This document shows positions 1 through 64,000 of a DNA stretch of 64,000 bases, piece by piece (position 1 is the first letter of the stretch; the number at the start of each line of letters is the position of its first letter). A program made the translations under genes and the position numbers. Location of the stretch: contig OY781066.1 of NCBI GenBank assembly GCA_963676395.1, positions 1,312,001 to 1,376,000 of the forward strand, in the 5' to 3' direction. The notes beneath the pieces are model-generated. The model was not told the DNA's origin. It searched no databases and saw only the letters and a list, made by a program, of their open reading frames with translations. The stretch comes from a bacterium. GTDB lineage: Bacteria > Fidelibacterota > Fidelibacteria > Fidelibacterales > Fidelibacteraceae.

Positions 1-969
1 TTTACCGCTATGATCGGCGATCCAACCGGTAAGAGTAAAACACGTCCTTCGCTTACACTTGAAGCCAGTAAGGAAAATGCACGTTCATATTTTGAACAAG
101 CCGGCATTGTGTTAAATCAGGATGATCTTGAAATCAGATATAACTCTGAATGGCTAGCTAAAATGAATTTTCGTGACGTGATTGAATTATCGGCTCACTA
201 TACCGTTGCACGAATGCTTGAGCGCGATGACTTTAACAAGCGCTATCATAATGGTGTTGCGATCTCAACTCATGAATTTTTATATCCTTTGGCTCAGGCT
301 TATGATTCAGTAGCAATAAAATCTGATATTGAATTGGGTGGTACCGATCAGAAATTTAATTTACTGGTAGGTCGGGATATTCAGCGCGAATATGGTTTGG
401 AGCCACAGTGTATATTGACCATGCCCATTCTTGAAGGTCTTGACGGAAAAGAAAAAATGTCCAAATCTTTAGATAACTATATTGGTCTTACAGATACCCC
501 CGAAGATATGTACGGTAAAACCGTTTCAATCGGCGATGATATGATTATTCGCTATTTGACTTTGGTTACCGATACGCCCGCAGCAGAAATTGCCGAATTT
601 GAAAAAGCTATGAAAGAAGGCGAAAATCCCCGTGATATTAAGCATGAACTTGCTCGCCGACTCGTTGAAAAGTATCATGATTCAGATGCGGCTCAACGCG
701 CTAAAGAGCATTTCGATAAAGTTCACGTCAAAAAAGAAATTCCCGACGATATTCCTGAATTCACCGTAACTGCCGATGATGTTTTTATTACAAAACTTAT
801 GGTTGAAAGCGGTTTGTCCCAGTCCGGTGGCGAAGCAAAACGACTTGTTGCACAAGGGGGCGTTTACCTGAATGGTGAGCGCGTGGTCACTCACAATAAT
901 CCCTTAGACATCAAGGATGGAGATATTCTTAAGGTAGGGAAACGAAAATTCCTTAAGCTAAAAAAATAG
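1..969 (+). CDS. tyrS: Tyrosyl-tRNA synthetase (5'-truncated by window edge)
   Basis: Frame open from base 1; IGDPTG, YPLAQAYD, GGTDQKFN and KMSKS class I motifs; C-terminal S4-like domain (KVGKRKF). Confidence 0.97.
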   Translation, partial: FTAMIGDPTGKSKTRPSLTLEASKENARSYFEQAGIVLNQDDLEIRYNSEWLAKMNFRDVIELSAHYTVARMLERDDFNKRYHNGVAISTHEFLYPLAQAYDSVAIKSDIELGGTDQKFNLLVGRDIQREYGLEPQCILTMPILEGLDGKEKMSKSLDNYIGLTDTPEDMYGKTVSIGDDMIIRYLTLVTDTPAAEIAEFEKAMKEGENPRDIKHELARRLVEKYHDSDAAQRAKEHFDKVHVKKEIPDDIPEFTVTADDVFITKLMVESGLSQSGGEAKRLVAQGGVYLNGERVVTHNNPLDIKDGDILKVGKRKFLKLKK

Positions 970-988
970 ATTAGAATAAGGGTCTATC

Positions 989-2401
989 ATGAAGTGGTCT
1001 CCACTTGCAGAAAGAGTTCATCAACTGCTAATGCGGAAGTCGTTGTTACGGCAAAATGATAAATTACTATTGGCGCTTTCAGGAGGACGTGATTCGGTTG
1101 CCTTGCTTTCAATTATGGTTGAGTTGAAGGATCATTGGAACTGGGAACTTATAGTGGGGCACATAGATCACAATCTTCGTCCGGGAGAAGATGAAAAAGA
1201 AGCTGCTTTATGTCGAGAGCTTGCTGAACAATTTAATTTAAAATATGTTGAAGAAACCGTAGATCTTCTATCTTCCTCCGCTAGGAAAAAATACCGAAAT
1301 AAAAGCAGTCAAAATCCCAGCATAGAATCCATTGCCAGGGAAGCTCGTTATGAGGTTTTTAAAAAGTGGGCAGAAGAATATCATTGTCACGCAATTTGTA
1401 GTGGGCATCACTTAAATGATCAGGCGGAAACTGTTCTCTATAGAATGTTGACAGGCTCGGGAGTTAAAGGCCTACTTGGTATTCCCGCTTCGAGAGATGT
1501 TTTTGTGCGACCTCTTTTGGAAATATCAAGAGAGGAATTATCTGACTATGTGAATAAAAAAAGACTGGGATATTTTGATGATCCCAGTAACAAAGAGCAA
1601 CGTTTTGTTCGGAATAAGATCCGACATGCCGTATTGCCTGCGCTTGTCGGCATGGGTTTTGATCATCCCGAAAAATCTTTAGCTGCAACCGCGGCGTCAT
1701 TGGAAGAAGCTTCTGTCGCTCTTGAACAGCTTTCAAATGAAAGCTATGAACGCATTGTTTCTTCTTCTGTAAAGGGTGTGAAAATTCGGACTAAGCACTT
1801 TGAGGAAATCCCGGAGTATATTCAAAAAAAGGTATTGAGACGGATTTTTGAAGAACAGTTTTCCGTCAATCAACATTTGTCTGAGAAACAATTGGACCAA
1901 TTGTTGGCATTTATTAAACATGCTGAACAGGGAGCTTCTACCGAATTATTGAATGTGAAATTATTGCAAGATAGAGATCAAATCACTTTTCCTTTTGAAA
2001 GTGGTGAAAAAATTTGTGAAAGCTTTATATGTAAACCCGATAAATTATCTATACTTGACAAAGAGTTGCGTATTGAAATAAAGGTTGCCAAGCAGGATCT
2101 AAGAACTCCTGATCAATTTGTTGCATATTTTTCTATAGATCTTCTGGGGGAAGAACTTGAGCTGCGTTCTTGGGAGAGCGGTGATAGTATGTCAATTTTT
2201 GGAGCCGGAAATAATAAAAAAGTTTCCGATATCCTGAAAGATGAAAAAGTGGGTGCGCTTGAAAAACAATCTTATCCTGTTTTGGTAAATAATAATAAGA
2301 TTATTTGGATCCCGGGTGTTAAGCGATCAAATGAGTTTACTGTTAATGATAATGATTTTGAAATGTTAGTGATTACATATAAACATGGGGAGATATCATG
2401 A
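989..2401 (+). CDS. tilS: tRNA(Ile)-lysidine synthetase
   Basis: PP-loop SGGRDS, HHLNDQAET, RPLL and RNKIR motifs; tilS-hpt-ftsH synteny. Confidence 0.95.
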   Translation: MKWSPLAERVHQLLMRKSLLRQNDKLLLALSGGRDSVALLSIMVELKDHWNWELIVGHIDHNLRPGEDEKEAALCRELAEQFNLKYVEETVDLLSSSARKKYRNKSSQNPSIESIAREARYEVFKKWAEEYHCHAICSGHHLNDQAETVLYRMLTGSGVKGLLGIPASRDVFVRPLLEISREELSDYVNKKRLGYFDDPSNKEQRFVRNKIRHAVLPALVGMGFDHPEKSLAATAASLEEASVALEQLSNESYERIVSSSVKGVKIRTKHFEEIPEYIQKKVLRRIFEEQFSVNQHLSEKQLDQLLAFIKHAEQGASTELLNVKLLQDRDQITFPFESGEKICESFICKPDKLSILDKELRIEIKVAKQDLRTPDQFVAYFSIDLLGEELELRSWESGDSMSIFGAGNNKKVSDILKDEKVGALEKQSYPVLVNNNKIIWIPGVKRSNEFTVNDNDFEMLVITYKHGEIS

Positions 2402-2958
2402 TAAAACAAACCCTAACCCTGGAGTATGGTGGGGAGTTTGACGGAAAAGAACTGGATTTGTTAATTTCTGATGAAGAGATTCAAGACAGAGTGCGAAAAC
2501 TAGGAAAAGAAATCACAAAAGATTACAAGAAAAAAGAAAAACCTCCAATTATGATCGGTGTTTTGAATGGAAGTTTTTATTTTATGGCTGATTTGTTACG
2601 AGCTATGGCAATTGAAGCCGAAATGGATTTTATAAAGATCGCTTCGTATGAACGGACCAAATCAACAGGTACGATCAGATTGATCAAAGATATTTCAGCT
2701 CAGATCACGGGAAGAGATATTATATTAGTCGAAGATATTGTTGATAGCGGTCTTTCAATTAATTTTTTAAGAAAGCATTTTGAAAACAGCTCACCGGCAT
2801 CAGTAAAAGTGGCAACCTTATTGTTTAAACGTGAAATCACTCAGGTAGAGGTAGAGCCGGAATACATAGGCTTTGATATCCCGGACCGCTTTGTTGTCGG
2901 TTATGGTTTGGATATTGAGCAGAGATATCGTCGTTTGCGCGATATTTATGCCATGTAG
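2398..2958 (+). CDS. hpt: Hypoxanthine phosphoribosyltransferase
   Basis: PRPP-binding LVEDIVDSG and FVVGYGLD motifs; ATGA overlap with tilS. Confidence 0.95.
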   Translation: MIKQTLTLEYGGEFDGKELDLLISDEEIQDRVRKLGKEITKDYKKKEKPPIMIGVLNGSFYFMADLLRAMAIEAEMDFIKIASYERTKSTGTIRLIKDISAQITGRDIILVEDIVDSGLSINFLRKHFENSSPASVKVATLLFKREITQVEVEPEYIGFDIPDRFVVGYGLDIEQRYRRLRDIYAM

Positions 2959-2985
2959 GATTGTACGTGTTTATGAATTTTAATT

Positions 2986-3013
2986 GAAGGGGTACAAAAC
3001 TTTGCGCCCCTAC
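2986..3013 (-). repeat. GTAG-tagged REP-like imperfect palindrome
   Basis: Minus strand reads GTAGGGGCGCAAAGTTTTGTACCCCTTC; intergenic, just after hpt. Confidence 0.5.
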
Positions 3014-3253
3014 GCGTATGATTTCAAGGTCATAGATGTTTGTTTAAATTTATAAAAAACGAAAACCTTCAATATAGACTATCTTTTATATCCTGCTTGC
3101 TTGTGGTAGCTCGAAGGATGATAATAGAAGTGAAAAACATTAAATATCCTGTTGTTTTGTCAAAAGTTATCCTGCTTACATCAAAAAAAGCCAATAAAAT
3201 GGAACATAATCCACTAAAGACATTGTATATTAATAGGATGTAAAGGAGAATAT

Positions 3254-5206
3254 ATGTACAAACGTTTTTATAGCAGTCCCAACGGAAATCCGGACGACAA
3301 AAAAGATATTAAAAAACCCTCAAAAGGTCCCGACTTTAAAGGTTCGACAAAAGTTCCCAAAACACCACTGGTATGGATAGGATTGATTATCGTTATTCTT
3401 ATCCTTGCGCAGGTATTTGGAACCGCAACAGCCCCCGGGGAAATGAGGCTTACATACACTCAGTTTAATGATTATCTTCAAGAAGGCAAGATTGCCAATG
3501 GTGTTTTTGAAGGTACGGCAATGACGGGTGAGTTTAAGAATCCTGTCGCAGAATATGCGAATGGTAAAGAGAATCTCTATAAACGATACAGAGTAACGAT
3601 TCTTCATCTTGATACGGAGCTACTAAAACAGTGGGATGATGCCGGTTTAAGTTATGAGTTCGTAGAGCCAAGTATAGGTTTTGGTGATGTTTTAGTTAAT
3701 GTTTTGCCCTGGATCATCATTTTAGGTGTTTGGATCGTGCTGATGCGCCGTATGTCCGGTAATCGTGGTGGACAAGGTGGTGGAAATATTTTTTCATTCG
3801 GAAATCAAAATCCTGCAAAGAAATTTAATCCCGAAAATTCAAAGATTACATTTAAAGATGTTGCCGGATGTAATGAGGCTAAAGAAGAGCTTGAAGAGAT
3901 TATTGATTTTTTAAAGAGCCCTGAACGCTTTCAAAGACTTGGCGGGCGTATCCCGCGTGGTGCTTTATTGTTAGGCCCTCCAGGAACAGGAAAAACTCTA
4001 TTGGCAAAAGCTGTTGCCGGAGAAGCAAAGGTACCTTTCTTTAGTATTTCAGGTGCTGATTTTGTAGAAATGTTTGTGGGTGTTGGTGCTTCTCGAGTAC
4101 GCGGCTTGTTTGAACAGGCATTGAAGAATTCTCCATCAATCGTGTTTATTGATGAAATCGATGCTGTTGGTCGCCAACGTGGTGCTGGTTTAGGTGGTGG
4201 ACATGATGAACGTGAGCAGACCTTGAATCAGCTTCTGGTACAAATGGATGGATTTAATTCCGATGCGTCGGTGATTGTGATCGCGGCAACCAACCGTCCT
4301 GATATTTTGGATTCTGCGTTACTTCGTCCCGGACGTTTTGATCGTCAGATCGTTGTGGACGTGCCGGATGCAAATGGACGAGAAAAGATCCTGAAAGTTC
4401 ATGCCAAGAACATTAAATTGTCAACAAAAGTGGATCTTAAAACTTTAGCAAAAGGTACTCCCGGTATGGTGGGAGCCGATTTGGCAAACTTGATCAACGA
4501 AGCGGCTCTCTTGGCGGCTCGTAAAAATCGTCGTTCAGTCTTTTTGGAAGATCTTGAAGAAGCAAAAGATAAAGTGATGATGGGTGCGGCAAGAAAATCT
4601 ATGTTGTTAAGTGATACGGATCGTAAAACAACGGCCATTCATGAAGCGGGTCATGCCTTGATTGGCTTGTTGTTAAAAGATGCTGATCCGGTTCACAAAG
4701 TTAGTATTATTCCTCGTGGTCGCGCATTGGGTGTTACTCATATGCTACCGGAGGTTGATAAACACAATTATTCCAAGAGTTATATCCTTGCACAACTCCA
4801 GGTAATGATGGGGGGGCGTGTAGCAGAACAATTAGCTATCGGTGACATTACAACCGGAGCAAGCAATGATATAGAACGCGCTACAGATATGGCTCGCCGC
4901 ATGGTTTGTGAATGGGGTATGAGTGATGAGTTAGGTGTAACGGCTTTTGGTTCTAAATCTAATGAAGTTTTTATTGGTAGAGACTTTGGAACAACCAAAA
5001 ATTATTCTGAAGCCACTGCCCAAAAGATTGATCAAGAAGTACAGCGTCTTGTATCGGAGGCCTATGAATCGGCCAAAAAATTGCTAAAAGATAATTTTAA
5101 AGTATTACAAGCCATCGCAGATGCTTTGTTGGATGTTGAAACACTTGATAGCGAAAAGTTGGAAAAAGTTGCTGTAGATAATGGCATAAGCATAAAGAAA
5201 AAATAG
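3254..5206 (+). CDS. ftsH: ATP-dependent zinc metalloprotease FtsH
   Basis: Two N-terminal TM segments, Walker [26 protein letters not shown] zinc motif; AAGGAG RBS. Confidence 0.98.
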
Positions 5207-5232
5207 AATCTTTGAATAGTTGGGGATGAGAT

Positions 5233-6018
5233 ATGCTGCCCTTGATCATGGGGATTTTGAATGTCACGCCGGATTCGTTTAGTGATGGCGGTCAATTTTG
5301 CGCGAAAGCGCAGGCAATAGCTCATGCTGAAAAAATGTTCAAAGAGGGTGCGGATATTATAGATGTCGGTGGTGAATCCACAAGACCCGGTGCCGATCCG
5401 GTAAGTTTACAGGAAGAATTGGACCGGGTATTGCCCGTTCTGGAAGAATTGGTAAAATGGGATGTGCAAATATCTATAGATACCAGCAAGTCTCAAGTTG
5501 CCAAGGAAGCTTTGGAATTAGGTGTGGATATTGTCAACGATATTTCCGCTTTGACATTTGAAGAAAAAATTGCTGACTATGTTGCAAAATATAATGCAAA
5601 ATTGGTCTTGATGCACATGCGGGGGAGGCCCAAAACGATGCAAAATGATCTGCCGAAGATTAATATGCTTTCGGAAGTGTCGTTGTTTTTATGTGCTCAG
5701 GCTAAAAAAGCTGAGAAATGCGGTGTGCAAAAGAATAATATTATTCTTGATCCGGGTATTGGCTTTGGCAAAAGTCTTGAAGATAATATTGATCTATTGA
5801 GAGATATTGAGTCATTAAAATCTTTGGGTTATCCGCTTTTAATTGGTGCGTCCAGAAAATCAATGATCAATATGATCTCTGAATCAGATGTAAGCGAACG
5901 ACTTCCGGGATCGCTTGCGATTGCGTGCCTTTGTGCACAGCGTGGAGCTGATATTTTAAGAGTGCATGATGTGGCAGAAACTTTTCAGGCACTTAAGGTG
6001 GCAGAAAGATTATGGTAG
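5233..6018 (+). CDS. folP: Dihydropteroate synthase
   Basis: MGILNVTPDSFSDGG, GGESTRPG, DPGIGFGK, SRKS and RVHDV motifs. Confidence 0.97.
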   Translation: MLPLIMGILNVTPDSFSDGGQFCAKAQAIAHAEKMFKEGADIIDVGGESTRPGADPVSLQEELDRVLPVLEELVKWDVQISIDTSKSQVAKEALELGVDIVNDISALTFEEKIADYVAKYNAKLVLMHMRGRPKTMQNDLPKINMLSEVSLFLCAQAKKAEKCGVQKNNIILDPGIGFGKSLEDNIDLLRDIESLKSLGYPLLIGASRKSMINMISESDVSERLPGSLAIACLCAQRGADILRVHDVAETFQALKVAERLW

Positions 6019-6776
6019 AATTGTTTAACATTGGAGTGATCAGTGTTACCTTGATGGATATCATTGATATTGTTGTCGTGGGTTTTGTTTTTTATGGCGC
6101 ATATTTGCTTTTTAGAAACACACGTGCTTCACAAATGCTATATGGAATGATTGCCATAGCGTTATTGGGTTTTGTTGCGCATTTATTGGATTTTAAAGCA
6201 ACTGCATGGCTGTTTGAAAAACTTGCTACCGTATGGGTGATTTTGTTTATTATTTTATTTCAACCTGAGCTAAGAAGGATATTATTGTATGTTGGGCAAA
6301 ATTCTCTTTTACGTTGGTTGTCAAAATCAGAAAACAGCAAGGTAGAAGAAATTATTCATTCAGCTTTTGAAGTCAAGAAAGCAGGTCTTGGCGCCCTAAT
6401 GGTTATTATACGTGACAGTGGACTTAAATCTATAGTTGAACGTGGTGTTAAGATAAATGCCATTGTTAATACAGATTTGATCTTGTCGATTTTTAATACA
6501 AGTTCACCACTACATGATGGTGCGATTATTATACATGAAGATAGAATTTTAGCAGCCAAATGTATTTTACCTTTAAGTGAAAATATTGAACTGGATCCTA
6601 CGATCGGTACCCGACATTTAGCTGGCTTAGGTTTATCGGAAGAAAGTGATGCAATGGTAATTGTTGTGTCTGAAGAAAAGGCAAAGATATCTATAGCCTA
6701 TCAAGGAAAATTAAAACGGGATTTAAATGAAGATGAACTGCGGACATCGCTATATACCTATTTGTCGAATCGCTAA
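6012..6776 (+). CDS. cdaA: Diadenylate cyclase, CdaA/DacA type
   Basis: Three N-terminal TM helices, FQPELRR, SPLHDGA, GTRHLA (RHR motif variant), VVSEE. Confidence 0.9.
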   Translation: MVELFNIGVISVTLMDIIDIVVVGFVFYGAYLLFRNTRASQMLYGMIAIALLGFVAHLLDFKATAWLFEKLATVWVILFIILFQPELRRILLYVGQNSLLRWLSKSENSKVEEIIHSAFEVKKAGLGALMVIIRDSGLKSIVERGVKINAIVNTDLILSIFNTSSPLHDGAIIIHEDRILAAKCILPLSENIELDPTIGTRHLAGLGLSEESDAMVIVVSEEKAKISIAYQGKLKRDLNEDELRTSLYTYLSNR

Positions 6777-9700
6777 AGCTATTCTTGTTTTCACTTTTAT
6801 TAGTGTTATAACGTTGTTTTCTGCAACGATGGATGTCGACAACAAAAACACATCTTTAAACCTTTCCTGGCGTTTAGACAGTGCTGATCTTGAAGCTTTT
6901 TTAAATACGGGTAGCTTTGATAATGAAAATGTGACCAGTATATACTTTGAAGGAAGATATTATCCCTATTATTCTGTTATCCTGGAAAATCAAAGTTCCG
7001 ATATTGTACCTCGACTCAGTGTTAAAAACAGTCAAGTAGTTCAATTACCGGTTTTAAGTGAAAACTTAGATGATATACCCACTCATGCTGTTGATAATGT
7101 TGATGTCCTGACATTTCGTGACCATATACAGGTTCAGAATATTCCCGGTATTGGCACATTGGTGGAAATTATGCCGCTTTTACCTTTGGAAGGTGGTCGT
7201 GTAAAATGTTTAAATAATGCAGAGATCCAAATCTTTTCCGCCAGTGGCACCTTAAGGTTTGCAAATGATTTAAATAGAGAATTATCACAGCTTTCAAAAA
7301 TTAACTTGCGTCAAGAGTTAGCTCAAGATTATTGTGTGATATATTTTTCGGAACCCGGGGTCTATCGCATCAGTGGTCAGGATCTGATTGATAAAAATGT
7401 AGATATTGCAGGTATTTCCCCCGACCAAATTAAACTTCATCGCTGGGGAAGAGAAATACCCTGTTATGTAAGTTCCGGCAATAATAAGGGAACGGAAATA
7501 TTTACCGAAACGGATATTGTTCAATTTTATATACCGGAATTAGAAAATCCATACGGTGATTATAAATACAATCCATTTAGTGATTATGATGCACTTATTA
7601 TGTCTTGGGGCGAAGGAAATGGCAAACGTTATATTCAAGAGAATTCCGATTTTTCAGATGATCCGAATAAGTTTACTTACGACATGAACCGAAAATTTAG
7701 AAGTACAATTCATGTTGAGGAAAATCAAACCGTTCAGCCTTTAGCCCGTTTGCATGAAGATGAGCTATCACATTTATTAGAACACCGTTTTTATTCACCA
7801 TCAATAAAAGTAGGGCGGAGCATACGTTATCCATTTGAAATTTTTGACCCGGTGAATGATTCACCTTATGATGTTGAATACCGCATTAGAATGCAGGGTT
7901 TAACTTATTCTGTAGATGATGAAATGGATCATCAGATTATTGTTAAGGTAAATAATGTGGAAGCTTTTTCAGATGAATGGGAAGGTCAGCAACCAAGGAT
8001 ATCTGACAATGAAGGACTGCAATATTCACACTCGTATTTGAATGATGGAGAAAATGAGTTTGAGATATCAGTCCGTGGATTTGGTGATGATAGCTTTCTG
8101 GATGACCAGGTATTACTTGATTGGTTTGAGGTGAGTTACGATCGCTATATGATAGCGCATAATAATCGCTTAAAGTTTTCACCTCAACATGGTGCTGGAA
8201 CATATATGTTTCAGGTAAAGGGTTTAAGTTCTCCACAGGACATTATGATTTTGAAAAACGGAACAAACTGGATCCGTGGATACCTGGTAAATGAGGAAGA
8301 TGCAGAAGGAGCTGAAAAAACATATACGATTTATTTCGAAGATCAGTGTAACGGCAATGAAGAGTACTTGGTAGTAGGCCCCGGAAAAGAAGATGATATA
8401 AGCTATGGTGTAGCAACAATTGACAGCTTTAGATATGTAAACACACTCGAGAATGAGTTGTATAATTCTTCAGATCAAGGTGATTATTTGATCATCACCC
8501 ACAAAGAATTTTACGAAAAATCAAAAGATCTCGCGGCTCATAAGCAAAGTATTGGCTATGATCCGGCCATATATGAACTTGAAAGGATCTATGATGAATA
8601 TAATTATGGGAATGAAAGTCCTTATGCTATAAAGAATTTTTTAAAAGACGCCTATTACAATTGGAGCATCAAACCTGAATACGTTTTGTTGGTCGGTGAC
8701 GTTGGAACCAAAAATTCTGTTCCGGTCATTTATTATCAATCGGTAGGAGACAGGGGAGCGGTTATCGCTGAGAGCTGGTATGCCGATCTTGATGACGATT
8801 TTATGCTGGATTTCTCTTTGGGTCGTTTACCTATAAGTAACACTGAAGAATTAGATAGTACAATTAAAAAGATCAAAGCATATGATAATATGGTATTTCC
8901 TCGCCAAATGAATAGGGTGGTGACGCTTACCGGAACAGGGAGTGTATTTAGATCGCAAGCTCAGGATTATATCAACACGATCTCTCCAGATTATCTTCAA
9001 AATGATCGTTTGTATTTATATAATTCAGGAGTCAGTGGTGATTTTGACCAAGGTGTTAATTCCACAGATAGTTTAATTGAATACATGAATGACGGTATTT
9101 TGTGTTTGAATTATATTGGCCATGGGAGCGGCCTAACCTGGGATAATCATGTTCTGCCTTATGAGGCTTTTGATGATTTTGTTTCTGGTAAACCCTATAT
9201 AATTAATTCAATGACCTGTTTTTCCAATACATTTTCGAATAATAATGCGATCGGAGAGCAGTTTATTCGACATCCGCGTGGTGGTGTGTCGATTTTTGGT
9301 TCAACCGGTTATGGGTGGATAAATTCCAATCATTTCCTTTTGAAACAAGTCATGGGAAATATGTTATATAAAAACATGTCTCATGGAAAAGCCATGCAAT
9401 TTGCTTTGGCAAACTATTTCTTCTCTTCCTATGGCAAGAATGCCAGTTTTATTGATGAACTTGATGGCGTTAATTATGTTAAGTATTTTAGAAAAGCTCT
9501 TTTTTATCAATTCTGTATATTAGGTGATCCTTCTTCAACATTTCCTCTTCTTGACCGGGAAGAAAGTATTGTTATATCACCCAATAGGATTGGTTCCGGG
9601 GAAACACTAAGTATCAGTTCTCCCGACAATTACACTCATGCATATGTTGATATCGTCGGGGCAAAGAATAATGACAGCAAGTATCCTTTGAAACAGAAGG

Positions 9701-11544
9701 TAGATCTTGAGCTTCAACAAGGAGTTGCTCAAGTAATTATGCCTGAGATTCCTGCCGGGGTTAAGTCGGGAATGGTGCAAATGACTTTGTGGGACGATGA
9801 ACTGAATGTTGCGGTTGCAAAAGAGAATATCTCATTTGGATTGTCTCATATAGAGGCATTGACCTATTATCCGGAACAACCCGGATTATTGGATGACCCG
9901 GTTCGAATTCGAATTGCTATTGACGAGGGAAGTACTGTTGACTCACTGGAACTTCTGGTTTATGGGGAAAGTTCTTTGAATACTTATTCTTCAGTTCTTA
10001 AAACACAAGAAGTTGAGGATGGTTTATATCAAACGGAGAATGATCTGGTTTATAGTGCTAAGGATAAATTTCAACCTTGGATATCAGATACACTCGCATC
10101 TTATATTTACCGTGGTAATTATTTTGCAGTAAAGACTTATTTTAATGGCGATAGTGAAATTTCACAATTTTTTACCTTGAGTCCATGGACTCAGAATTCC
10201 GCTGATATTTCAATTCTTGACTACCAAATTGAAGATGGTAAAAGCAAAATTATTTTGTTAAATCAAGCGGATACATCAAGCTATGTAAAAGTTATAATCA
10301 ATTCACATAATCTTGACCAAGTCATGGTTGATACGGTGTTAACTCATAGTGATGTAGAACAATATTATGAGCCCGGCGTAGACAAGATCAATAGTTTTTA
10401 CTTTGATTTTTTACCACAGTTTGGAGCAGATTCTTTAGAGATATTTATCGAAGCCTTGGATGTTGTTGACTTATTTTCTGTTAACGATACATTGCGGATC
10501 AAAACGGATAACTCATGTTTGAATTTCAATAATGGCGCTTGGCAAAACTTTGATCAGGATACTTGCTATTTAGCTTCAGATCTTTTTAAAGCTTTGGTGG
10601 TAGATAAAAATCACCTTGGCTCTTATACGATAAATGTGAGTAAGGATTTAGATGCAATTGAATTGAATACGTATGGGGCAACACAGAGTAAAACCAATAT
10701 TCTTGATATGCTTTCAAGTGATGAAACAATACAAATATATGGTATTGTTTCTTTAGACAGTCTAGCTGATGATGAGTTTATTGCTTATTATAATGAAGAC
10801 AGTGAAGCTTTTTATAAAGCAACCCAATTTCAACAGGGGGCTCAGCGAATATTTTCAATTCATGAAGCCGGGAAATATCTGATTTCCGGTTCTGTGGATA
10901 ACGAGGCGCCTGAAATTGAGATAAGTATTAATGCGCGAGAAATTCTTGAGCAGGCATATGTTTCCGAGAGATCTGATTTCTCTTTAATTATTAAAGATAA
11001 TTATGGTGTAAATCCCCTTAAAGCGCATAGACAGATTTTGTTAGATGGCGAAGAAATTTCTGAGGATAATGTGATGGTCGTTGAAAGTGGGCATAGAGAG
11101 AATTTAGGTATAAATTTTAAGCTGGATATGGATCCGGGTGAACACACACTTCAAGTTATAGCTCAGGATTTGGTTGGAAATGAAACTGAAAGTGATGAAT
11201 TTGATATCATCTATTTAGGGGAATCTAAATTGATTGATTATGGAAATTTCCCAAACCCTTTTACAACAAGAACGACTTTTATATATGAATTGACTGAACA
11301 ATTCGATGATGTCACAATTAAAATATTTACAATATCCGGGCAGAAAATATTTACCATGTCGTCTACCGAAAATACCAATTCGGATATTCCCTTATACAGT
11401 ATTGGCTATCATGAAGTGGAATGGAGAGGTAAAGACGAATTTGGTAATGCTGTGGCAAATGGGGTATATTTTTATGTGATCGAAGGTCAAATCGACGGTA
11501 AGAAGGTTAAAGAAAAGGGCAAAATAGCAAAACTATGGTTATGA
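6727..11544 (+). CDS. Secreted C25 (gingipain-family) cysteine peptidase, PorU-like, with C-terminal FlgD-Ig/T9SS-type sorting domain
   Basis: Signal-like N-terminus; YVLLVGD, GRLP, NYIGHG (His), SMTC (Cys), LGDPS; C-terminus NFPNPF...IKIFTISGQKI...WRGKD..G..VANGVYFY. Confidence 0.8.
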   Translation: MKMNCGHRYIPICRIAKAILVFTFISVITLFSATMDVDNKNTSLNLSWRLDSADLEAFLNTGSFDNENVTSIYFEGRYYPYYSVILENQSSDIVPRLSVKNSQVVQLPVLSENLDDIPTHAVDNVDVLTFRDHIQVQNIPGIGTLVEIMPLLPLEGGRVKCLNNAEIQIFSASGTLRFANDLNRELSQLSKINLRQELAQDYCVIYFSEPGVYRISGQDLIDKNVDIAGISPDQIKLHRWGREIPCYVSSGNNKGTEIFTETDIVQFYIPELENPYGDYKYNPFSDYDALIMSWGEGNGKRYIQENSDFSDDPNKFTYDMNRKFRSTIHVEENQTVQPLARLHEDELSHLLEHRFYSPSIKVGRSIRYPFEIFDPVNDSPYDVEYRIRMQGLTYSVDDEMDHQIIVKVNNVEAFSDEWEGQQPRISDNEGLQYSHSYLNDGENEFEISVRGFGDDSFLDDQVLLDWFEVSYDRYMIAHNNRLKFSPQHGAGTYMFQVKGLSSPQDIMILKNGTNWIRGYLVNEEDAEGAEKTYTIYFEDQCNGNEEYLVVGPGKEDDISYGVATIDSFRYVNTLENELYNSSDQGDYLIITHKEFYEKSKDLAAHKQSIGYDPAIYELERIYDEYNYGNESPYAIKNFLKDAYYNWSIKPEYVLLVGDVGTKNSVPVIYYQSVGDRGAVIAESWYADLDDDFMLDFSLGRLPISNTEELDSTIKKIKAYDNMVFPRQMNRVVTLTGTGSVFRSQAQDYINTISPDYLQNDRLYLYNSGVSGDFDQGVNSTDSLIEYMNDGILCLNYIGHGSGLTWDNHVLPYEAFDDFVSGKPYIINSMTCFSNTFSNNNAIGEQFIRHPRGGVSIFGSTGYGWINSNHFLLKQVMGNMLYKNMSHGKAMQFALANYFFSSYGKNASFIDELDGVNYVKYFRKALFYQFCILGDPSSTFPLLDREESIVISPNRIGSGETLSISSPDNYTHAYVDIVGAKNNDSKYPLKQKVDLELQQGVAQVIMPEIPAGVKSGMVQMTLWDDELNVAVAKENISFGLSHIEALTYYPEQPGLLDDPVRIRIAIDEGSTVDSLELLVYGESSLNTYSSVLKTQEVEDGLYQTENDLVYSAKDKFQPWISDTLASYIYRGNYFAVKTYFNGDSEISQFFTLSPWTQNSADISILDYQIEDGKSKIILLNQADTSSYVKVIINSHNLDQVMVDTVLTHSDVEQYYEPGVDKINSFYFDFLPQFGADSLEIFIEALDVVDLFSVNDTLRIKTDNSCLNFNNGAWQNFDQDTCYLASDLFKALVVDKNHLGSYTINVSKDLDAIELNTYGATQSKTNILDMLSSDETIQIYGIVSLDSLADDEFIAYYNEDSEAFYKATQFQQGAQRIFSIHEAGKYLISGSVDNEAPEIEISINAREILEQAYVSERSDFSLIIKDNYGVNPLKAHRQILLDGEEISEDNVMVVESGHRENLGINFKLDMDPGEHTLQVIAQDLVGNETESDEFDIIYLGESKLIDYGNFPNPFTTRTTFIYELTEQFDDVTIKIFTISGQKIFTMSSTENTNSDIPLYSIGYHEVEWRGKDEFGNAVANGVYFYVIEGQIDGKKVKEKGKIAKLWL

Positions 11545-12587
11545 TGAAAAAAAGCAGTAAAAGATTATTTTTTATAATATTACTTTGTTTGTTTGCCGGA
11601 AAAGGTTTTGCCGCTTACGGATATTATGCGGATGCATTTATTATTGCAGGGAGATCGGCACAATCTATTGCGATGGGGGGAACGGGATTAACCTCGCTTG
11701 ATGGTGCAATTGCTTTATTTTCTAATCCTGCCGGACTGGCAAGTAATGAACGCTCTGAGTTATACACTCAGTTCAATAATCTTTATGGTTTGGCATTTCA
11801 AAATTCTGTTGCTTATGCCAGTAAATTTGGAAAATACAAAGTGGGTATTGCACTAAATACTGTTGGAGCACAATTAAATTATCGGGATGATATAGTAGGT
11901 GAAATTCCAAACATTAATGATCGCCGGGAATATATTCGTAATTTTTTGGCTTTGGATACATTCAACGATCTTGAAAATGCCTTACTATTGTCTTTTGCCG
12001 GGAATGTTCCTCTTGATGTTAAAATAGGTTGGTCTTACGAAAGGATCAAATTAAGACTTCAATATGGCTTAAGTGCAAAGATGATATATAAGAATTTGGC
12101 AAATGAGAGCGCTATTGGTGGCGGTTTGGATGGTGGCTTAAGATTGTATGTACCTGGTGAGGATATTTTTAATATCAGGAATATGGGTGATGTGGTAATT
12201 GCTTTGAATTTGGAAAACATTATTCAATCACCTGTTATTTGGTTTAATGGACAATGGGCAGATCAAGGGAATATGCGTATTAATGCTGCATTTGCTTTGC
12301 ATCAACCTATTAAATCACTTTCCAGTGAACTTCGTTTCTCTATTGAAGGTTATGTATTTGAAAATCAATTTTTACCTAATTATGGTACCCGTTTAGGTAT
12401 GCAATGGCGTTTAAAGGATAAAATTGATATTAGAGTGGGTAAAGATCTAAGCAGTATAAGTGGCGGTCTAGGTGTTTTTTTACCGATACCGGGAGGTATG
12501 TTAAAATTGGATTATGCCATACAATATCATGAAATTAATTGGAGCCATTTGCTATCGTTGCTTTATGTTTGGGGGAATGATAAATGA
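11541..12587 (+). CDS. PorV/PorQ-like (FadL-family) outer-membrane beta-barrel
   Basis: Signal peptide, SAQSIAMGG...NPAGLA N-terminal motif, C-terminal amphipathic strands; ATGA-coupled to the C25 gene. Confidence 0.7.
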   Translation: MMKKSSKRLFFIILLCLFAGKGFAAYGYYADAFIIAGRSAQSIAMGGTGLTSLDGAIALFSNPAGLASNERSELYTQFNNLYGLAFQNSVAYASKFGKYKVGIALNTVGAQLNYRDDIVGEIPNINDRREYIRNFLALDTFNDLENALLLSFAGNVPLDVKIGWSYERIKLRLQYGLSAKMIYKNLANESAIGGGLDGGLRLYVPGEDIFNIRNMGDVVIALNLENIIQSPVIWFNGQWADQGNMRINAAFALHQPIKSLSSELRFSIEGYVFENQFLPNYGTRLGMQWRLKDKIDIRVGKDLSSISGGLGVFLPIPGGMLKLDYAIQYHEINWSHLLSLLYVWGNDK

Positions 12588-13375
12588 AAAAACTAGTTAT
12601 ATTTATTTTTACTGTTTTGGTGGTGTTTTCATGTTTTGAGCAACCGGAAATAAGCACGCCAATGTTTGTTAGTAAATCTTCACCTGACAGTTTAATTGAA
12701 AAGGGTATTGACGCCAATATTGATAATTCCATCTATTTAGAATGGAATGAGCCGGCATCTGCTTCGCTTGAAGGGATAAACGGATATCATTTATATCGTG
12801 GGATATTGGTCGATGAAGAATATGCTTTTGAAAAGATTGCTACAATAGAGCGGGAAAATGGTGTGATATTTAAGAGTGATGAATATACCGATTATGAAGT
12901 TAGTCTTGATACAACCTATTATTACTATTTGAGATCATATAATGATTTTACTATATCTAATAAAACATCGGATACCGCACAATATAAACTTGTTGTATCG
13001 GCAAGCTTAAGGCAACCCACCGGAGATGTTAATGATTCAATTCCTCAATTTGAGTTTTTAGTCCCTCGGTTTGCTATTGATAATATTTCACATTTTTATT
13101 TGCGGTTGGAGTATCTGGAAAATACTGGATATCAAAGTAAATTTTTTGTAAAGCTGCACCGCTTTAATTATGCTCAAGAACAATTTTTTATTAATTTAAA
13201 TTCACTTAATCAACATTGCATTGTATTATATGATGATGTTTGGACTCACGATGGCAGACGGTATCTTGAAAAGGGAGATTATCGTTGGAAAATTGATGCC
13301 ATCTCCAGTAGACTTGGGGGGCTTGGGGAAGTCGAAGGCTCCGAAAGCGATTGGATGGAGTTTACAATAAAATAA
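12584..13375 (+). CDS. Hypothetical lipoprotein with fibronectin-III-like domain
   Basis: Lipobox VVFS-C; LEWNEP...GYHLYR...YYYYLRSYN pattern. Confidence 0.6.
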   Translation: MKKLVIFIFTVLVVFSCFEQPEISTPMFVSKSSPDSLIEKGIDANIDNSIYLEWNEPASASLEGINGYHLYRGILVDEEYAFEKIATIERENGVIFKSDEYTDYEVSLDTTYYYYLRSYNDFTISNKTSDTAQYKLVVSASLRQPTGDVNDSIPQFEFLVPRFAIDNISHFYLRLEYLENTGYQSKFFVKLHRFNYAQEQFFINLNSLNQHCIVLYDDVWTHDGRRYLEKGDYRWKIDAISSRLGGLGEVEGSESDWMEFTIK

Positions 13376-13388
13376 GGAGCAAAAATAT

Positions 13389-13862
13389 ATGAAGAAAATA
13401 TTAATTCCTATGTTATTACTGGGGCTAAATTTATTTGCATTTGCACAAGATGCCAATGTTTCAATGGCAGGGGGGTTTAGAAATGACAATGAATTTATTT
13501 ACTCAGTGAAGGTGTGGGGAGAAGTAGCTAAACCCAATGTATATGAAGTACCTATTGAGTATGATATGCTTGGTATTTTGTCAATTGCCGGCGGTCCTTT
13601 AAATAGCGCTAAATTATCAAGTGTTAAAGTTATACGCGCTCAAAGGCTGAATGATGAAGAACCAATTGTAGTTTATGTTGATCTCGAAAGGTATATTGAA
13701 ACCGGTGACGAGAGTCTGATCCCTGAAATTCGCGAAGGCGATATTATCATGGTACCTCCAAAATTTGGTAAAGATTTCATTCGTAATTTTGCATCTATTC
13801 TTGCTATAGCGCAATCAATTACTATCATGGCTTATTATGTTGACAATATTATGGATAAATAA
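13389..13862 (+). CDS. SLBB-domain (Wza-like) exported protein
   Basis: Signal peptide; VWGEVAKP...SIAGG...VKVIR...GDIIMVP; C-terminal hydrophobic helix; AAGGAG RBS. Confidence 0.7.
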   Translation: MKKILIPMLLLGLNLFAFAQDANVSMAGGFRNDNEFIYSVKVWGEVAKPNVYEVPIEYDMLGILSIAGGPLNSAKLSSVKVIRAQRLNDEEPIVVYVDLERYIETGDESLIPEIREGDIIMVPPKFGKDFIRNFASILAIAQSITIMAYYVDNIMDK

Positions 13863-15266
13863 ATGGATTATAAAGTAAAAGACATTACACTTGCTGCCTT
13901 TGGGCATAAGGAAATACATTTAGCTGAAAGTGAAATGCCGGGTTTAATGGCATTGCAAGAAAAGTATAAGGATCAGCAACCTTTAAAAGGAGCAAAGATC
14001 ACAGGTAGTTTGCATATGACTATTCAAACAGCTGTTTTGATCAAAACTTTACTTAAGTTGGGTGCAGAGGTTCGCTGGGCAAGTTGTAATATTTATTCAA
14101 CACAAGATCATGCAGCAGCAGCGATCGCCGATTTGGGTGTTCCGGTATTTGCCTGGAAGGGCGAAACCTTGGAAGATTATTGGTGGTGCACAAAAAAAGC
14201 GCTTTTACATGGTGAGATCGGACCTGATGTGATGGTTGATGATGGCGGAGATGCCACATTAATGATTCATGAGGGTGTAAGATTAGAAAAGCTTTATGCT
14301 GAAACAGGTGAAAAGCCGATTGTAGATTCCGATAACAAAGAAATGCGTATTGTTCAAGCTTTAGTTTTGGAAGAACTTGAAGCTTTTCCAACGCGTTGGC
14401 AAAAGATTGCTCAAAACTTAAAAGGTGTAAGTGAAGAGACGACAACAGGTGTTGCTCGATTATACCAAATGATGGAAAAGGGTGAGTTGCTTTTTCCGGC
14501 CATTAATGTGAATGATTCTGTTACAAAGTCGAAGTTTGATAATCTCTATGGTTGTCGAGAATCTCTTGCGGATGGTATCAAGCGTGGTACTGATGTGATG
14601 GTTGCCGGTAAAACGGTTGTTGTTTGTGGTTATGGTGATGTTGGCAAAGGTTGCGCCCAATCTATGCGTGGTATTGGAGCACGCGTGATTATAACTGAAA
14701 TTGACCCTATTTGTGCTCTGCAGGCTGCAATGGAAGGGTTTGAGGTTAATCGTATGGATGATCTTGCCGAAAAAGGGGATATCTTTGTCACGGCTACAGG
14801 TAATTGTGATGTAATTACCACAGATCACATGAAGAAAATGAAAGATAAGGCTATCGTGTGTAATATAGGTCACTTTGATAATGAGATCCAGGTTGACGAT
14901 CTTTATGCCTTGCCGGGTGTAGAAAAAATCAATATTAAACCTCAAGTTGATGAGATAATGTTTCCGGATGGGCACTCAATTATTCTTTTATCCGAAGGAC
15001 GCTTGGTAAATCTTGGAAATGCAACCGGTCATCCCTCTTTTGTAATGAGCAATTCATTTTCAAATCAGGTGCTTGCTCAAATTGAGTTATGGCAGAACAA
15101 ACACGAACTGGGTGTTTATACCTTGCCTAAGCATCTTGATGAAGAAGTTGCACGTATGCATTTGCAACGTTTGGGTGTGAAGTTGACCGAATTGACAGAT
15201 AAACAATCAAAATACGTCGGCATCTCAAAAGACGGTCCATATAAACCTGATCAGTATAGATATTAA
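13863..15266 (+). CDS. ahcY: Adenosylhomocysteinase
   Basis: [50 protein letters not shown], terminal YRY. Confidence 0.98.
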
Positions 15267-15274
15267 TAGTGCTT

Positions 15275-15296
15275 GAATGTGATCTGTATCACAATT
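15275..15296. promoter_or_regulatory. CRP/FNR-family-like palindromic site upstream of pcrA
   Basis: GAATGTGATCTGTATCACAATT: perfect TGTGA-N6-TCACA core, 18/22 identity to the E. coli CRP consensus AAATGTGATCTAGATCACATTT. Confidence 0.5.
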
Positions 15297-15303
15297 TTAT
15301 AAT

Positions 15304-15330
15304 AAAAGGAGAAAACAGTTCTCCTTTTTT
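15304..15330 (+). terminator. Intrinsic terminator after ahcY
   Basis: AAAAGGAGAA-aacag-TTCTCCTTTT followed by TT. Confidence 0.7.
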
Positions 15331-15368
15331 CATTTATACCCTATTTTTCGCAGTAAATGAGGATTGAT

Positions 15369-17573
15369 ATGACACAGATACTTTTAGGATTAAATGACAA
15401 ACAGCGAGAAGCTGTTATGGCGACAGATGGACCGCTTTTGGTATTTGCCGGAGCCGGCTCGGGTAAAACACGTGTGTTAACACGGAAAATCGCATATTTG
15501 CTTGAACAACAAAAAACCGTTCCCCATCGTATTCTTGCCGTGACTTTTACAAATAAGGCCGCTCGTGAAATGCAAGCCCGCGTTGGCTCTTTGTTAGGTG
15601 AGGGGAATTCGGTTAATATTGGCACTTTTCATAGTATCGGTGCAAGAATATTACGTTCTGAGCGTGGTGCTGAAAATTATTCACCGGATTTCACTATTTA
15701 CGATACATCAGATATTAAAAAAGTAATTAATGAATGCTTGAAAGAATTGAGCATAGACCCAAAAATGATCGCCCCATCAGCTATCATGAGTTTTATTTCA
15801 TCTCAGAAACAACTTTTATTATCTCCGCAAGAATCATATGACAAGGCAGGTAATGAATATATGCCGGAAAAACTGGCATCAATCTATATTGAATATGATA
15901 AAAGAATGCGCACGAATAACGCATATGATTTTGATGATTTACTGATGCGCCCGATACAAATGTTTCGTGATTATCCTCAGATTGCCGAAAAATACCGTCA
16001 TCGTTGGGACTATATTTTAGTTGATGAATATCAAGATACAAACCATGTTCAATTTCAAATGGTTAAGTTGTTTTCTGAAGTCAGTCAAAACATTTGCGTA
16101 GTGGGAGATGATGACCAATCCATTTATGGGTGGCGAGGAGCAGATATCAACAATATTTTAGATTTTGAAAAAACCTTTCCCAACGCAAGAACGATTAAGC
16201 TTGAGCAAAACTATCGATCTACCAAGAATATTATCAAAGCTGCATCGGCAATGATAAAAAGTAATTCAAAGCGTGCCGATAAGGATTTGTGGACAGCAGC
16301 CGGCGATGGAGATTTAATCTTGCATAAAGAGTTGGATCGTGATTATAAAGAAGCCGATTATATCGCAAAAACAATCACATTTTCTAACAAACCTTTACGA
16401 AATTTTGCAATCCTTTATCGTACGAATGCACAGTCACGTATGCTGGAAGAGGCGTTAAGGAACAGAAGCATACGCTATGTTTTGGTTGGTGGTGTAAAGT
16501 TTTATGAACGTAAGGAGATCAAAGATATTCTTGCCTATTTAAATGTTTTGGTAAATGATCATGATGTTGTAAATCTTAAAAGAGCAATTAATACACCACG
16601 GCGAGGTATTGGTGATACGACAATAGCCAAGATTGAAACATTTGCTATGGAAACTCACCGCACTTTATGGGAAGCTTTGCAATATCCACAAGATGCGGGT
16701 GTAGCTTCTGCCGGTTCCTTGCGTGTAAATAAATTTATGAATATGATGACAGACCTTAAAAGTAAAATACACGATATGCTGCCATCGGAATTTGTAATGG
16801 GATTACTTGAACAAAGTGAACTTTTGTTTGAGTATCGCGATAAAAAAGATCCTGAACTTCAGGAACGCTATGAAAACCAAAATGAATTTCTGAATGGCGT
16901 GAAAATGTTCGAGAATTTTAATCCTGATGCCGGGATCGAGGATTTTTTGCAAGAAGTTTCCTTGCAAACAGATATTGATTCATGGGAAGATACCGGAGAT
17001 GCTGTGACGATGATGACGATTCATTCGGCAAAAGGACTTGAGTTTAAACATGTGTTTATTGCCGGTATGGAAGAGGGACTGTTCCCTCTTGAAAGAACAC
17101 GATTAAATCCACAGGAAATGGAAGAAGAGCGTCGTCTTTTTTACGTAGCAATCACCCGCGCGATGGAAAATTTAACAATTACCTCTTCGCTTTCAAGAAT
17201 GAAGTATGGAACCATCATGGGTGCTACACCCTCTCAATTTATTTCTGAGATACCTAAAGAATATATTCAACAACAGTTAATGAGGGGATCTCGTAAAAAC
17301 GAAAAGCCTGTTTCAAGTGGAATGTCATCGCAATTCCGTCGTCCTGCAGCAACTCCCGCGATACGTAAAAAAAGCGAAAGAGGTGAATTGCCAATTAGCC
17401 CGGTACGTTCTCCAAAGCCCGGGTCTGTAAAAGTCGGGGACAGAGTAGTTCATAAGATGTTTGGCAAAGGAAAGGTAAGATCGGTGATTCGTTCTTCGCA
17501 AACCTTGTTAAAAATTGATTTTGATAATGGCGTTCATAAAACGATTGCAGAAAAATTTGTTGAGAAAGTATGA
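15369..17573 (+). CDS. pcrA: ATP-dependent DNA helicase PcrA/UvrD
   Basis: AGAGSGKT, TFTNKAA, VDEYQDTN, QNYRST, TIHSAKGLEF, EERRLFYVAITRA; start chosen after GAGGA RBS (alternative start 15357). Confidence 0.95.
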   Translation: MTQILLGLNDKQREAVMATDGPLLVFAGAGSGKTRVLTRKIAYLLEQQKTVPHRILAVTFTNKAAREMQARVGSLLGEGNSVNIGTFHSIGARILRSERGAENYSPDFTIYDTSDIKKVINECLKELSIDPKMIAPSAIMSFISSQKQLLLSPQESYDKAGNEYMPEKLASIYIEYDKRMRTNNAYDFDDLLMRPIQMFRDYPQIAEKYRHRWDYILVDEYQDTNHVQFQMVKLFSEVSQNICVVGDDDQSIYGWRGADINNILDFEKTFPNARTIKLEQNYRSTKNIIKAASAMIKSNSKRADKDLWTAAGDGDLILHKELDRDYKEADYIAKTITFSNKPLRNFAILYRTNAQSRMLEEALRNRSIRYVLVGGVKFYERKEIKDILAYLNVLVNDHDVVNLKRAINTPRRGIGDTTIAKIETFAMETHRTLWEALQYPQDAGVASAGSLRVNKFMNMMTDLKSKIHDMLPSEFVMGLLEQSELLFEYRDKKDPELQERYENQNEFLNGVKMFENFNPDAGIEDFLQEVSLQTDIDSWEDTGDAVTMMTIHSAKGLEFKHVFIAGMEEGLFPLERTRLNPQEMEEERRLFYVAITRAMENLTITSSLSRMKYGTIMGATPSQFISEIPKEYIQQQLMRGSRKNEKPVSSGMSSQFRRPAATPAIRKKSERGELPISPVRSPKPGSVKVGDRVVHKMFGKGKVRSVIRSSQTLLKIDFDNGVHKTIAEKFVEKV

Positions 17574-18241
17574 AAAATATAGATTTGATCATTTACGATT
17601 TCGATGGTACTCTTTGCAATACTTTGCCTGATATTGTCAATAGCATGAATGCCGTATTGCAACTAAATGGCTATAATACCATAGCATATGAAAAAGTACG
17701 TTCATTTATTGGAAGTGGTATCTCAAAGCTTGTTGAACGCTCAGTATATTGTGCTTTGACCGGAGATAATCATAAACCGGTAAATTCTGAAACTCTGATA
17801 AAAGTCACACATGAGATGTCGGAATATTATTCTCAACATTTAATGGATGATTCACATTTATATGAAGGTTGTGAGGATGTGCTTGAGTATTTTAAAGATG
17901 TACCACAAATTATTGTATCCAATAAACCGCTGAAAATGATAGAAGCTATGGTTAAACAGTATGGTATTGATCATTATTTTGATCTTATTGTAGGTGGAGA
18001 TACCCTGGATGTATGCAAGCCTGATCCTGCTGTGTGGGAACTCGTAAAAGAAAAAATGTCTTTACCGCAAGATCCTCAAGGATTTATGGTTGGAGACTCA
18101 GTGCCTGATCTTGCTTTCGCCAAAGTCACGGGTTTAACAGGCGTTGCTTGTACCTATGGCTTTAATGATCTACCGGTTCTAAAGAAAGAAGGTGCTGATC
18201 ATTTTATTGGGGTACTGTCAGAATTAAAAAATTTGATATAA
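17570..18241 (+). CDS. HAD-superfamily phosphatase (phosphoglycolate phosphatase-like)
   Basis: DFDGTL motif I, SNK, KPDP, MVGDS..D. Confidence 0.85.
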   Translation: MKNIDLIIYDFDGTLCNTLPDIVNSMNAVLQLNGYNTIAYEKVRSFIGSGISKLVERSVYCALTGDNHKPVNSETLIKVTHEMSEYYSQHLMDDSHLYEGCEDVLEYFKDVPQIIVSNKPLKMIEAMVKQYGIDHYFDLIVGGDTLDVCKPDPAVWELVKEKMSLPQDPQGFMVGDSVPDLAFAKVTGLTGVACTYGFNDLPVLKKEGADHFIGVLSELKNLI

Positions 18242-18284
18242 TTAAATAAATTTATATTCTGGTTTCTATTTCGTGGGGGCGAAA

Positions 18285-19247
18285 ATGAAGAAGATATTCT
18301 TGTTTTTACTTATCTCATTTAGTTTTGCTACAGATATTTCTCTAATGTTTTGGAATGTTGAGAATCTTTTTGATCAAATAAATGATCCGATTAAAAAAGA
18401 TGATGATTTTCTTCCCGCTGGAAGCAAGCGTTATACTTGGCGGTCTTTTCGCTTGAAAGTTGAACATCTTGCTGATGTTATAAACAGAGTTAATCCTGAT
18501 TGTTTGGCAATGGTGGAGGTTGAAAATAGATTTGTACTGGATGTTTTATGTAAAGAGTTAAAACATACAGACGATTGGGAAATTATTATTGATGATGGCC
18601 CTGATCTCAGGGGGATAGATCCTGCATTGATCTATAGAAAAGACAAGTTCATTTATTGTGGGCATTGCTATTATCCGGTGTATTTTCCTGAGCGAGATTA
18701 TCATAGTCGATCCATTATGCGCGTTGATCTTTGTGAAAAACAAAGTAGTGATACACTCTGTGTTTTTATTAATCACTGGCCTTCCAGAAGAGGAGGCAAA
18801 CAGCGCTCTGATCCATACCGAGAGTATGCCTCAGAGATTATGCTAGATGCTTTAAATGCAACACTTAACGATCATTCAAATTATGCGATAGTCATAACAG
18901 GTGATTTTAACGATGATAGGTTTGATTCATGTTTGAAAGCTCTAGAAAGTGATCCCTTAATATCTTACTTGAATAAAAAAATGCCTAACAAAATCAAAGG
19001 CACCTACTATCATCAAGGAGAGTGGATTCATTTTGATCATTTTTTAACAGCGAATTTTGCGAATAGTCATTTAAATATATCAAGTGCTGAAATCTTTGCT
19101 CCACACTGGATAAGAGAAAAGCCGGGGCAGGGGCCATTACGTTTTTATAAAGGCATCAAGACTGCGGGAGGTTATTCGGACCATTATCCGATCATTCTAA
19201 CAATAGCGATTAAAAATCATGGTTTTAATCGCCATATAAGCAGATAA
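18285..19247 (+). CDS. Secreted endonuclease/exonuclease/phosphatase-family protein
   Basis: Signal peptide; WNVENLFD, NHWPSRRGG, GDFND, SDHYP. Confidence 0.85.
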   Translation: MKKIFLFLLISFSFATDISLMFWNVENLFDQINDPIKKDDDFLPAGSKRYTWRSFRLKVEHLADVINRVNPDCLAMVEVENRFVLDVLCKELKHTDDWEIIIDDGPDLRGIDPALIYRKDKFIYCGHCYYPVYFPERDYHSRSIMRVDLCEKQSSDTLCVFINHWPSRRGGKQRSDPYREYASEIMLDALNATLNDHSNYAIVITGDFNDDRFDSCLKALESDPLISYLNKKMPNKIKGTYYHQGEWIHFDHFLTANFANSHLNISSAEIFAPHWIREKPGQGPLRFYKGIKTAGGYSDHYPIILTIAIKNHGFNRHISR

Positions 19248-19462
19248 ATTCGGAAATAAATGGGTTCATTGTAATAATAAGAAAAACAACAAGTCGTCCC
19301 GAGTTTTAGCTTTGGGAGATATATTGGCTATTAATCTCATGCCAGTAATGTTGAGTATATTAGATGTTGGAAAATTTATCTAAAAAACATCTCTTCAAAA
19401 CATGAAAACAGTTGAATAAATCCCTTATGAATGCTAAATTTCTCAGCATTAACGGGGTGCTG

Positions 19463-20056
19463 ATGAAAAGCATAGTATTAGCGACACATAACAGAGACAA
19501 GATAAGAGAATTTAAAAGTAAATTAGGCTCTTCTATTGAGCTTAAAACTCTTGAAGATTATCCCGATTTACCGGATGTGATTGAGGACGGTGATACGCTA
19601 GAATATAATGCTTTTAAAAAAGCTCGAGAGATTCATGAATATACCGGTTTGCCGACAGTGGCTGATGACACCGGTTTAGAGGTGGATGCATTAAATGGAG
19701 CCCCTGGCGTATATTCTTCCCGATTTGCAGGTGAAGATGTAACATATCAAGATAATGTCTTGAAGTTATTAAAAGAATTAAAAGGCATTAAAACGGAACA
19801 TCGTAGCGCGAGATTCCGTACAAAAATCGCCTTTGTTGATACTAATGAATCCTGGTGCGTAGAAGGTTCTGTAGAAGGACGCATTCTTGAAGAACAAAGG
19901 GGCGAAGATGGATTTGGATATGATCCGGTATTCTATTATGAACAACTGGGTAAAACCTTTTCCGAACTCGATTTAAAAGCAAAGAATAAGATAAGCCATA
20001 GAGCTAAGGCTATCGAGGCCTTTATTGGTAAAATGAAAGAACTTCAACATATTTAA
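19463..20056 (+). CDS. rdgB: Non-canonical purine NTP pyrophosphatase (Ham1 family)
   Basis: LATHN..K, ADDTGL, GAPGVYS, GFGYDPVF, KNKISHR. Confidence 0.95.
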   Translation: MKSIVLATHNRDKIREFKSKLGSSIELKTLEDYPDLPDVIEDGDTLEYNAFKKAREIHEYTGLPTVADDTGLEVDALNGAPGVYSSRFAGEDVTYQDNVLKLLKELKGIKTEHRSARFRTKIAFVDTNESWCVEGSVEGRILEEQRGEDGFGYDPVFYYEQLGKTFSELDLKAKNKISHRAKAIEAFIGKMKELQHI

Positions 20057-20098
20057 AACTGAGGTGTTGCCCGGACCAACTTGTTAAAGAATTGATGT

Positions 20099-23000
20099 TT
20101 GAATGAAATTGAGGCAGATATTAAAACAGCGAAACTGAAGCCGCGTATTATTCTTGGTCTGGTCACGATCATTATCGCTTCTCTGATATATGGAGAAAGC
20201 GAAACATATTCTACCCGTTTTACCTACGAGTTCCATATTCCCGGATTAATCAATACCTTCATGCCAAAACCTACCGGTTTTTCAAGAGCTTATCATCAAC
20301 CTATGGCTCCCTTGTCCGTAAATTTTCCCTCTTGGTTTAAGGCCGTGAAGATTGAACATAATACTGCAGATTCAGGACGTGTTTTGGTGGTGTCGGAGAA
20401 CTTGGGAAAAGATTATTTACAAGCACCACGTTATATTCCATTTGAAGATTATTTTGTTTTTAAAAAAAGCTATAATCTTGATAATCTCTGGTATAACAGT
20501 GTTGCCATGACCGATTCGACCTACTTTGAAAAATTAAAAGAAAAGAACTCAAATGGTAATTCTTCTCTTGAGATCATTGGAGCGGATATCGCCGGACAGA
20601 GAGTCGCTTTGAGAATTCGGGGGCAGATCTCTATTACAGGTAAATACAATCAACAAAACAACTCTATTGTTTCTGCCAATATGTCTAATGAGCAAAAGAA
20701 TTTCTTATTAGATCAAACGCAACAGTTTACGATAGAAGGAACGATCGGGGATAGGGTTACTATTTCTATTGATGAAGATTCAGAACGTGATTTTCAGTTT
20801 GAAAATGCTATCAAGATTAAATATACAGGCAAAGAAGATGAAATCATTCAAAGCGCAAATTTTGGAAATATTGGTTTATCTCTTCCCGGAACTCAGTATG
20901 TGACGGGTTCATCTTCATCAACGGGTCTTTTTGGTGGAAAAGCTGTGATGAAATTTGGCCCCGTGGATGTTACAGCCATTGCATCATATGAAAAGAAGGA
21001 CAGCAAGAAAAAATCCTGGGGGGGTGGTTCTTCGGATGGCGGTGGATCGAGTGTTAAGATATACGCATATGAATATAAACGAAATACTTATTATTATATT
21101 GATGAAGTCTATCGCGATAACATGTATCCTTTGGATCCTGCAACCGGTAACTTTATTGGACATGGTGATGATATTGTGATAGAATATCAGTTGTATGTTT
21201 CATGTAGTGAAACAGACGATGATAGAAAGAAGGCTGTTGCTTACGTTGATATAGCATCGGATGGAACAAACACAAGAGTAAGTGAGCATCCGGAAGAAGA
21301 TGTTCCTGCAGCTATTTACTTTAAACAACTAAAAAAAACCAGCGACACAAATCTCTACGGTGAATATGAATTGAACGAAAACCTTGGTTATATTAGATTG
21401 AACCTCGGTTTGGCAGATCATCAAATTCTTGCGATAGCATATAAAACAAAGGATGGGAAAGTCTATGGTGATCTTTCTTCAGGCAAATATTTAAAGATTA
21501 TTAAAGCTGAGAATCCCAAACCATCATATAAGACTTGGGATCTTGAAATGAAAAATATTTATGATCTTAAGGCTAGGAATATTGATGAAGAAGGGTTTGA
21601 TTTAAAAATATTTTATAGTGGTGAAAATCAACCAAAAGAATATGATTCTAAGGGTCTTTCATACCTTAGTACGTTTGGATTGGATGAATTTAAACAAAAT
21701 GGCTCCATGGGAAGTGATGGAAAGATCGATATAATACCCAATATTGTTAATTTAAGTAAGGGTGAATTATGGTTCCCCTTCGCTCGCCCTTTTGATGCTG
21801 CACCCGAAGGTGAATTTGGAACGGGAGTTTACAACGACAGTTTGGATGTTACCGGTGAATCGGATAAGCCTTCTGTCGAAGAAATTTATAACCTATCCTA
21901 TACTGACCCTTTAAGAAAAAATAAAGATTATTATATTGAGGTGAAATATTCCAATCGTTCTTCTACGATTGATCTTGGAGAAATGTTTATTATTGAAAAT
22001 AGTGAAGAGGTCAGGGTAAATGGCAAAAAGATGACCAAAGGTTCCGATTATGATATTGATTATTTTTCCGGTTTGATCACTTTGAAAAGTGAAGCAGCCC
22101 TTGATGCGAACGCTAAAATCGATATTAACTATGAGACGGAGCAGTTGTTTGGTGGTATCGGCGAGCAAAAATTTATGACCGGTGCAAGAGCAGAGTATAG
22201 AATTAATGAAAATGCCTTTATCGGTGCGACCATGATGTACTATAATCGCTCTGTCCTTGATGATAAAAATGTAAATATTGGGGATGAACCATTCCATAAC
22301 TTTATTTGGGATGTTAACGGTGAATTTCAATATGACCTCAATTGGCTCGACCGGGCAATGAATGCGCTTCCTTTTGTTCGCATTAAAAAAGCCAGTCAAA
22401 TCAAAGTTAATGGTGAGATCGCACAAATTTTGCCGAATCCAAATACCATTGACAATGAAGAAAGTGGAGACTTTAATGGTGTTGCAAAGCTAGACGATTT
22501 TGAGTCTGCTTCTCAAGAAACACCAATGAATATTTCGTTTACAAAGTGGACACATGCTTCTAAACCTAAGAATACATTTTTCTCTTCAACTTTTTCAGAA
22601 AGAGGTTTTTTATTTTGGTATAACCCTTTTAGTGTATCCAATAGTGGCAAAAGTCGTATCGATGCCACACTTACGCAGGATATTTGGCCGCAAAAAGATA
22701 TTACTGAGTCTGAGAGATATACCAGTGTACTGAATTTGGTTCTAGACCCCGAAGTAAACGGTATTACCGGCTTGGAAACACAATCGGATCCCCGCCAGAT
22801 ATGGGGTGGTGTGATGCAGCCTGTTTACATGTATGATCAAAGTAATAGTAAGTATATTGAGCTATGGGTTAAGGGCGAGAACGGGCAATTGCAGATTGAT
22901 ATCGGTGAGATCACCGAAGATTGGTATAATAAAAACTATGATGTAAATAATCCCGATACCGAATATGGTGATGGCGAAAAGAACTACGAGGATAAAGATA

Positions 23001-26000
23001 ATAACGGTATTCTTAATGACAATGAAGATACCGGTATTAATGGTTATACTGATGCCGAGGAGCAAGCCCGTGGTTGGGATCCCATGATTGATAACTTTGA
23101 TAAAGACGCATATAAAACCGCCTCTGATTTCAGATGGAGTAATGGATCTGAAGGTAATGCCGGTAAAGAGGGTATTCAAACTTATCCTGAGAGCGAAGAT
23201 ATTGATCGTGATGGCAAATTGGATCAAGCGGACAGTTATTATTCTTATACTTTGGATCTTTCTTCAGAAGAATGGCTGAAATCAAGAAGCGTTTATAACA
23301 ATGGCCGAGAAACCGGTTGGAAAAAATATAGCATTCCTCTAACTGCGATGGTTGACTCCGTAGGGTCGCCTTCGTTTTCATCAGTTCGTATGTTAAGAAT
23401 GAGTGTGTTTGGTATGGAAGAGCAGGATACCCTGCAGTTTGCATCCATTTCTATTGTTGGAAATGAGTGGCTGGAAGAGGGACTTGCAGATGCCGGTTCC
23501 GATATATTTATGCCTGATGATGATCGTTTTTCAATCACAGTTAAAAACACTACTGAGGATGCAGATTATAAGTCACCTCCCGGAGTAACAGGAAGAACTC
23601 AGGTAGGCGGTATTGGAACGGAAACAATTACCGAAAAAGAACAATCACTTGTGCTTAAATTGAAAGAATTTGAGCCTGGCGAAACGGCTTTAGCGCAGAA
23701 GATCATGCTTGAGGGTGAATCATTGCTTATGTATAAGCAGCTGAAAATGTTTGTTCATGGTCCCCGAAATATCACAAATGATGAAGCACGTATCAATTTG
23801 TTTTTACGTATCGGTCGCGGTGATATGAGCAATTATTATGAAGCTGTTACTGAGGTATATCCGGAATGGGATGATCGAAATCATATTGAGATGATCTTTG
23901 AGGTTATTACCGGGTTGAAAAATAGAGTCGTATTTGATAATGAAGAATATTTTTCTTACGCTAAAGGATATATAAAAGAGTATAGACCAAAAGATCCGCT
24001 TACCGGTGAATATACGGGAAAGATTTTTCGTGTTGTGGGAGATCCGACTTTATCAAGAATTGAAAAAATGCAAATTGGTGTGATCAATGTCTCCGATGAG
24101 ATATATGAAGGAGATATCTGGGTGGACGAATTGCGTGTGGTTTCTTCGAATAATGATCCCGGTATGGCTATGCGTGGAAATTTTGATTTTCTGTTGGGAA
24201 ATTTTGTTAAATTCAATATGAATGCAAGTAAAAAAGATGCTGATTTTCATCAGGTTAACCAGCAAATGTCTACCGGTACGAAAACTTCTGAGGAGTATAA
24301 CATGACCATGACCATGAGATTGCACGAGCTTTTCCCTCATTCATGGCGAATTACCATGCCTATTACACTTCATCAAAGAAAAACTAAAGGGACACCGAAG
24401 TATTTTCCCGGTTCTGATATTTTATTGGATGATAACCCACCTGATTCATTGATCTCTACATTAAAGAGTCAGTCATTAAGAACCTCGTTTGCGCGAAGTT
24501 CAAATTCAAATGATCCTTTTGTGGCGAAGTATCTTATTAATCCAATAAAAGTAAGTGCAACACTTTCAAAGACCAAAACAACAGATCTTGAAACTAAAGA
24601 TAAGGAAGAATCAAAATTTACTTCAATTTTTAATTATGATGTATCTATACCTGAGGGCGAAGGCATTTCTTATCTTGCTTGGATACCCTTCCTGGGTGAC
24701 GAGGCCAAAGATCAAAAATTCTATTGGAAGCCTAGCTCCTTTAAATGGAAAATGTCGGTAACACAGGATGAAAAAGAATGGATAACTCGATCTACCTTGG
24801 ATACCAATAATACATATTCTTTTTATATGAGCAAGGAGATGTCATTTGCATATAAGCCATTTACTTCGATGAGTTTTACTTATAGCAGGAGCTCAAAATC
24901 TGATCTTGAAGATTATCGAGATAATATTTCCGATTTATTTTCTGAAATATCCTATGACAGCTTGATGAACGGAGTCAATGTCGGAGCCGTTACAAGCATG
25001 AATGAAGCTGTTAATTTTAATTATTCTCCGACACTTACAAAATGGTTAAGACCTAATTTCAAATATTCTTCAAAGTACAGATATAGCTTCAGAAAAGAAC
25101 AATTGTCTGCAAATATTGGAGTTAGCCGTGAAATATCGGGTAACGTCTCGTTGACATTGAAGACTATTTTGGAAAGTATTGAAAAAAGTCAAAAGAAGCG
25201 AAAGGCGAATCGTCTACAAAGATCTATGGCTGAGCCCAATTCTAAATTTGACAAAGAAGTACAGCGCGGTGCTGATCCTGATCCAAGTTCGGCACGAGCA
25301 AAAACTTCAGCAAGCAAAAGAAGGTCACAACCCTTGAATATATCTACTTTATTGGGCCGAGTAAGTCCAATAAAATTCTCCTTCTCAAATAATCTTGTTA
25401 AAGGTAATAGCGGTGTTACCGGCAGTGATATGAGTAAGATATATAAAGATGTGGTTTACAAATATCGATACGGTTTTGTTGATTACTATACATTACCGAC
25501 TCAATCTTTTGATACTAGTATTGTTAACCCTATGACAAATGTTCTTAAAGAAAGTTATAGTATTAGCACAGGACTTCAGTTGACAAAAACATTAAAGATT
25601 CGCTCTATTTCATATAAGCAAAATACTTCAACAGGAAGAGATTACACCTATAAGACTAAATCAAACGAATTTTTTGATGAGCCCACTCATATTTTAGTTT
25701 GGGGTGATACCCTGGAATTATCGCCCTATGATTCTTCGGCAAGCCGAAACTATATTCCAATGGGGGAATCTGGAAAAGAGGGTTTCGTTGCTCCGGATTA
25801 TTCATTGGAGTGGTCAATTACCCCCAGCCAAATTTCATGGTTGAAAAACCGTGTTGATTTTATTCGAAAGATATCTTTCTCACATAAATTATCAAGTAAA
25901 GAAACGATACGTTATCAACAAAAAACCGATAAGTTTCCCTATTACATGGAAGTTGCATCGGCATCATATACATTGAATTTTTCACCGTTGATCAAGGTTG

Positions 26001-26488
26001 GATTTACATTTAAGAATAAAATGACCGCAAATTTCTCTTTTAATAAATCAATTAAATATGATCACCGGGGTGACTCTGAACTGGATTATTTAAATACAAG
26101 TATTACTAAAAATAATCAAGACAATATAACTTTCAATATGAGCTATAGTTACAATAAGGGTATTAGTATTCCGACACCTTTCTTAAAGAATATGGAAGTG
26201 CTGAACCTAGATAATGATATGACTTTCACTTTACAGGGTAAATATGGTTTTAGTAAGAAAGTGATTAAAGAATTCAATTCTATGGAGTTCTCGTCCCCCA
26301 AGGATCATCGTATTAATTGGGAAATTGAACCAAAATTAAGATACAGTTTCAGTAAAAATATTGATGGTACTTTGTTTTTTAAGTATGGGCAAAGGATTAA
26401 TCTGAATCAACAAACCGAAGATGGCGATACCGCTTTGGACGATTATAAAGATTTTGGTTTGACTGTGACGATTAAAATTAGAGGATAA
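20099..26488 (+). CDS. sprA: T9SS outer-membrane translocon SprA/Sov homolog
   Basis: 2129 aa; signal-like N-terminus; GTIGDRV, IKYTGKEDEIIQ, LFGGK, WDLEMKNIY, DYDIDY..G, KLKMFVHG, WVDELRV motifs; long beta-rich C-terminus. Confidence 0.8.
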   Translation: MNEIEADIKTAKLKPRIILGLVTIIIASLIYGESETYSTRFTYEFHIPGLINTFMPKPTGFSRAYHQPMAPLSVNFPSWFKAVKIEHNTADSGRVLVVSENLGKDYLQAPRYIPFEDYFVFKKSYNLDNLWYNSVAMTDSTYFEKLKEKNSNGNSSLEIIGADIAGQRVALRIRGQISITGKYNQQNNSIVSANMSNEQKNFLLDQTQQFTIEGTIGDRVTISIDEDSERDFQFENAIKIKYTGKEDEIIQSANFGNIGLSLPGTQYVTGSSSSTGLFGGKAVMKFGPVDVTAIASYEKKDSKKKSWGGGSSDGGGSSVKIYAYEYKRNTYYYIDEVYRDNMYPLDPATGNFIGHGDDIVIEYQLYVSCSETDDDRKKAVAYVDIASDGTNTRVSEHPEEDVPAAIYFKQLKKTSDTNLYGEYELNENLGYIRLNLGLADHQILAIAYKTKDGKVYGDLSSGKYLKIIKAENPKPSYKTWDLEMKNIYDLKARNIDEEGFDLKIFYSGENQPKEYDSKGLSYLSTFGLDEFKQNGSMGSDGKIDIIPNIVNLSKGELWFPFARPFDAAPEGEFGTGVYNDSLDVTGESDKPSVEEIYNLSYTDPLRKNKDYYIEVKYSNRSSTIDLGEMFIIENSEEVRVNGKKMTKGSDYDIDYFSGLITLKSEAALDANAKIDINYETEQLFGGIGEQKFMTGARAEYRINENAFIGATMMYYNRSVLDDKNVNIGDEPFHNFIWDVNGEFQYDLNWLDRAMNALPFVRIKKASQIKVNGEIAQILPNPNTIDNEESGDFNGVAKLDDFESASQETPMNISFTKWTHASKPKNTFFSSTFSERGFLFWYNPFSVSNSGKSRIDATLTQDIWPQKDITESERYTSVLNLVLDPEVNGITGLETQSDPRQIWGGVMQPVYMYDQSNSKYIELWVKGENGQLQIDIGEITEDWYNKNYDVNNPDTEYGDGEKNYEDKDNNGILNDNEDTGINGYTDAEEQARGWDPMIDNFDKDAYKTASDFRWSNGSEGNAGKEGIQTYPESEDIDRDGKLDQADSYYSYTLDLSSEEWLKSRSVYNNGRETGWKKYSIPLTAMVDSVGSPSFSSVRMLRMSVFGMEEQDTLQFASISIVGNEWLEEGLADAGSDIFMPDDDRFSITVKNTTEDADYKSPPGVTGRTQVGGIGTETITEKEQSLVLKLKEFEPGETALAQKIMLEGESLLMYKQLKMFVHGPRNITNDEARINLFLRIGRGDMSNYYEAVTEVYPEWDDRNHIEMIFEVITGLKNRVVFDNEEYFSYAKGYIKEYRPKDPLTGEYTGKIFRVVGDPTLSRIEKMQIGVINVSDEIYEGDIWVDELRVVSSNNDPGMAMRGNFDFLLGNFVKFNMNASKKDADFHQVNQQMSTGTKTSEEYNMTMTMRLHELFPHSWRITMPITLHQRKTKGTPKYFPGSDILLDDNPPDSLISTLKSQSLRTSFARSSNSNDPFVAKYLINPIKVSATLSKTKTTDLETKDKEESKFTSIFNYDVSIPEGEGISYLAWIPFLGDEAKDQKFYWKPSSFKWKMSVTQDEKEWITRSTLDTNNTYSFYMSKEMSFAYKPFTSMSFTYSRSSKSDLEDYRDNISDLFSEISYDSLMNGVNVGAVTSMNEAVNFNYSPTLTKWLRPNFKYSSKYRYSFRKEQLSANIGVSREISGNVSLTLKTILESIEKSQKKRKANRLQRSMAEPNSKFDKEVQRGADPDPSSARAKTSASKRRSQPLNISTLLGRVSPIKFSFSNNLVKGNSGVTGSDMSKIYKDVVYKYRYGFVDYYTLPTQSFDTSIVNPMTNVLKESYSISTGLQLTKTLKIRSISYKQNTSTGRDYTYKTKSNEFFDEPTHILVWGDTLELSPYDSSASRNYIPMGESGKEGFVAPDYSLEWSITPSQISWLKNRVDFIRKISFSHKLSSKETIRYQQKTDKFPYYMEVASASYTLNFSPLIKVGFTFKNKMTANFSFNKSIKYDHRGDSELDYLNTSITKNNQDNITFNMSYSYNKGISIPTPFLKNMEVLNLDNDMTFTLQGKYGFSKKVIKEFNSMEFSSPKDHRINWEIEPKLRYSFSKNIDGTLFFKYGQRINLNQQTEDGDTALDDYKDFGLTVTIKIRG

Positions 26489-26489
26489 T

Positions 26490-27389
26490 ATGAAAAAAGC
26501 AGGTATACTTTGCTTGGCTTTATTATCTCTGCTTGTTGCAGGTAAACCTGCTTTTGATTCATATAAAGCTTTTTCATATTTAGAAAAACAAGTGAAAATT
26601 GGGCCTCGATTTCCCGGTAGTGAAGGGCAAATAATATGTCGTGATTGGCTTATTGATCTATGCCGTGAACACGCCGATACTGTTATCATTCAAGAATTTC
26701 AGGCATACCGACCAGACAATAAAACCTATGTTAAAGCTTATAATGTGATTGCTCGCTTTGCTCCTGCAAAACAACAACGGGTAATGCTTAGCACACATTG
26801 GGATACACGTCCCATATCGGATATGGACAGGTTTCATTATTCCACACCTGTTCCGGGGGCAAACGATGGAGCCAGTGGTACGGCAGTTTTGCTTGAATTG
26901 CTGAGACATGTCCGGAAGCTTAGTATGCAAAAGGGGGTTGATGTTGTTTTTTGGGATGCGGAAGATATGGGAATATCAGGAAATGGAGCATATTTTTGTC
27001 AGGGGTCTGAGTTTTATGCGTATAATCCGGTATTGCCCAAACCGGAAAAGGGTATTCTTATTGATATGATTGGAGACCATGATCTGAAGATATCTATTGA
27101 AGCCAATTCCATGAAATATGCACCGGAATTGATCAATGAGGTATATTTTTTAGGCCATAGTTTGGGGTATAAGCATATTTATAAGAAAAAAGTGGGATTG
27201 GAAATATTTGATGATCATGTTCCCTTGAATTTGATTGCAAAAATTCCGACTATTGACCTTATTGATTTTTCTTATACTTATCAGGGGAAAAATCTTTGGC
27301 ACACGCCAAGGGATCTACCTAAGTTTTGCTCACCGCAAAGCTTAAAGGCTGTCGGTGATGTGTTGTTGTGCTGGTTATCAGCGCAATAA
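26490..27389 (+). CDS. M28-family zinc enzyme, glutaminyl-cyclase-like
   Basis: Signal peptide; GPRFPGS, HWDTRP, GANDGASG, DAEDMG, DMIGD, DDHVPLN, WHT..D. Confidence 0.8.
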   Translation: MKKAGILCLALLSLLVAGKPAFDSYKAFSYLEKQVKIGPRFPGSEGQIICRDWLIDLCREHADTVIIQEFQAYRPDNKTYVKAYNVIARFAPAKQQRVMLSTHWDTRPISDMDRFHYSTPVPGANDGASGTAVLLELLRHVRKLSMQKGVDVVFWDAEDMGISGNGAYFCQGSEFYAYNPVLPKPEKGILIDMIGDHDLKISIEANSMKYAPELINEVYFLGHSLGYKHIYKKKVGLEIFDDHVPLNLIAKIPTIDLIDFSYTYQGKNLWHTPRDLPKFCSPQSLKAVGDVLLCWLSAQ

Positions 27390-27441
27390 ATGCTGGACAA
27401 AAAGATAAATAAGTATTAAATTACAAAGAAGGATAAATACA

Positions 27442-28116
27442 ATGACAAAACATTATCATCTTGTAAGACACTTGGGTATTGTGAATAAAATACTGGATTG
27501 GGATGCTGCTTTTTGGGAAGCGGTAGAAAGTACCGAGGTTAATAATTTTCATGAAAGATCATCTGATTATTGTCCTAGCACTCAGGCTAAATTACAATAT
27601 GACGATGAAAATATCTATGTGATCTTTAAAGTAGTAGATAAATATATTTTGGCCGTTAATACAGAATATAATTCAAAAGTACATGAAGATTCTTGTGTTG
27701 AGTGGTTTGTAAAGCCTTACGGTTCCGAAGGATATTATAATTTTGAATTAAATGCCATTGGTACACTTCATGTGAATTATATTGTAGATCCGGAAAGAGG
27801 GGAAGATGGAAAGCGAAAAGATGTGCGCCATATTTCCCAAGAGCATTCTAAGGTAATTGAAATACAAAGCACATTTCAACATGTGATAAACAAAGAAATA
27901 CAGGATGAAGAGACCTGGTATATTGCAATGAAAATCCCGTTTACATTTTTTGAATTATATTCACCAATTAAAAAGATAAATGGCTCAATCTGGCAGGGCA
28001 ATTTATATAAATGCGGGGATAAAACCTCGCACCCGCACTGGGCGGCTTGGAGTCCTGTCATTGAACTGAATTTTCATCAACCCAAGCATTTTGGAGAGTT
28101 TATCTTCAATGACTGA
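27442..28116 (+). CDS. Carbohydrate-binding family 9-like (DOMON-like) protein
   Basis: EDSCVEWF, YYNFELNAIG, GNLYKCGD...HW..WSP...FHQP..FG pattern. Confidence 0.7.
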   Translation: MTKHYHLVRHLGIVNKILDWDAAFWEAVESTEVNNFHERSSDYCPSTQAKLQYDDENIYVIFKVVDKYILAVNTEYNSKVHEDSCVEWFVKPYGSEGYYNFELNAIGTLHVNYIVDPERGEDGKRKDVRHISQEHSKVIEIQSTFQHVINKEIQDEETWYIAMKIPFTFFELYSPIKKINGSIWQGNLYKCGDKTSHPHWAAWSPVIELNFHQPKHFGEFIFND

Positions 28117-28153
28117 TCTCCTTCCGCATGATTATTAAATTGGGAGACGAATC

Positions 28154-28951
28154 ATGAAGGGAAGCAGTAAAATGAAGTGTTTAAACACGGGAAAGTTACA
28201 CGGTACAGCGGTATTTCTTGATATTAGAAATTTTCTTGGTATATCGGGATTGCTGCAGGATGAAAAAATATGTAGTTTTGTTATTGAGGTAATGGAGCCA
28301 CTTTCAAAATGTGTTGTCAAGCACAGGGGGCGAGTTTGCCAAATACAGGGGGACGGTATTATGGCTGTATTTGATAGCAAAGAGTCACCGGGACACGCTA
28401 TTTCAGCAGTAGAATGTGCTTTAGAGATGCAAAGCATTCTTAATAAATTAAATCCAATAGACATGTCGGGTGTGCGCATTCCTCTTAAAGCAAGAATTGG
28501 TGTATGCTCGGGTGAAATGTATGCTTGTTATCTTAATGTTCAAGATCGTAAAGAATACCTTATTCTTGGAAAGAGTGTCAATCTTGCATCTCGCTATCAG
28601 AATATCAATAAGCACTACAACACAAAGATACTGGTGGATGAAACCGTCTTTACTTATATTAAACATGTGATCATTACCCGAAAGCTTGATGTTGTTAAAA
28701 TAGATGGCTGTTGTGAAGGTAAACAACTTTATGAAGTGCTTCATGATCGAAGAGAAGATGACGAGAAGCAGAGAATAAAGACACATTATGAAAAAGGCAT
28801 TATTTGTTATTTGCAAGAAAATTACGATGATGCCATTCATTGGTTTTCGGAAGTAGCCGAAGATACGGCTAGTTACCTGATGATAGAGCGATGTCGCGAG
28901 AAGAAGATCTTGAAAGATCTGAAAAAGAGCGAGACAGAGCCAAACAAATAA
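28154..28951 (+). CDS. Soluble class III nucleotide cyclase with C-terminal TPR-like helices
   Basis: FLDIRNF and GDGIMAVF metal-binding Asp residues, RIGV, VNLASR; no TM or sensor domain. Confidence 0.8.
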   Translation: MKGSSKMKCLNTGKLHGTAVFLDIRNFLGISGLLQDEKICSFVIEVMEPLSKCVVKHRGRVCQIQGDGIMAVFDSKESPGHAISAVECALEMQSILNKLNPIDMSGVRIPLKARIGVCSGEMYACYLNVQDRKEYLILGKSVNLASRYQNINKHYNTKILVDETVFTYIKHVIITRKLDVVKIDGCCEGKQLYEVLHDRREDDEKQRIKTHYEKGIICYLQENYDDAIHWFSEVAEDTASYLMIERCREKKILKDLKKSETEPNK

Positions 28952-28960
28952 GAGGTGAAC

Positions 28961-30172
28961 ATGCAATATATTTTAGCAGCTGCAGGACTTGTTGTTGGTG
29001 CGGTAATTGTTTTGAGCATATATCAAATAATTATTAAAAAGAAAAACACTCATATTGAGGATCAAAAGATAGAGTTGCTCGAAGCTCAAAATACCATTAC
29101 ACGTTTGGAAATTGAAAAAGCAGGGTTGGAGAAAGAGATAGAACGACTGGATAAGCAAGCGGCTAAAGATGAAACCTTACAAAAATCGTTGAGTGAGCGC
29201 TTTGAAAATCTGGCTAATAAGATCTTTGATGAAAAAGATAAAAAAAGTACAGATAAGATTAAATTGGTTCTGGAACCCATTGAAAAAGATATCAATCATT
29301 TTCGCAAGAAAATCGAAGATATGAATAGCGGAACCGGTGAACGCATGGCTAAACTCAGTGAGCAAATCAAAAATTTACAGGATCTAAACCGCGAGATCAC
29401 CGAAGAAACCGCGAATCTTACCAAGGCCTTGAAAGGGGATGTAAAAAAACAGGGTAACTGGGGCGAATTGATTTTAGAGCGCTTGTTGGAAATGTCTGGA
29501 CTGAGAAAAAATATTGAATATGAAACTCAAACATCTGTGACCGATGAAAACGATCGTCGTCAATTGGATGTGCTAATTAAATTACCCGAAAACAAACATT
29601 TAATTATTGACTCCAAAGTATCAATTGTTGATTATGAAAAACTTGTAAAAGCAGATGATCCTGAGGAGATCGAAAAGCATAAAAAAACACTAAGTGTTTC
29701 GATCAAGGCACATATTGACGGATTGGCATCTAAGCATTATCAAACCATCAAGGGTATTAATTCCCCCGATTACGTATTTATGTTCATTCCGATTGAAGGA
29801 GCATTTTCGTCTGTTTTAGAAGACAGCATGTCACTCTATCAATATGCTATTAATAAGAATGTGATGATCGTGAGTCCAACAACTTTATTGGCAAGTTTGC
29901 GAACTGTATCGGCATTATGGCAGCAGGAGAATCAAACCAAGAATGCTTTAGATATCGCCAGTGAAAGTGGAAAGCTTTTAGATAAATTTTCATTGTTTTA
30001 CGAAGATTTTAAAAAGATCGGGCGACAGTTGCAAACGGTACAGAATTCATTTGACGATGCCGAAAACAAACTACAGACCGGGAAAGGCTCTTTGGTAAGC
30101 CGCGCCCAAAAAATCAAACAAATGGGCGCCAAAACGAGTAAGCAATTGCCGGAGGTGGTTGAGGAACGATAA
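28961..30172 (+). CDS. rmuC: DNA recombination protein RmuC
   Basis: N-terminal TM plus coiled coil; QGNWGE, IIDSKVS, MFIPIE, SPTTL motifs. Confidence 0.93.
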   Translation: MQYILAAAGLVVGAVIVLSIYQIIIKKKNTHIEDQKIELLEAQNTITRLEIEKAGLEKEIERLDKQAAKDETLQKSLSERFENLANKIFDEKDKKSTDKIKLVLEPIEKDINHFRKKIEDMNSGTGERMAKLSEQIKNLQDLNREITEETANLTKALKGDVKKQGNWGELILERLLEMSGLRKNIEYETQTSVTDENDRRQLDVLIKLPENKHLIIDSKVSIVDYEKLVKADDPEEIEKHKKTLSVSIKAHIDGLASKHYQTIKGINSPDYVFMFIPIEGAFSSVLEDSMSLYQYAINKNVMIVSPTTLLASLRTVSALWQQENQTKNALDIASESGKLLDKFSLFYEDFKKIGRQLQTVQNSFDDAENKLQTGKGSLVSRAQKIKQMGAKTSKQLPEVVEER

Positions 30173-30223
30173 AGGATGGACCATGGGGAGCCGATATGTT
30201 TGTTCCTTATAGTACAAAAAATA

Positions 30224-30255
30224 TCAATAGCCTTGGGTTTAAATCCAGGGCTATT
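30224..30255. repeat. Dispersed palindromic repeat, copy 1
   Basis: TCAATAGCCTTGGGTTTAAATCCAGGGCTATT; 30/32 identical to the reverse complement of 49093-49124. Confidence 0.75.
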
Positions 30256-30261
30256 TATTTT

Positions 30262-30289
30262 GTTAACGTTTCGAAATATTCAGTGTCTA
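30262..30289 (+). promoter_or_regulatory. Candidate ECF-sigma autoregulatory promoter
   Basis: GTTAAC-N16-TGTCTA about 24 nt upstream of the ECF sigma start; fits the general ECF AAC...(C/T)GTC layout. Confidence 0.45.
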
Positions 30290-30312
30290 TTAAGTGAGTA
30301 ACAGGTTAGGAC

Positions 30313-30783
30313 ATGGTAAAAAAACGAGAATTCGAAAATTGGGTGAAGGAATACCATGACCGTATCTACGCAACGATCTTTCATATTGTGGGAAATGAGG
30401 ACGACGCTTTAGATGTCACACAAGATGTGTTTTTAAAGGCATATAAGAAACGTTCTTCTTTTCGCGGGGACTCGTCACCCTATACATGGCTAAGGCGCAT
30501 AGCGACCAATTATGCCTTGAATTTCGTGACACGAGGCAAGACGAAGCTGTGGAATGAGTATAAAGACTATGAACATGAAAATGTGGTAGAAGAAAAAGAA
30601 GAACGGGTCTTCCAAAAATCATGGCTGGATCATTTATCGAAAATGGAACGCCGGGTTCTGGAGCGTCGGGTTTTTGAAAAAATGAGTTTTCGTGAGCTTG
30701 CCGAGAAATTGGATACTTCTGAGAATTCGGCAAAAGTCCTTTACCACAAAGCAATAAAAAAACTGCAACAGGTAGTAAAATGA
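30313..30783 (+). CDS. ECF RNA polymerase sigma factor
   Basis: DALDVTQDVFLKAY, F.GDSS..TWL.RIA.N, C-terminal HTH (SFRELAEKL). Confidence 0.9.
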   Translation: MVKKREFENWVKEYHDRIYATIFHIVGNEDDALDVTQDVFLKAYKKRSSFRGDSSPYTWLRRIATNYALNFVTRGKTKLWNEYKDYEHENVVEEKEERVFQKSWLDHLSKMERRVLERRVFEKMSFRELAEKLDTSENSAKVLYHKAIKKLQQVVK

Positions 30784-31226
30784 AATGTGAACAAGTAAAA
30801 GAGCTGTTTCCCGAATTGGTGGAACACAAGGATAAATATCCCGATGCTACAGCGCATTTGGAAGCTTGTAGCGAATGCAAGACGCTCTTTCACATCTTTG
30901 AGAGTATTTCAGATGATGCAAAGGTTACACTTGCGCCAGAAAAACGAGAGATGAATTTTGAGATCATTCATAAGAAGATGAAACGACATGATAGAGTGGT
31001 ATTTACTCGCCGGATTTCATCGCTGGTAGCTGTGATGTTATTTGCCTTGGTAAGCATCTTTAATGTGAATTCATCTAGGCAGGTGACAGTGGCGGATATC
31101 TCGGACGAAGTGTTGTATCTTCAATCGGAAAGTATATCTGTGCCGAAAACAAGTTTGGATGATGAAGCTATCATCGCTTATCTGACACAATATGAGAACA
31201 TTGAAAATATTGGCGGACTGTTTTAG
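30780..31226 (+). CDS. Zinc-binding (ZAS) anti-sigma factor
   Basis: HLEACSEC (HxxxCxxC) motif, single TM segment, ATGA overlap with the sigma gene. Confidence 0.75.
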   Translation: MKCEQVKELFPELVEHKDKYPDATAHLEACSECKTLFHIFESISDDAKVTLAPEKREMNFEIIHKKMKRHDRVVFTRRISSLVAVMLFALVSIFNVNSSRQVTVADISDEVLYLQSESISVPKTSLDDEAIIAYLTQYENIENIGGLF

Positions 31227-31243
31227 GTCTGCGGGAGAATAAA

Positions 31244-31789
31244 ATGAAAAGATCGAGTACAATTATAATGGTTGCGGTATTGAGTATGGTAATGGTCATA
31301 GCACAGGGGCGACCTATGGATATGCCCGGAGAAGGAAGAGGACCGGGAAAAGGTTTAGGTAAATCAATCGCAGAGCAACCTTACTATCAGTATATGGTTT
31401 TTCGCATGACAGAAGAATTGGAATTGACCGCGGAGCAGGCGGAAAAATTATTTCCTCTCAACAGACCTTATCGTGATACTAAACATCAGCTACATATGCA
31501 GATGAATGAATTGAGTGAAGAGATATTTAATAAAGAAGATATCTCAAAAGCAGATCTTGAAAAATATCGCAAGAAATTACAAAGTCTACAGAAGAAGGAA
31601 ATTGAATTGGATGACAAGTTCTTTGATGAAGCCGGTACATTTTTGGCACCACAACAAGTTGCAAAATTGATGTTTTTTGAACCGCATTTCAGACGAGAAT
31701 TATCAAAAGAATTAAAAGATAGATACCCCGGAAAGAAGAAGGATAACAAGAAATTCTGGAAGAAAAACAATCAAAGGAGTAAAAAATGA
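31244..31789 (+). CDS. Periplasmic Spy/CpxP-like helical protein
   Basis: Signal peptide; LELTAEQ and LAPQQ (LTxxQ-like) motifs. Confidence 0.6.
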   Translation: MKRSSTIIMVAVLSMVMVIAQGRPMDMPGEGRGPGKGLGKSIAEQPYYQYMVFRMTEELELTAEQAEKLFPLNRPYRDTKHQLHMQMNELSEEIFNKEDISKADLEKYRKKLQSLQKKEIELDDKFFDEAGTFLAPQQVAKLMFFEPHFRRELSKELKDRYPGKKKDNKKFWKKNNQRSKK

Positions 31790-32271
31790 AACGCAAATCA
31801 TTAACAATCGTACTTAGCCTTCTTCTTATAGTCGGTATCGCTTTTGCGGCACCCAACAGAAAAGGCTATAAGCAAAACAACGATGGTCCACGCAGGGAAC
31901 AGCGGGAATGTCTGTTGACAGATGCTGAACGTGAGGCAGTACAAGATGCCAAACGCAGCTATGAAAAAACTGTAATCCCAATGCGTGCCGATGTTAAAGT
32001 GCTGATGATGGATATCCAAGATATGGTCACTAACGGTAAATCAGCTAAAGAAATTGCACCCAAACTTGATAAGTTGAATGCTTTGAAAGCTAATATGGCC
32101 AGTGAACGCTTGGATCATCAGGTCAAAGTTCGCAAGATCGTGGGTGAAGAGAAATATAAACAAATGCATATGGCAAGAAAGCATATGGGACAAGGTCGCA
32201 AAGGAAAAGCCGGTAAAAGAGTTAAGCAGTTTAAAGGCAATGGATGTATGGATGGACAAGGTCGTTATTAA
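31786..32271 (+). CDS. Periplasmic Spy/CpxP/ZraP-like protein
   Basis: Signal peptide, LTDAE motif, helical core, Gly/Lys/Met-rich tail. Confidence 0.55.
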   Translation: MKRKSLTIVLSLLLIVGIAFAAPNRKGYKQNNDGPRREQRECLLTDAEREAVQDAKRSYEKTVIPMRADVKVLMMDIQDMVTNGKSAKEIAPKLDKLNALKANMASERLDHQVKVRKIVGEEKYKQMHMARKHMGQGRKGKAGKRVKQFKGNGCMDGQGRY

Positions 32272-32300
32272 GATAAACCTTAATTACTTTCCGATACATG

Positions 32301-32330
32301 ACAAAGCCCCGAATTTTTCGGGGCTTTGTT
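32301..32330. terminator. Hairpin terminator between the ECF operon and convergent fprA
   Basis: ACAAAGCCCCGAA-ttt-TTCGGGGCTTTGT, 13-bp perfect stem. Confidence 0.75.
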
Positions 32331-32418
32331 GTATTTAAATAATATGGTATGGAAACGTTGTGTTGTGTCAGATGAAGCTTTTGTGCAGACTGGATCCTTG
32401 TTTATTTTTCAATAAAAT

Positions 32419-33609
32419 TTAGCTAAGTATGGCTTCAGCTAATTCCTTTGCCAGTGCATCACATAATTCATAATCATTGGGTTTTGCCGAGTATTTTGCT
32501 TCGATAGAATCACCGACTTTGTTCCAGTCGAGTTCTTCAACATGTTTGTTTAGGGCCTTAACACCCCCGCCGCTCCATGTCGAGGTGCCAAGAATGGCAA
32601 CATGGCGAGATGCCATTTTGCGTTCTAGAAATTTATGTACGATCTGCTTGATCGATGGGAAAAGGGCGTTATTGTATGCCGGTGAAGCGAGTACCACACC
32701 GTTATATTTCCAGACGGCTGAGATCATAAATGAAGGATGTGTTTCGGAGGCATCATAGACTTCAATTTCGGGAACACCGTATTCTTTGAGTTTACGGGCA
32801 AAGTAATCCGCCATCTCTTCGGTATGTCCGTACATTGAGCCATAAATCACCACGGCACCGGGACGGGTTTCTTCGCGACTCCATTTGTCGTAACGTTCCA
32901 AGGCCCACATAGGATTGCTTCTAAAAACAGGTCCGTGAGTTGCTCCGACCATTTTGATGGGAACACCTTCGAGTGTTTTGAATGCGCGTTGTACATTTTT
33001 GCCGTACTTACCGACAATGTTTGAATAGTATCGACGCATTTCATCTTCGTAATTATCGATCTGTAGTTCATCGTCAAATACACCGCCGTCCAAGGTTCCA
33101 AAAGATCCAAAGGCATCTCCTGAAAAGAGGATACCATCTTTTTCATCAAAGGTCATCATCGTTTCGGGCCAGTGTACCATAGGCGTGGAATAGAATTTTA
33201 ATGTTCTGTCACCGGTTTTTAGTGTATCACCATGTCCGACGATAAGCTTGTTTTTCATCTCACCATAAAAGCCATCAAGGAATTTAAATGTATTTACATT
33301 ACCTACGATGATAAGATCCGGGTAGGATTTTAATAGAGAAGTCAAAGCACCTGAGTGATCTGGCTCTGTATGGTTAACCACAAGATAATCCAGTGTTTTA
33401 CCTTGTAAGATATCTTGTATTTCCGAAATGAATGAGTCGGTGTTTGTCAATTCAACCGTATCAACCAGAACGGTTTTTGTATCGTTAATTAAATAAGCAT
33501 TATATGAAACACCTTGAGGCAAAGGCCAAAGGTTTTCGAAACGTGAAGTACGGCGATCGTTCACACCAAGGTAGTGTACATTTTTGCTCAATTTAATATT
33601 TCTGTTCAT
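32419..33609 (-). CDS. fprA: Flavodiiron protein (A-type flavoprotein)
   Basis: SYNAYLI, NHTEPDHSG, HWPE, FSGDAFG; flavodoxin domain YGSMYGHT. Confidence 0.92.
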   Translation of the reverse strand: MNRNIKLSKNVHYLGVNDRRTSRFENLWPLPQGVSYNAYLINDTKTVLVDTVELTNTDSFISEIQDILQGKTLDYLVVNHTEPDHSGALTSLLKSYPDLIIVGNVNTFKFLDGFYGEMKNKLIVGHGDTLKTGDRTLKFYSTPMVHWPETMMTFDEKDGILFSGDAFGSFGTLDGGVFDDELQIDNYEDEMRRYYSNIVGKYGKNVQRAFKTLEGVPIKMVGATHGPVFRSNPMWALERYDKWSREETRPGAVVIYGSMYGHTEEMADYFARKLKEYGVPEIEVYDASETHPSFMISAVWKYNGVVLASPAYNNALFPSIKQIVHKFLERKMASRHVAILGTSTWSGGGVKALNKHVEELDWNKVGDSIEAKYSAKPNDYELCDALAKELAEAILS

Positions 33610-33702
33610 TAGGGCTCCTATTCTATTTCAATTGTAAATATAATATAAAAAATGAGTAGGGAGTAGGGAGAAATAAGAAAGAAAAGTATTAAACCTTAAA
33701 AT

Positions 33703-33731
33703 GTAGGAAACGATCTTAGATTGTTCTTTAG
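33703..33731 (+). repeat. Degenerate GTAG-tagged palindrome
   Basis: GTAGGAAACGATCTTAGATTGTTCTTTAG folds with several G-T pairs and mismatches. Confidence 0.3.
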
Positions 33732-33814
33732 ACTTATTTTTGACTATCATAGATCAATGATAATATTAGAAATATTAGAGAAGAGGTTTAATACTTTGAG
33801 TTCGAATTGATGTC

Positions 33815-36172
33815 TTAAGTTCTTAAGCTCACCAGCGTTACCCCAACACCACCATGCTCGGGATCGGCAAATTTATAGGATTTTACACGCTTATCTTTGG
33901 CAAGAATATCATGAATGACTTTTTGCAAAATACCGCCACCGGTACCATGGAGGATTTCAATAGATGAAAGTCCGGAAAGTACTGCATTATCAATAAATTT
34001 ATCGCATTCTTCCATGGCGGCTTCGGCACGTTTGCCACGTAGATCTAAATGATAAGAGGAGCCGCTGTGGGAATGTGAGATCATGGTGGAAATACGCTGT
34101 TTACGCTTGCGCGCGGGTTCTAGCCAGTCGGAGTTTAACCTCAATCGCGAGCCATCCACGTCCACCCAGATCTTTCGGGTTTTTTTGTTGATCTCAAGGA
34201 TCTTTCCGTTTTGGCTCATGGTAGGAATGTAAACATCCATTCCGACTGTCAATTCGTGAAGTTTCATAGCTTGAGTCGGCGCTTCAACTGTAAGCTCTCG
34301 TTTTTCGGTTACGACTTGCTTTGCCTTGTTAAAGGTCGCTTGCGCTTCGCGAATGGCATTTTTGCCTGCCTGTTGTTCTTTAATTTGGCGGATACTGGCT
34401 TCCAGTTCCTTGCGCATATCGGCAATCATACTTTCGGCACGTTTAACCGCTTCTTTTTCGGCTTTTTTGTATTTATGGTCGATATCTTTGCGTTTATCTT
34501 CGACGTATTTGAGCTTTTGTTTGTAATCTTTTTCTTTGTCTTTAGCCTCTTTCAACTGAATGTCATAACGGGAGATCTTTCGCTGAAGGTCCACAATAAG
34601 CCTTTCCAGTTTTTCACGCTGGTGACCCACACGAGCTTTTGCGTGCTTGATCACGCGTTCGTCCAACTCAAAACGCGAAGCAATATCAATAGCATATGAC
34701 GAACCGGGAATTCCCATGATAAATTCATAGCTGGGAATAAAATCACGATCATTGAATTTCATACTACCATTCTCGAAGAGGGGGGAGTCGAAAGCCAGGG
34801 TTTTTAATGATCCATGGTGAGTGGTGGCAATGATAGTAGTGCCACGTTCACTGAGTAGTTTTAGGATACCTTCAGCAAGGGCCGCACCTTCGTCGGGGTC
34901 AGTGCCCGTACCAAGTTCATCGATTAGAACCAATGAATTTTCTGTAGCTTCGTTTACGATATTTTTCAGTGATAAAATATGAGAAGAAAATGTCGAGAGA
35001 CCACCATCAATGGATTGTCCGTCTCCGATATCCACAAAGATCTTATCATATTCGGGAAGGATGGAATTTGCATTCAAAGGTAATAAAAAGCCGGCTTGGT
35101 TCATAATAGCAAGAAGGCCGATAGTTTTTAATGTGACTGTTTTACCACCGGCATTGGGCCCCGTGACTATAATCCCGCACTTACCTTCGGGGATCTCCAT
35201 GTTCAAGGGGACCGGCTCTGTGGTAAAATTTAATTCCAGGTTTCGGCCGTTTACAATGTGCAGTCGTTCACCTTCTTCATCCGGTTTTTCCAAATTAAAT
35301 TGTAACGCGAGTTTTGCGTTGGCATGGATAAGGTCGAATTGTTCCAATACATCTATACACAGTTCAACGGATGGTAAATGTTCGCGTAGGCGAGAGCTGG
35401 CTTCTAGCAAGATCCTGCGAATTTCTTGGCGTTCTTCTTGTTTGACTTGATAAAGTTCATTGTTCATTTCAACAATGACCATGGGCTCCACATAGATGGT
35501 CTGGCCGGTTTGAGATTGGTCGTGAATAATACCGGGTGCTTTTGATCGACGCGAGGCACGAATGGGGATGACTTGTCGTCCGTTTCGAAAAGCGACCGTA
35601 TCCTCGGAGGCAATGGATTCGCTTAGCCATTCACCGGCAATTTGTGTGACCTTGCTCCGAATGCGACCATCAAGCTTAGCAAGCTGTTTTCGCAAACGAT
35701 ATAACTCCGAAGATGCTTTATCCGATATCTGCCTGTCGGAATCAAAAAGCGAAAAAATATATTTTTCAAGTTCTTCAAGATCCGGATTATAGGACTTAAT
35801 TAGTTTTTTCAGTTCGGGATATTTATTTTCCCGTTGATGAAAATAAGCGGCAACTCTGCGTGCATGGCGCATGATATTTGCCAGACCGTAGAGCTCTTCT
35901 TCTATTAGCATATTACCTTTAATACGTGCCTTGGCAGTAATCTCACTTTGTATTGGAAAACCGATCAACGGTAATGCCGTGTCTAGCGCCATCAAGTCAC
36001 GCATTTCAAGGTGTTGCTGTTGTTTTTTTAGGTATATGTGCTTTGGTTGAAATGAGCTTAGGTTCAATGCCGCATGTTCGCTCATTTCACATAGGGTATA
36101 TGAGGCCAGTTTTTCTCTGACCGTGTTGTATCCAAGTTGTTGATATATGTTGCTCAATGTGTTGTCCGTCAT
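33815..36172 (-). CDS. mutS2: Endonuclease MutS2
   Basis: TGPNAGGKT, DIGDGQSI..LSTFSSH, DELGTGTDP.EG, TTHH; C-terminal Smr domain (LDLRG, ILHGTG). Confidence 0.95.
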   Translation of the reverse strand: MTDNTLSNIYQQLGYNTVREKLASYTLCEMSEHAALNLSSFQPKHIYLKKQQQHLEMRDLMALDTALPLIGFPIQSEITAKARIKGNMLIEEELYGLANIMRHARRVAAYFHQRENKYPELKKLIKSYNPDLEELEKYIFSLFDSDRQISDKASSELYRLRKQLAKLDGRIRSKVTQIAGEWLSESIASEDTVAFRNGRQVIPIRASRRSKAPGIIHDQSQTGQTIYVEPMVIVEMNNELYQVKQEERQEIRRILLEASSRLREHLPSVELCIDVLEQFDLIHANAKLALQFNLEKPDEEGERLHIVNGRNLELNFTTEPVPLNMEIPEGKCGIIVTGPNAGGKTVTLKTIGLLAIMNQAGFLLPLNANSILPEYDKIFVDIGDGQSIDGGLSTFSSHILSLKNIVNEATENSLVLIDELGTGTDPDEGAALAEGILKLLSERGTTIIATTHHGSLKTLAFDSPLFENGSMKFNDRDFIPSYEFIMGIPGSSYAIDIASRFELDERVIKHAKARVGHQREKLERLIVDLQRKISRYDIQLKEAKDKEKDYKQKLKYVEDKRKDIDHKYKKAEKEAVKRAESMIADMRKELEASIRQIKEQQAGKNAIREAQATFNKAKQVVTEKRELTVEAPTQAMKLHELTVGMDVYIPTMSQNGKILEINKKTRKIWVDVDGSRLRLNSDWLEPARKRKQRISTMISHSHSGSSYHLDLRGKRAEAAMEECDKFIDNAVLSGLSSIEILHGTGGGILQKVIHDILAKDKRVKSYKFADPEHGGVGVTLVSLRT

Positions 36173-36211
36173 CCTGAAACGAAGGCTTCAGCCTTCGGGG
36201 TTCAGGATCTC
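36168..36211 (+). repeat. Left palindromic repeat of the GIY-YIG cassette (CGTC-tagged REP-like)
   Basis: GTCATCCTGAAACGA-AGGCTTCAGCCT-TCGGGGTTCAGGATCTC, preceded by C (giving CGTC); inverted relative to 36598-36642. Confidence 0.9.
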
Positions 36212-36220
36212 GATAAATTT

Positions 36221-36583
36221 TTAATTTTCTCTGTAATATTCGTCTAGTTTATCCATTTTACTGCAAATTTCGATATTTTCGTAATCTTCTTTGCTAAACC
36301 AATCTTTTGATATATCATTTAATCCTTCATTTTCTCTTTTTATTAATTTCCACTTCCAAGCTCGATGCCATTTTTTTAATTGTTTTTCTCGAGCTATCGC
36401 ATCTATCATCAATGGGTATTCTTCATAGTACATCAGCTCCGTTAAATTGTATTTATTACTGAATTCGCAACCATGACCTGATTTATGCTCAAACATCCTT
36501 CTTTCAATATCATTTGTAACACCTATGTATAAAACGGTTCTGTTTTTATTACTTATAATGTAAACATAACTTAATTCGTTCAT
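36221..36583 (-). CDS. Stand-alone GIY-YIG nuclease-family protein
   Basis: YVYI...LYIGVT.D..RR..EH, KY, AIAREKQLKKW.R.WK..LI motifs with the conserved Tyr/Arg/Glu residues intact. Confidence 0.92.
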   Translation of the reverse strand: MNELSYVYIISNKNRTVLYIGVTNDIERRMFEHKSGHGCEFSNKYNLTELMYYEEYPLMIDAIAREKQLKKWHRAWKWKLIKRENEGLNDISKDWFSKEDYENIEICSKMDKLDEYYREN

Positions 36584-36597
36584 GTTTTATCTCACTA

Positions 36598-36642
36598 GAG
36601 ATCCTGAACCCCGATGTCCTTTGGACATCGTTTCAGGATGAC
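36598..36642 (-). repeat. Right palindromic repeat of the GIY-YIG cassette
   Basis: Minus strand GTCATCCTGAAACGA-TGTCCAAAGGACA-TCGGGGTTCAGGATCTC; outer 15 and 17 nt identical to the left copy. Confidence 0.9.
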
Positions 36643-36711
36643 TACTCATATCTTATGGATGCAATATTTTTTAATATTATTCCTTTTATCTTTCTTCTTA
36701 TCTACTACCTA

Positions 36712-39078
36712 CTACATCAAGTTCACCGGATCTCGATTGATGAGTATTTTGACATATTTTTCTTCTTGTTTAAAGTTTTTGGCCACGTGTTGTAAAATAC
36801 TGGCTGTTTTGTTGCCGTTTGGATCTTGCTTGCGATCAGCCTTTACCAGTATTTGCCAGCGAGTGATCTCTTTAATCTTTTCAATAGCTGCGGGGGCGGG
36901 CCCCAAACAATTACATGAAGGCATATTGTTTAATAATCGCTTTTGAAGTCTAAATGATGCCGCCTGAACTTCACGTGCATTTTTTCCGCTGACCCGAAGT
37001 AAAAAGAGTCTGCTGAACGGCGGATAGGTCAACTCCCTGCGATGAAACAGCTCAAGATTATAAAATTGTCTTAACTCCAGTTTGGCTGCCATTTTAATGA
37101 CGGCTTCTTCGGGAGAAAAAGTTTGTATATATACTTCTCCGGGATACTTCGATCGGCCGGCTCTGCCACTGACCTGATAGATCAATTGAAATAATCGTTC
37201 GTTGGCACGGTGATCGGGAATTCCCATGCCGGTATCGGCATTAATAATAGCTACCATTGTGACTTTTGGGAAATCCAAACCTTTTGCGATCATTTGAGTT
37301 CCAAGCAAGATATCTTGTTTGCCCTCTTCGAATTCGTTTAAAATCCTCGCGTGTGCATGTTTTGTGCGTGTGGTATCCATATCCATTCTAGCAACTCGAG
37401 CATTTGGGAAAAGTCTCGATAGCTCTTCTTCGATCTTTTGTGTTCCATGCCCCATAGGCTCTAATGATATCGAACCGCAGTGTTTACAAGCCTTTGTCAT
37501 GGGGAAATTAGCATTACAAGAATGGCACACCAGTTTATCCAATTTTTTATGATATGTCAATGCTACCGAACAATTTGGACACTCATGGATCTCATTGCAT
37601 TCACTGCAAACTAACACGGTATTATACCCGCGACGGTTCTGCAGAATGATCGCCTGTTTTTCATCTTTTAAGGTTTTTTGTAGACCTTCTAATAGCTCCC
37701 GACTAAACAGTCCTTGTCGGGGTGCTTCCAGCATGTCGATCAAATGCACCTTAGGCAGCTTTGCTTCTCCAAAGCGCCGAGTCATTTCAAGTCTGTCATA
37801 GCGGCCAAGAGCCGAAAGGTAATAGCTCTCCAGGCTTGGGGTTGCAGAACCTAAAACGATGGGAATACCAATAATGTGAGCATACATCACAGCCGCATCG
37901 CGTGCATGGTAGCGAGGTGCGGGTTCTTCTTGTTTGTATGAGCTTTCCTGCTCTTCGTCTACAACGATCAGGCCAATATTGTTCAAGGGTGCAAGAAGAG
38001 CCGATCGTGCGCCTACAAGAACATGGATGGCTCCTTTTTGGATCTGGGTCCAGGTCCAAAGTCGCTCCGCATCACTCATTTGAGAGTGCCAGATAGCTAC
38101 TTTCTCACCGAAGGTGGAGCGGAAACGAGCGGCTATCTGCGGAGTGATGGCAATTTCGGGTACAAGTATCAGAACTTTTTTCCCCGCGGCTAATTGTTTT
38201 TTGGCTAATTCAATATAGACTTCGGTTTTACCACTGCCGGTTACACCATGGAGTAAAGCAGGGTAAAAACGGTTAAAGTTTTTTTCGATTTTAGCGATCA
38301 CTTGTTTTTGCTCATCAGAAAGTCGAACATCACGTACACGTTCTTTCACAAGATGTTCAAATGGATCGGCAGGCACTTCCATTTCACAGGCCTCAAGTAC
38401 TTCGTTTTCCAGCATTTTGTTCAGAACGGCTGCTGAAACACCCAGCTTGCGTTGTATTACGCGCTTTTCTTCTTTGGGTGTATCGAGCGAAGATAGAAGA
38501 TTGATAACATCTCGTTGCCGTTTTGTTACTTCGGCATTGGGGTTGATCAATTTAACCGCTTTGACAATTCTGGCTTTCTTGGCTTTTGGGAAAATATTGT
38601 CAATGTAAAGACGACCTGCTTTTAATCCTTCATGCAGTTCTTTTTGTCGAGCTTCTGGTAAATCTAAAAAGGCCAGCATCGAAAGACCGCCCTCGGGAAC
38701 TTCAGGCCAATTTTCGCGATCTTCATCATTCTTGATAAAACAATACTGGGTGCGCTTAAAGCCGGCTTCCGAAGGGTGAGCAGCACGGCAACACATACCG
38801 ATGGGAGCCAAATAATAATCGGCCATCCACTTGATAAGTTTGATCAGATCCTCAGAGAAAATAGGGGAGGTATCGATCACATCGGAAATGCTTTTAAGTT
38901 TATATGCGGGTTTAGCCGGAAGCACAGGGAACACATCAAGACAATATCCGATCTGTGAACGCGCCCCAAAAGAAGCATTTACGCGCATTCCCGGCTTAAG
39001 TTTTTCAACAAAATCCTCGGGTACCGTGTAGGTATATGTCTGATATACGTCCTGTGGAAAGGCTAGAGAGCAATACAT
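36712..39078 (-). CDS. priA: Primosomal protein N' (replication restart helicase)
   Basis: GVTGSGKTEVY, LVPEI, VDEEQE, NRRGY, four CxxC pairs, GTQMIAKGLDF, QVSGRAGR. Confidence 0.97.
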   Translation of the reverse strand: MYCSLAFPQDVYQTYTYTVPEDFVEKLKPGMRVNASFGARSQIGYCLDVFPVLPAKPAYKLKSISDVIDTSPIFSEDLIKLIKWMADYYLAPIGMCCRAAHPSEAGFKRTQYCFIKNDEDRENWPEVPEGGLSMLAFLDLPEARQKELHEGLKAGRLYIDNIFPKAKKARIVKAVKLINPNAEVTKRQRDVINLLSSLDTPKEEKRVIQRKLGVSAAVLNKMLENEVLEACEMEVPADPFEHLVKERVRDVRLSDEQKQVIAKIEKNFNRFYPALLHGVTGSGKTEVYIELAKKQLAAGKKVLILVPEIAITPQIAARFRSTFGEKVAIWHSQMSDAERLWTWTQIQKGAIHVLVGARSALLAPLNNIGLIVVDEEQESSYKQEEPAPRYHARDAAVMYAHIIGIPIVLGSATPSLESYYLSALGRYDRLEMTRRFGEAKLPKVHLIDMLEAPRQGLFSRELLEGLQKTLKDEKQAIILQNRRGYNTVLVCSECNEIHECPNCSVALTYHKKLDKLVCHSCNANFPMTKACKHCGSISLEPMGHGTQKIEEELSRLFPNARVARMDMDTTRTKHAHARILNEFEEGKQDILLGTQMIAKGLDFPKVTMVAIINADTGMGIPDHRANERLFQLIYQVSGRAGRSKYPGEVYIQTFSPEEAVIKMAAKLELRQFYNLELFHRRELTYPPFSRLFLLRVSGKNAREVQAASFRLQKRLLNNMPSCNCLGPAPAAIEKIKEITRWQILVKADRKQDPNGNKTASILQHVAKNFKQEEKYVKILINRDPVNLM

Positions 39079-39124
39079 CTTTAAATTTAGCCTTTTGGTC
39101 GGAGCTTAACAATAGAATTTCTGT

Positions 39125-39146
39125 AAAGGTGACATGTATCACATTT
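39125..39146. promoter_or_regulatory. CRP/FNR-family-like site in the priA/trpR divergent region
   Basis: AAAGGTGACATGTATCACATTT, 17/22 identity to the CRP consensus; 47 bp upstream of the priA start. Confidence 0.45.
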
Positions 39147-39484
39147 TGCTGAAAGAAAAATAATGATAAGATATGCCGGATGAATTATTTTTCATAGAAA
39201 ATGAGTATGATAAATAGTTATCCGTTATTAATAATCAGCAGGAATGGCATACCTTTATCATATATAGATTATTTAGCCTGATGTATTGATCAAAGAGACT
39301 TATCGATTGTTTTCGATCGGTCTGTTGAGCCGACGGGTTGTTGCTCACACTTTTTTCACTCTTTATTCACCTCACCCCCCAGACTTACTATCCTATGAGC
39401 TGTTTCTATAAAAAAGAACAAAAAACAGTTGCGTGCAATGGAAATTCTTCTTATGTTGCTGTCCGTAGAAACAAGGAACAAACG

Positions 39485-39760
39485 ATGCAACGATACAAAG
39501 AACTGGCTAAAGTCTTTTCTCAGATAGAGAGCGAAAAGGAAATGGAGCATTTTCTGATCGAGATCCTGACGGAAAGCGAATTGGAGGCATTGCACTTTCG
39601 ATGGCGACTGATGCAGGACCTTTACCATGGTGAAACTCAGCGGAACATTGCCGAGAAACACCATATCTCCTTGTGTAAGATCACAAGGGGATCGAAAATC
39701 TTAAAAGACCCGAAATCAATCAGCCTGAAGCTGTTAAAAAAATTGGAGAAAGAACAATGA
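39485..39760 (+). CDS. trpR: Trp repressor-family protein
   Basis: ILTESE...L..RW.L...L..GETQRNIA.....[20 protein letters not shown] before ATG 39485; ATGA-coupled to trpB. Confidence 0.85.
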
Positions 39761-40965
39761 GTAAGTTAGGACAAATGCCAGATGCACAAGGAAACTTTGG
39801 AGAATACGGTGGACAAATTTTACCTCCACCCCTTATTGAGGTTATGAACGGCATTGCTGAAGAATATGAGAGAATTAGAAATACAACGGAATTTACCGAA
39901 GAATTATATGATTTATATACTCACTATGTAGGTCGCCCTTCCCCCATTTTTCATGCCAAAAATTTGTCTAAGAAATTGGGCGGAGCGCAGATCTATTTCA
40001 AACGAGAAGACCTGAACCACACCGGTGCTCATAAGATCAACCATTGTCTGGGTGAAGCCCTACTTGCAAAAGCCATGGGCAAGAAGAAGATCCTGGCGGA
40101 AACCGGTGCCGGACAACATGGCGTTGCTCTCGCAACGGCCGCAGCCCTTGTCGGATTGGAATGTGATATTTATATGGGCGAAGTGGACATAGCAAAGGAG
40201 CATCCGAATGTTATCCGAATGCAGATCCTGGGTGCACGAGTGATCCCTGTTGCTCAAGGTACAAAAACGCTGAAAGACGCCGTGGATGCGGCATTTGTAG
40301 CCTATGTTGAAGATCCTGTAACTCAGCTTTATGCTATCGGATCTGTTGTTGGTCCTCATCCTTTCCCTGCCATGGTAAGGGATTTTCAGTCGGTTGTCGG
40401 TCGCGAAGCCAAAGAACAATTTCAACAAATGACCGGCAAACTTCCCGATACGCTCATGGCCTGTGTAGGTGGTGGTTCGAACTCTATTGGCCTATTTACG
40501 GAATTTCTTGAAGATGATGTGGACATTTACGGTGTTGAGCCGGCGGGATTGAGTTTTAAACCCGGTGAGCATGCAGCAACTATGACCCTGGGTAAACCCG
40601 GTGTGATCCATGGATTTAAATGTCATCTATTACAGGATGAAAAAGGTGAGCCATCACCGGTATATTCCGTTGCATCCGGTTTAGACTATCCGGGAGTCGG
40701 GCCTCAACATAGTTATTTGAAAGATATTGAGCGTATTAAATATGTAACAGCCAATGATAAAGAGGCCATTGATGCCTTCTTTGAAATCTCGCGAGTTGAG
40801 GGCATTATCCCGGCGCTTGAATCGGCTCATGCCATTGCGTATGTCATGAAACTGGCTCCGACATTACCTAAAGATCACACGATTCTTGTTAATCTTTCCG
40901 GTCGCGGTGATAAAGATATTGATTTTGTTGTCGATAAATATGGTAAGGATTACGGTATAGAATAA
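39757..40965 (+). CDS. trpB: Tryptophan synthase beta chain (no adjacent trpA)
   Basis: [14 protein letters not shown] (PLP Lys), [34 protein letters not shown]. Confidence 0.97.
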
Positions 40966-40991
40966 GATTTTGACACTTGATAAATAGACAG

Positions 40992-41016
40992 AAAAAGGCG
41001 CGGAAGCGCCTTTTTT
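40992..41016. terminator. Bidirectional intrinsic terminator
   Basis: AAAAAGGCGC-ggaa-GCGCCTTTTTT between convergent trpB and the histidine kinase gene. Confidence 0.85.
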
Positions 41017-41127
41017 ATTTTAAACTATATTTGATTCGAATCATATTAATAAATTCTATTCAACATGAGAGATATGTGGTTAGGTATTGATCAGTTGAAC
41101 AATTGAACTAAGATGGATTTTTATTGA

Positions 41128-43041
41128 TTATTTAAAAAGCTCTAGTAACAGCTTTTTAACTTCATTTTCTTGTATGGGCTTCGTAAGATGACCGCTAAAA
41201 CCACTTTGAATGATTTTTTCATGGTCATCATCAAAAGCATAAGCAGTTTGAGCAAGAATGATAATATCTTTGTTAAATTCTCTGATTGTTTTTGTAGCCG
41301 TGTAGCCATCCATTATGGGCATTTTCAGATCCATCATAATAAGATCAAGATCCGGATTTTCTTTACATATGCGCACTGCTTCTTTGCCATTAGGAGCGTG
41401 GATAATATTTTCAGCAAAATTTTGCATAATAATATTTAAATATAAAAACGATGGCATGTCATCTTCTGCAATAAGGATGTTGAGTTTTGAGGTGTCCTTT
41501 GTTTTTGTGGGTGAAGATTGCTTTTGAGGAATATCTATAATATCATCTTTTTGGGTAAGGGGAATTGTAAAATAGAATCTTGAACCATTATTGGGTTCGG
41601 AGATAAGTTTCAGTTCACCTTTCATTAATTCGACATAAGCTTTACAGATAGATAATCCCAAACCCGCTCCTTCGTATGGTTTAGAAATTCTATCATCAGC
41701 TTGTATAAACCTTTTAAAGATCTCTTCATGCTTTTCCTTTGGAATGCCAATGCCGGTATCTTCAACATAGAATAAGAGAGAATTGAACCGTTTTTCACAT
41801 CCGAATTTAATCTGTCCCTTGTCTGTAAATTTAATGGCATTCTTGATTAAATTGCTTAAGATGACTTCTAATTTGTCTTTATCACCTAAGAGATTCAGAT
41901 CACTTTTGCATACTTTTTTAAGTTTGATATTCTTGTTTTTGCATTCCGGCATAAAAAAGTTTTCAAGATAACTTAGGAGTTCATTTACGTCAATATGAGA
42001 ATTGAAAATTTTAACTTGTTTTGCTTCGATTTTTGAAATATCTATCAAATCATTGATCAAATTCAGCATGCGCTTAGAAGAATGTTCAATTACATCTAGA
42101 TATTCATTATGCTTTTCAATACTGAGACCTTTTTTTCTTAGCAGTCGAGTAAAACCCATTATTCCATTCATGGGGGTGCGGATCTCATGACTCATATTTG
42201 CCAGAAAAGCGGATTTTAAATGATCTGATTCTTTTGCTTTTTCAAGTGCTCTCTTTAGATCAAGTTCACTTTGTTTTTGTTGGGTAATATCGCGAACGAT
42301 AGCAAACGTGGCAGGATGATCTCTGTAATTAATTATTTGATAGTTCACGTCTACATTTATTACATCGCCATTTTTTTTAGTAAAAGAAGTTTCATAATAA
42401 TTAGGAAGTTTTTCGCCAAAATTCCTTTGCATATTTCTATTGTGCAGTTCTTTGAGTCCATTCTTGGTATAAATGTCCCTAAATGTGATCTTGTGAAATT
42501 CCTCAGGAGAGTAATCAAGCATTTCGGCAAAACGATTATTATAATAAATAAATGTATCATTCTGAGAAATTAAAATTCCATCGTTGGCATTTTCAACGAT
42601 TAAACGGTATTTTTCCTCACTGATTTTCAACTCTTCTTCATGTAATTTACTTTGAGTGATATCAGAAAAGATCACAGCAAAATAATTGTCACTTCCGGGA
42701 ATGACAGATATTTTATAAATTTTTCCCGGGTTTAGTTTTTTGTCTTCAAAAAACTCAGGGAGCCTGGATTTTAAGACACGTTTGCAGATATGAATAAATG
42801 GAATGGATTCGACGCCCAATAATTCTTTTAGGGACTTGTTGATCGCTTTTTTTGAATTTGTATCAAATTGTTCTTCAATGGTCGAATTCATATCTTTGAT
42901 AATAAAATCAATGGCTTCACCTTGATCGTCAAAGATCATTTCGAATATAACCACGCCTTCTTCAATCATAAAATAAAGGTTTTTATATAGCCCTTCATTG
43001 GCGTTTAGATTACTCGGCAGGTCAGTTACCTTGTTACTCAT
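41128..43041 (-). CDS. Cytoplasmic PAS-PAS hybrid sensor histidine kinase/response regulator
   Basis: Two PAS-like regions, H-box MSHEIRTPMN, NAIKFT, DTGIG, GAGLGL; receiver domain AEDD...MDLKMP...KP. Confidence 0.93.
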   Translation of the reverse strand: MSNKVTDLPSNLNANEGLYKNLYFMIEEGVVIFEMIFDDQGEAIDFIIKDMNSTIEEQFDTNSKKAINKSLKELLGVESIPFIHICKRVLKSRLPEFFEDKKLNPGKIYKISVIPGSDNYFAVIFSDITQSKLHEEELKISEEKYRLIVENANDGILISQNDTFIYYNNRFAEMLDYSPEEFHKITFRDIYTKNGLKELHNRNMQRNFGEKLPNYYETSFTKKNGDVINVDVNYQIINYRDHPATFAIVRDITQQKQSELDLKRALEKAKESDHLKSAFLANMSHEIRTPMNGIMGFTRLLRKKGLSIEKHNEYLDVIEHSSKRMLNLINDLIDISKIEAKQVKIFNSHIDVNELLSYLENFFMPECKNKNIKLKKVCKSDLNLLGDKDKLEVILSNLIKNAIKFTDKGQIKFGCEKRFNSLLFYVEDTGIGIPKEKHEEIFKRFIQADDRISKPYEGAGLGLSICKAYVELMKGELKLISEPNNGSRFYFTIPLTQKDDIIDIPQKQSSPTKTKDTSKLNILIAEDDMPSFLYLNIIMQNFAENIIHAPNGKEAVRICKENPDLDLIMMDLKMPIMDGYTATKTIREFNKDIIILAQTAYAFDDDHEKIIQSGFSGHLTKPIQENEVKKLLLELFK

Positions 43042-43205
43042 TCATTCCCTCTGCTCTAATTAATAATACATTTGAATTATAATTTAACACAGCGAAGAGG
43101 GAAATGAAATATAAATATATTTCAATGGGATAGAATACTGTCTTGTTGCTTGAAAGTTACATATATAATTTTTACATTATCGTGTATAACAACTGAGGAT
43201 TAAAC

Positions 43206-43955
43206 ATGAAAAAGATTATATTAATATTATTATTGGGCTTGGCCTTAGTATCCTGTGAAAAAATCAATGTTATGACTTATAATATTCATGCTAGCAGAGG
43301 TATGGATAAAGTTTTTGATGCGAAGAGAATTGCGACGGTCATAAACGAGCAATCTCCGGATCTTGTCGCATTACAAGAAGTTGATATTCTTACTCAAAGA
43401 AGCGGTCCCACAGATATTCTTGCTGTATTAATGCAAGAAACCGGAATGAGTGGAATTTTTATGAAGACCTTCAACTATCAAGGCGGTGAGTTTGGGAATG
43501 CGGTGCTTACACGTTATCCGATCATCGACAGTAAAGTATATCGTTTGCCATCCAGAGAAGAATACGAACCTCGTTTGATGATGCTTGTTCGTTGTTTAAG
43601 TGACAGGGGGGATACGATTTATTTCTACAATGTCCATTTAGATCATCACTTAAAGGATTCTGATAGACCTCAACAAGCCGACATGATCGTTGAATCAATA
43701 GATTATAACAAGAATGTTATTCTTGCCGGAGATTTTAATTGCGAGCCTGGCAGTCCATCACTTTCGGTAATAGAAACCACTTTAATGCGCAGCTTTGCAA
43801 AGGAAGCAAGCTATCCTTCCGATATTCCTTCACGATTGATCGACCACATTTTTTATTCTCATGATAATGGGTTAAGATTATGTAATGTTAAAGTTGTCGA
43901 TGAAAAGCTTGCATCAGATCACCGACCGGTTGTGGCGACATTAAGAATAAAATAA
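43206..43955 (+). CDS. Endonuclease/exonuclease/phosphatase-family lipoprotein
   Basis: Lipobox LVS-C; MTYNIH, ALQEVD, HLDH, GDFN, IDHIF, SDHRP. Confidence 0.88.
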   Translation: MKKIILILLLGLALVSCEKINVMTYNIHASRGMDKVFDAKRIATVINEQSPDLVALQEVDILTQRSGPTDILAVLMQETGMSGIFMKTFNYQGGEFGNAVLTRYPIIDSKVYRLPSREEYEPRLMMLVRCLSDRGDTIYFYNVHLDHHLKDSDRPQQADMIVESIDYNKNVILAGDFNCEPGSPSLSVIETTLMRSFAKEASYPSDIPSRLIDHIFYSHDNGLRLCNVKVVDEKLASDHRPVVATLRIK

Positions 43956-44011
43956 TTTAAGAAAATACGATTTTAAGGCCTAGTGCCCTTTTTCATTTTA
44001 TTGGGTGAAAT

Positions 44012-44035
44012 AAAAAAGCAGAGATAATTCTCTGC
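44012..44035 (-). terminator. Terminator downstream of tRNA-Leu
   Basis: Minus strand GCAGAGA-atta-TCTCTGC followed by TTTTTT. Confidence 0.75.
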
Positions 44036-44045
44036 ATATTTTAAG

Positions 44046-44129
44046 TACCCGGGGCGGGATTTGAACCCGCATGTCCGTAAGGACACTAGACCCTGAACCT
44101 AGCGCGTCTGCCAATTTCGCCACCCGGGC
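44046..44129 (-). tRNA. tRNA-Leu (anticodon CAG)
   Basis: Minus strand GCCCGGGTGGCGAAATTGGCAGACGCGCTAGGTTCAGGGTCTAGTGTCCTTACGGACATGCGGGTTCAAATCCCGCCCCGGGTA: acceptor stem, D-arm, CAG loop, long variable arm, TTCAAAT T-loop; full CCA not encoded. Confidence 0.97.
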
Positions 44130-44141
44130 TGATGTTCAATC

Positions 44142-44480
44142 TTATTTCTTCTCTTCAGCCTGGAGACGTTCGGCCTCAGATTCAAGCGTAGAAATTGTTG
44201 CTTTCAATTCGTTGATCTGAGTTAGCATTTCATCTAAGTTTTCAATGCCGCTCATATCAAAAGTTTTATTTTCGGTGGCGAAAATACTGGTAGTTTCACC
44301 TAATTCTTGATAGCATTTTAAAAGAACACGACGGGTTTGGAAAATTTCATATTTCAATTTACCCAATCGGCCAAAGTCATTTGCTTTTTCTTTAGTGGTC
44401 TGGTAAGCTTCATCAATTTTGGGACTCAGACTTTCCCACCACTGTGCTAATTTACTTTTCGTTTTTGCGTATGTTTCCAT
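44142..44480 (-). CDS. Small coiled-coil hypothetical protein
   Basis: GGAG RBS before ATG 44480; helical, charged composition. Confidence 0.7.
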   Translation of the reverse strand: METYAKTKSKLAQWWESLSPKIDEAYQTTKEKANDFGRLGKLKYEIFQTRRVLLKCYQELGETTSIFATENKTFDMSGIENLDEMLTQINELKATISTLESEAERLQAEEKK

Positions 44481-44554
44481 ATTCACTCCAATCAACCGCT
44501 CAATTTACATGATAATCATGCGCGTGTCAATACTTAAAGACCATTTCTAAAAAA

Positions 44555-46180
44555 TCAAACCTTAATAACAACTTTGTTATTTACGGAGATTACACCTTCA
44601 TTGTTTATTCGTCCGATCGTACTGGATGTTATGTTTAGGTTAGACGTGATTCGAGCCAGGTCGATGAGATGTTTTTCCTTTATACTGACTAAAGCCGCTG
44701 CTTGGTGTTCTCCATAGATGAATAGTTGCTCCGGACCTTTTCTTTCCGAATATATCGTTGCACCGTTCCCTTTTCTGGATGCTTTATGCAAGGCTGTGAT
44801 CAAACCACCACGATGGATGTAATTAGCTGTTGTAAGGATATTTTTATTTTTGCAATCTTCGATAACATCGACTAAAGCGGCAAGGGTTGCCGTCATAACC
44901 CCCGGTGGAGTAAATGGCGTATCATAACCTAACACATTTGCATAAGCAGATCCCTTAAGCTCTCCATTAGGATCGCCGATCAAACATAGAAAATCACCTT
45001 CTTTCTCAAATTGATCGGGAATAAAACAATCTTCTTTTGTACAAATAAAAAAGAGTTTAAGCTTATCGCTATCACCCGAAACAATGCAATTGTTTGCCAT
45101 TGGAATACCAAAAAGTTTTGCGGATTTAGCAATCACATTAAGTGTAGAGTCTATATCATGGGGAGACTCGGAAATGCTTTGGGCAAAATATGAAAGAGCT
45201 AAAGGCTTATAGCCACGATAGTATAATGAGACTATTGATGAGATTGTATGTTGGTTTAGCCCATTCGGCGTAAATGATAATGAAGATAAGGGAAAATTAA
45301 TAATATAAAGATCAGGGATATCATCAAATTTTAATTTTTTGGGCGGATTGTTTTTTTCTTCATTTTCAACAAATTCGATTAACTTCTCAAGAATATTTTC
45401 CGGCTCGTTTTTCAGTTCAATGCTTTCAGTTTTAGTTTCTTGGATTTCTTGAGTGGTTTTGGATGTTTGGATTTTATTTTGAAGTAAAAAAAGCTGTTTT
45501 AGACTGGCAATGGGAAGTTCAAAGTTTGCTGTCTCGTTTTCCAGTGTAATGATGGGAATAGAAATAGTTTTACCAATAAAGGCGGGAATTGTATCTAAAT
45601 CTTGAATTGCATTTTTAAAATTTCTATCCTGATGTTCCGGAACGATATATATTAAACCGTTTTTATATGGTTTAAGAAGACGTCGCGCAGATGCTGTAAG
45701 AAGTATGCCGGCTTTTGTTTCGTTACACATGGCACATAAGCGTTCCCAGGGTGTTTCATCCTGAATAAGGGCAATGTGATCGGCAAATTGAGAAACGGTT
45801 TTTAGTTTATTTTCGGTTTCATGTCTGCTTGTATTTTGTAAATATATATGGTAGTTGTTTATACGCGCATTTAAGTGCTTTGCATTTTCGGGTTTTGTAA
45901 AACCAAGCATGATGGTGCCTTGATCATGGCTATAGCATTCGGAACCATTTAATTGGCGTGTAGAAATATCTAAACAACAACGAAGTTTGTTGGTATGATT
46001 CGAAACATACATATAGTGTTCGTCATCGATATTTATAAATAGTGTTTTAGATTCGTTGTAGCGGGCAAAGCGTTTATCTTTATCAAAGGTTTCCGGATCA
46101 AAACATTGAAAAAATTTCATTTCGCCGCTTGTGGGATTATGTCCCAAGATTTTGCTGAGTTGAGTTGTAAATAAATTCAT
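44555..46180 (-). CDS. Degenerate PurL/AIR-synthase-related protein
   Basis: N-terminal LGHNPT..E and C-terminal GDFLCLIG...KGSAY...GGL..AL...GE....LVS...IGR match the PurL layout, but the catalytic motifs are missing. Confidence 0.6.
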   Translation of the reverse strand: MNLFTTQLSKILGHNPTSGEMKFFQCFDPETFDKDKRFARYNESKTLFINIDDEHYMYVSNHTNKLRCCLDISTRQLNGSECYSHDQGTIMLGFTKPENAKHLNARINNYHIYLQNTSRHETENKLKTVSQFADHIALIQDETPWERLCAMCNETKAGILLTASARRLLKPYKNGLIYIVPEHQDRNFKNAIQDLDTIPAFIGKTISIPIITLENETANFELPIASLKQLFLLQNKIQTSKTTQEIQETKTESIELKNEPENILEKLIEFVENEEKNNPPKKLKFDDIPDLYIINFPLSSLSFTPNGLNQHTISSIVSLYYRGYKPLALSYFAQSISESPHDIDSTLNVIAKSAKLFGIPMANNCIVSGDSDKLKLFFICTKEDCFIPDQFEKEGDFLCLIGDPNGELKGSAYANVLGYDTPFTPPGVMTATLAALVDVIEDCKNKNILTTANYIHRGGLITALHKASRKGNGATIYSERKGPEQLFIYGEHQAAALVSIKEKHLIDLARITSNLNITSSTIGRINNEGVISVNNKVVIKV

Positions 46181-46265
46181 AATTAAAAATAGCTCATAAC
46201 TAATTAAAATCCAACTTGTCATTGAGGGCTTTTAATGATAATTTCAAAAATAATTTGGAGTAAAA

Positions 46266-47642
46266 ATGAGTGTTAAAACAGTATCCTCTATATTAAATAA
46301 GCAACGAGATTTCTTTGCAAGTGGTAGAAGTAAAGAAATGGCTTTTCGTAAGAAATCATTAAGAGATCTGAAAAAAGCAATTCAAGCTAATGAAGCGGCT
46401 TTATTTAAAGCTTTAGAACTGGATCTTGGAAAAAGTGCGTTTGAAGCTTATGCATCTGAGATTGGACTGGTATTGCATGAGATATCCTATCATATTAGAC
46501 ACATGGATGCATGGAATGCTGTCAAAAGAAAAGCATCCCCAATAAGTATTTTTCCCTCTAAAAGTTATGTCAGACAAGAACCTTATGGTGTCTGTTTGAT
46601 CATGGCCCCTTGGAATTATCCTTTTGGCTTATTGATGACACCATTAATTGGTGCAATTTCTGCAGGGAATTGCGTTATTCTTAAACCTGCAAATTATTCA
46701 AAAAATACTTCAAAAATTATTGAAAAGATTATCAAAGAAACCTTTCCGGAAGAATATATTTCTGTTTTTTGGGGCGGAAGGGAAGTTAACACGGAATTAC
46801 TGAATGAAACTTACGATTATGTGTTTTTTACCGGTGGCCCTGTATTGGGTAAGATCGTGGCAGAAAAAGCTGCGCAGAGTTTTACTCCATTAACTCTAGA
46901 GTTGGGTGGTAAAAGTCCTTGCATCGTTGATGAAGATGCAAACTTAAAAAAAGCGGCAAAACGTATCGTATGGGGAAAGTTTCTGAACCTTGGTCAAACT
47001 TGTATAGCACCTGACCACTTGTATGTTCACACATCCATTAAAGAAAAATTTATAAGCTATCTTATTAAAGAAATCAAGTCCCAGTATGGAGATGATCCCT
47101 CTAAAAGTCCTGATCTTGGTCACCTGATAAATTCAAAAGCATTCGATAGGATAGTGGGTTATGTCGAAGAAGCCAGGATAATATATGGTGGAGAATATAA
47201 CAAAGAGCGCTTATTTTTGGAACCTACATTGCTGGACGTTTCGGAAGAGGACTCCCCGGTTATGAAAGAAGAGATATTTGGCCCGGTTTTGCCTGTTATT
47301 AAATTTAACAGTATCGAAAACCTTGTCGCGGAACAGATCAAAAAAGATAAACCACTAGCCATGTATTATTTTACATCATCTAAAAAGAAAGCAGAGATGG
47401 TGATGAATAGCGTTGATTCGGGAGGTGTTTGTATCAATGATGTGCTTGTTCAGTTCGTGAGTTCAAAGATCCCATTTGGGGGAGTGGGAAATAGTGGCAT
47501 GGGCGCATATCATGGGAAATACAGTTTTAATACCTTTAGTCGTTCACGGGGTATGATCCGGTCCGGTGTTTTTGTAGATATCCCGGTAAAGTTTGCCCCA
47601 TATAAAAATAAATTGTCGCTTTTAAAAAGTATAATTAAATAA
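46266..47642 (+). CDS. NAD(P)-dependent aldehyde dehydrogenase (ALDH3-like)
   Basis: PWNYP, FFTGG, LELGGKSP, GQTCIAPD (catalytic Cys), EEIFGP, PFGGVG.SG.G.YHG. Confidence 0.93.
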   Translation: MSVKTVSSILNKQRDFFASGRSKEMAFRKKSLRDLKKAIQANEAALFKALELDLGKSAFEAYASEIGLVLHEISYHIRHMDAWNAVKRKASPISIFPSKSYVRQEPYGVCLIMAPWNYPFGLLMTPLIGAISAGNCVILKPANYSKNTSKIIEKIIKETFPEEYISVFWGGREVNTELLNETYDYVFFTGGPVLGKIVAEKAAQSFTPLTLELGGKSPCIVDEDANLKKAAKRIVWGKFLNLGQTCIAPDHLYVHTSIKEKFISYLIKEIKSQYGDDPSKSPDLGHLINSKAFDRIVGYVEEARIIYGGEYNKERLFLEPTLLDVSEEDSPVMKEEIFGPVLPVIKFNSIENLVAEQIKKDKPLAMYYFTSSKKKAEMVMNSVDSGGVCINDVLVQFVSSKIPFGGVGNSGMGAYHGKYSFNTFSRSRGMIRSGVFVDIPVKFAPYKNKLSLLKSIIK

Positions 47643-47649
47643 AATACAG

Positions 47650-49056
47650 TTAGGTTTTAACCAACCTTGCTACAGTTTCTATATGTGCTGTATGTGGAAA
47701 CATGTCAACCGGCTGGATCTTTTCGGTTTTATAACCGGCTTCTGCAAGAAGTGCAATATCACGTGCTTGGGTTGAAGGATTGCAGCTGACATAGATGATG
47801 ACGGGTGGTATTAATTCTATTAGTTGCTTAATGAATTTAGGGTTAAGCCCGGCCCTTGGAGGATCCACGATTGCCAGATCCGGCTTAGGTAGTGAGTTGA
47901 TCAGCTTTTGATTACTTTGTAAAAAGGTATCCAAGTTGGCTTCATAGAAACGACAATGGTTTACATTGTTTTTTTGAGCATTCATTTTGGCATTATTAAC
48001 GGCATCTTTTACTATCTCAAAGCCGATAACTTCTTTTACTTTATCTGCTATGTATAGGGAAATGGAGCCAGCCCCAGAATAAAAATCCCATGCAACCATG
48101 TTGTCATTAAGTTGTGCATATTCTACAATTGTATTGTAGAGTTGTTCAGCACCTTTAGTATTGGTTTGGAAAAATGAATTTGCCGAGATCTCATATTCGA
48201 GCCCGCCTAAAGAGTCGTGAATAACCTGATTTCCATACAAGAGAATTTCTTTTTCACCAATAGAGTGATCCCCCTTTGAATTGGTAATATTGTTCACAAT
48301 AGCAGTCACGGCCGGATGTTTTTCCTTAATCTTTTTAACAAGAAGGTCTAATAGTTTAAGGTCTTCATAGCGAGTAATAATATTTACCATGATCTCTCCG
48401 CTATGTTCACCTTTTCGGATCATAACAGAACGAAGAAAACCGGTCCATTCTCTTGGGTTATTCAAAGTAATATCATTTTGTCTGGCCCAATCTTTGATCG
48501 TTTTAAACACGGCATTTCGTTCATCATCCTGTAATAGGCAGTGATCAATATCCAGGATCTTGTCAAAGCGACTCGGTGCATGAAGTCCTATGGCAAAACT
48601 TTCGTCTGTCCCCGGGTCGTTTTCTTTGAGCTTCCAACGGGATGAACCTGCCGAAAAATCCATTTTATTGCGATAAGCAAATACTTCGGGTGCCGCTAAA
48701 GTATTCATGATAGGGATATCAGGCATTTTTACCAGATGTGTAAACACATCCTTTACTTGGTCGGTTTTAATCTTTAATTGTGCTTCATAATTCAGATTTT
48801 GAAATTTGCAACCACCACAATCATTAAAATATGTGCAAGGGGCTTTGGTATAATCCGGAGATTGTTCAATGATCTCTTTGATCAGGGCTTCTGCGTATCC
48901 GGCTTTTTTCTTGATGATAAGCGCTTTAACTTTTTGTCCCGGAAGGGCATCTCTGACAAAGATGACAAAATCATCAATTCTAGCAATACCTTTTGCCCCA
49001 AAAGCAATACTTTCAATATATAATTCTACAATTTGGTTTTTTTTGATCTCAAGCAT
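47650..49056 (-). CDS. rlmD: 23S rRNA m5U methyltransferase (RlmD/TrmA family)
   Basis: TRAM domain, C....CGGC Fe-S motif, SFFQTN, DPPRAG, YVSCNP, DMFPHTAHIE. Confidence 0.9.
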   Translation of the reverse strand: MLEIKKNQIVELYIESIAFGAKGIARIDDFVIFVRDALPGQKVKALIIKKKAGYAEALIKEIIEQSPDYTKAPCTYFNDCGGCKFQNLNYEAQLKIKTDQVKDVFTHLVKMPDIPIMNTLAAPEVFAYRNKMDFSAGSSRWKLKENDPGTDESFAIGLHAPSRFDKILDIDHCLLQDDERNAVFKTIKDWARQNDITLNNPREWTGFLRSVMIRKGEHSGEIMVNIITRYEDLKLLDLLVKKIKEKHPAVTAIVNNITNSKGDHSIGEKEILLYGNQVIHDSLGGLEYEISANSFFQTNTKGAEQLYNTIVEYAQLNDNMVAWDFYSGAGSISLYIADKVKEVIGFEIVKDAVNNAKMNAQKNNVNHCRFYEANLDTFLQSNQKLINSLPKPDLAIVDPPRAGLNPKFIKQLIELIPPVIIYVSCNPSTQARDIALLAEAGYKTEKIQPVDMFPHTAHIETVARLVKT

Positions 49057-49092
49057 TTAAATTCTCTGTAATTAATTGTCGCTATTTAATTC

Positions 49093-49124
49093 AACAGCCC
49101 TGGGTTTAAACCCAAGGCTATTGA
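49093..49124. repeat. Dispersed palindromic repeat, copy 2
   Basis: AACAGCCCTGGGTTTAAACCCAAGGCTATTGA; inverted near-copy of 30224-30255. Confidence 0.75.
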
Positions 49125-49155
49125 AAACTTACACTCTGTTTGTTTTAAATCAAAA

Positions 49156-49180
49156 TGAAAAAGGGCACGGTTGTGCCCTT
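49156..49180 (-). terminator. Terminator after the 754-aa LVIVD lipoprotein gene
   Basis: Minus strand AAGGGCAC-aacc-GTGCCCTT followed by TTT. Confidence 0.65.
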
Positions 49181-49201
49181 GATATGTTTTTCATTTTAAT
49201 T

Positions 49202-51466
49202 CTAATTTAAAACTGTTGTTGATGGTCCGGTAATAAGTGAAGATTTTGTAATATTTGATGCGCGATAGGCTACTTTAACAGATGTTACTTCATACTGCTT
49301 ATCTAGGGTGAAATAGACAGTTTTTGTCTCGTTATTTCGATTTAAATGCTGATTAAAGCGCATGCCGAAGGTATTGGTTTCGTTATCTAAGGCTATGAGT
49401 CCGCTATAGATGTTGCTGGCAGCAATAACATTATGTTCATTGCTCATTTCAAGGACCCAATAGGTCAGATCAAATTGAGCTGTTCCATCACTGCTTACAC
49501 GGTAATACCATGTAGAGGTTCCATCATTGTTATTGGTGTGTTGGATATATTCAAATTGATATCCGTAAATATCCGCAATATTATTTTCAAAATATAGCTT
49601 CCATAAGCTGTGGGCAATACCGGGAGCCCAGTTTAAATCTCCATTTGTTGTATGGGTTTGCAAACATTCATAGATATTACCCTGATAGCTGACTTTATCA
49701 CCAATATAATATGTTTTATTTAGGCTGATCCATTCTTCGGTTTCGTTTTCTTGATGCCCTAATAAAATATTGATCTTATCGTTTTCGTTTGAAGTGCCAA
49801 AGTTTCCACTTAGTTCAAGAATACCTCTTAGTTCAAAACCTTCAGACACATCAAATCCGGTAATATTCCAGGTTTTCCAGCCGTTTCCTTCGAAAGAACC
49901 AACAGGAACATCGTTAATATATACATTTTTGAAAACAATATCTGCAGAATTGGTTTGGCCAACAACATCTAATTGCATAATGTTTATCTCATCTCTTGGG
50001 GCTGACGCAAGATAGCTGATATCTACTTCATTATCATTGACTTTTGTTGTTAGCCTATGGGTTGATGGATCATAGGTGAAAATCAAATCATATTCACCGG
50101 GACTTGTCCATTCGAATTCGCTTTCTGTTCTATTAGAGCTTCTAGCAATATCGTGGATCCCCACATAAACTTCTTTTTTGTTGGTGTTTGAGAAGCTTTT
50201 AAATCTTGCTCCACCATATTTGCTTTTAAATTTTGCCGAACCGCTTTTTGTGATTAATTCGGTTCCCGAAAATCCGTTTCTTTGAACTTCGAGGATTTTA
50301 AACCCTCCAAAACCGGTAGCGACAAAAACCACATCATCTTTACTTTCAACAAAGTTTGTTGATGAATTGAAATTTGCACTACCATAAATCCGGATATTTT
50401 CACCGTTGAATTTCTGGCCGACATAAACACCGGCAGCACCATTGGCAATAAATACCAGATCATCATTAATGGAAACACCATTTGTTACAAAATCGATATC
50501 ATCGTAACCTTCCGAAGTTTCCGGGCAAGCCAGTTCGTAAACTAAAGAACCATCGTTTAGATTTATAACTTTTAGTCCTGCATCGTTTAAGGCCACATAA
50601 GCGTATTGCTCATCGATAGCTAAGGTTGATTTAGATTCCGGAATGGTTTCTCCTGCGATAGGATATTGATTGATAACGCTTGGGTTAGTGCTTGAAACCA
50701 CGTAAAGATTTGCCGGAGATGCCGAAAGGAAAACAAAATAATCATCTGTAACACCAACACTTCTTGCATCATTTACGGCATAAGCGCCTAAACTATCCAT
50801 GTTGCTTTGTTCATAGAATAAAAGGTTACCATCTGATCCGGTTGTTGCAAGTAGAATACCATTATAAACAAACACATCGGTTGCAACATAAGAACTTACA
50901 TCATAGACATCGGTACGGCTTGTAAGTTCACCTGCAAGATTTAAGTTCATTCGTTCCAGTATAGCCGGTGATTTTAATTCAGAGTTCAAATAAGGATTCA
51001 TTGCTCCGGCTAAGTATAGTTTGTTGTTTGAATAAGCAACAGATGAAATATCGGTGTCGGTAAAGATAGCTTGTGACACAAGAATGGGATTTTTAATATC
51101 ACTTATATCAAAGATCTCAACACCCCCAAGATAGTCTTCACCTTCACGGTTGTAGGTTACATAAGCCATGCCATCATGAATGGCTACATGAGAAGCGCGA
51201 AGTGTGAACCCTTCATATACGGGTGGATTTACTTCAGCGCGTAAAATTAGGCGGAAATCTTCCGGAATCGCAACCATTGAGGTTTTTCCAAGTGTACCCG
51301 TAAGGCTGTCCAATTCGATCTCTTCGTCTGATGTCACAATACGTCCCGCAAAATTTCTATCGTTATTATTAACTATAATTCGTCCATCTTCACTTGAAAA
51401 GAAATTACAAGAAACGATTAATAGTGATAAAATAATAAGCGAAATGATTGAAAGTTTTGTCTTCAT
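49202..51466 (-). CDS. Lipoprotein with LVIVD-type beta-propeller, CBM5/12-like chitin-binding module and an extra C-terminal domain
   Basis: Lipobox IVS-C; GGVEIFDISD, AYVA....GLKVI, FIANGAAGV repeats; W....Y..GDKVSYQG..YEC.Q.H......WAP....SLW. Confidence 0.7.
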   Translation of the reverse strand: MKTKLSIISLIILSLLIVSCNFFSSEDGRIIVNNNDRNFAGRIVTSDEEIELDSLTGTLGKTSMVAIPEDFRLILRAEVNPPVYEGFTLRASHVAIHDGMAYVTYNREGEDYLGGVEIFDISDIKNPILVSQAIFTDTDISSVAYSNNKLYLAGAMNPYLNSELKSPAILERMNLNLAGELTSRTDVYDVSSYVATDVFVYNGILLATTGSDGNLLFYEQSNMDSLGAYAVNDARSVGVTDDYFVFLSASPANLYVVSSTNPSVINQYPIAGETIPESKSTLAIDEQYAYVALNDAGLKVINLNDGSLVYELACPETSEGYDDIDFVTNGVSINDDLVFIANGAAGVYVGQKFNGENIRIYGSANFNSSTNFVESKDDVVFVATGFGGFKILEVQRNGFSGTELITKSGSAKFKSKYGGARFKSFSNTNKKEVYVGIHDIARSSNRTESEFEWTSPGEYDLIFTYDPSTHRLTTKVNDNEVDISYLASAPRDEINIMQLDVVGQTNSADIVFKNVYINDVPVGSFEGNGWKTWNITGFDVSEGFELRGILELSGNFGTSNENDKINILLGHQENETEEWISLNKTYYIGDKVSYQGNIYECLQTHTTNGDLNWAPGIAHSLWKLYFENNIADIYGYQFEYIQHTNNNDGTSTWYYRVSSDGTAQFDLTYWVLEMSNEHNVIAASNIYSGLIALDNETNTFGMRFNQHLNRNNETKTVYFTLDKQYEVTSVKVAYRASNITKSSLITGPSTTVLN

Positions 51467-51631
51467 TCTCTCTCTCCGTTAATGTTTTTTTGTTAAGCTA
51501 TTCTCTCATTTTAGTTTAACGCATAATGTTACTGGTAGTTAGATAAAATGTCAAGTATTAATATTGGAATATTATGACTGGAGTGCGTTATTTCTCCTGT
51601 AAGTTATCAACTTTATTAATTTTTAATTCTA

Positions 51632-51655
51632 TTAAAACGGACACCGAAGTGTCCG
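51632..51655 (-). terminator. Terminator with cUUCGg tetraloop after the 627-aa paralog
   Basis: Minus strand CGGACAC-ttcg-GTGTCCG followed by TTTTAA. Confidence 0.75.
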
Positions 51656-51682
51656 CTTTAATAGAAGAGTAATTTGTTATTA

Positions 51683-53566
51683 TTATACTACGGGGCTCCA
51701 TAAGCTGAGTGCTGTATCCGGGGCCCAATTCATATCGCCATTTGTTGTATGAGCTTGGATGCAGATATACTGCTGTCCATTATATTGAACAATATCATCA
51801 ATTTCGTAGCTTTGGCCATTTGATACCCATTCTTCTACAGATGTATCGCTTTCATCAATTTGGCCAATGAAGATCTCGATCTTATCCTTTTCATCTGTTC
51901 TGGAAAAGCTACCGTCAAGCTCAATAATTGCGGTGAGAACAAAGTCATTTGAAAAATCAATGTTCTTTAAAGTCCAGGTTTTTATACCGTCTCCTTCATA
52001 TGTCCCTAGTTCTTCACCGTTTAGTTTAAGGTTTTTCAATACGATTGAGGCATTTGTGCTTCTTTCGGTAATTGAAAATTCTAAAGCATTTAACTCATAT
52101 GCGGGAACTGTTCCAAGAAAAGTTCTTACAGATTCATCACCGTTGATAGTGGATGATAGATTGTGTGTGAGGGGGTCATATTCAAAACGGATATTGTGGC
52201 TTCCGGGAACAGACCATGTGTAATTTGCATCAACTCTATCTCTGCGTATACTGAGGTCACCTAAGCCAAGATAATGTTCTTTGGTATAGGTATTGGCAAA
52301 ATTGTATTTTGCACCACCGTATTGGTATGCAAAATCTGCTTTACCCTCTGTTATATTGTATTCTGTTTCAAATTCGCTGTGCTGGATCTCTAATATTTGA
52401 AAACCACCAAAACCGGTTGCCACGAAGAGTACATTATTATTACTCGTAACATAGTTGGTAGATGAGTTTAGATCAGCAGATCCATACATCTCAATCTCTG
52501 TATCACCGTATTTTTTACCTACGTAAACACCGGCAGCACCATTTGCAATGAATACTAATTCTTCGTTGACTGTTACTGCATTTGTTACAAAGTCATTTAC
52601 ATCCATACTATCGGGTGCTACGGGTTTATCAATTTCTTGCAGAATAGAACCATTTGTTAAATCAACAACTTTAAGTCCACCATCATTCATTGCGACATAA
52701 GCATAGTTACCGTCAATGGCAATTGTAGATTTGGATTCCGCTTGGGTTTCTCCACCGATTATGTATTCACTAATGGCATCCGGACTGCTTAAACTAAGTA
52801 CGTATAGGGTTGCCGGAGATGCTCCGAAAGCTGCAATATATTGGTCATTTGCAGCAACTGAACGTGCATCGTTCACTGCATTTGAGTCAAGCTTGAGCAT
52901 ATCGGTTTTATCTAGTGTTGTCAAGTGTCCATCAGATCCTGATGTGGTTAATACATATTCTCCAAAGAGAGCAACATCTGTTGCCACATATGAGCTAACA
53001 TCACTGACCTCACTATTGGTAGTTAATTCACCCAATAAATTTAGTCCGATCTTTTCAACAATGGCGGGGGATTTAAATTCTGGATTAATATCAATATTAG
53101 TAGCACCTGCAAGGTACAGATTATTATTTCCGTATGCTACAGATGATATATCAGTATCCTTAAAAATTGCTTGAGAAACCAGTACCGGATTTTCAATATC
53201 CGAAATATCAAAAATCTCAACGCCTCCTAAGTAATCCGCACCTTCACGGTTGTACGTTACATATGCCATATCATTATTTAATGTCACATGTGTCGCACGC
53301 AAGGTGAAGCCTTCATATTCGGGAGGATTAACCTCAGCTCTGAGGATCAATCTAAAATCTTTAGGTACCGACGCAATTGCTGTTTTGCCGAGAAGACCAG
53401 CCAAACTGCGCAATTGGATCTCTTCTTTAGTTTTAATAACACGACCTAGCAAATTCTTATCTCTATTGTTAACAAGAATTCTTCCGTCTTCTTCGCCATT
53501 ATTAAAACAGGAAGATAGTGTTAGTAGAACCAAAGTGAATGCTATTATTCTGTGTGTTGTCTTCAT
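51683..53566 (-). CDS. Paralogous lipoprotein with LVIVD-type propeller and C-terminal CBM5/12-like module
   Basis: Lipobox LSS-C; shares long blocks with 49202-51466 (DFRLILRAEVNPP.YEGFTLRA, ATGFGGF, HTTNGD.NWAP). Confidence 0.7.
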   Translation of the reverse strand: MKTTHRIIAFTLVLLTLSSCFNNGEEDGRILVNNRDKNLLGRVIKTKEEIQLRSLAGLLGKTAIASVPKDFRLILRAEVNPPEYEGFTLRATHVTLNNDMAYVTYNREGADYLGGVEIFDISDIENPVLVSQAIFKDTDISSVAYGNNNLYLAGATNIDINPEFKSPAIVEKIGLNLLGELTTNSEVSDVSSYVATDVALFGEYVLTTSGSDGHLTTLDKTDMLKLDSNAVNDARSVAANDQYIAAFGASPATLYVLSLSSPDAISEYIIGGETQAESKSTIAIDGNYAYVAMNDGGLKVVDLTNGSILQEIDKPVAPDSMDVNDFVTNAVTVNEELVFIANGAAGVYVGKKYGDTEIEMYGSADLNSSTNYVTSNNNVLFVATGFGGFQILEIQHSEFETEYNITEGKADFAYQYGGAKYNFANTYTKEHYLGLGDLSIRRDRVDANYTWSVPGSHNIRFEYDPLTHNLSSTINGDESVRTFLGTVPAYELNALEFSITERSTNASIVLKNLKLNGEELGTYEGDGIKTWTLKNIDFSNDFVLTAIIELDGSFSRTDEKDKIEIFIGQIDESDTSVEEWVSNGQSYEIDDIVQYNGQQYICIQAHTTNGDMNWAPDTALSLWSPVV

Positions 53567-53843
53567 TCTCTCTCCTTCATTCTCTCGTCTCTCTCTTCTT
53601 AATTAACTGAAAGTCTCTCACCACTTTCAATATTTTTTTCTCCTCTCAATGTAAAAGAGCTACTTCTCCATTGAATATTACACACTTATGCGAGATTTTG
53701 CAAGAAATAAAATCTTAAATAATCATCAAGATGAAATTAAGAAACAGTTAAAAGGAAATATTAAAATCTAAAAGAATTTTGATAGAATTCTATTTTTTAT
53801 TCGATTGTTTCATACCCGCAAATGCTAAGATGTAGATATTCGA

Positions 53844-54545
53844 TTACTGTAGGGCCTTTCGCTTCTTTTTCCAGTCGGGTATGATCGATCCAACAAGATC
53901 CCAAAATGCTTTATTGTGTGCAGGTACTTTTAAATGGCAAATCTCGTGAACAATAACATAATCGATTAACTTTGGATCTTTTTTAATCAATTCGATATTG
54001 AGTGTGATCACACCTTTGCTTGAGCAGGAGCCCCAGCGGCGTTTCATTTTGTAAAAGCGTAATGTCGTTATGGGAAGATTTAAATATTGTAATCGCTCAG
54101 TCCAATCCCGGTACATGGGTGTTATGATTTCTATCGCTTGTTTGCGATACCACGCATTCAATACCCTTTCTTTCTGCTTACGGTCAAGGGTGTCTTTTAC
54201 CTGCAATATAATATGATCGCCCTTTAGCTCTACCCTATTTTTGCCTTCTTGAACACTTAGTTTTAATGTTTTTCCAAGAAGGCTGAAGCTCTCGCCATCC
54301 TGATAGTGTTTTTCATTTTCAGGCGGGTGTTGGTCAAAGTGTTCCAGATGCTTGAGTAGCCATTTGCTTTTATTTTGCACATAATTTTCAACACTGTGTT
54401 TCGGCATGCCGAAAGGAATGCGGGCAATAACACGTTTGTCGGGATAAACTGTAAGTGTCAGTCGTTTTTTTACTGCGTATTGAAGCTCGATATCAATATC
54501 CCGATCGGAAATTTTAATTTGATAACTATTCTTGGGCATGTGCAT
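53844..54545 (-). CDS. YgjP/DUF45 (M48/SprT-like) metal-dependent hydrolase
   Basis: MKRRWGSC, YVIVHEICHL, HNKAFW. Confidence 0.88.
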   Translation of the reverse strand: MHMPKNSYQIKISDRDIDIELQYAVKKRLTLTVYPDKRVIARIPFGMPKHSVENYVQNKSKWLLKHLEHFDQHPPENEKHYQDGESFSLLGKTLKLSVQEGKNRVELKGDHIILQVKDTLDRKQKERVLNAWYRKQAIEIITPMYRDWTERLQYLNLPITTLRFYKMKRRWGSCSSKGVITLNIELIKKDPKLIDYVIVHEICHLKVPAHNKAFWDLVGSIIPDWKKKRKALQ

Positions 54546-56358
54546 CTTTTTGCTTTAGAATATTTAGAATTTCAGTGGCAAGTTTTTGGGGTATGCCGGC
54601 TTGTTTGGCAATATTTTCTGCACTGTGTTTTTTTAATTCCTGTATGGACCCAAAGGTCGTAAGCAATTTTTTTCGGCGTGTTTCGCCGATACCCGGAATG
54701 TCATCTAAGATGCTTTTTACCATGTTTTTTCCACGTTTTTTTCTGTGGAAAGTAATGGCAAAACGATGAGCCTCATCGCGAATGCGTCTCAGTAAAATGA
54801 CTGCCGGTGATGTTTTGGGAATATTTTGTGCCTGAGAATATCCGGGAATGAATACCTCTTCGAGTCGTTTAGCCAGGCCGATTACGGGGACATTGTTTAA
54901 ACCGAGATCATTGAGTACTTCTTTGGCAATGCCCAATTGTCCTTTACCACCATCAATAAGAATAAGATCCGGAAGGACGGCGTTTTCTTTCAGAAGGCGG
55001 GTATATCGCCGGGTGACTACCTCGCGCATGGACTGAAAATCGTCGGGCTTGTCCACAGATTTTACAATAAATTTTCTGTATTGTGATCGTTTTGCCGATC
55101 CGTTTTCAAAGTAAACCATAGAAGCGACAGTTTCTTTTCCTTGAAAATGTGAAATATCAAAGCCTTCGATCCGTAAAGGTGGAACGGCAAGGTTTAAAGC
55201 TTGTTGGAGGGCCTCAACCATTTTGGTTGGTTGGATCGAGAGTTTCATCTTTTGTAGCAGGATCTCTTTTAATAGCATGTCTGCATTTTTCTTGGCTAGT
55301 GTAAAGAGTTTTGCTTTTTTACCGCGCTCAGGGCGAATGATCTTGATCGAATGACCGCAAATTTTCTTAAAGTAGTCTTCAAACAGTTCAATATCATTTT
55401 CGAGCTCTATAAATACTTCTTTAGGATAGAGACTGGTATTGGAATAATACTGTCTGATGAAATCTTTTAGAATATCCTGGCGATCCTGATGTTCTACATG
55501 TTTTAAATGAAATCGTTCTCGGCCGATCAGTGATCCTTCGCGGAGACGAAAAATGGTTACAATCGCATCGTGGTCGGCAACAGCCACAGCGATAACATCT
55601 CTGCTTTTAAAATCGGTTTGTATAACAGATTGAGAGTTCGTGTATTTTTTTAATACCTGTAGCCTGTCACGAATACGAGCCGCTTTTTCGAATTGCATGT
55701 TATCCGATGCAGATATCATATCCTTATTTAGTCGCTGAATCAAGGGTTGGGTGTTTCCGTTAAGAAAACGGACAATTTCATCAATAGTTTGTGAATAGTC
55801 TTTTGCGTTTATACCACCGATGCAGGGGGCTTGACAATTTCCAAGGTGATACTGAAGGCAGGGTTCATCATTCGGGTTACCGCCATCGCTAATGTTTTTA
55901 CGACAGGTTCGGACAGGAAAAATTTTATAAATGGCACGAAGTAAACTTTTTACATGACCTTGAGCGGTATAGGGTCCATAATATTTTGATCCATCCTGTA
56001 TAACATTTCTTGTTGAAAATACACGAGGAAAGCTTTCATTGCTGATACAGATATAGGGATAAGATTTATCATCTTTCAACATGATATTGTACCGGGGCGT
56101 ATATTGTTTAATGAGATTGTTTTCAAGAAGCAGAGCTTCAACTTCGGAATCTGTGATAATCCATTCTATATCTGCAATTTTTGAAACCAATACTTGTGTT
56201 TTAGGGTCATGAGTATTTGATCTAAAATAAGAACGTACTCGATTTTTAAGTGATTTTGCTTTACCAACATAGATAATTGTACCGCTTTGATCGTGGTAAA
56301 GGTAGACTCCGGGCTTATCCGGAACAATTTTTAACTTGTTTTCTATGACGTGCATCAC
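54526..56358 (-). CDS. uvrC: Excinuclease ABC subunit C
   Basis: PGVY..YVGKAK.L..R, DDKSYPY, UVR domain, IEGFDISH, IDGGKGQL, RDEAHRFA, HhH IPGIG. Confidence 0.97.
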   Translation of the reverse strand: MMHVIENKLKIVPDKPGVYLYHDQSGTIIYVGKAKSLKNRVRSYFRSNTHDPKTQVLVSKIADIEWIITDSEVEALLLENNLIKQYTPRYNIMLKDDKSYPYICISNESFPRVFSTRNVIQDGSKYYGPYTAQGHVKSLLRAIYKIFPVRTCRKNISDGGNPNDEPCLQYHLGNCQAPCIGGINAKDYSQTIDEIVRFLNGNTQPLIQRLNKDMISASDNMQFEKAARIRDRLQVLKKYTNSQSVIQTDFKSRDVIAVAVADHDAIVTIFRLREGSLIGRERFHLKHVEHQDRQDILKDFIRQYYSNTSLYPKEVFIELENDIELFEDYFKKICGHSIKIIRPERGKKAKLFTLAKKNADMLLKEILLQKMKLSIQPTKMVEALQQALNLAVPPLRIEGFDISHFQGKETVASMVYFENGSAKRSQYRKFIVKSVDKPDDFQSMREVVTRRYTRLLKENAVLPDLILIDGGKGQLGIAKEVLNDLGLNNVPVIGLAKRLEEVFIPGYSQAQNIPKTSPAVILLRRIRDEAHRFAITFHRKKRGKNMVKSILDDIPGIGETRRKKLLTTFGSIQELKKHSAENIAKQAGIPQKLATEILNILKQKDAHAQE

Positions 56359-56362
56359 ACTT
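56341..56362. promoter_or_regulatory. Weak CRP-like site overlapping the uvrC start
   Basis: TATGA-CGTGCA-TCACA core; only 13/22 identity to the CRP consensus. Confidence 0.25.
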
Positions 56363-56581
56363 TTCTCCGACCCGTTTGCAAGGTGTCCCTAAAATTCATA
56401 CATTTGGAGCAGAAATGCAAATAAAACAGGCAGCGGAAGACAGAATATGGAGGAGCGACGAAAAGGACGAATTTTTTTACATAAGATTAACGGTAAACTT
56501 AGTGCTTGTCAGTAAGACTTAATCTCAAGTTTAATCTTAATACTCAGTTTCATACAACCCAATAAACGAAAGGAGGGGGAT

Positions 56582-56983
56582 ATGTATAGGAACTCAGCAA
56601 ACAGGGTGATCCTTGTGGGTCATATTGGTAATGAACCGACAATTCACACTCTGAAAAACGACCGGAAGGTCTCAAATTTTTCACTTGCCAGTAATTATGG
56701 TTGGCGTACTCCAAAAGGAGAGTATCAAGATCGGACCGATTGGCATCGTATTGTCTGCTGGGGTAATCTCGCCGAATATAGTCGAAAGATGCCCAAAGGT
56801 CAGCAGGTATTTGTGGAAGGATCTTTGCGAACCCGGGAGTGGGTAGATCAGGAAAACAAGAAGCATTATATCACGGAAGTGTATGCTGATATGTTAACTC
56901 CTTTAGGCAAGCGCAAAGATAAAGAACAAGAAGGTGCTGAAGCGAACCCTGAGGATAAGACCGGAGAAGAGGTACCCTTCTAG
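56582..56983 (+). CDS. ssb: Single-stranded DNA-binding protein
   Basis: NRVILVG, TDWHRIV.WG, VFVEGSL, acidic C-terminal tip EEVPF; AAGGAGG RBS. Confidence 0.93.
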   Translation: MYRNSANRVILVGHIGNEPTIHTLKNDRKVSNFSLASNYGWRTPKGEYQDRTDWHRIVCWGNLAEYSRKMPKGQQVFVEGSLRTREWVDQENKKHYITEVYADMLTPLGKRKDKEQEGAEANPEDKTGEEVPF

Positions 56984-56992
56984 AGTAATCAA

Positions 56993-57024
56993 TCACAGAG
57001 ATGCGGTTTTCCGCATCTCTGTGA
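56993..57024. terminator. 14-bp perfect hairpin after ssb
   Basis: TCACAGAGATGCGG-tttt-CCGCATCTCTGTGA; no clear U-tract. Confidence 0.6.
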
Positions 57025-57276
57025 AGTTGTTGCGAAGAAGTAAAAATTAGTCGGTAAGTAGAAAGTAAATTAGAGTGAGTATGATATCTAACAATTCATG
57101 GTTTTGAAAATTTGATCGTTAATTAGAAAATTTTTGAATTGGTTTGTGGATTGGAAAATATTCTGAATCTTTTGTTAGTAAATTATGTGCTATTTTTTAT
57201 GAAGTTTTTGAAATAGACCTTGGGTTGAATTTTGTTTTAAACATTAAAATAAAACTTTACTTACTACCGACTATCC

Positions 57277-58614
57277 TCAAATACCCCACAGCACATGAAA
57301 TTTTGCGCTGCTAAAGTCTTCTTGACTATCTAAGCCGAGTGCAAGGGTAAGTTTATTATTTCCGGTAGGGATAGAGATTCCAAGTCCAAAATGATGCAGG
57401 CTTTTATTGATACCATTGATGATCGCACCATCGTAAAATAGAAAAATGTTCATATCTCTAAAATATCCGCTTTCTAATGACCAACCTAGGTATGCAGGAC
57501 TTATGTATTGTTCAAAGTAGGCACCTCGTAAAAATCTGGCACCTCCCAGTTTGTATTGATCGTAATTTGCTATCGGGTTTTCGGATATGGCATAAGCTCC
57601 CATTAGCTTTACATTGATCCCCAGAAGGGGACCTCGATATTTTAGGTTTGCTTCAATATTATTTTTTGAGATCCGGTGTTGATTGGAAAAATGCAGTGAC
57701 GAATTAGCGTAAATGTGAGCATTGATCTTACCGGGTTTGGAATACCAGTTAATTCCAACTTTTGAGGCGCTGCGGTTTTGTGTTGTGAATAAAGAATCTG
57801 AGCCATCTTCTGAAGAACCGATATATTCATTGATGTAGTTTATTGAAAGAGTGGATCGTTGATCAATGTGATATAATAAAGATAGATCAAGATCCCGCTT
57901 TACATATGAACTGTCCTCATATCGCTGTGAGAATGCTACGGATGCTGAAAATGAGCGATTGAAAATATAGGGTTCGGTATAAGATAGGTCGATGCTGTTT
58001 ACCGCCAAGGTTGGTTGGGACCAATGAAAGCTGGCACTACGCCCAAGTCCACCTAGGTTAATTAGGTCAAGCGCTAGATTTCCTACAATGCCTTTTGAGT
58101 CTGTTTCTTCTTTATATGCCGCCATTGCATCAAAGCGGATATTTTGTTTTGCTTTAGTATACAAGCGAAGACCATTGTTATAAATATCGGCTTTATCATT
58201 AACCTCTATCAGAGGATTGCTTTTGAGCTCTTCAATCATATTCATGACAGAATTATAATGGAAGTGCCCATCTTCCGGCAGGTCGATGTAGCGGGATAAG
58301 AGACCGACCTCTCTTTGCGAATAATCTCCAAAAACAACCGTGTCAATTTGAACTTGCTCACCTTTGTTTAAACGATAATGAAAATATTCATTTTCATTTA
58401 TTTTATTATAAGAGTCAAAAATAAGCTCAGTGAAAGGATACCCTTTATTCCCTGATTGTAAAAGATAGTTATTTAAATGTAAATCCAGTTTATCCTGTGT
58501 TTCAAATTGTAAGCTATCATTTTCAACGATCAAAAAGTAGGTTGGCGTGGCACTTAAAAAGCTTACGCTTATCATTAAAAATAGAATTATATATTTCAGT
58601 CGGTGTTGCTTCAT
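57277..58614 (-). CDS. Omp85/TamA-like outer-membrane protein (POTRA-like region plus barrel)
   Basis: Signal peptide, GYPF, NLGGLGR, YTEPYIF, LGGARFLRG (the (V/I)RG(F/Y) loop), terminal beta-strand. Confidence 0.6.
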   Translation of the reverse strand: MKQHRLKYIILFLMISVSFLSATPTYFLIVENDSLQFETQDKLDLHLNNYLLQSGNKGYPFTELIFDSYNKINENEYFHYRLNKGEQVQIDTVVFGDYSQREVGLLSRYIDLPEDGHFHYNSVMNMIEELKSNPLIEVNDKADIYNNGLRLYTKAKQNIRFDAMAAYKEETDSKGIVGNLALDLINLGGLGRSASFHWSQPTLAVNSIDLSYTEPYIFNRSFSASVAFSQRYEDSSYVKRDLDLSLLYHIDQRSTLSINYINEYIGSSEDGSDSLFTTQNRSASKVGINWYSKPGKINAHIYANSSLHFSNQHRISKNNIEANLKYRGPLLGINVKLMGAYAISENPIANYDQYKLGGARFLRGAYFEQYISPAYLGWSLESGYFRDMNIFLFYDGAIINGINKSLHHFGLGISIPTGNNKLTLALGLDSQEDFSSAKFHVLWGI

Positions 58615-61600
58615 TTAGAAATATGCCTTTACTTCTACATTTGCGGTCAAGATAGCTTTTTGTTCTGCTCTTTTCCTATATTGTAAGAAAGAACCTGCAG
58701 ATAGAAATTGATTGATTCGTTTTTCGTAACGGACTGCCGTTGACCAGGACAAGCCAACAGGTAAACCGTTTGCGGTTTCATAGGGTAGCGCCCCGCTATG
58801 ATCCGAACTGACAAAATCGATAGTTGTACTTATAAAGAGTCGTTCACCTGCAATTCGATACCAGATCCAATCGTTTTTAATTTGGAACCAATCTGTTGAA
58901 AAGTTGCTTTCGTGATCTGTGATTATATGTTCAAGCTTGGTATCTATCGAAGCTCGTAAAGTTTTTGAAAACAGGTATTCACATTCAAGGCCAACACCAT
59001 TTGAAAGTGTTTTAACGTGATAAGTGCCTACGGGTAACCGTTGCCTGTCTTGTTGTTCGTTTAAATAATACACATTGAGGGTCAGCTTATCTGGTTTAAA
59101 TCGGTATTTTATCTGGGTATTTGTTTTAATATTAATGTTTTCGTTATAGGTTGTTTGGAAATTTTGCGACTGAATATCTTCTCGTAAAATACTAAAACGA
59201 TGTTTACCATCCGGTCGTGAGAAAAGCAGTTCGTGTCGTAATCTTATATTGCCAAGAAATACTGAAGTATCGGGATCATTGAGATCAAGTGGGTGATAGA
59301 GCAGTAGATCCTCGGACCTGAAATCTGTTGAGGCTTTATGAAAGAATTGAAGTTTTAATGTCTTCCATTGTTTTTTCCATTTAAGCGATGAGCTTAACTT
59401 GCTTACATATTGGTCTCTGCGTTCATTGGTGAGTTCGGAGCTTAATATAAAGTTCCCCATCTCATCCGGGACATACTGTCCGAATTCATCTAAGCGGTAG
59501 TAACCGAGTCCATCGCCAACAAAGATAAATACGGCTTCGCGTTTTGATTCGGAATTTCTATTAATAGCTGATTTAAGTGATGCTTTTATACCTGGTTTTT
59601 TAAGATATATATTAAGCTGAGTATTTGTTAGTATGTACTGCTGGGCACCTGCCTCTCTTTGGTCATAGCGATACGATGCTGTCGTGTTCCAGCGCAGAGC
59701 ATTCTTGAAAAAACCTTGGTCGAATTTAAGGGATGCATCATGTTTCCGGGAATAAGATAAAAAGCTTGAATCTGCACTTGACCAATTATAATCATTTCTA
59801 TAGGTATAATCTAAACTCCAGATACCTAAGGTGACGCCGCTTTTAAACAATTCGGCCCGATAAGCCTTAGCTGATGTAAAGATGGGCTCAAAATTATCTT
59901 TAAGAAATGATGCGTGAAAGCTTAGTGATTTTGCAAGCGGTACTTGTGTACTTAATTCATAGCTATAATAGGGGAGTAGTACGCTTTTTAACAAGTTGGA
60001 GCTTTTAAGGCTTATACTGGCATCCTTGATGTTTATTTTTGCCTTGTTATTCAAGCGAACTCTTTTTTCATCCTGAGTGTTTACAAGATATTCAACAGCA
60101 CTTTGTATATCGAAGTCCTTATTGTTGAATGCTGCGTTAAGGTTTATATTTTGAATAAAAGTATCCAGGCTTGAAAATCCAAAGTATCGTTCCATATCCG
60201 GTTGCGTGATTGTCATAAAGGATCGATAATTTTGATCCATGTACCAACCATCAGATGAAATAGTCAGGTTTTTTCCGATAGGAAGTGCCGTATCCCATTT
60301 GAATGCCGGGGAGACTTGGCTTTGCCTTGAATCGTAATTATTTTCATTATAACCCGAATAAGCTGCATCGATCAAAGCATGTGCGGTATTTTTTTGTCCC
60401 AGTTCAACATTCATAGATGCTATCCAATGGGTATTGGGTAAGGTGATCTTTCGTCTTGGAAAATATTGTGATAAAGGATCTTCGGGAGCGTAGGTGTAGA
60501 ACATTTTTCCTTCGGCTGTATACTGCCTTATATAACCGCCATTAGTATTTTCTCTATAGAAGTATACGGTATGGGATCCCTGGTCTTCTCCGACATAAAC
60601 CCATGTATTGCCGGAAGCATCATAATCTCCTGAAGTATCTTTAAGTGCGGTAGAGATGGTAAATATTCCGTCTGTGGTAGAGATGTTCGATAAAGAATCT
60701 GATGAAATATTTGCCAGATGAATATCTAGGGGGTTATTTTCATCATCTTTTTCCCGAATATATGATGCGGAAATTTTTACATTTTTCCCAAAACGCCAAG
60801 ATGAGTTGGCACCCATGGATGAACGGGAAAAGAATTCATTTACATAATTAAATTCTGCAACAATCCGCGATGATGATGCGATTAAAAGCTCAGATGAAAA
60901 GTATAATTCCGCATCGCTGTAGTACAATGTATACTGAGATCGTTCAAGCAGTGTACCATCAATATAGATCTTTTCGGATTCCGGTACGATTTGGATCGCA
61001 TTATCACCATCGTTACCATGAAGACGGTAAGGACCTTGATCGGCTTCTCGGGCTGTGATTTCTTGTCGGATATATTTACCTCGAGCCGATCCGACAAACG
61101 CCTCACCACTATAGCGTTCACCCTTATATGCTGTTTGAGCACCGATTAATTTGCGGTTAAAGCGACTCCAATAACTCCATAAAGGGTTGATATAGATATC
61201 TCCGATATTTGCATCCAATTTATCGGAGTAAATTCTGATAAGTACATTGTCGACATCTTTTACCGATTGTGTGGACGAATAATCATCAAAGGGTGCATCA
61301 TTGTCATTGATTACACCATTAATTTTAACGCCGGGCGCCAATTCGCCGTTAAGGCGTATATCTAAACCTCCGCTGAGTAGGCTTTGTCCAGATGATCCGA
61401 TCTCGATCTTTCGGGAAACCGATCCACGTGTTTTAATACTTGAGCTTTCACCGGTTTTTCCTATGCTTTTGCTTTCTTGGGAAGGAAACCATTCATTAAT
61501 TTGCCCAATTCCAAGTGATCGTTTTTTTGGGGCCGAGATCTCAGAATAATGGTATTTGACGAATATTGTATCATTGTTATGAGGGCTTTGCAAGAGGATG

Positions 61601-61797
61601 AGTCTGCCATTCGTTGGATCACTGATATAATTAAGGCCATCGGGAACCGAAATGGAATCAATGGAGATCATAGCATGAGAAAGAGAATAGATCGTTCTAT
61701 CTGTAGAAAGCAGGAGTTGTTCGGAATGCACACCTCCGAAGGTAAAAGTAAATAGTAGACTACAAAGAATGATCGGTAAAAATTTTCGGACTGTCAT
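58615..61797 (-). CDS. Large outer-membrane protein with SprA-like N-terminal segments
   Basis: Signal peptide, C-terminal ANVEVKAYF barrel signature; motif similarity to the SprA in this window. Confidence 0.55.
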   Translation of the reverse strand: MTVRKFLPIILCSLLFTFTFGGVHSEQLLLSTDRTIYSLSHAMISIDSISVPDGLNYISDPTNGRLILLQSPHNNDTIFVKYHYSEISAPKKRSLGIGQINEWFPSQESKSIGKTGESSSIKTRGSVSRKIEIGSSGQSLLSGGLDIRLNGELAPGVKINGVINDNDAPFDDYSSTQSVKDVDNVLIRIYSDKLDANIGDIYINPLWSYWSRFNRKLIGAQTAYKGERYSGEAFVGSARGKYIRQEITAREADQGPYRLHGNDGDNAIQIVPESEKIYIDGTLLERSQYTLYYSDAELYFSSELLIASSSRIVAEFNYVNEFFSRSSMGANSSWRFGKNVKISASYIREKDDENNPLDIHLANISSDSLSNISTTDGIFTISTALKDTSGDYDASGNTWVYVGEDQGSHTVYFYRENTNGGYIRQYTAEGKMFYTYAPEDPLSQYFPRRKITLPNTHWIASMNVELGQKNTAHALIDAAYSGYNENNYDSRQSQVSPAFKWDTALPIGKNLTISSDGWYMDQNYRSFMTITQPDMERYFGFSSLDTFIQNINLNAAFNNKDFDIQSAVEYLVNTQDEKRVRLNNKAKINIKDASISLKSSNLLKSVLLPYYSYELSTQVPLAKSLSFHASFLKDNFEPIFTSAKAYRAELFKSGVTLGIWSLDYTYRNDYNWSSADSSFLSYSRKHDASLKFDQGFFKNALRWNTTASYRYDQREAGAQQYILTNTQLNIYLKKPGIKASLKSAINRNSESKREAVFIFVGDGLGYYRLDEFGQYVPDEMGNFILSSELTNERRDQYVSKLSSSLKWKKQWKTLKLQFFHKASTDFRSEDLLLYHPLDLNDPDTSVFLGNIRLRHELLFSRPDGKHRFSILREDIQSQNFQTTYNENINIKTNTQIKYRFKPDKLTLNVYYLNEQQDRQRLPVGTYHVKTLSNGVGLECEYLFSKTLRASIDTKLEHIITDHESNFSTDWFQIKNDWIWYRIAGERLFISTTIDFVSSDHSGALPYETANGLPVGLSWSTAVRYEKRINQFLSAGSFLQYRKRAEQKAILTANVEVKAYF

Positions 61798-62579
61798 GGC
61801 AGGTAATGTATGGCTCCATCTCGAGTGATCACGCGATATGCCGAAGTTGAGGGTTGATCGACGTAAATTACATGTTCAATATCACCTAAATAACGAAGCA
61901 AATCGCTATGGGGTTTCCATAAAAATATGCTATTGTTAGAGGTAAGAATAAACCCTTGTTCAGTTAGTGGGAAAAGCCGAGAAACGCTGATGCTGTCCGG
62001 GATGCCGAATTCATTTAATGCATTGCCGATATTGTCACAAATGATCAACTTGTTTTTGCTCTTTTCGTGGATCAAGATCATATCTTTAATGGAAAAAAGT
62101 TCAATGTCAGGAGCAAAGTTTTTACTGCCCCATACCTGGGGATATATTTCCCCGCTGTGTATTTGGACGACCTGTTCACGAAACTCATCATAAATAAGCC
62201 AATCGTGTTCAGAACTGACCGTAAATGCTGAGGGTGAAAGAATATCTTCATGCAAGGGAGTGATGGTATGTAGGTTTAAAAAACGATCCCAGGTAATAAT
62301 CTTGCGAGTTCCGGTGTCTAAGAGATGAATGCGGTCCGGGTCTTCGATTACTGGTTTTAGGGGGTTTTCTAAGCTTATTTTTGCACCTAAAGCATTATCG
62401 GTAAATGTGTTGATTAACGAGTCTGCACGAAAACACCCCAGCTCATTACGATGCATAGACAGGGCAATAAGTTCTCCGAAAGAATTTTTGGCGATCTCAT
62501 CCCAGCTTCCGATGTTTTGGGCAAAAAGCGGAAAACATAAGGCCAGGAGAGCTATTGTGATGTTAAGGATACGTTTCAT
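61794..62579 (-). CDS. Secreted beta-propeller-like (NHL-like) hypothetical protein
   Basis: Signal peptide MKRILN...LFA-Q; repeated IHLLD/WLIYD-type strands; ATGA overlap with the downstream gene. Confidence 0.55.
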   Translation of the reverse strand: MKRILNITIALLALCFPLFAQNIGSWDEIAKNSFGELIALSMHRNELGCFRADSLINTFTDNALGAKISLENPLKPVIEDPDRIHLLDTGTRKIITWDRFLNLHTITPLHEDILSPSAFTVSSEHDWLIYDEFREQVVQIHSGEIYPQVWGSKNFAPDIELFSIKDMILIHEKSKNKLIICDNIGNALNEFGIPDSISVSRLFPLTEQGFILTSNNSIFLWKPHSDLLRYLGDIEHVIYVDQPSTSAYRVITRDGAIHYLP

Positions 62580-62831
62580 GAGTAAAACTACAAACCCTAA
62601 AGGGAAGAGACAAGAGACAAATCCCAAGATACAATTGAGAGTTGATGAAAGAAAATACAATAAAAAGTCACAAAACACCGGGTTAATAATTTAAAATTTT
62701 CAAAGCACTCTCTTACAACAAAGCACATAATACAATATCCGATCATTTCAACGATTCAACTTTTTAATTATTTCCTGCGCTTTGCTGAATATTATTCTTC
62801 CATATTATCATCAATCATCTTAGATTTTATT

Positions 62832-63434
62832 ATGTTAATCGTATCGGCACTAAATATAGAGATCGCCCCGGTAGTAAATGCTTTAAAAGCAAAAAAGGTG
62901 AGATCATATAGTAATAAAACACCTTTGTTCCGCTCTAAAAAACATGATATTTTGGTTGTCGGCGTTGGTCCGTCTATGGCAGAACGTACACTTCTTGCCT
63001 ATCTTGAAGAGCATACACCCGATCGCATTTTAAATGCCGGGACTGCCGGGAAAATGATCGAGGGACTTGAGATCGGCAAAGTATATCAGGTTGATGCGGT
63101 CATGACGGATACCGAACCTGAGATAGAACTTGATAGCTTACTTGAAGACACAGGCGAAAAGTGTTTGTCTTTACGCCGTGCTTTAACTGATAATGTTCAG
63201 CGTGATCGTTCCAGGGAAGAATTCGGGACAAGCTTAGCTGATATGGAATGTTACACCATTGCTAAGATCGCAAAGGACAAAGGTATTCCAATGTCGGCGA
63301 TGAAGGTGGTCAGTGATTTTGCCGACTGTGAAAGTCGTGAGATGTTTCAGGAGCATATTGACATGGTTTCAAAGGCACTTTGTGAAGAAGTAGTGGTAAT
63401 TCTTGAAAGCATGAAAGCCAACTCAAAGAATTAA
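62832..63434 (+). CDS. Nucleoside phosphorylase / MTA-SAH nucleosidase-family protein
   Basis: GVG, NAGTAG, DMEC, KVVSD.AD motifs. Confidence 0.75.
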   Translation: MLIVSALNIEIAPVVNALKAKKVRSYSNKTPLFRSKKHDILVVGVGPSMAERTLLAYLEEHTPDRILNAGTAGKMIEGLEIGKVYQVDAVMTDTEPEIELDSLLEDTGEKCLSLRRALTDNVQRDRSREEFGTSLADMECYTIAKIAKDKGIPMSAMKVVSDFADCESREMFQEHIDMVSKALCEEVVVILESMKANSKN

Positions 63435-63464
63435 GAAGTAGTATCAATAAAGGGAGTGAAAAAG

Positions 63465-63725
63465 ATGAAAAAGACAAGTTTGCTTATTCTTGTAGGTAAA
63501 AGAAAAGAATCTGCCGTAAAATTGCAGCAGGTACTCACAGCCTGGGGCTGCCTGATTAAAACCCGCTTGGGTTTGCATGCAGGTGTTATGGAAGACTGTA
63601 CTGAAACCGGTTTTCTTTATCTTGAACTTTATGGTTCAGATGAAGACAATGCCGAATTGGCACGTAAGGTCGCTGTTATTCCAGGCGTTGAATCAAAATT
63701 GGTTATACTTGAAAACAAAGAATAA
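63465..63725 (+). CDS. TM1266-like small ACT-fold protein (iron-only hydrogenase regulator-like)
   Basis: R...A..LQ.VLT..G..IKTRLGLH...C...G...LEL pattern; GGGAG RBS. Confidence 0.6.
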   Translation: MKKTSLLILVGKRKESAVKLQQVLTAWGCLIKTRLGLHAGVMEDCTETGFLYLELYGSDEDNAELARKVAVIPGVESKLVILENKE

Positions 63726-63837
63726 AGACCTGTAACGTTGATCCACCCAAGAAGAATGCAGGTGGAAAGCCACCGGGTTTAAAAAACATGTATTATATTG
63801 AATATTGACTGATTAATTAATTCGGATAGGAGTTGTT

Positions 63838-64000
63838 ATGGAACTTTTTCGTCCTGAAGCCACTGAGCAAGCTTTAAGCATTTTGCGTACCGGAGATAAT
63901 TTCAATTGGACCGTGATTACCTTACTTGCCTTTGTTGTTTTTGTTTATATGAGTGAGATCGAAAAGAAAAACTGGAAGGCGGTTGCTGCAGGTTTAGCTT
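63838..64000 (+). CDS. Membrane protein, 3'-truncated by window edge
   Basis: AGGAG RBS; open frame MELFRPEATEQALSILRTGDNFNWTVITLLAFVVFVYMSEIEKKNWKAVAAGLA with a TM stretch. Confidence 0.65.
   Translation, partial: MELFRPEATEQALSILRTGDNFNWTVITLLAFVVFVYMSEIEKKNWKAVAAGLA

Follow-up and report, generated by a model that had tools for sequence, protein, structure and literature searches.

In a 64,000-nt stretch of a bacterial genome (hereafter the window) a gene for a small GIY-YIG nuclease lies between priA and mutS2, bracketed by two inverted hairpins; the arrangement raises the question of whether the nuclease is the cognate enzyme of the hairpins, and whether it also spreads them. The features of the locus are as follows.

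36221..36583, minus strand: ssn-like gene, 120 aa, Pfam GIY-YIG domain plus C-terminal extension
36168..36211, plus strand (forward sense): left hairpin, SRM-like, 44 nt
36598..36642, minus strand (forward sense): right hairpin, 45 nt
36643..36711: AT-rich spacer, 69 nt, from the right hairpin to the priA stop codon
36155..36172, minus strand: mutS2 start region
33815..36172, minus strand: mutS2 (MutS_V, Smr)
36712..39078, minus strand: priA

The sequence statements of a preliminary description of this DNA proved correct base for base. The gene is separated from the left hairpin by 9 nt (36212-36220) and from the right hairpin by 14 nt (36584-36597); priA, the GIY-YIG gene and mutS2 are co-oriented, as borne out by strands and domain matches (MutS_V and Smr for MutS2), and the cassette has a G+C content of 31-35% compared to 41-47% for its neighbors. 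The ATG of mutS2 (36172-36170) falls within the left hairpin, where it consists of the AT of the stem and the G of the tag; a TTG at 36157-36155 aligns with the mutS2 start of relatives. The window sequence shows no TSD where the hairpins end, as had been described, and the cassette falls outside the classical definitions of IS and MITE, which call for a transposase gene and a TSD.

The cassette entered this lineage by insertion between priA and mutS2, and now lies within their co-oriented gene string. The junction measures -3 to 14 nt in 15 of 15 congeners with both genes on one locus, compared to 542 nt here; the empty junction in relatives, raised in the preliminary description, is present in all of them. 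The extra DNA extends beyond the 475-nt unit spanned by the two hairpins, and the 69-nt spacer is part of it, having no counterpart in the 15 congeners, where priA and mutS2 abut. At a second locus the cassette is found in genomes G011 and G006 and is absent from G007, whose flanks are 90-91% identical. Exact insertion borders and TSD were not readable from the filled and empty sites at either locus, because the spacers are hypervariable and differ completely between congeners. This genome has one close copy of the gene only, and therefore no recent transposition is seen in it. The junction is a clean comparative case of cassette gain at a housekeeping site, which bears on whether such cassettes move.

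The outer arms of the hairpins (15 nt and 17 nt) are 100% complementary between the cassette ends, while the cores differ between the two copies yet still pair; both the arm comparison and the ssDNA folds agree with the earlier account of identical outer and different inner segments. Folded as ssDNA, both hairpins form an 8-bp lower stem ATCCTGAA/TTCAGGAT that leaves GTC unpaired, an A/GGG internal loop and then an upper stem of 7 or 8 bp. In the left hairpin the upper stem is CGAAGGC-TTCA-GCCTTCG, followed by CTC, and the GTC tag is preceded by C; in the right hairpin the upper stem is CGATGTCC-AAA-GGACATCG and the tag is preceded by A. The two folds have energies of -12.6 and -13.2 kcal/mol (z of -3.9 and -4.5), with 0 of 200 shuffles as stable, and either strand folds. 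The whole motif occurs twice in the window, compared to 0.00 expected from 100 shuffles. In both copies the GTC tag is retained, as are a stem that begins with AT and a C following it; this frame of GTC + ATCCTGAA...TTCAGGAT + C agrees with a logo of 154 hairpin instances, where 55% have C and 3% have G at position -1, and 87% have T at position +1 after ATC. Simple 25-nt forms with loops of 3-5 nt are seen in relatives. Covariation of the upper stem is strong across 28 hairpin copies, which upholds the covarying core noted previously. No T-run lies 3' of either hairpin, and Rfam returned no match for positions 35000-38000 in E-value mode.

The Ssn family consists of nucleases that bind CGTCAT-tagged hairpins as ssDNA and nick just upstream; SsnA showed no action on RNA or dsDNA, and its residues Y6, Y17 and E64 were mutated as catalytic positions (Chenal et al. 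2025, PMC11893778). The SRM of that study flanks an ssn gene as an oriented hairpin 20-50 nt long, with an extendable loop region; GTC just 5' of the palindrome and C just 3' of it were critical in mutagenesis (PMC11893778). The window hairpins, at 44-45 nt, carry the 5' GTC and the 3' C and flank an ssn-like gene. With regard to the selection on ssDNA or RNA structure proposed in the preliminary description, an RNA role is unlikely by analogy because SsnA did not act on RNA.

Within this framework the window hairpins are classed with the CGTCAT-tagged NTS/SRM (CGTC-REP) hairpins as a variant. They share with the NTS the frame (C)GTC-AT-stem...stem-AT-C and a free loop region (PMC11893778); however, the stem is TCCCGCG in the NTS and CCTGAA here, and the 3-nt loop of the NTS is replaced by a second-tier stem-loop of 26-27 nt. 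The CGTC-tagged REPs carry (C)GTC, or else TGTC/CCTC, as their tag, have stems of 8-9 bp that open with AT, and form abundant families with 4-5-nt loops, CCA-like tails and head-to-head inverted pairs (Di Nocera 2013, PMC3733652). Bacteroidetes and Chlorobi are among their phyla; that paper gives no RAYT partner and names no enzyme, which bears out the statement in the preliminary description that no transposase had been assigned to them. The terminal (C)GTC tag, the 8-bp stem starting with AT and the head-to-head inversion are common to the window hairpins, whereas the 26-27-nt structured insert, the CTC tail and the number of copies (about 7 in this genome) set them apart from the families described there; the left copy is CGTC-tagged, while the AGTC of the right copy is a variant outside the tags described in the accessible text (PMC3733652).

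The published SRM motif has 0 matches in the cassette and in 0 of 80 related loci; across this genome it has 2 matches compared to 6 in the reversed control, hence no enrichment, while all 7 NTS in a gonococcal locus are recovered with this regex. That the motif misses both window hairpins was counted against an Ssn-type assignment.

The 120-aa protein matches Pfam GIY-YIG (PF01541, E 2e-17) over residues 5-77; GIY-YIG and T5orf172 are its only Pfam matches. A tblastn search of a 7.3-Gb plasmid collection returned a chromosome-sized N. gonorrhoeae record (E 9e-17, 44% identity), in which the match is a 94-aa ORF with Y6, Y17 and E64 among 7 canonical NTS copies; BLASTP to this ORF gives 40/90 identical residues (44%) at E 1e-26. 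The ORF was taken as the SsnA ortholog based on its length, the three residues and the 7 surrounding NTS, and it is the reference for identity in place of the N. meningitidis protein; with this reference, the tblastn value lies below the E < 1e-10 to Neisseria SsnA used by Chenal et al. An alignment of 19 sequences, the gonococcal ORF among them, shows no variation at Y8, Y19, G21, R29, H33, R65, E66 and K67; Y8, Y19 and E66 are the counterparts of SsnA Y6, Y17 and E64, and the window ORF is intact and has all of the invariant residues. Single-domain Ssn proteins are about 94 aa; here the GIY-YIG domain is followed by an extension of about 25 aa, found only in the closest (Neomarinimicrobiota) relatives, which is modeled as one helix at low confidence (pLDDT about 64, compared to a moderate 71.5 for the whole model). 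The identity of only 44% to the characterized clade and the extra C-terminal residues also counted against the assignment.

The I-TevI-type homing endonucleases and UPF0213 (BH0048, PDB 1zg2) share the catalytic core with the window protein, which lacks the homing-type DNA-binding module; NCBIfam gave only a sub-threshold match to a group I intron endonuclease family (TIGR01453, 21.6 bits compared to a cut-off of 56.05 bits). Foldseek against the PDB returned no match at E <= 0.001, its best ones being GIY-YIG proteins; the best solved relative, 1zg2, has E-values of 1.1e-4 by phmmer and 5.8e-3 by Foldseek, and this weak similarity to UPF0213 is far below that to the SsnA-type ORF. A search for relatives with the single protein as query found none; with an alignment as query relatives were recovered, including MAGs labeled Ekhidna sp. 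and Christiangramia.

The association of gene and hairpin extends well beyond this locus. Of 80 related loci in named MAGs of Candidatus Neomarinimicrobiota and Bacteroidota, 71 contain one or more outward-tagged hairpins, and tagged hairpins number 183 compared to 11 in the reversed control; the flanking of homologs by such hairpins, anticipated in the preliminary description, lies far above background. The pattern read backwards has 0 occurrences in all 22 genus genomes, and control loci gave 1 dubious match in 81,048 nt. A script scored 25 close copies of the gene within the genus, 14 of them as having outward-tagged hairpins on both sides; the other 11 comprise 8 with a downstream hairpin only, 1 with an upstream one only and 2 with none in the expected orientation. 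On inspection by eye, 5 of these 11 have mismatched upstream copies, and contig ends truncate 2. These counts use family-specific hairpin rules; a generic detector (GTC plus any 7-bp stem) was too noisy, with 229 matches compared to 136 in the reversed genome. The suggested genome-wide count gave about 7 convincing hairpins in the 2.3 Mb of this genome (11 by a relaxed rule), the solo copies being intergenic, and therefore no expansion is seen here.

The numbers are erratic across the genus, where there are 0 to 13 gene matches per genome, several with internal stops, and 0-87 hairpins. Five of 22 congeners (70-93% complete MAGs) have 3-87 hairpins and no close homolog of this Ssn subfamily; 4 of the 5 show only weak matches of another clade. 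In G014, a genome that is only 87% complete, there are 87 hairpins but no match to the Ssn profile, which was counted against an Ssn-type assignment; it also contains gene-less doublets of about 120 nt with the same outward-tagged termini. Tandem 5'-arm "half-sites" lie outside many hairpins. The preliminary description further envisaged hairpins that co-vary with protein phylogeny. Downstream stem labels require 28 changes on the protein tree compared to a shuffled mean of 35.5 (minimum 30, 200 shuffles), and upstream labels 12 compared to 12.9; the signal is weak and confounded by kinship, and thus does not establish co-evolution.

Taken from sequence comparison, the locus is most probably an Ssn-type cassette, a GIY-YIG ssDNA nuclease gene between inverted cognate hairpins; the likeness to Ssn includes the small GIY-YIG protein with its Y/Y/E residues and the hairpin-gene-hairpin layout, while the length of the protein and the host, a Candidatus Neomarinimicrobiota-like genome with few hairpins, are different. 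Very likely this protein is the enzyme cognate to the hairpins, as the preliminary description had proposed: it is a clear homolog of the characterized SsnA nucleases, the critical nucleotides are kept, and the flanking is far above background. By homology, binding is predicted to be confined to hairpins in single-stranded DNA; the protein would read the AT-started stem and the C following it, and would place its nick a few nucleotides 5' to the GTC. Since the tags face outward, the predicted nicks would fall just outside the cassette, one per strand. The cassette may serve to restrict recombination with incoming ssDNA, as happens in Neisseria, or may persist as a selfish element.

The cassette is real; however, it adds no new principle, because the pairing of a GIY-YIG nuclease with CGTCAT hairpins is already established. 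The nuclease-hairpin partnership, the hairpin-gene-hairpin layout and the IS-like, REP-RAYT analogy were in print in March 2025 (PMC11893778), so the novelty implied by the preliminary description does not stand; in literature searches mostly covering sources other than subscription journals, only papers unrelated by title and opening of the abstract turned up for a GIY-YIG/REP link, and Chenal et al. 2025 alone for SsnA as a GIY-YIG protein from 2024 onward. What the locus does reveal is a large Marinimicrobia/Bacteroidota set of Ssn genes with a flanking hairpin class undetected by the published SRM motif. Ekhidna lutea and Gramella jeungdoensis are listed with homologs of cd10448, the CDD model for Ssn nucleases, but no SRM enrichment (Supplementary Data 4, PMC11893778), and blindness of the motif to such hairpins may explain this absence in the table. 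The recovery of MAGs labeled Ekhidna sp. and Christiangramia among the relatives is an indirect pointer to cd10448 for the window protein. The two-tier hairpin variant and the C-terminally extended enzyme could also widen the Ssn/hairpin specificities sought for ssDNA tools.

In REPtrons and REPINs, inverted GTAG-tagged REPs bracket the gene for a RAYT, an HUH Y1 transposase; IS200/IS605 enzymes recognize subterminal ssDNA hairpins and cut a short distance away, with direct-orientation ends and covalent HUH chemistry. The cassette resembles the former in its enzyme gene between inverted hairpin repeats that are also scattered in the genome, with gene-less doublets in relatives, and the latter in that its protein may, by analogy, recognize an ssDNA hairpin and cut nearby; however, the enzyme is a GIY-YIG hydrolase rather than an HUH tyrosine transposase, the tag is GTC rather than GTAG, and the hairpins are inverted, with predicted nicks on opposite strands. 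It is conceivable, though doubtful, that the cassette is a GIY-YIG counterpart of these systems, with its own nuclease moving both it and the doublets; this is compatible with the Ssn-type reading and adds nuclease-driven spread to it. GIY-YIG enzymes hydrolyze DNA, and neither covalent intermediates nor strand transfer are known for them. Presence and absence at two orthologous loci, the AT-richness of the cassette and the IS-like layout remarked on by Chenal et al. (PMC11893778) fit movement, but neither TSD nor borders can be read among hypervariable spacers, and the extra 542 nt exceed the 475-nt unit. The variable gene and hairpin numbers, the decayed copies, the doublets and the half-sites likewise suggest mobility, while this genome has a single close copy and hairpin-rich G014 has no nuclease gene found. 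The earlier proposal that the nuclease spreads the hairpins is weakened by the chemistry, the unreadable borders and the five congeners with hairpins lacking a close homolog.

That Ssn cassettes with CCTGAA/GCTGAA stems are active selfish elements in Marinimicrobia and Bacteroidota is a tentative and rather unlikely extension of the Ssn-type reading. The nuclease would nick outside the outward-facing hairpins, leaving it to the replication or repair machinery of the host to copy the cassette and the gene-less doublets or move them elsewhere. If true, repeats of the REP/REPIN kind would have a route of spread that is hydrolytic and non-HUH, and the "orphan" CGTC REP superfamily would gain a mobilizing enzyme; in that case, the tandem 5'-arm half-sites and the second-tier stems with their covariation would be footprints of spread.

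A domesticated host function, in which the nuclease cuts incoming or exposed ssDNA at hairpins and limits recombination or transformation as in N. meningitidis, is considered unlikely. The Neisseria knockout raised transformation with NTS-bearing DNA 5-fold (PMC11893778), but about 7 hairpins in 2.3 Mb offer little target for a genome-wide role; the intact ORF with all invariant residues is consistent with function, but copy number is erratic in the genus and pseudogenes occur; and the placement in a co-oriented replication/repair gene string is not conserved, being absent in 15 of 15 congeners.

It is very improbable that the hairpins act at the RNA or dsDNA level, as regulatory or structural elements of an ordinary kind (terminators, mRNA stabilizers or REP-like protein-binding sites), with the nuclease gene between them by coincidence: they would be co-transcribed with priA-ssn-mutS2 and be expected to fold as RNA, solo copies are intergenic, and RNA roles for REPs were considered by Di Nocera et al. 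(PMC3733652), but the T-run and the Rfam match are lacking, SsnA was inactive on RNA or dsDNA (PMC11893778), and the bracket is oriented, tags outward, in 71 of 80 loci.

A leader of about 65 nt with a TGTGA-N5-TCAC palindrome is present in 15 of 83 related upstream regions; the window copy is without it, and expression of the window gene may depend on read-through.

The GIY-YIG gene lying between priA and mutS2 is flanked by two inverted hairpins, and the three elements form a real cassette.

Elements of the cassette (window positions)
36168-36211, read on the plus strand: left hairpin, 44 nt, 9 nt from the ORF
36221-36583, minus strand: GIY-YIG ORF, 120 aa (Pfam PF01541, E 2e-17)
36598-36642, read on the minus strand: right hairpin, 45 nt, 14 nt from the ORF

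The outer arms (15 nt and 17 nt) are perfectly complementary between the two cassette ends, and the full hairpin motif is present two times in the window, where 100 shuffles give an expectation of 0.00. Folded as ssDNA, both copies have a lower stem (ATCCTGAA/TTCAGGAT) of 8 bp, above it an A / GGG internal loop, and then an upper stem, 7 or 8 bp long, which differs between left and right; the GTC tag is unpaired in each, and the fold z-scores are -3.9 and -4.5 (0/200 shuffles equally stable). G+C content is 31-35% in the cassette against 41-47% in its surroundings, and mutS2 and priA lie on the same strand; the preliminary description of gene, hairpins, spacing and arms, and of an AT-rich cassette between co-oriented genes, agrees exactly with the sequence. 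An Rfam search returned no match for the hairpins or cassette.

The cassette was gained in this lineage. The end of priA and the start of mutS2 abut (-3 to 14 nt) in 15/15 congeners having both genes on one locus, none with a hairpin at the junction, which provides the empty site that had been proposed as a check. In the window the aligned ends stand 542 nt apart; the extra DNA is made up of 69 nt of AT-rich spacer, 475 nt of hairpin-gene-hairpin unit and a last 10 nt ahead of the point where mutS2 begins in relatives. At a second locus, congeners G011 and G006 carry a cassette and G007, with flanks 90-91% identical to G011, does not; spacers differ wholly between genomes at both loci, so exact borders and any TSD are unreadable. 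The annotated mutS2 ATG (36172-36170) lies inside the left hairpin, composed of the stem AT and the tag G (region 36155-36172), and the mutS2 N-terminus of the 15 congeners, M-(E/Q)-K-L-Y-Q-Q, aligns with a TTG at 36157-36155. On this reading, mutS2 may owe to the insertion a new start codon, in frame and five codons farther upstream.

For its expression the window's ssn-like gene probably depends on read-through from priA. The palindrome TGTGA-N5-TCAC, which has a CRP/FNR-like form, is found within a ~65-nt leader in 15/83 distinct related upstream regions and 0 reversed controls, placed at -62 or close to it relative to the start codon (range -46 to -64); its carriers are Neomarinimicrobiota-clade cassettes (loci L101-L109, L113, L115, L117, L118, L135, L063, L067). 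This leader was not found upstream of the window copy.

The window adds a new Ssn-type member whose hairpin class escapes the published SRM motif. The Ssn family (CDD cd10448) is defined in Chenal et al. 2025 (PMC11893778), where SsnA of N. meningitidis, a 94 aa protein, is described as binding the hairpin CGTCATTCCCGCGMAVGCGGGAATCYRG in ssDNA alone and making its cut a small number of nucleotides upstream; cleavage depends most on the three nucleotides before the palindrome and binding on the C just after it, and the loop is free and extendable. A nearby motif accompanies 71% of homologs, 42% having it on both sides; the layout is likened to an insertion sequence and the REP/RAYT parallel drawn by those authors (PMC11893778). 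In a tblastn search of a plasmid collection the window protein matched a chromosome-sized N. gonorrhoeae record (E 9e-17); the matched ORF is 94 aa, contains Y6, Y17, and E64, the residues mutated in the SsnA study (PMC11893778), and lies amid 7 canonical copies of the CGTCAT-tagged NTS hairpin. BLASTP aligns the two proteins with 40/90 identities (E 1e-26), and Y8, Y19, G21, R29, H33, R65, E66, and K67 (window numbering) are invariant in a 19-sequence alignment. Solved structures gave weak UPF0213 matches only (1zg2, E 1.1e-4; Foldseek E 5.8e-3); the AlphaFold model is moderate (pLDDT 71.5), featuring a GIY-YIG core and a low-confidence C-terminal helix.

Besides the cassette gene and UvrC, the own genome has two more GIY-YIG matches (four in all), small ORFs from another clade at G000:C1:2330101-2330358 (L193) and 1767481-1767726 (L194) with 33% and 31% identity to the window protein. 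One of the pair lies ~190 nt downstream of tRNA-Met, flanked on both sides by a ~45-nt tRNA-3'-like direct repeat, and the other ~185 nt downstream of the tmRNA gene. The same tRNA-linked clade sits between tandem tRNA-Asp copies at L024 and L026 (congeners G005 and G008); ARAGORN calls two of these copies at 86-87 nt, owing to a GTCCCGAC-nnnn-GTCGGGATC hairpin in the T-arm region.

NTS and window hairpins share a common frame of (C)GTC, a stem starting AT, and C after the stem. A set of 154 distinct hairpins drawn from related loci has C ahead of GTC in 55% of cases and G in 3%, with T following ATC in 87%. The degenerate SRM motif, as published, has 0 matches in the cassette, 2 in the own genome against 6 in the reversed control, and none at any of 80 related loci; the same regex recovers 7/7 NTS copies at the N. 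gonorrhoeae locus. Ekhidna lutea and Gramella jeungdoensis are listed as cd10448-positive with no SRM enrichment (14 vs 8.87; 5 vs 8.21; PMC11893778), rows consistent with a hairpin class missed by that motif. The CGTC-tagged REP superfamily of Di Nocera et al. 2013 accommodates the window hairpins, save for their long structured insert and tail; it is reported there without a dedicated enzyme, in agreement with the preliminary description.

A strict pattern finds 3 hairpin copies in the own genome, looser rules 5 two-tier copies and a further 2 whose inserts differ, in all about 7 convincing ones, and a relaxed rule 11 against 0 in the reversed control; all five solo copies checked lie between ORFs. 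At G000:C1:2223098-2223175 a simple hairpin with a further stem type (GTCATCCCGAGCG...CGAGGGATCTC) comes 9 nt after a two-tier one, thus more than one subtype coexists in this genome.

The window protein as query matched 27 of 41 genomes (G000 counted), with 0 to 13 matches per genome in the genus, several having internal stops. By script, 14 of the 25 close gene copies (E <= 1e-29) at the fetched loci carry hairpins with outward tags at both flanks, 8 on the downstream side alone and 1 on the upstream side alone; 2/25 have none in the expected orientation. Of the 11 remaining copies, mismatched upstream hairpins are visible in 5 (L007, L033, L014, L015, L016), and in 2 more (L012, L060) the contig runs out within 65 nt on the upstream side. 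The pattern GTCATCCYGA-N3-40-TCRGGATC has 0 to 87 matches per genus genome and, read backwards, 0 in 22/22; 24 control loci around priA (81,048 nt) gave 1 dubious match. The predicted inverted tagged flanks of homologs are thus borne out, with low background. An alignment-based scan of species-representative genomes found 479 relatives; the best 80 loci have outward-tagged hairpins on both sides in 31, upstream only in 9, downstream only in 31, and on neither in 9 (183 tagged hairpins vs 11 in the reversed control). The closest of these 80 come from MAGs labelled Candidatus Neomarinimicrobiota (56-73% identity), some of them genomes already in the congener set, so that the two sets overlap; other labels are Bacteroidota (Flavobacteriales, Cytophagales, Chitinophagaceae, Bacteroidales), Dadabacteria, Thermodesulfobacteriota, and Balneolaceae. 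Their commonest stems are ATCCTGA (67), ATGCTGA (54), ATTCCGA (23), and ATGCCGA (10).

The covarying core noted earlier is real, since 8/8 upper-stem pairs change on both sides and the covariation score (0.443) exceeds that of shuffles (0.135; 0/500 reach 0.443). The alignment comprises 28 distinct two-tier hairpins, namely the two window copies, one more from the own genome, and the rest from fetched congener loci, part chosen by length from the genus pattern listing and none by pairing; 97.9% of cells are paired, and sliding the partner lowers the score to 0.03-0.14. The selection said to follow is not a necessary conclusion: arm-from-arm copying would also give perfect palindromes, and the loop region is, by the account in PMC11893778, not read by the enzyme. 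The same 7-nt stem occurs at both ends in 19/32 cassettes with both ends detected; at one orthologous locus (L009 in G006, L010 in G011) both ends are CCCGAAC-type in one species and CCTGAAT-type in the other, thus the two ends changed together.

By homology, the protein would bind each hairpin in single-stranded DNA and nick just 5' of the GTC tag; as the tags face outward, this would give one nick per strand just outside the cassette, the mutS2-side nick falling within the first codons of mutS2. The nuclease may serve the host, as in Neisseria. Alternatively, it may cause cassette gain. Against nuclease-driven spread, 87 hairpins occur in G014 (87% complete), where an Ssn profile finds no match, and G021, G005, G008, and G001 (70-93% complete) have 3-17 hairpins with weak other-clade matches only. 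The protein tree also tracks the hairpin stem only weakly, in the comparison with phylogeny that had been proposed as a check. GIY-YIG enzymes are hydrolases and are not known to carry out strand transfer. Of the mechanism first proposed, the half that pairs nuclease and hairpin very likely holds, through homology to SsnA, for which it was already published (PMC11893778); the half on nuclease-driven spread is not supported.

Many hairpins in G014 (L200-L210) occur in ~120-nt gene-less doublets of hairpin, conserved 72-nt core, and inverted hairpin; the core is itself an inverted repeat with no similarity to the cassette interior, and larger doublets contain nested repeats. Outside many hairpins (L007, L015, L059, L200-L210; genus pattern listing) lie 1-3 tandem 23-24-nt "half-sites" that repeat the tag and 5' arm only (GTCATCCTGAAC and some 11 nt more). 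In the window, a degenerate candidate half-site is located ~21 nt outside the right hairpin (36659-36670).
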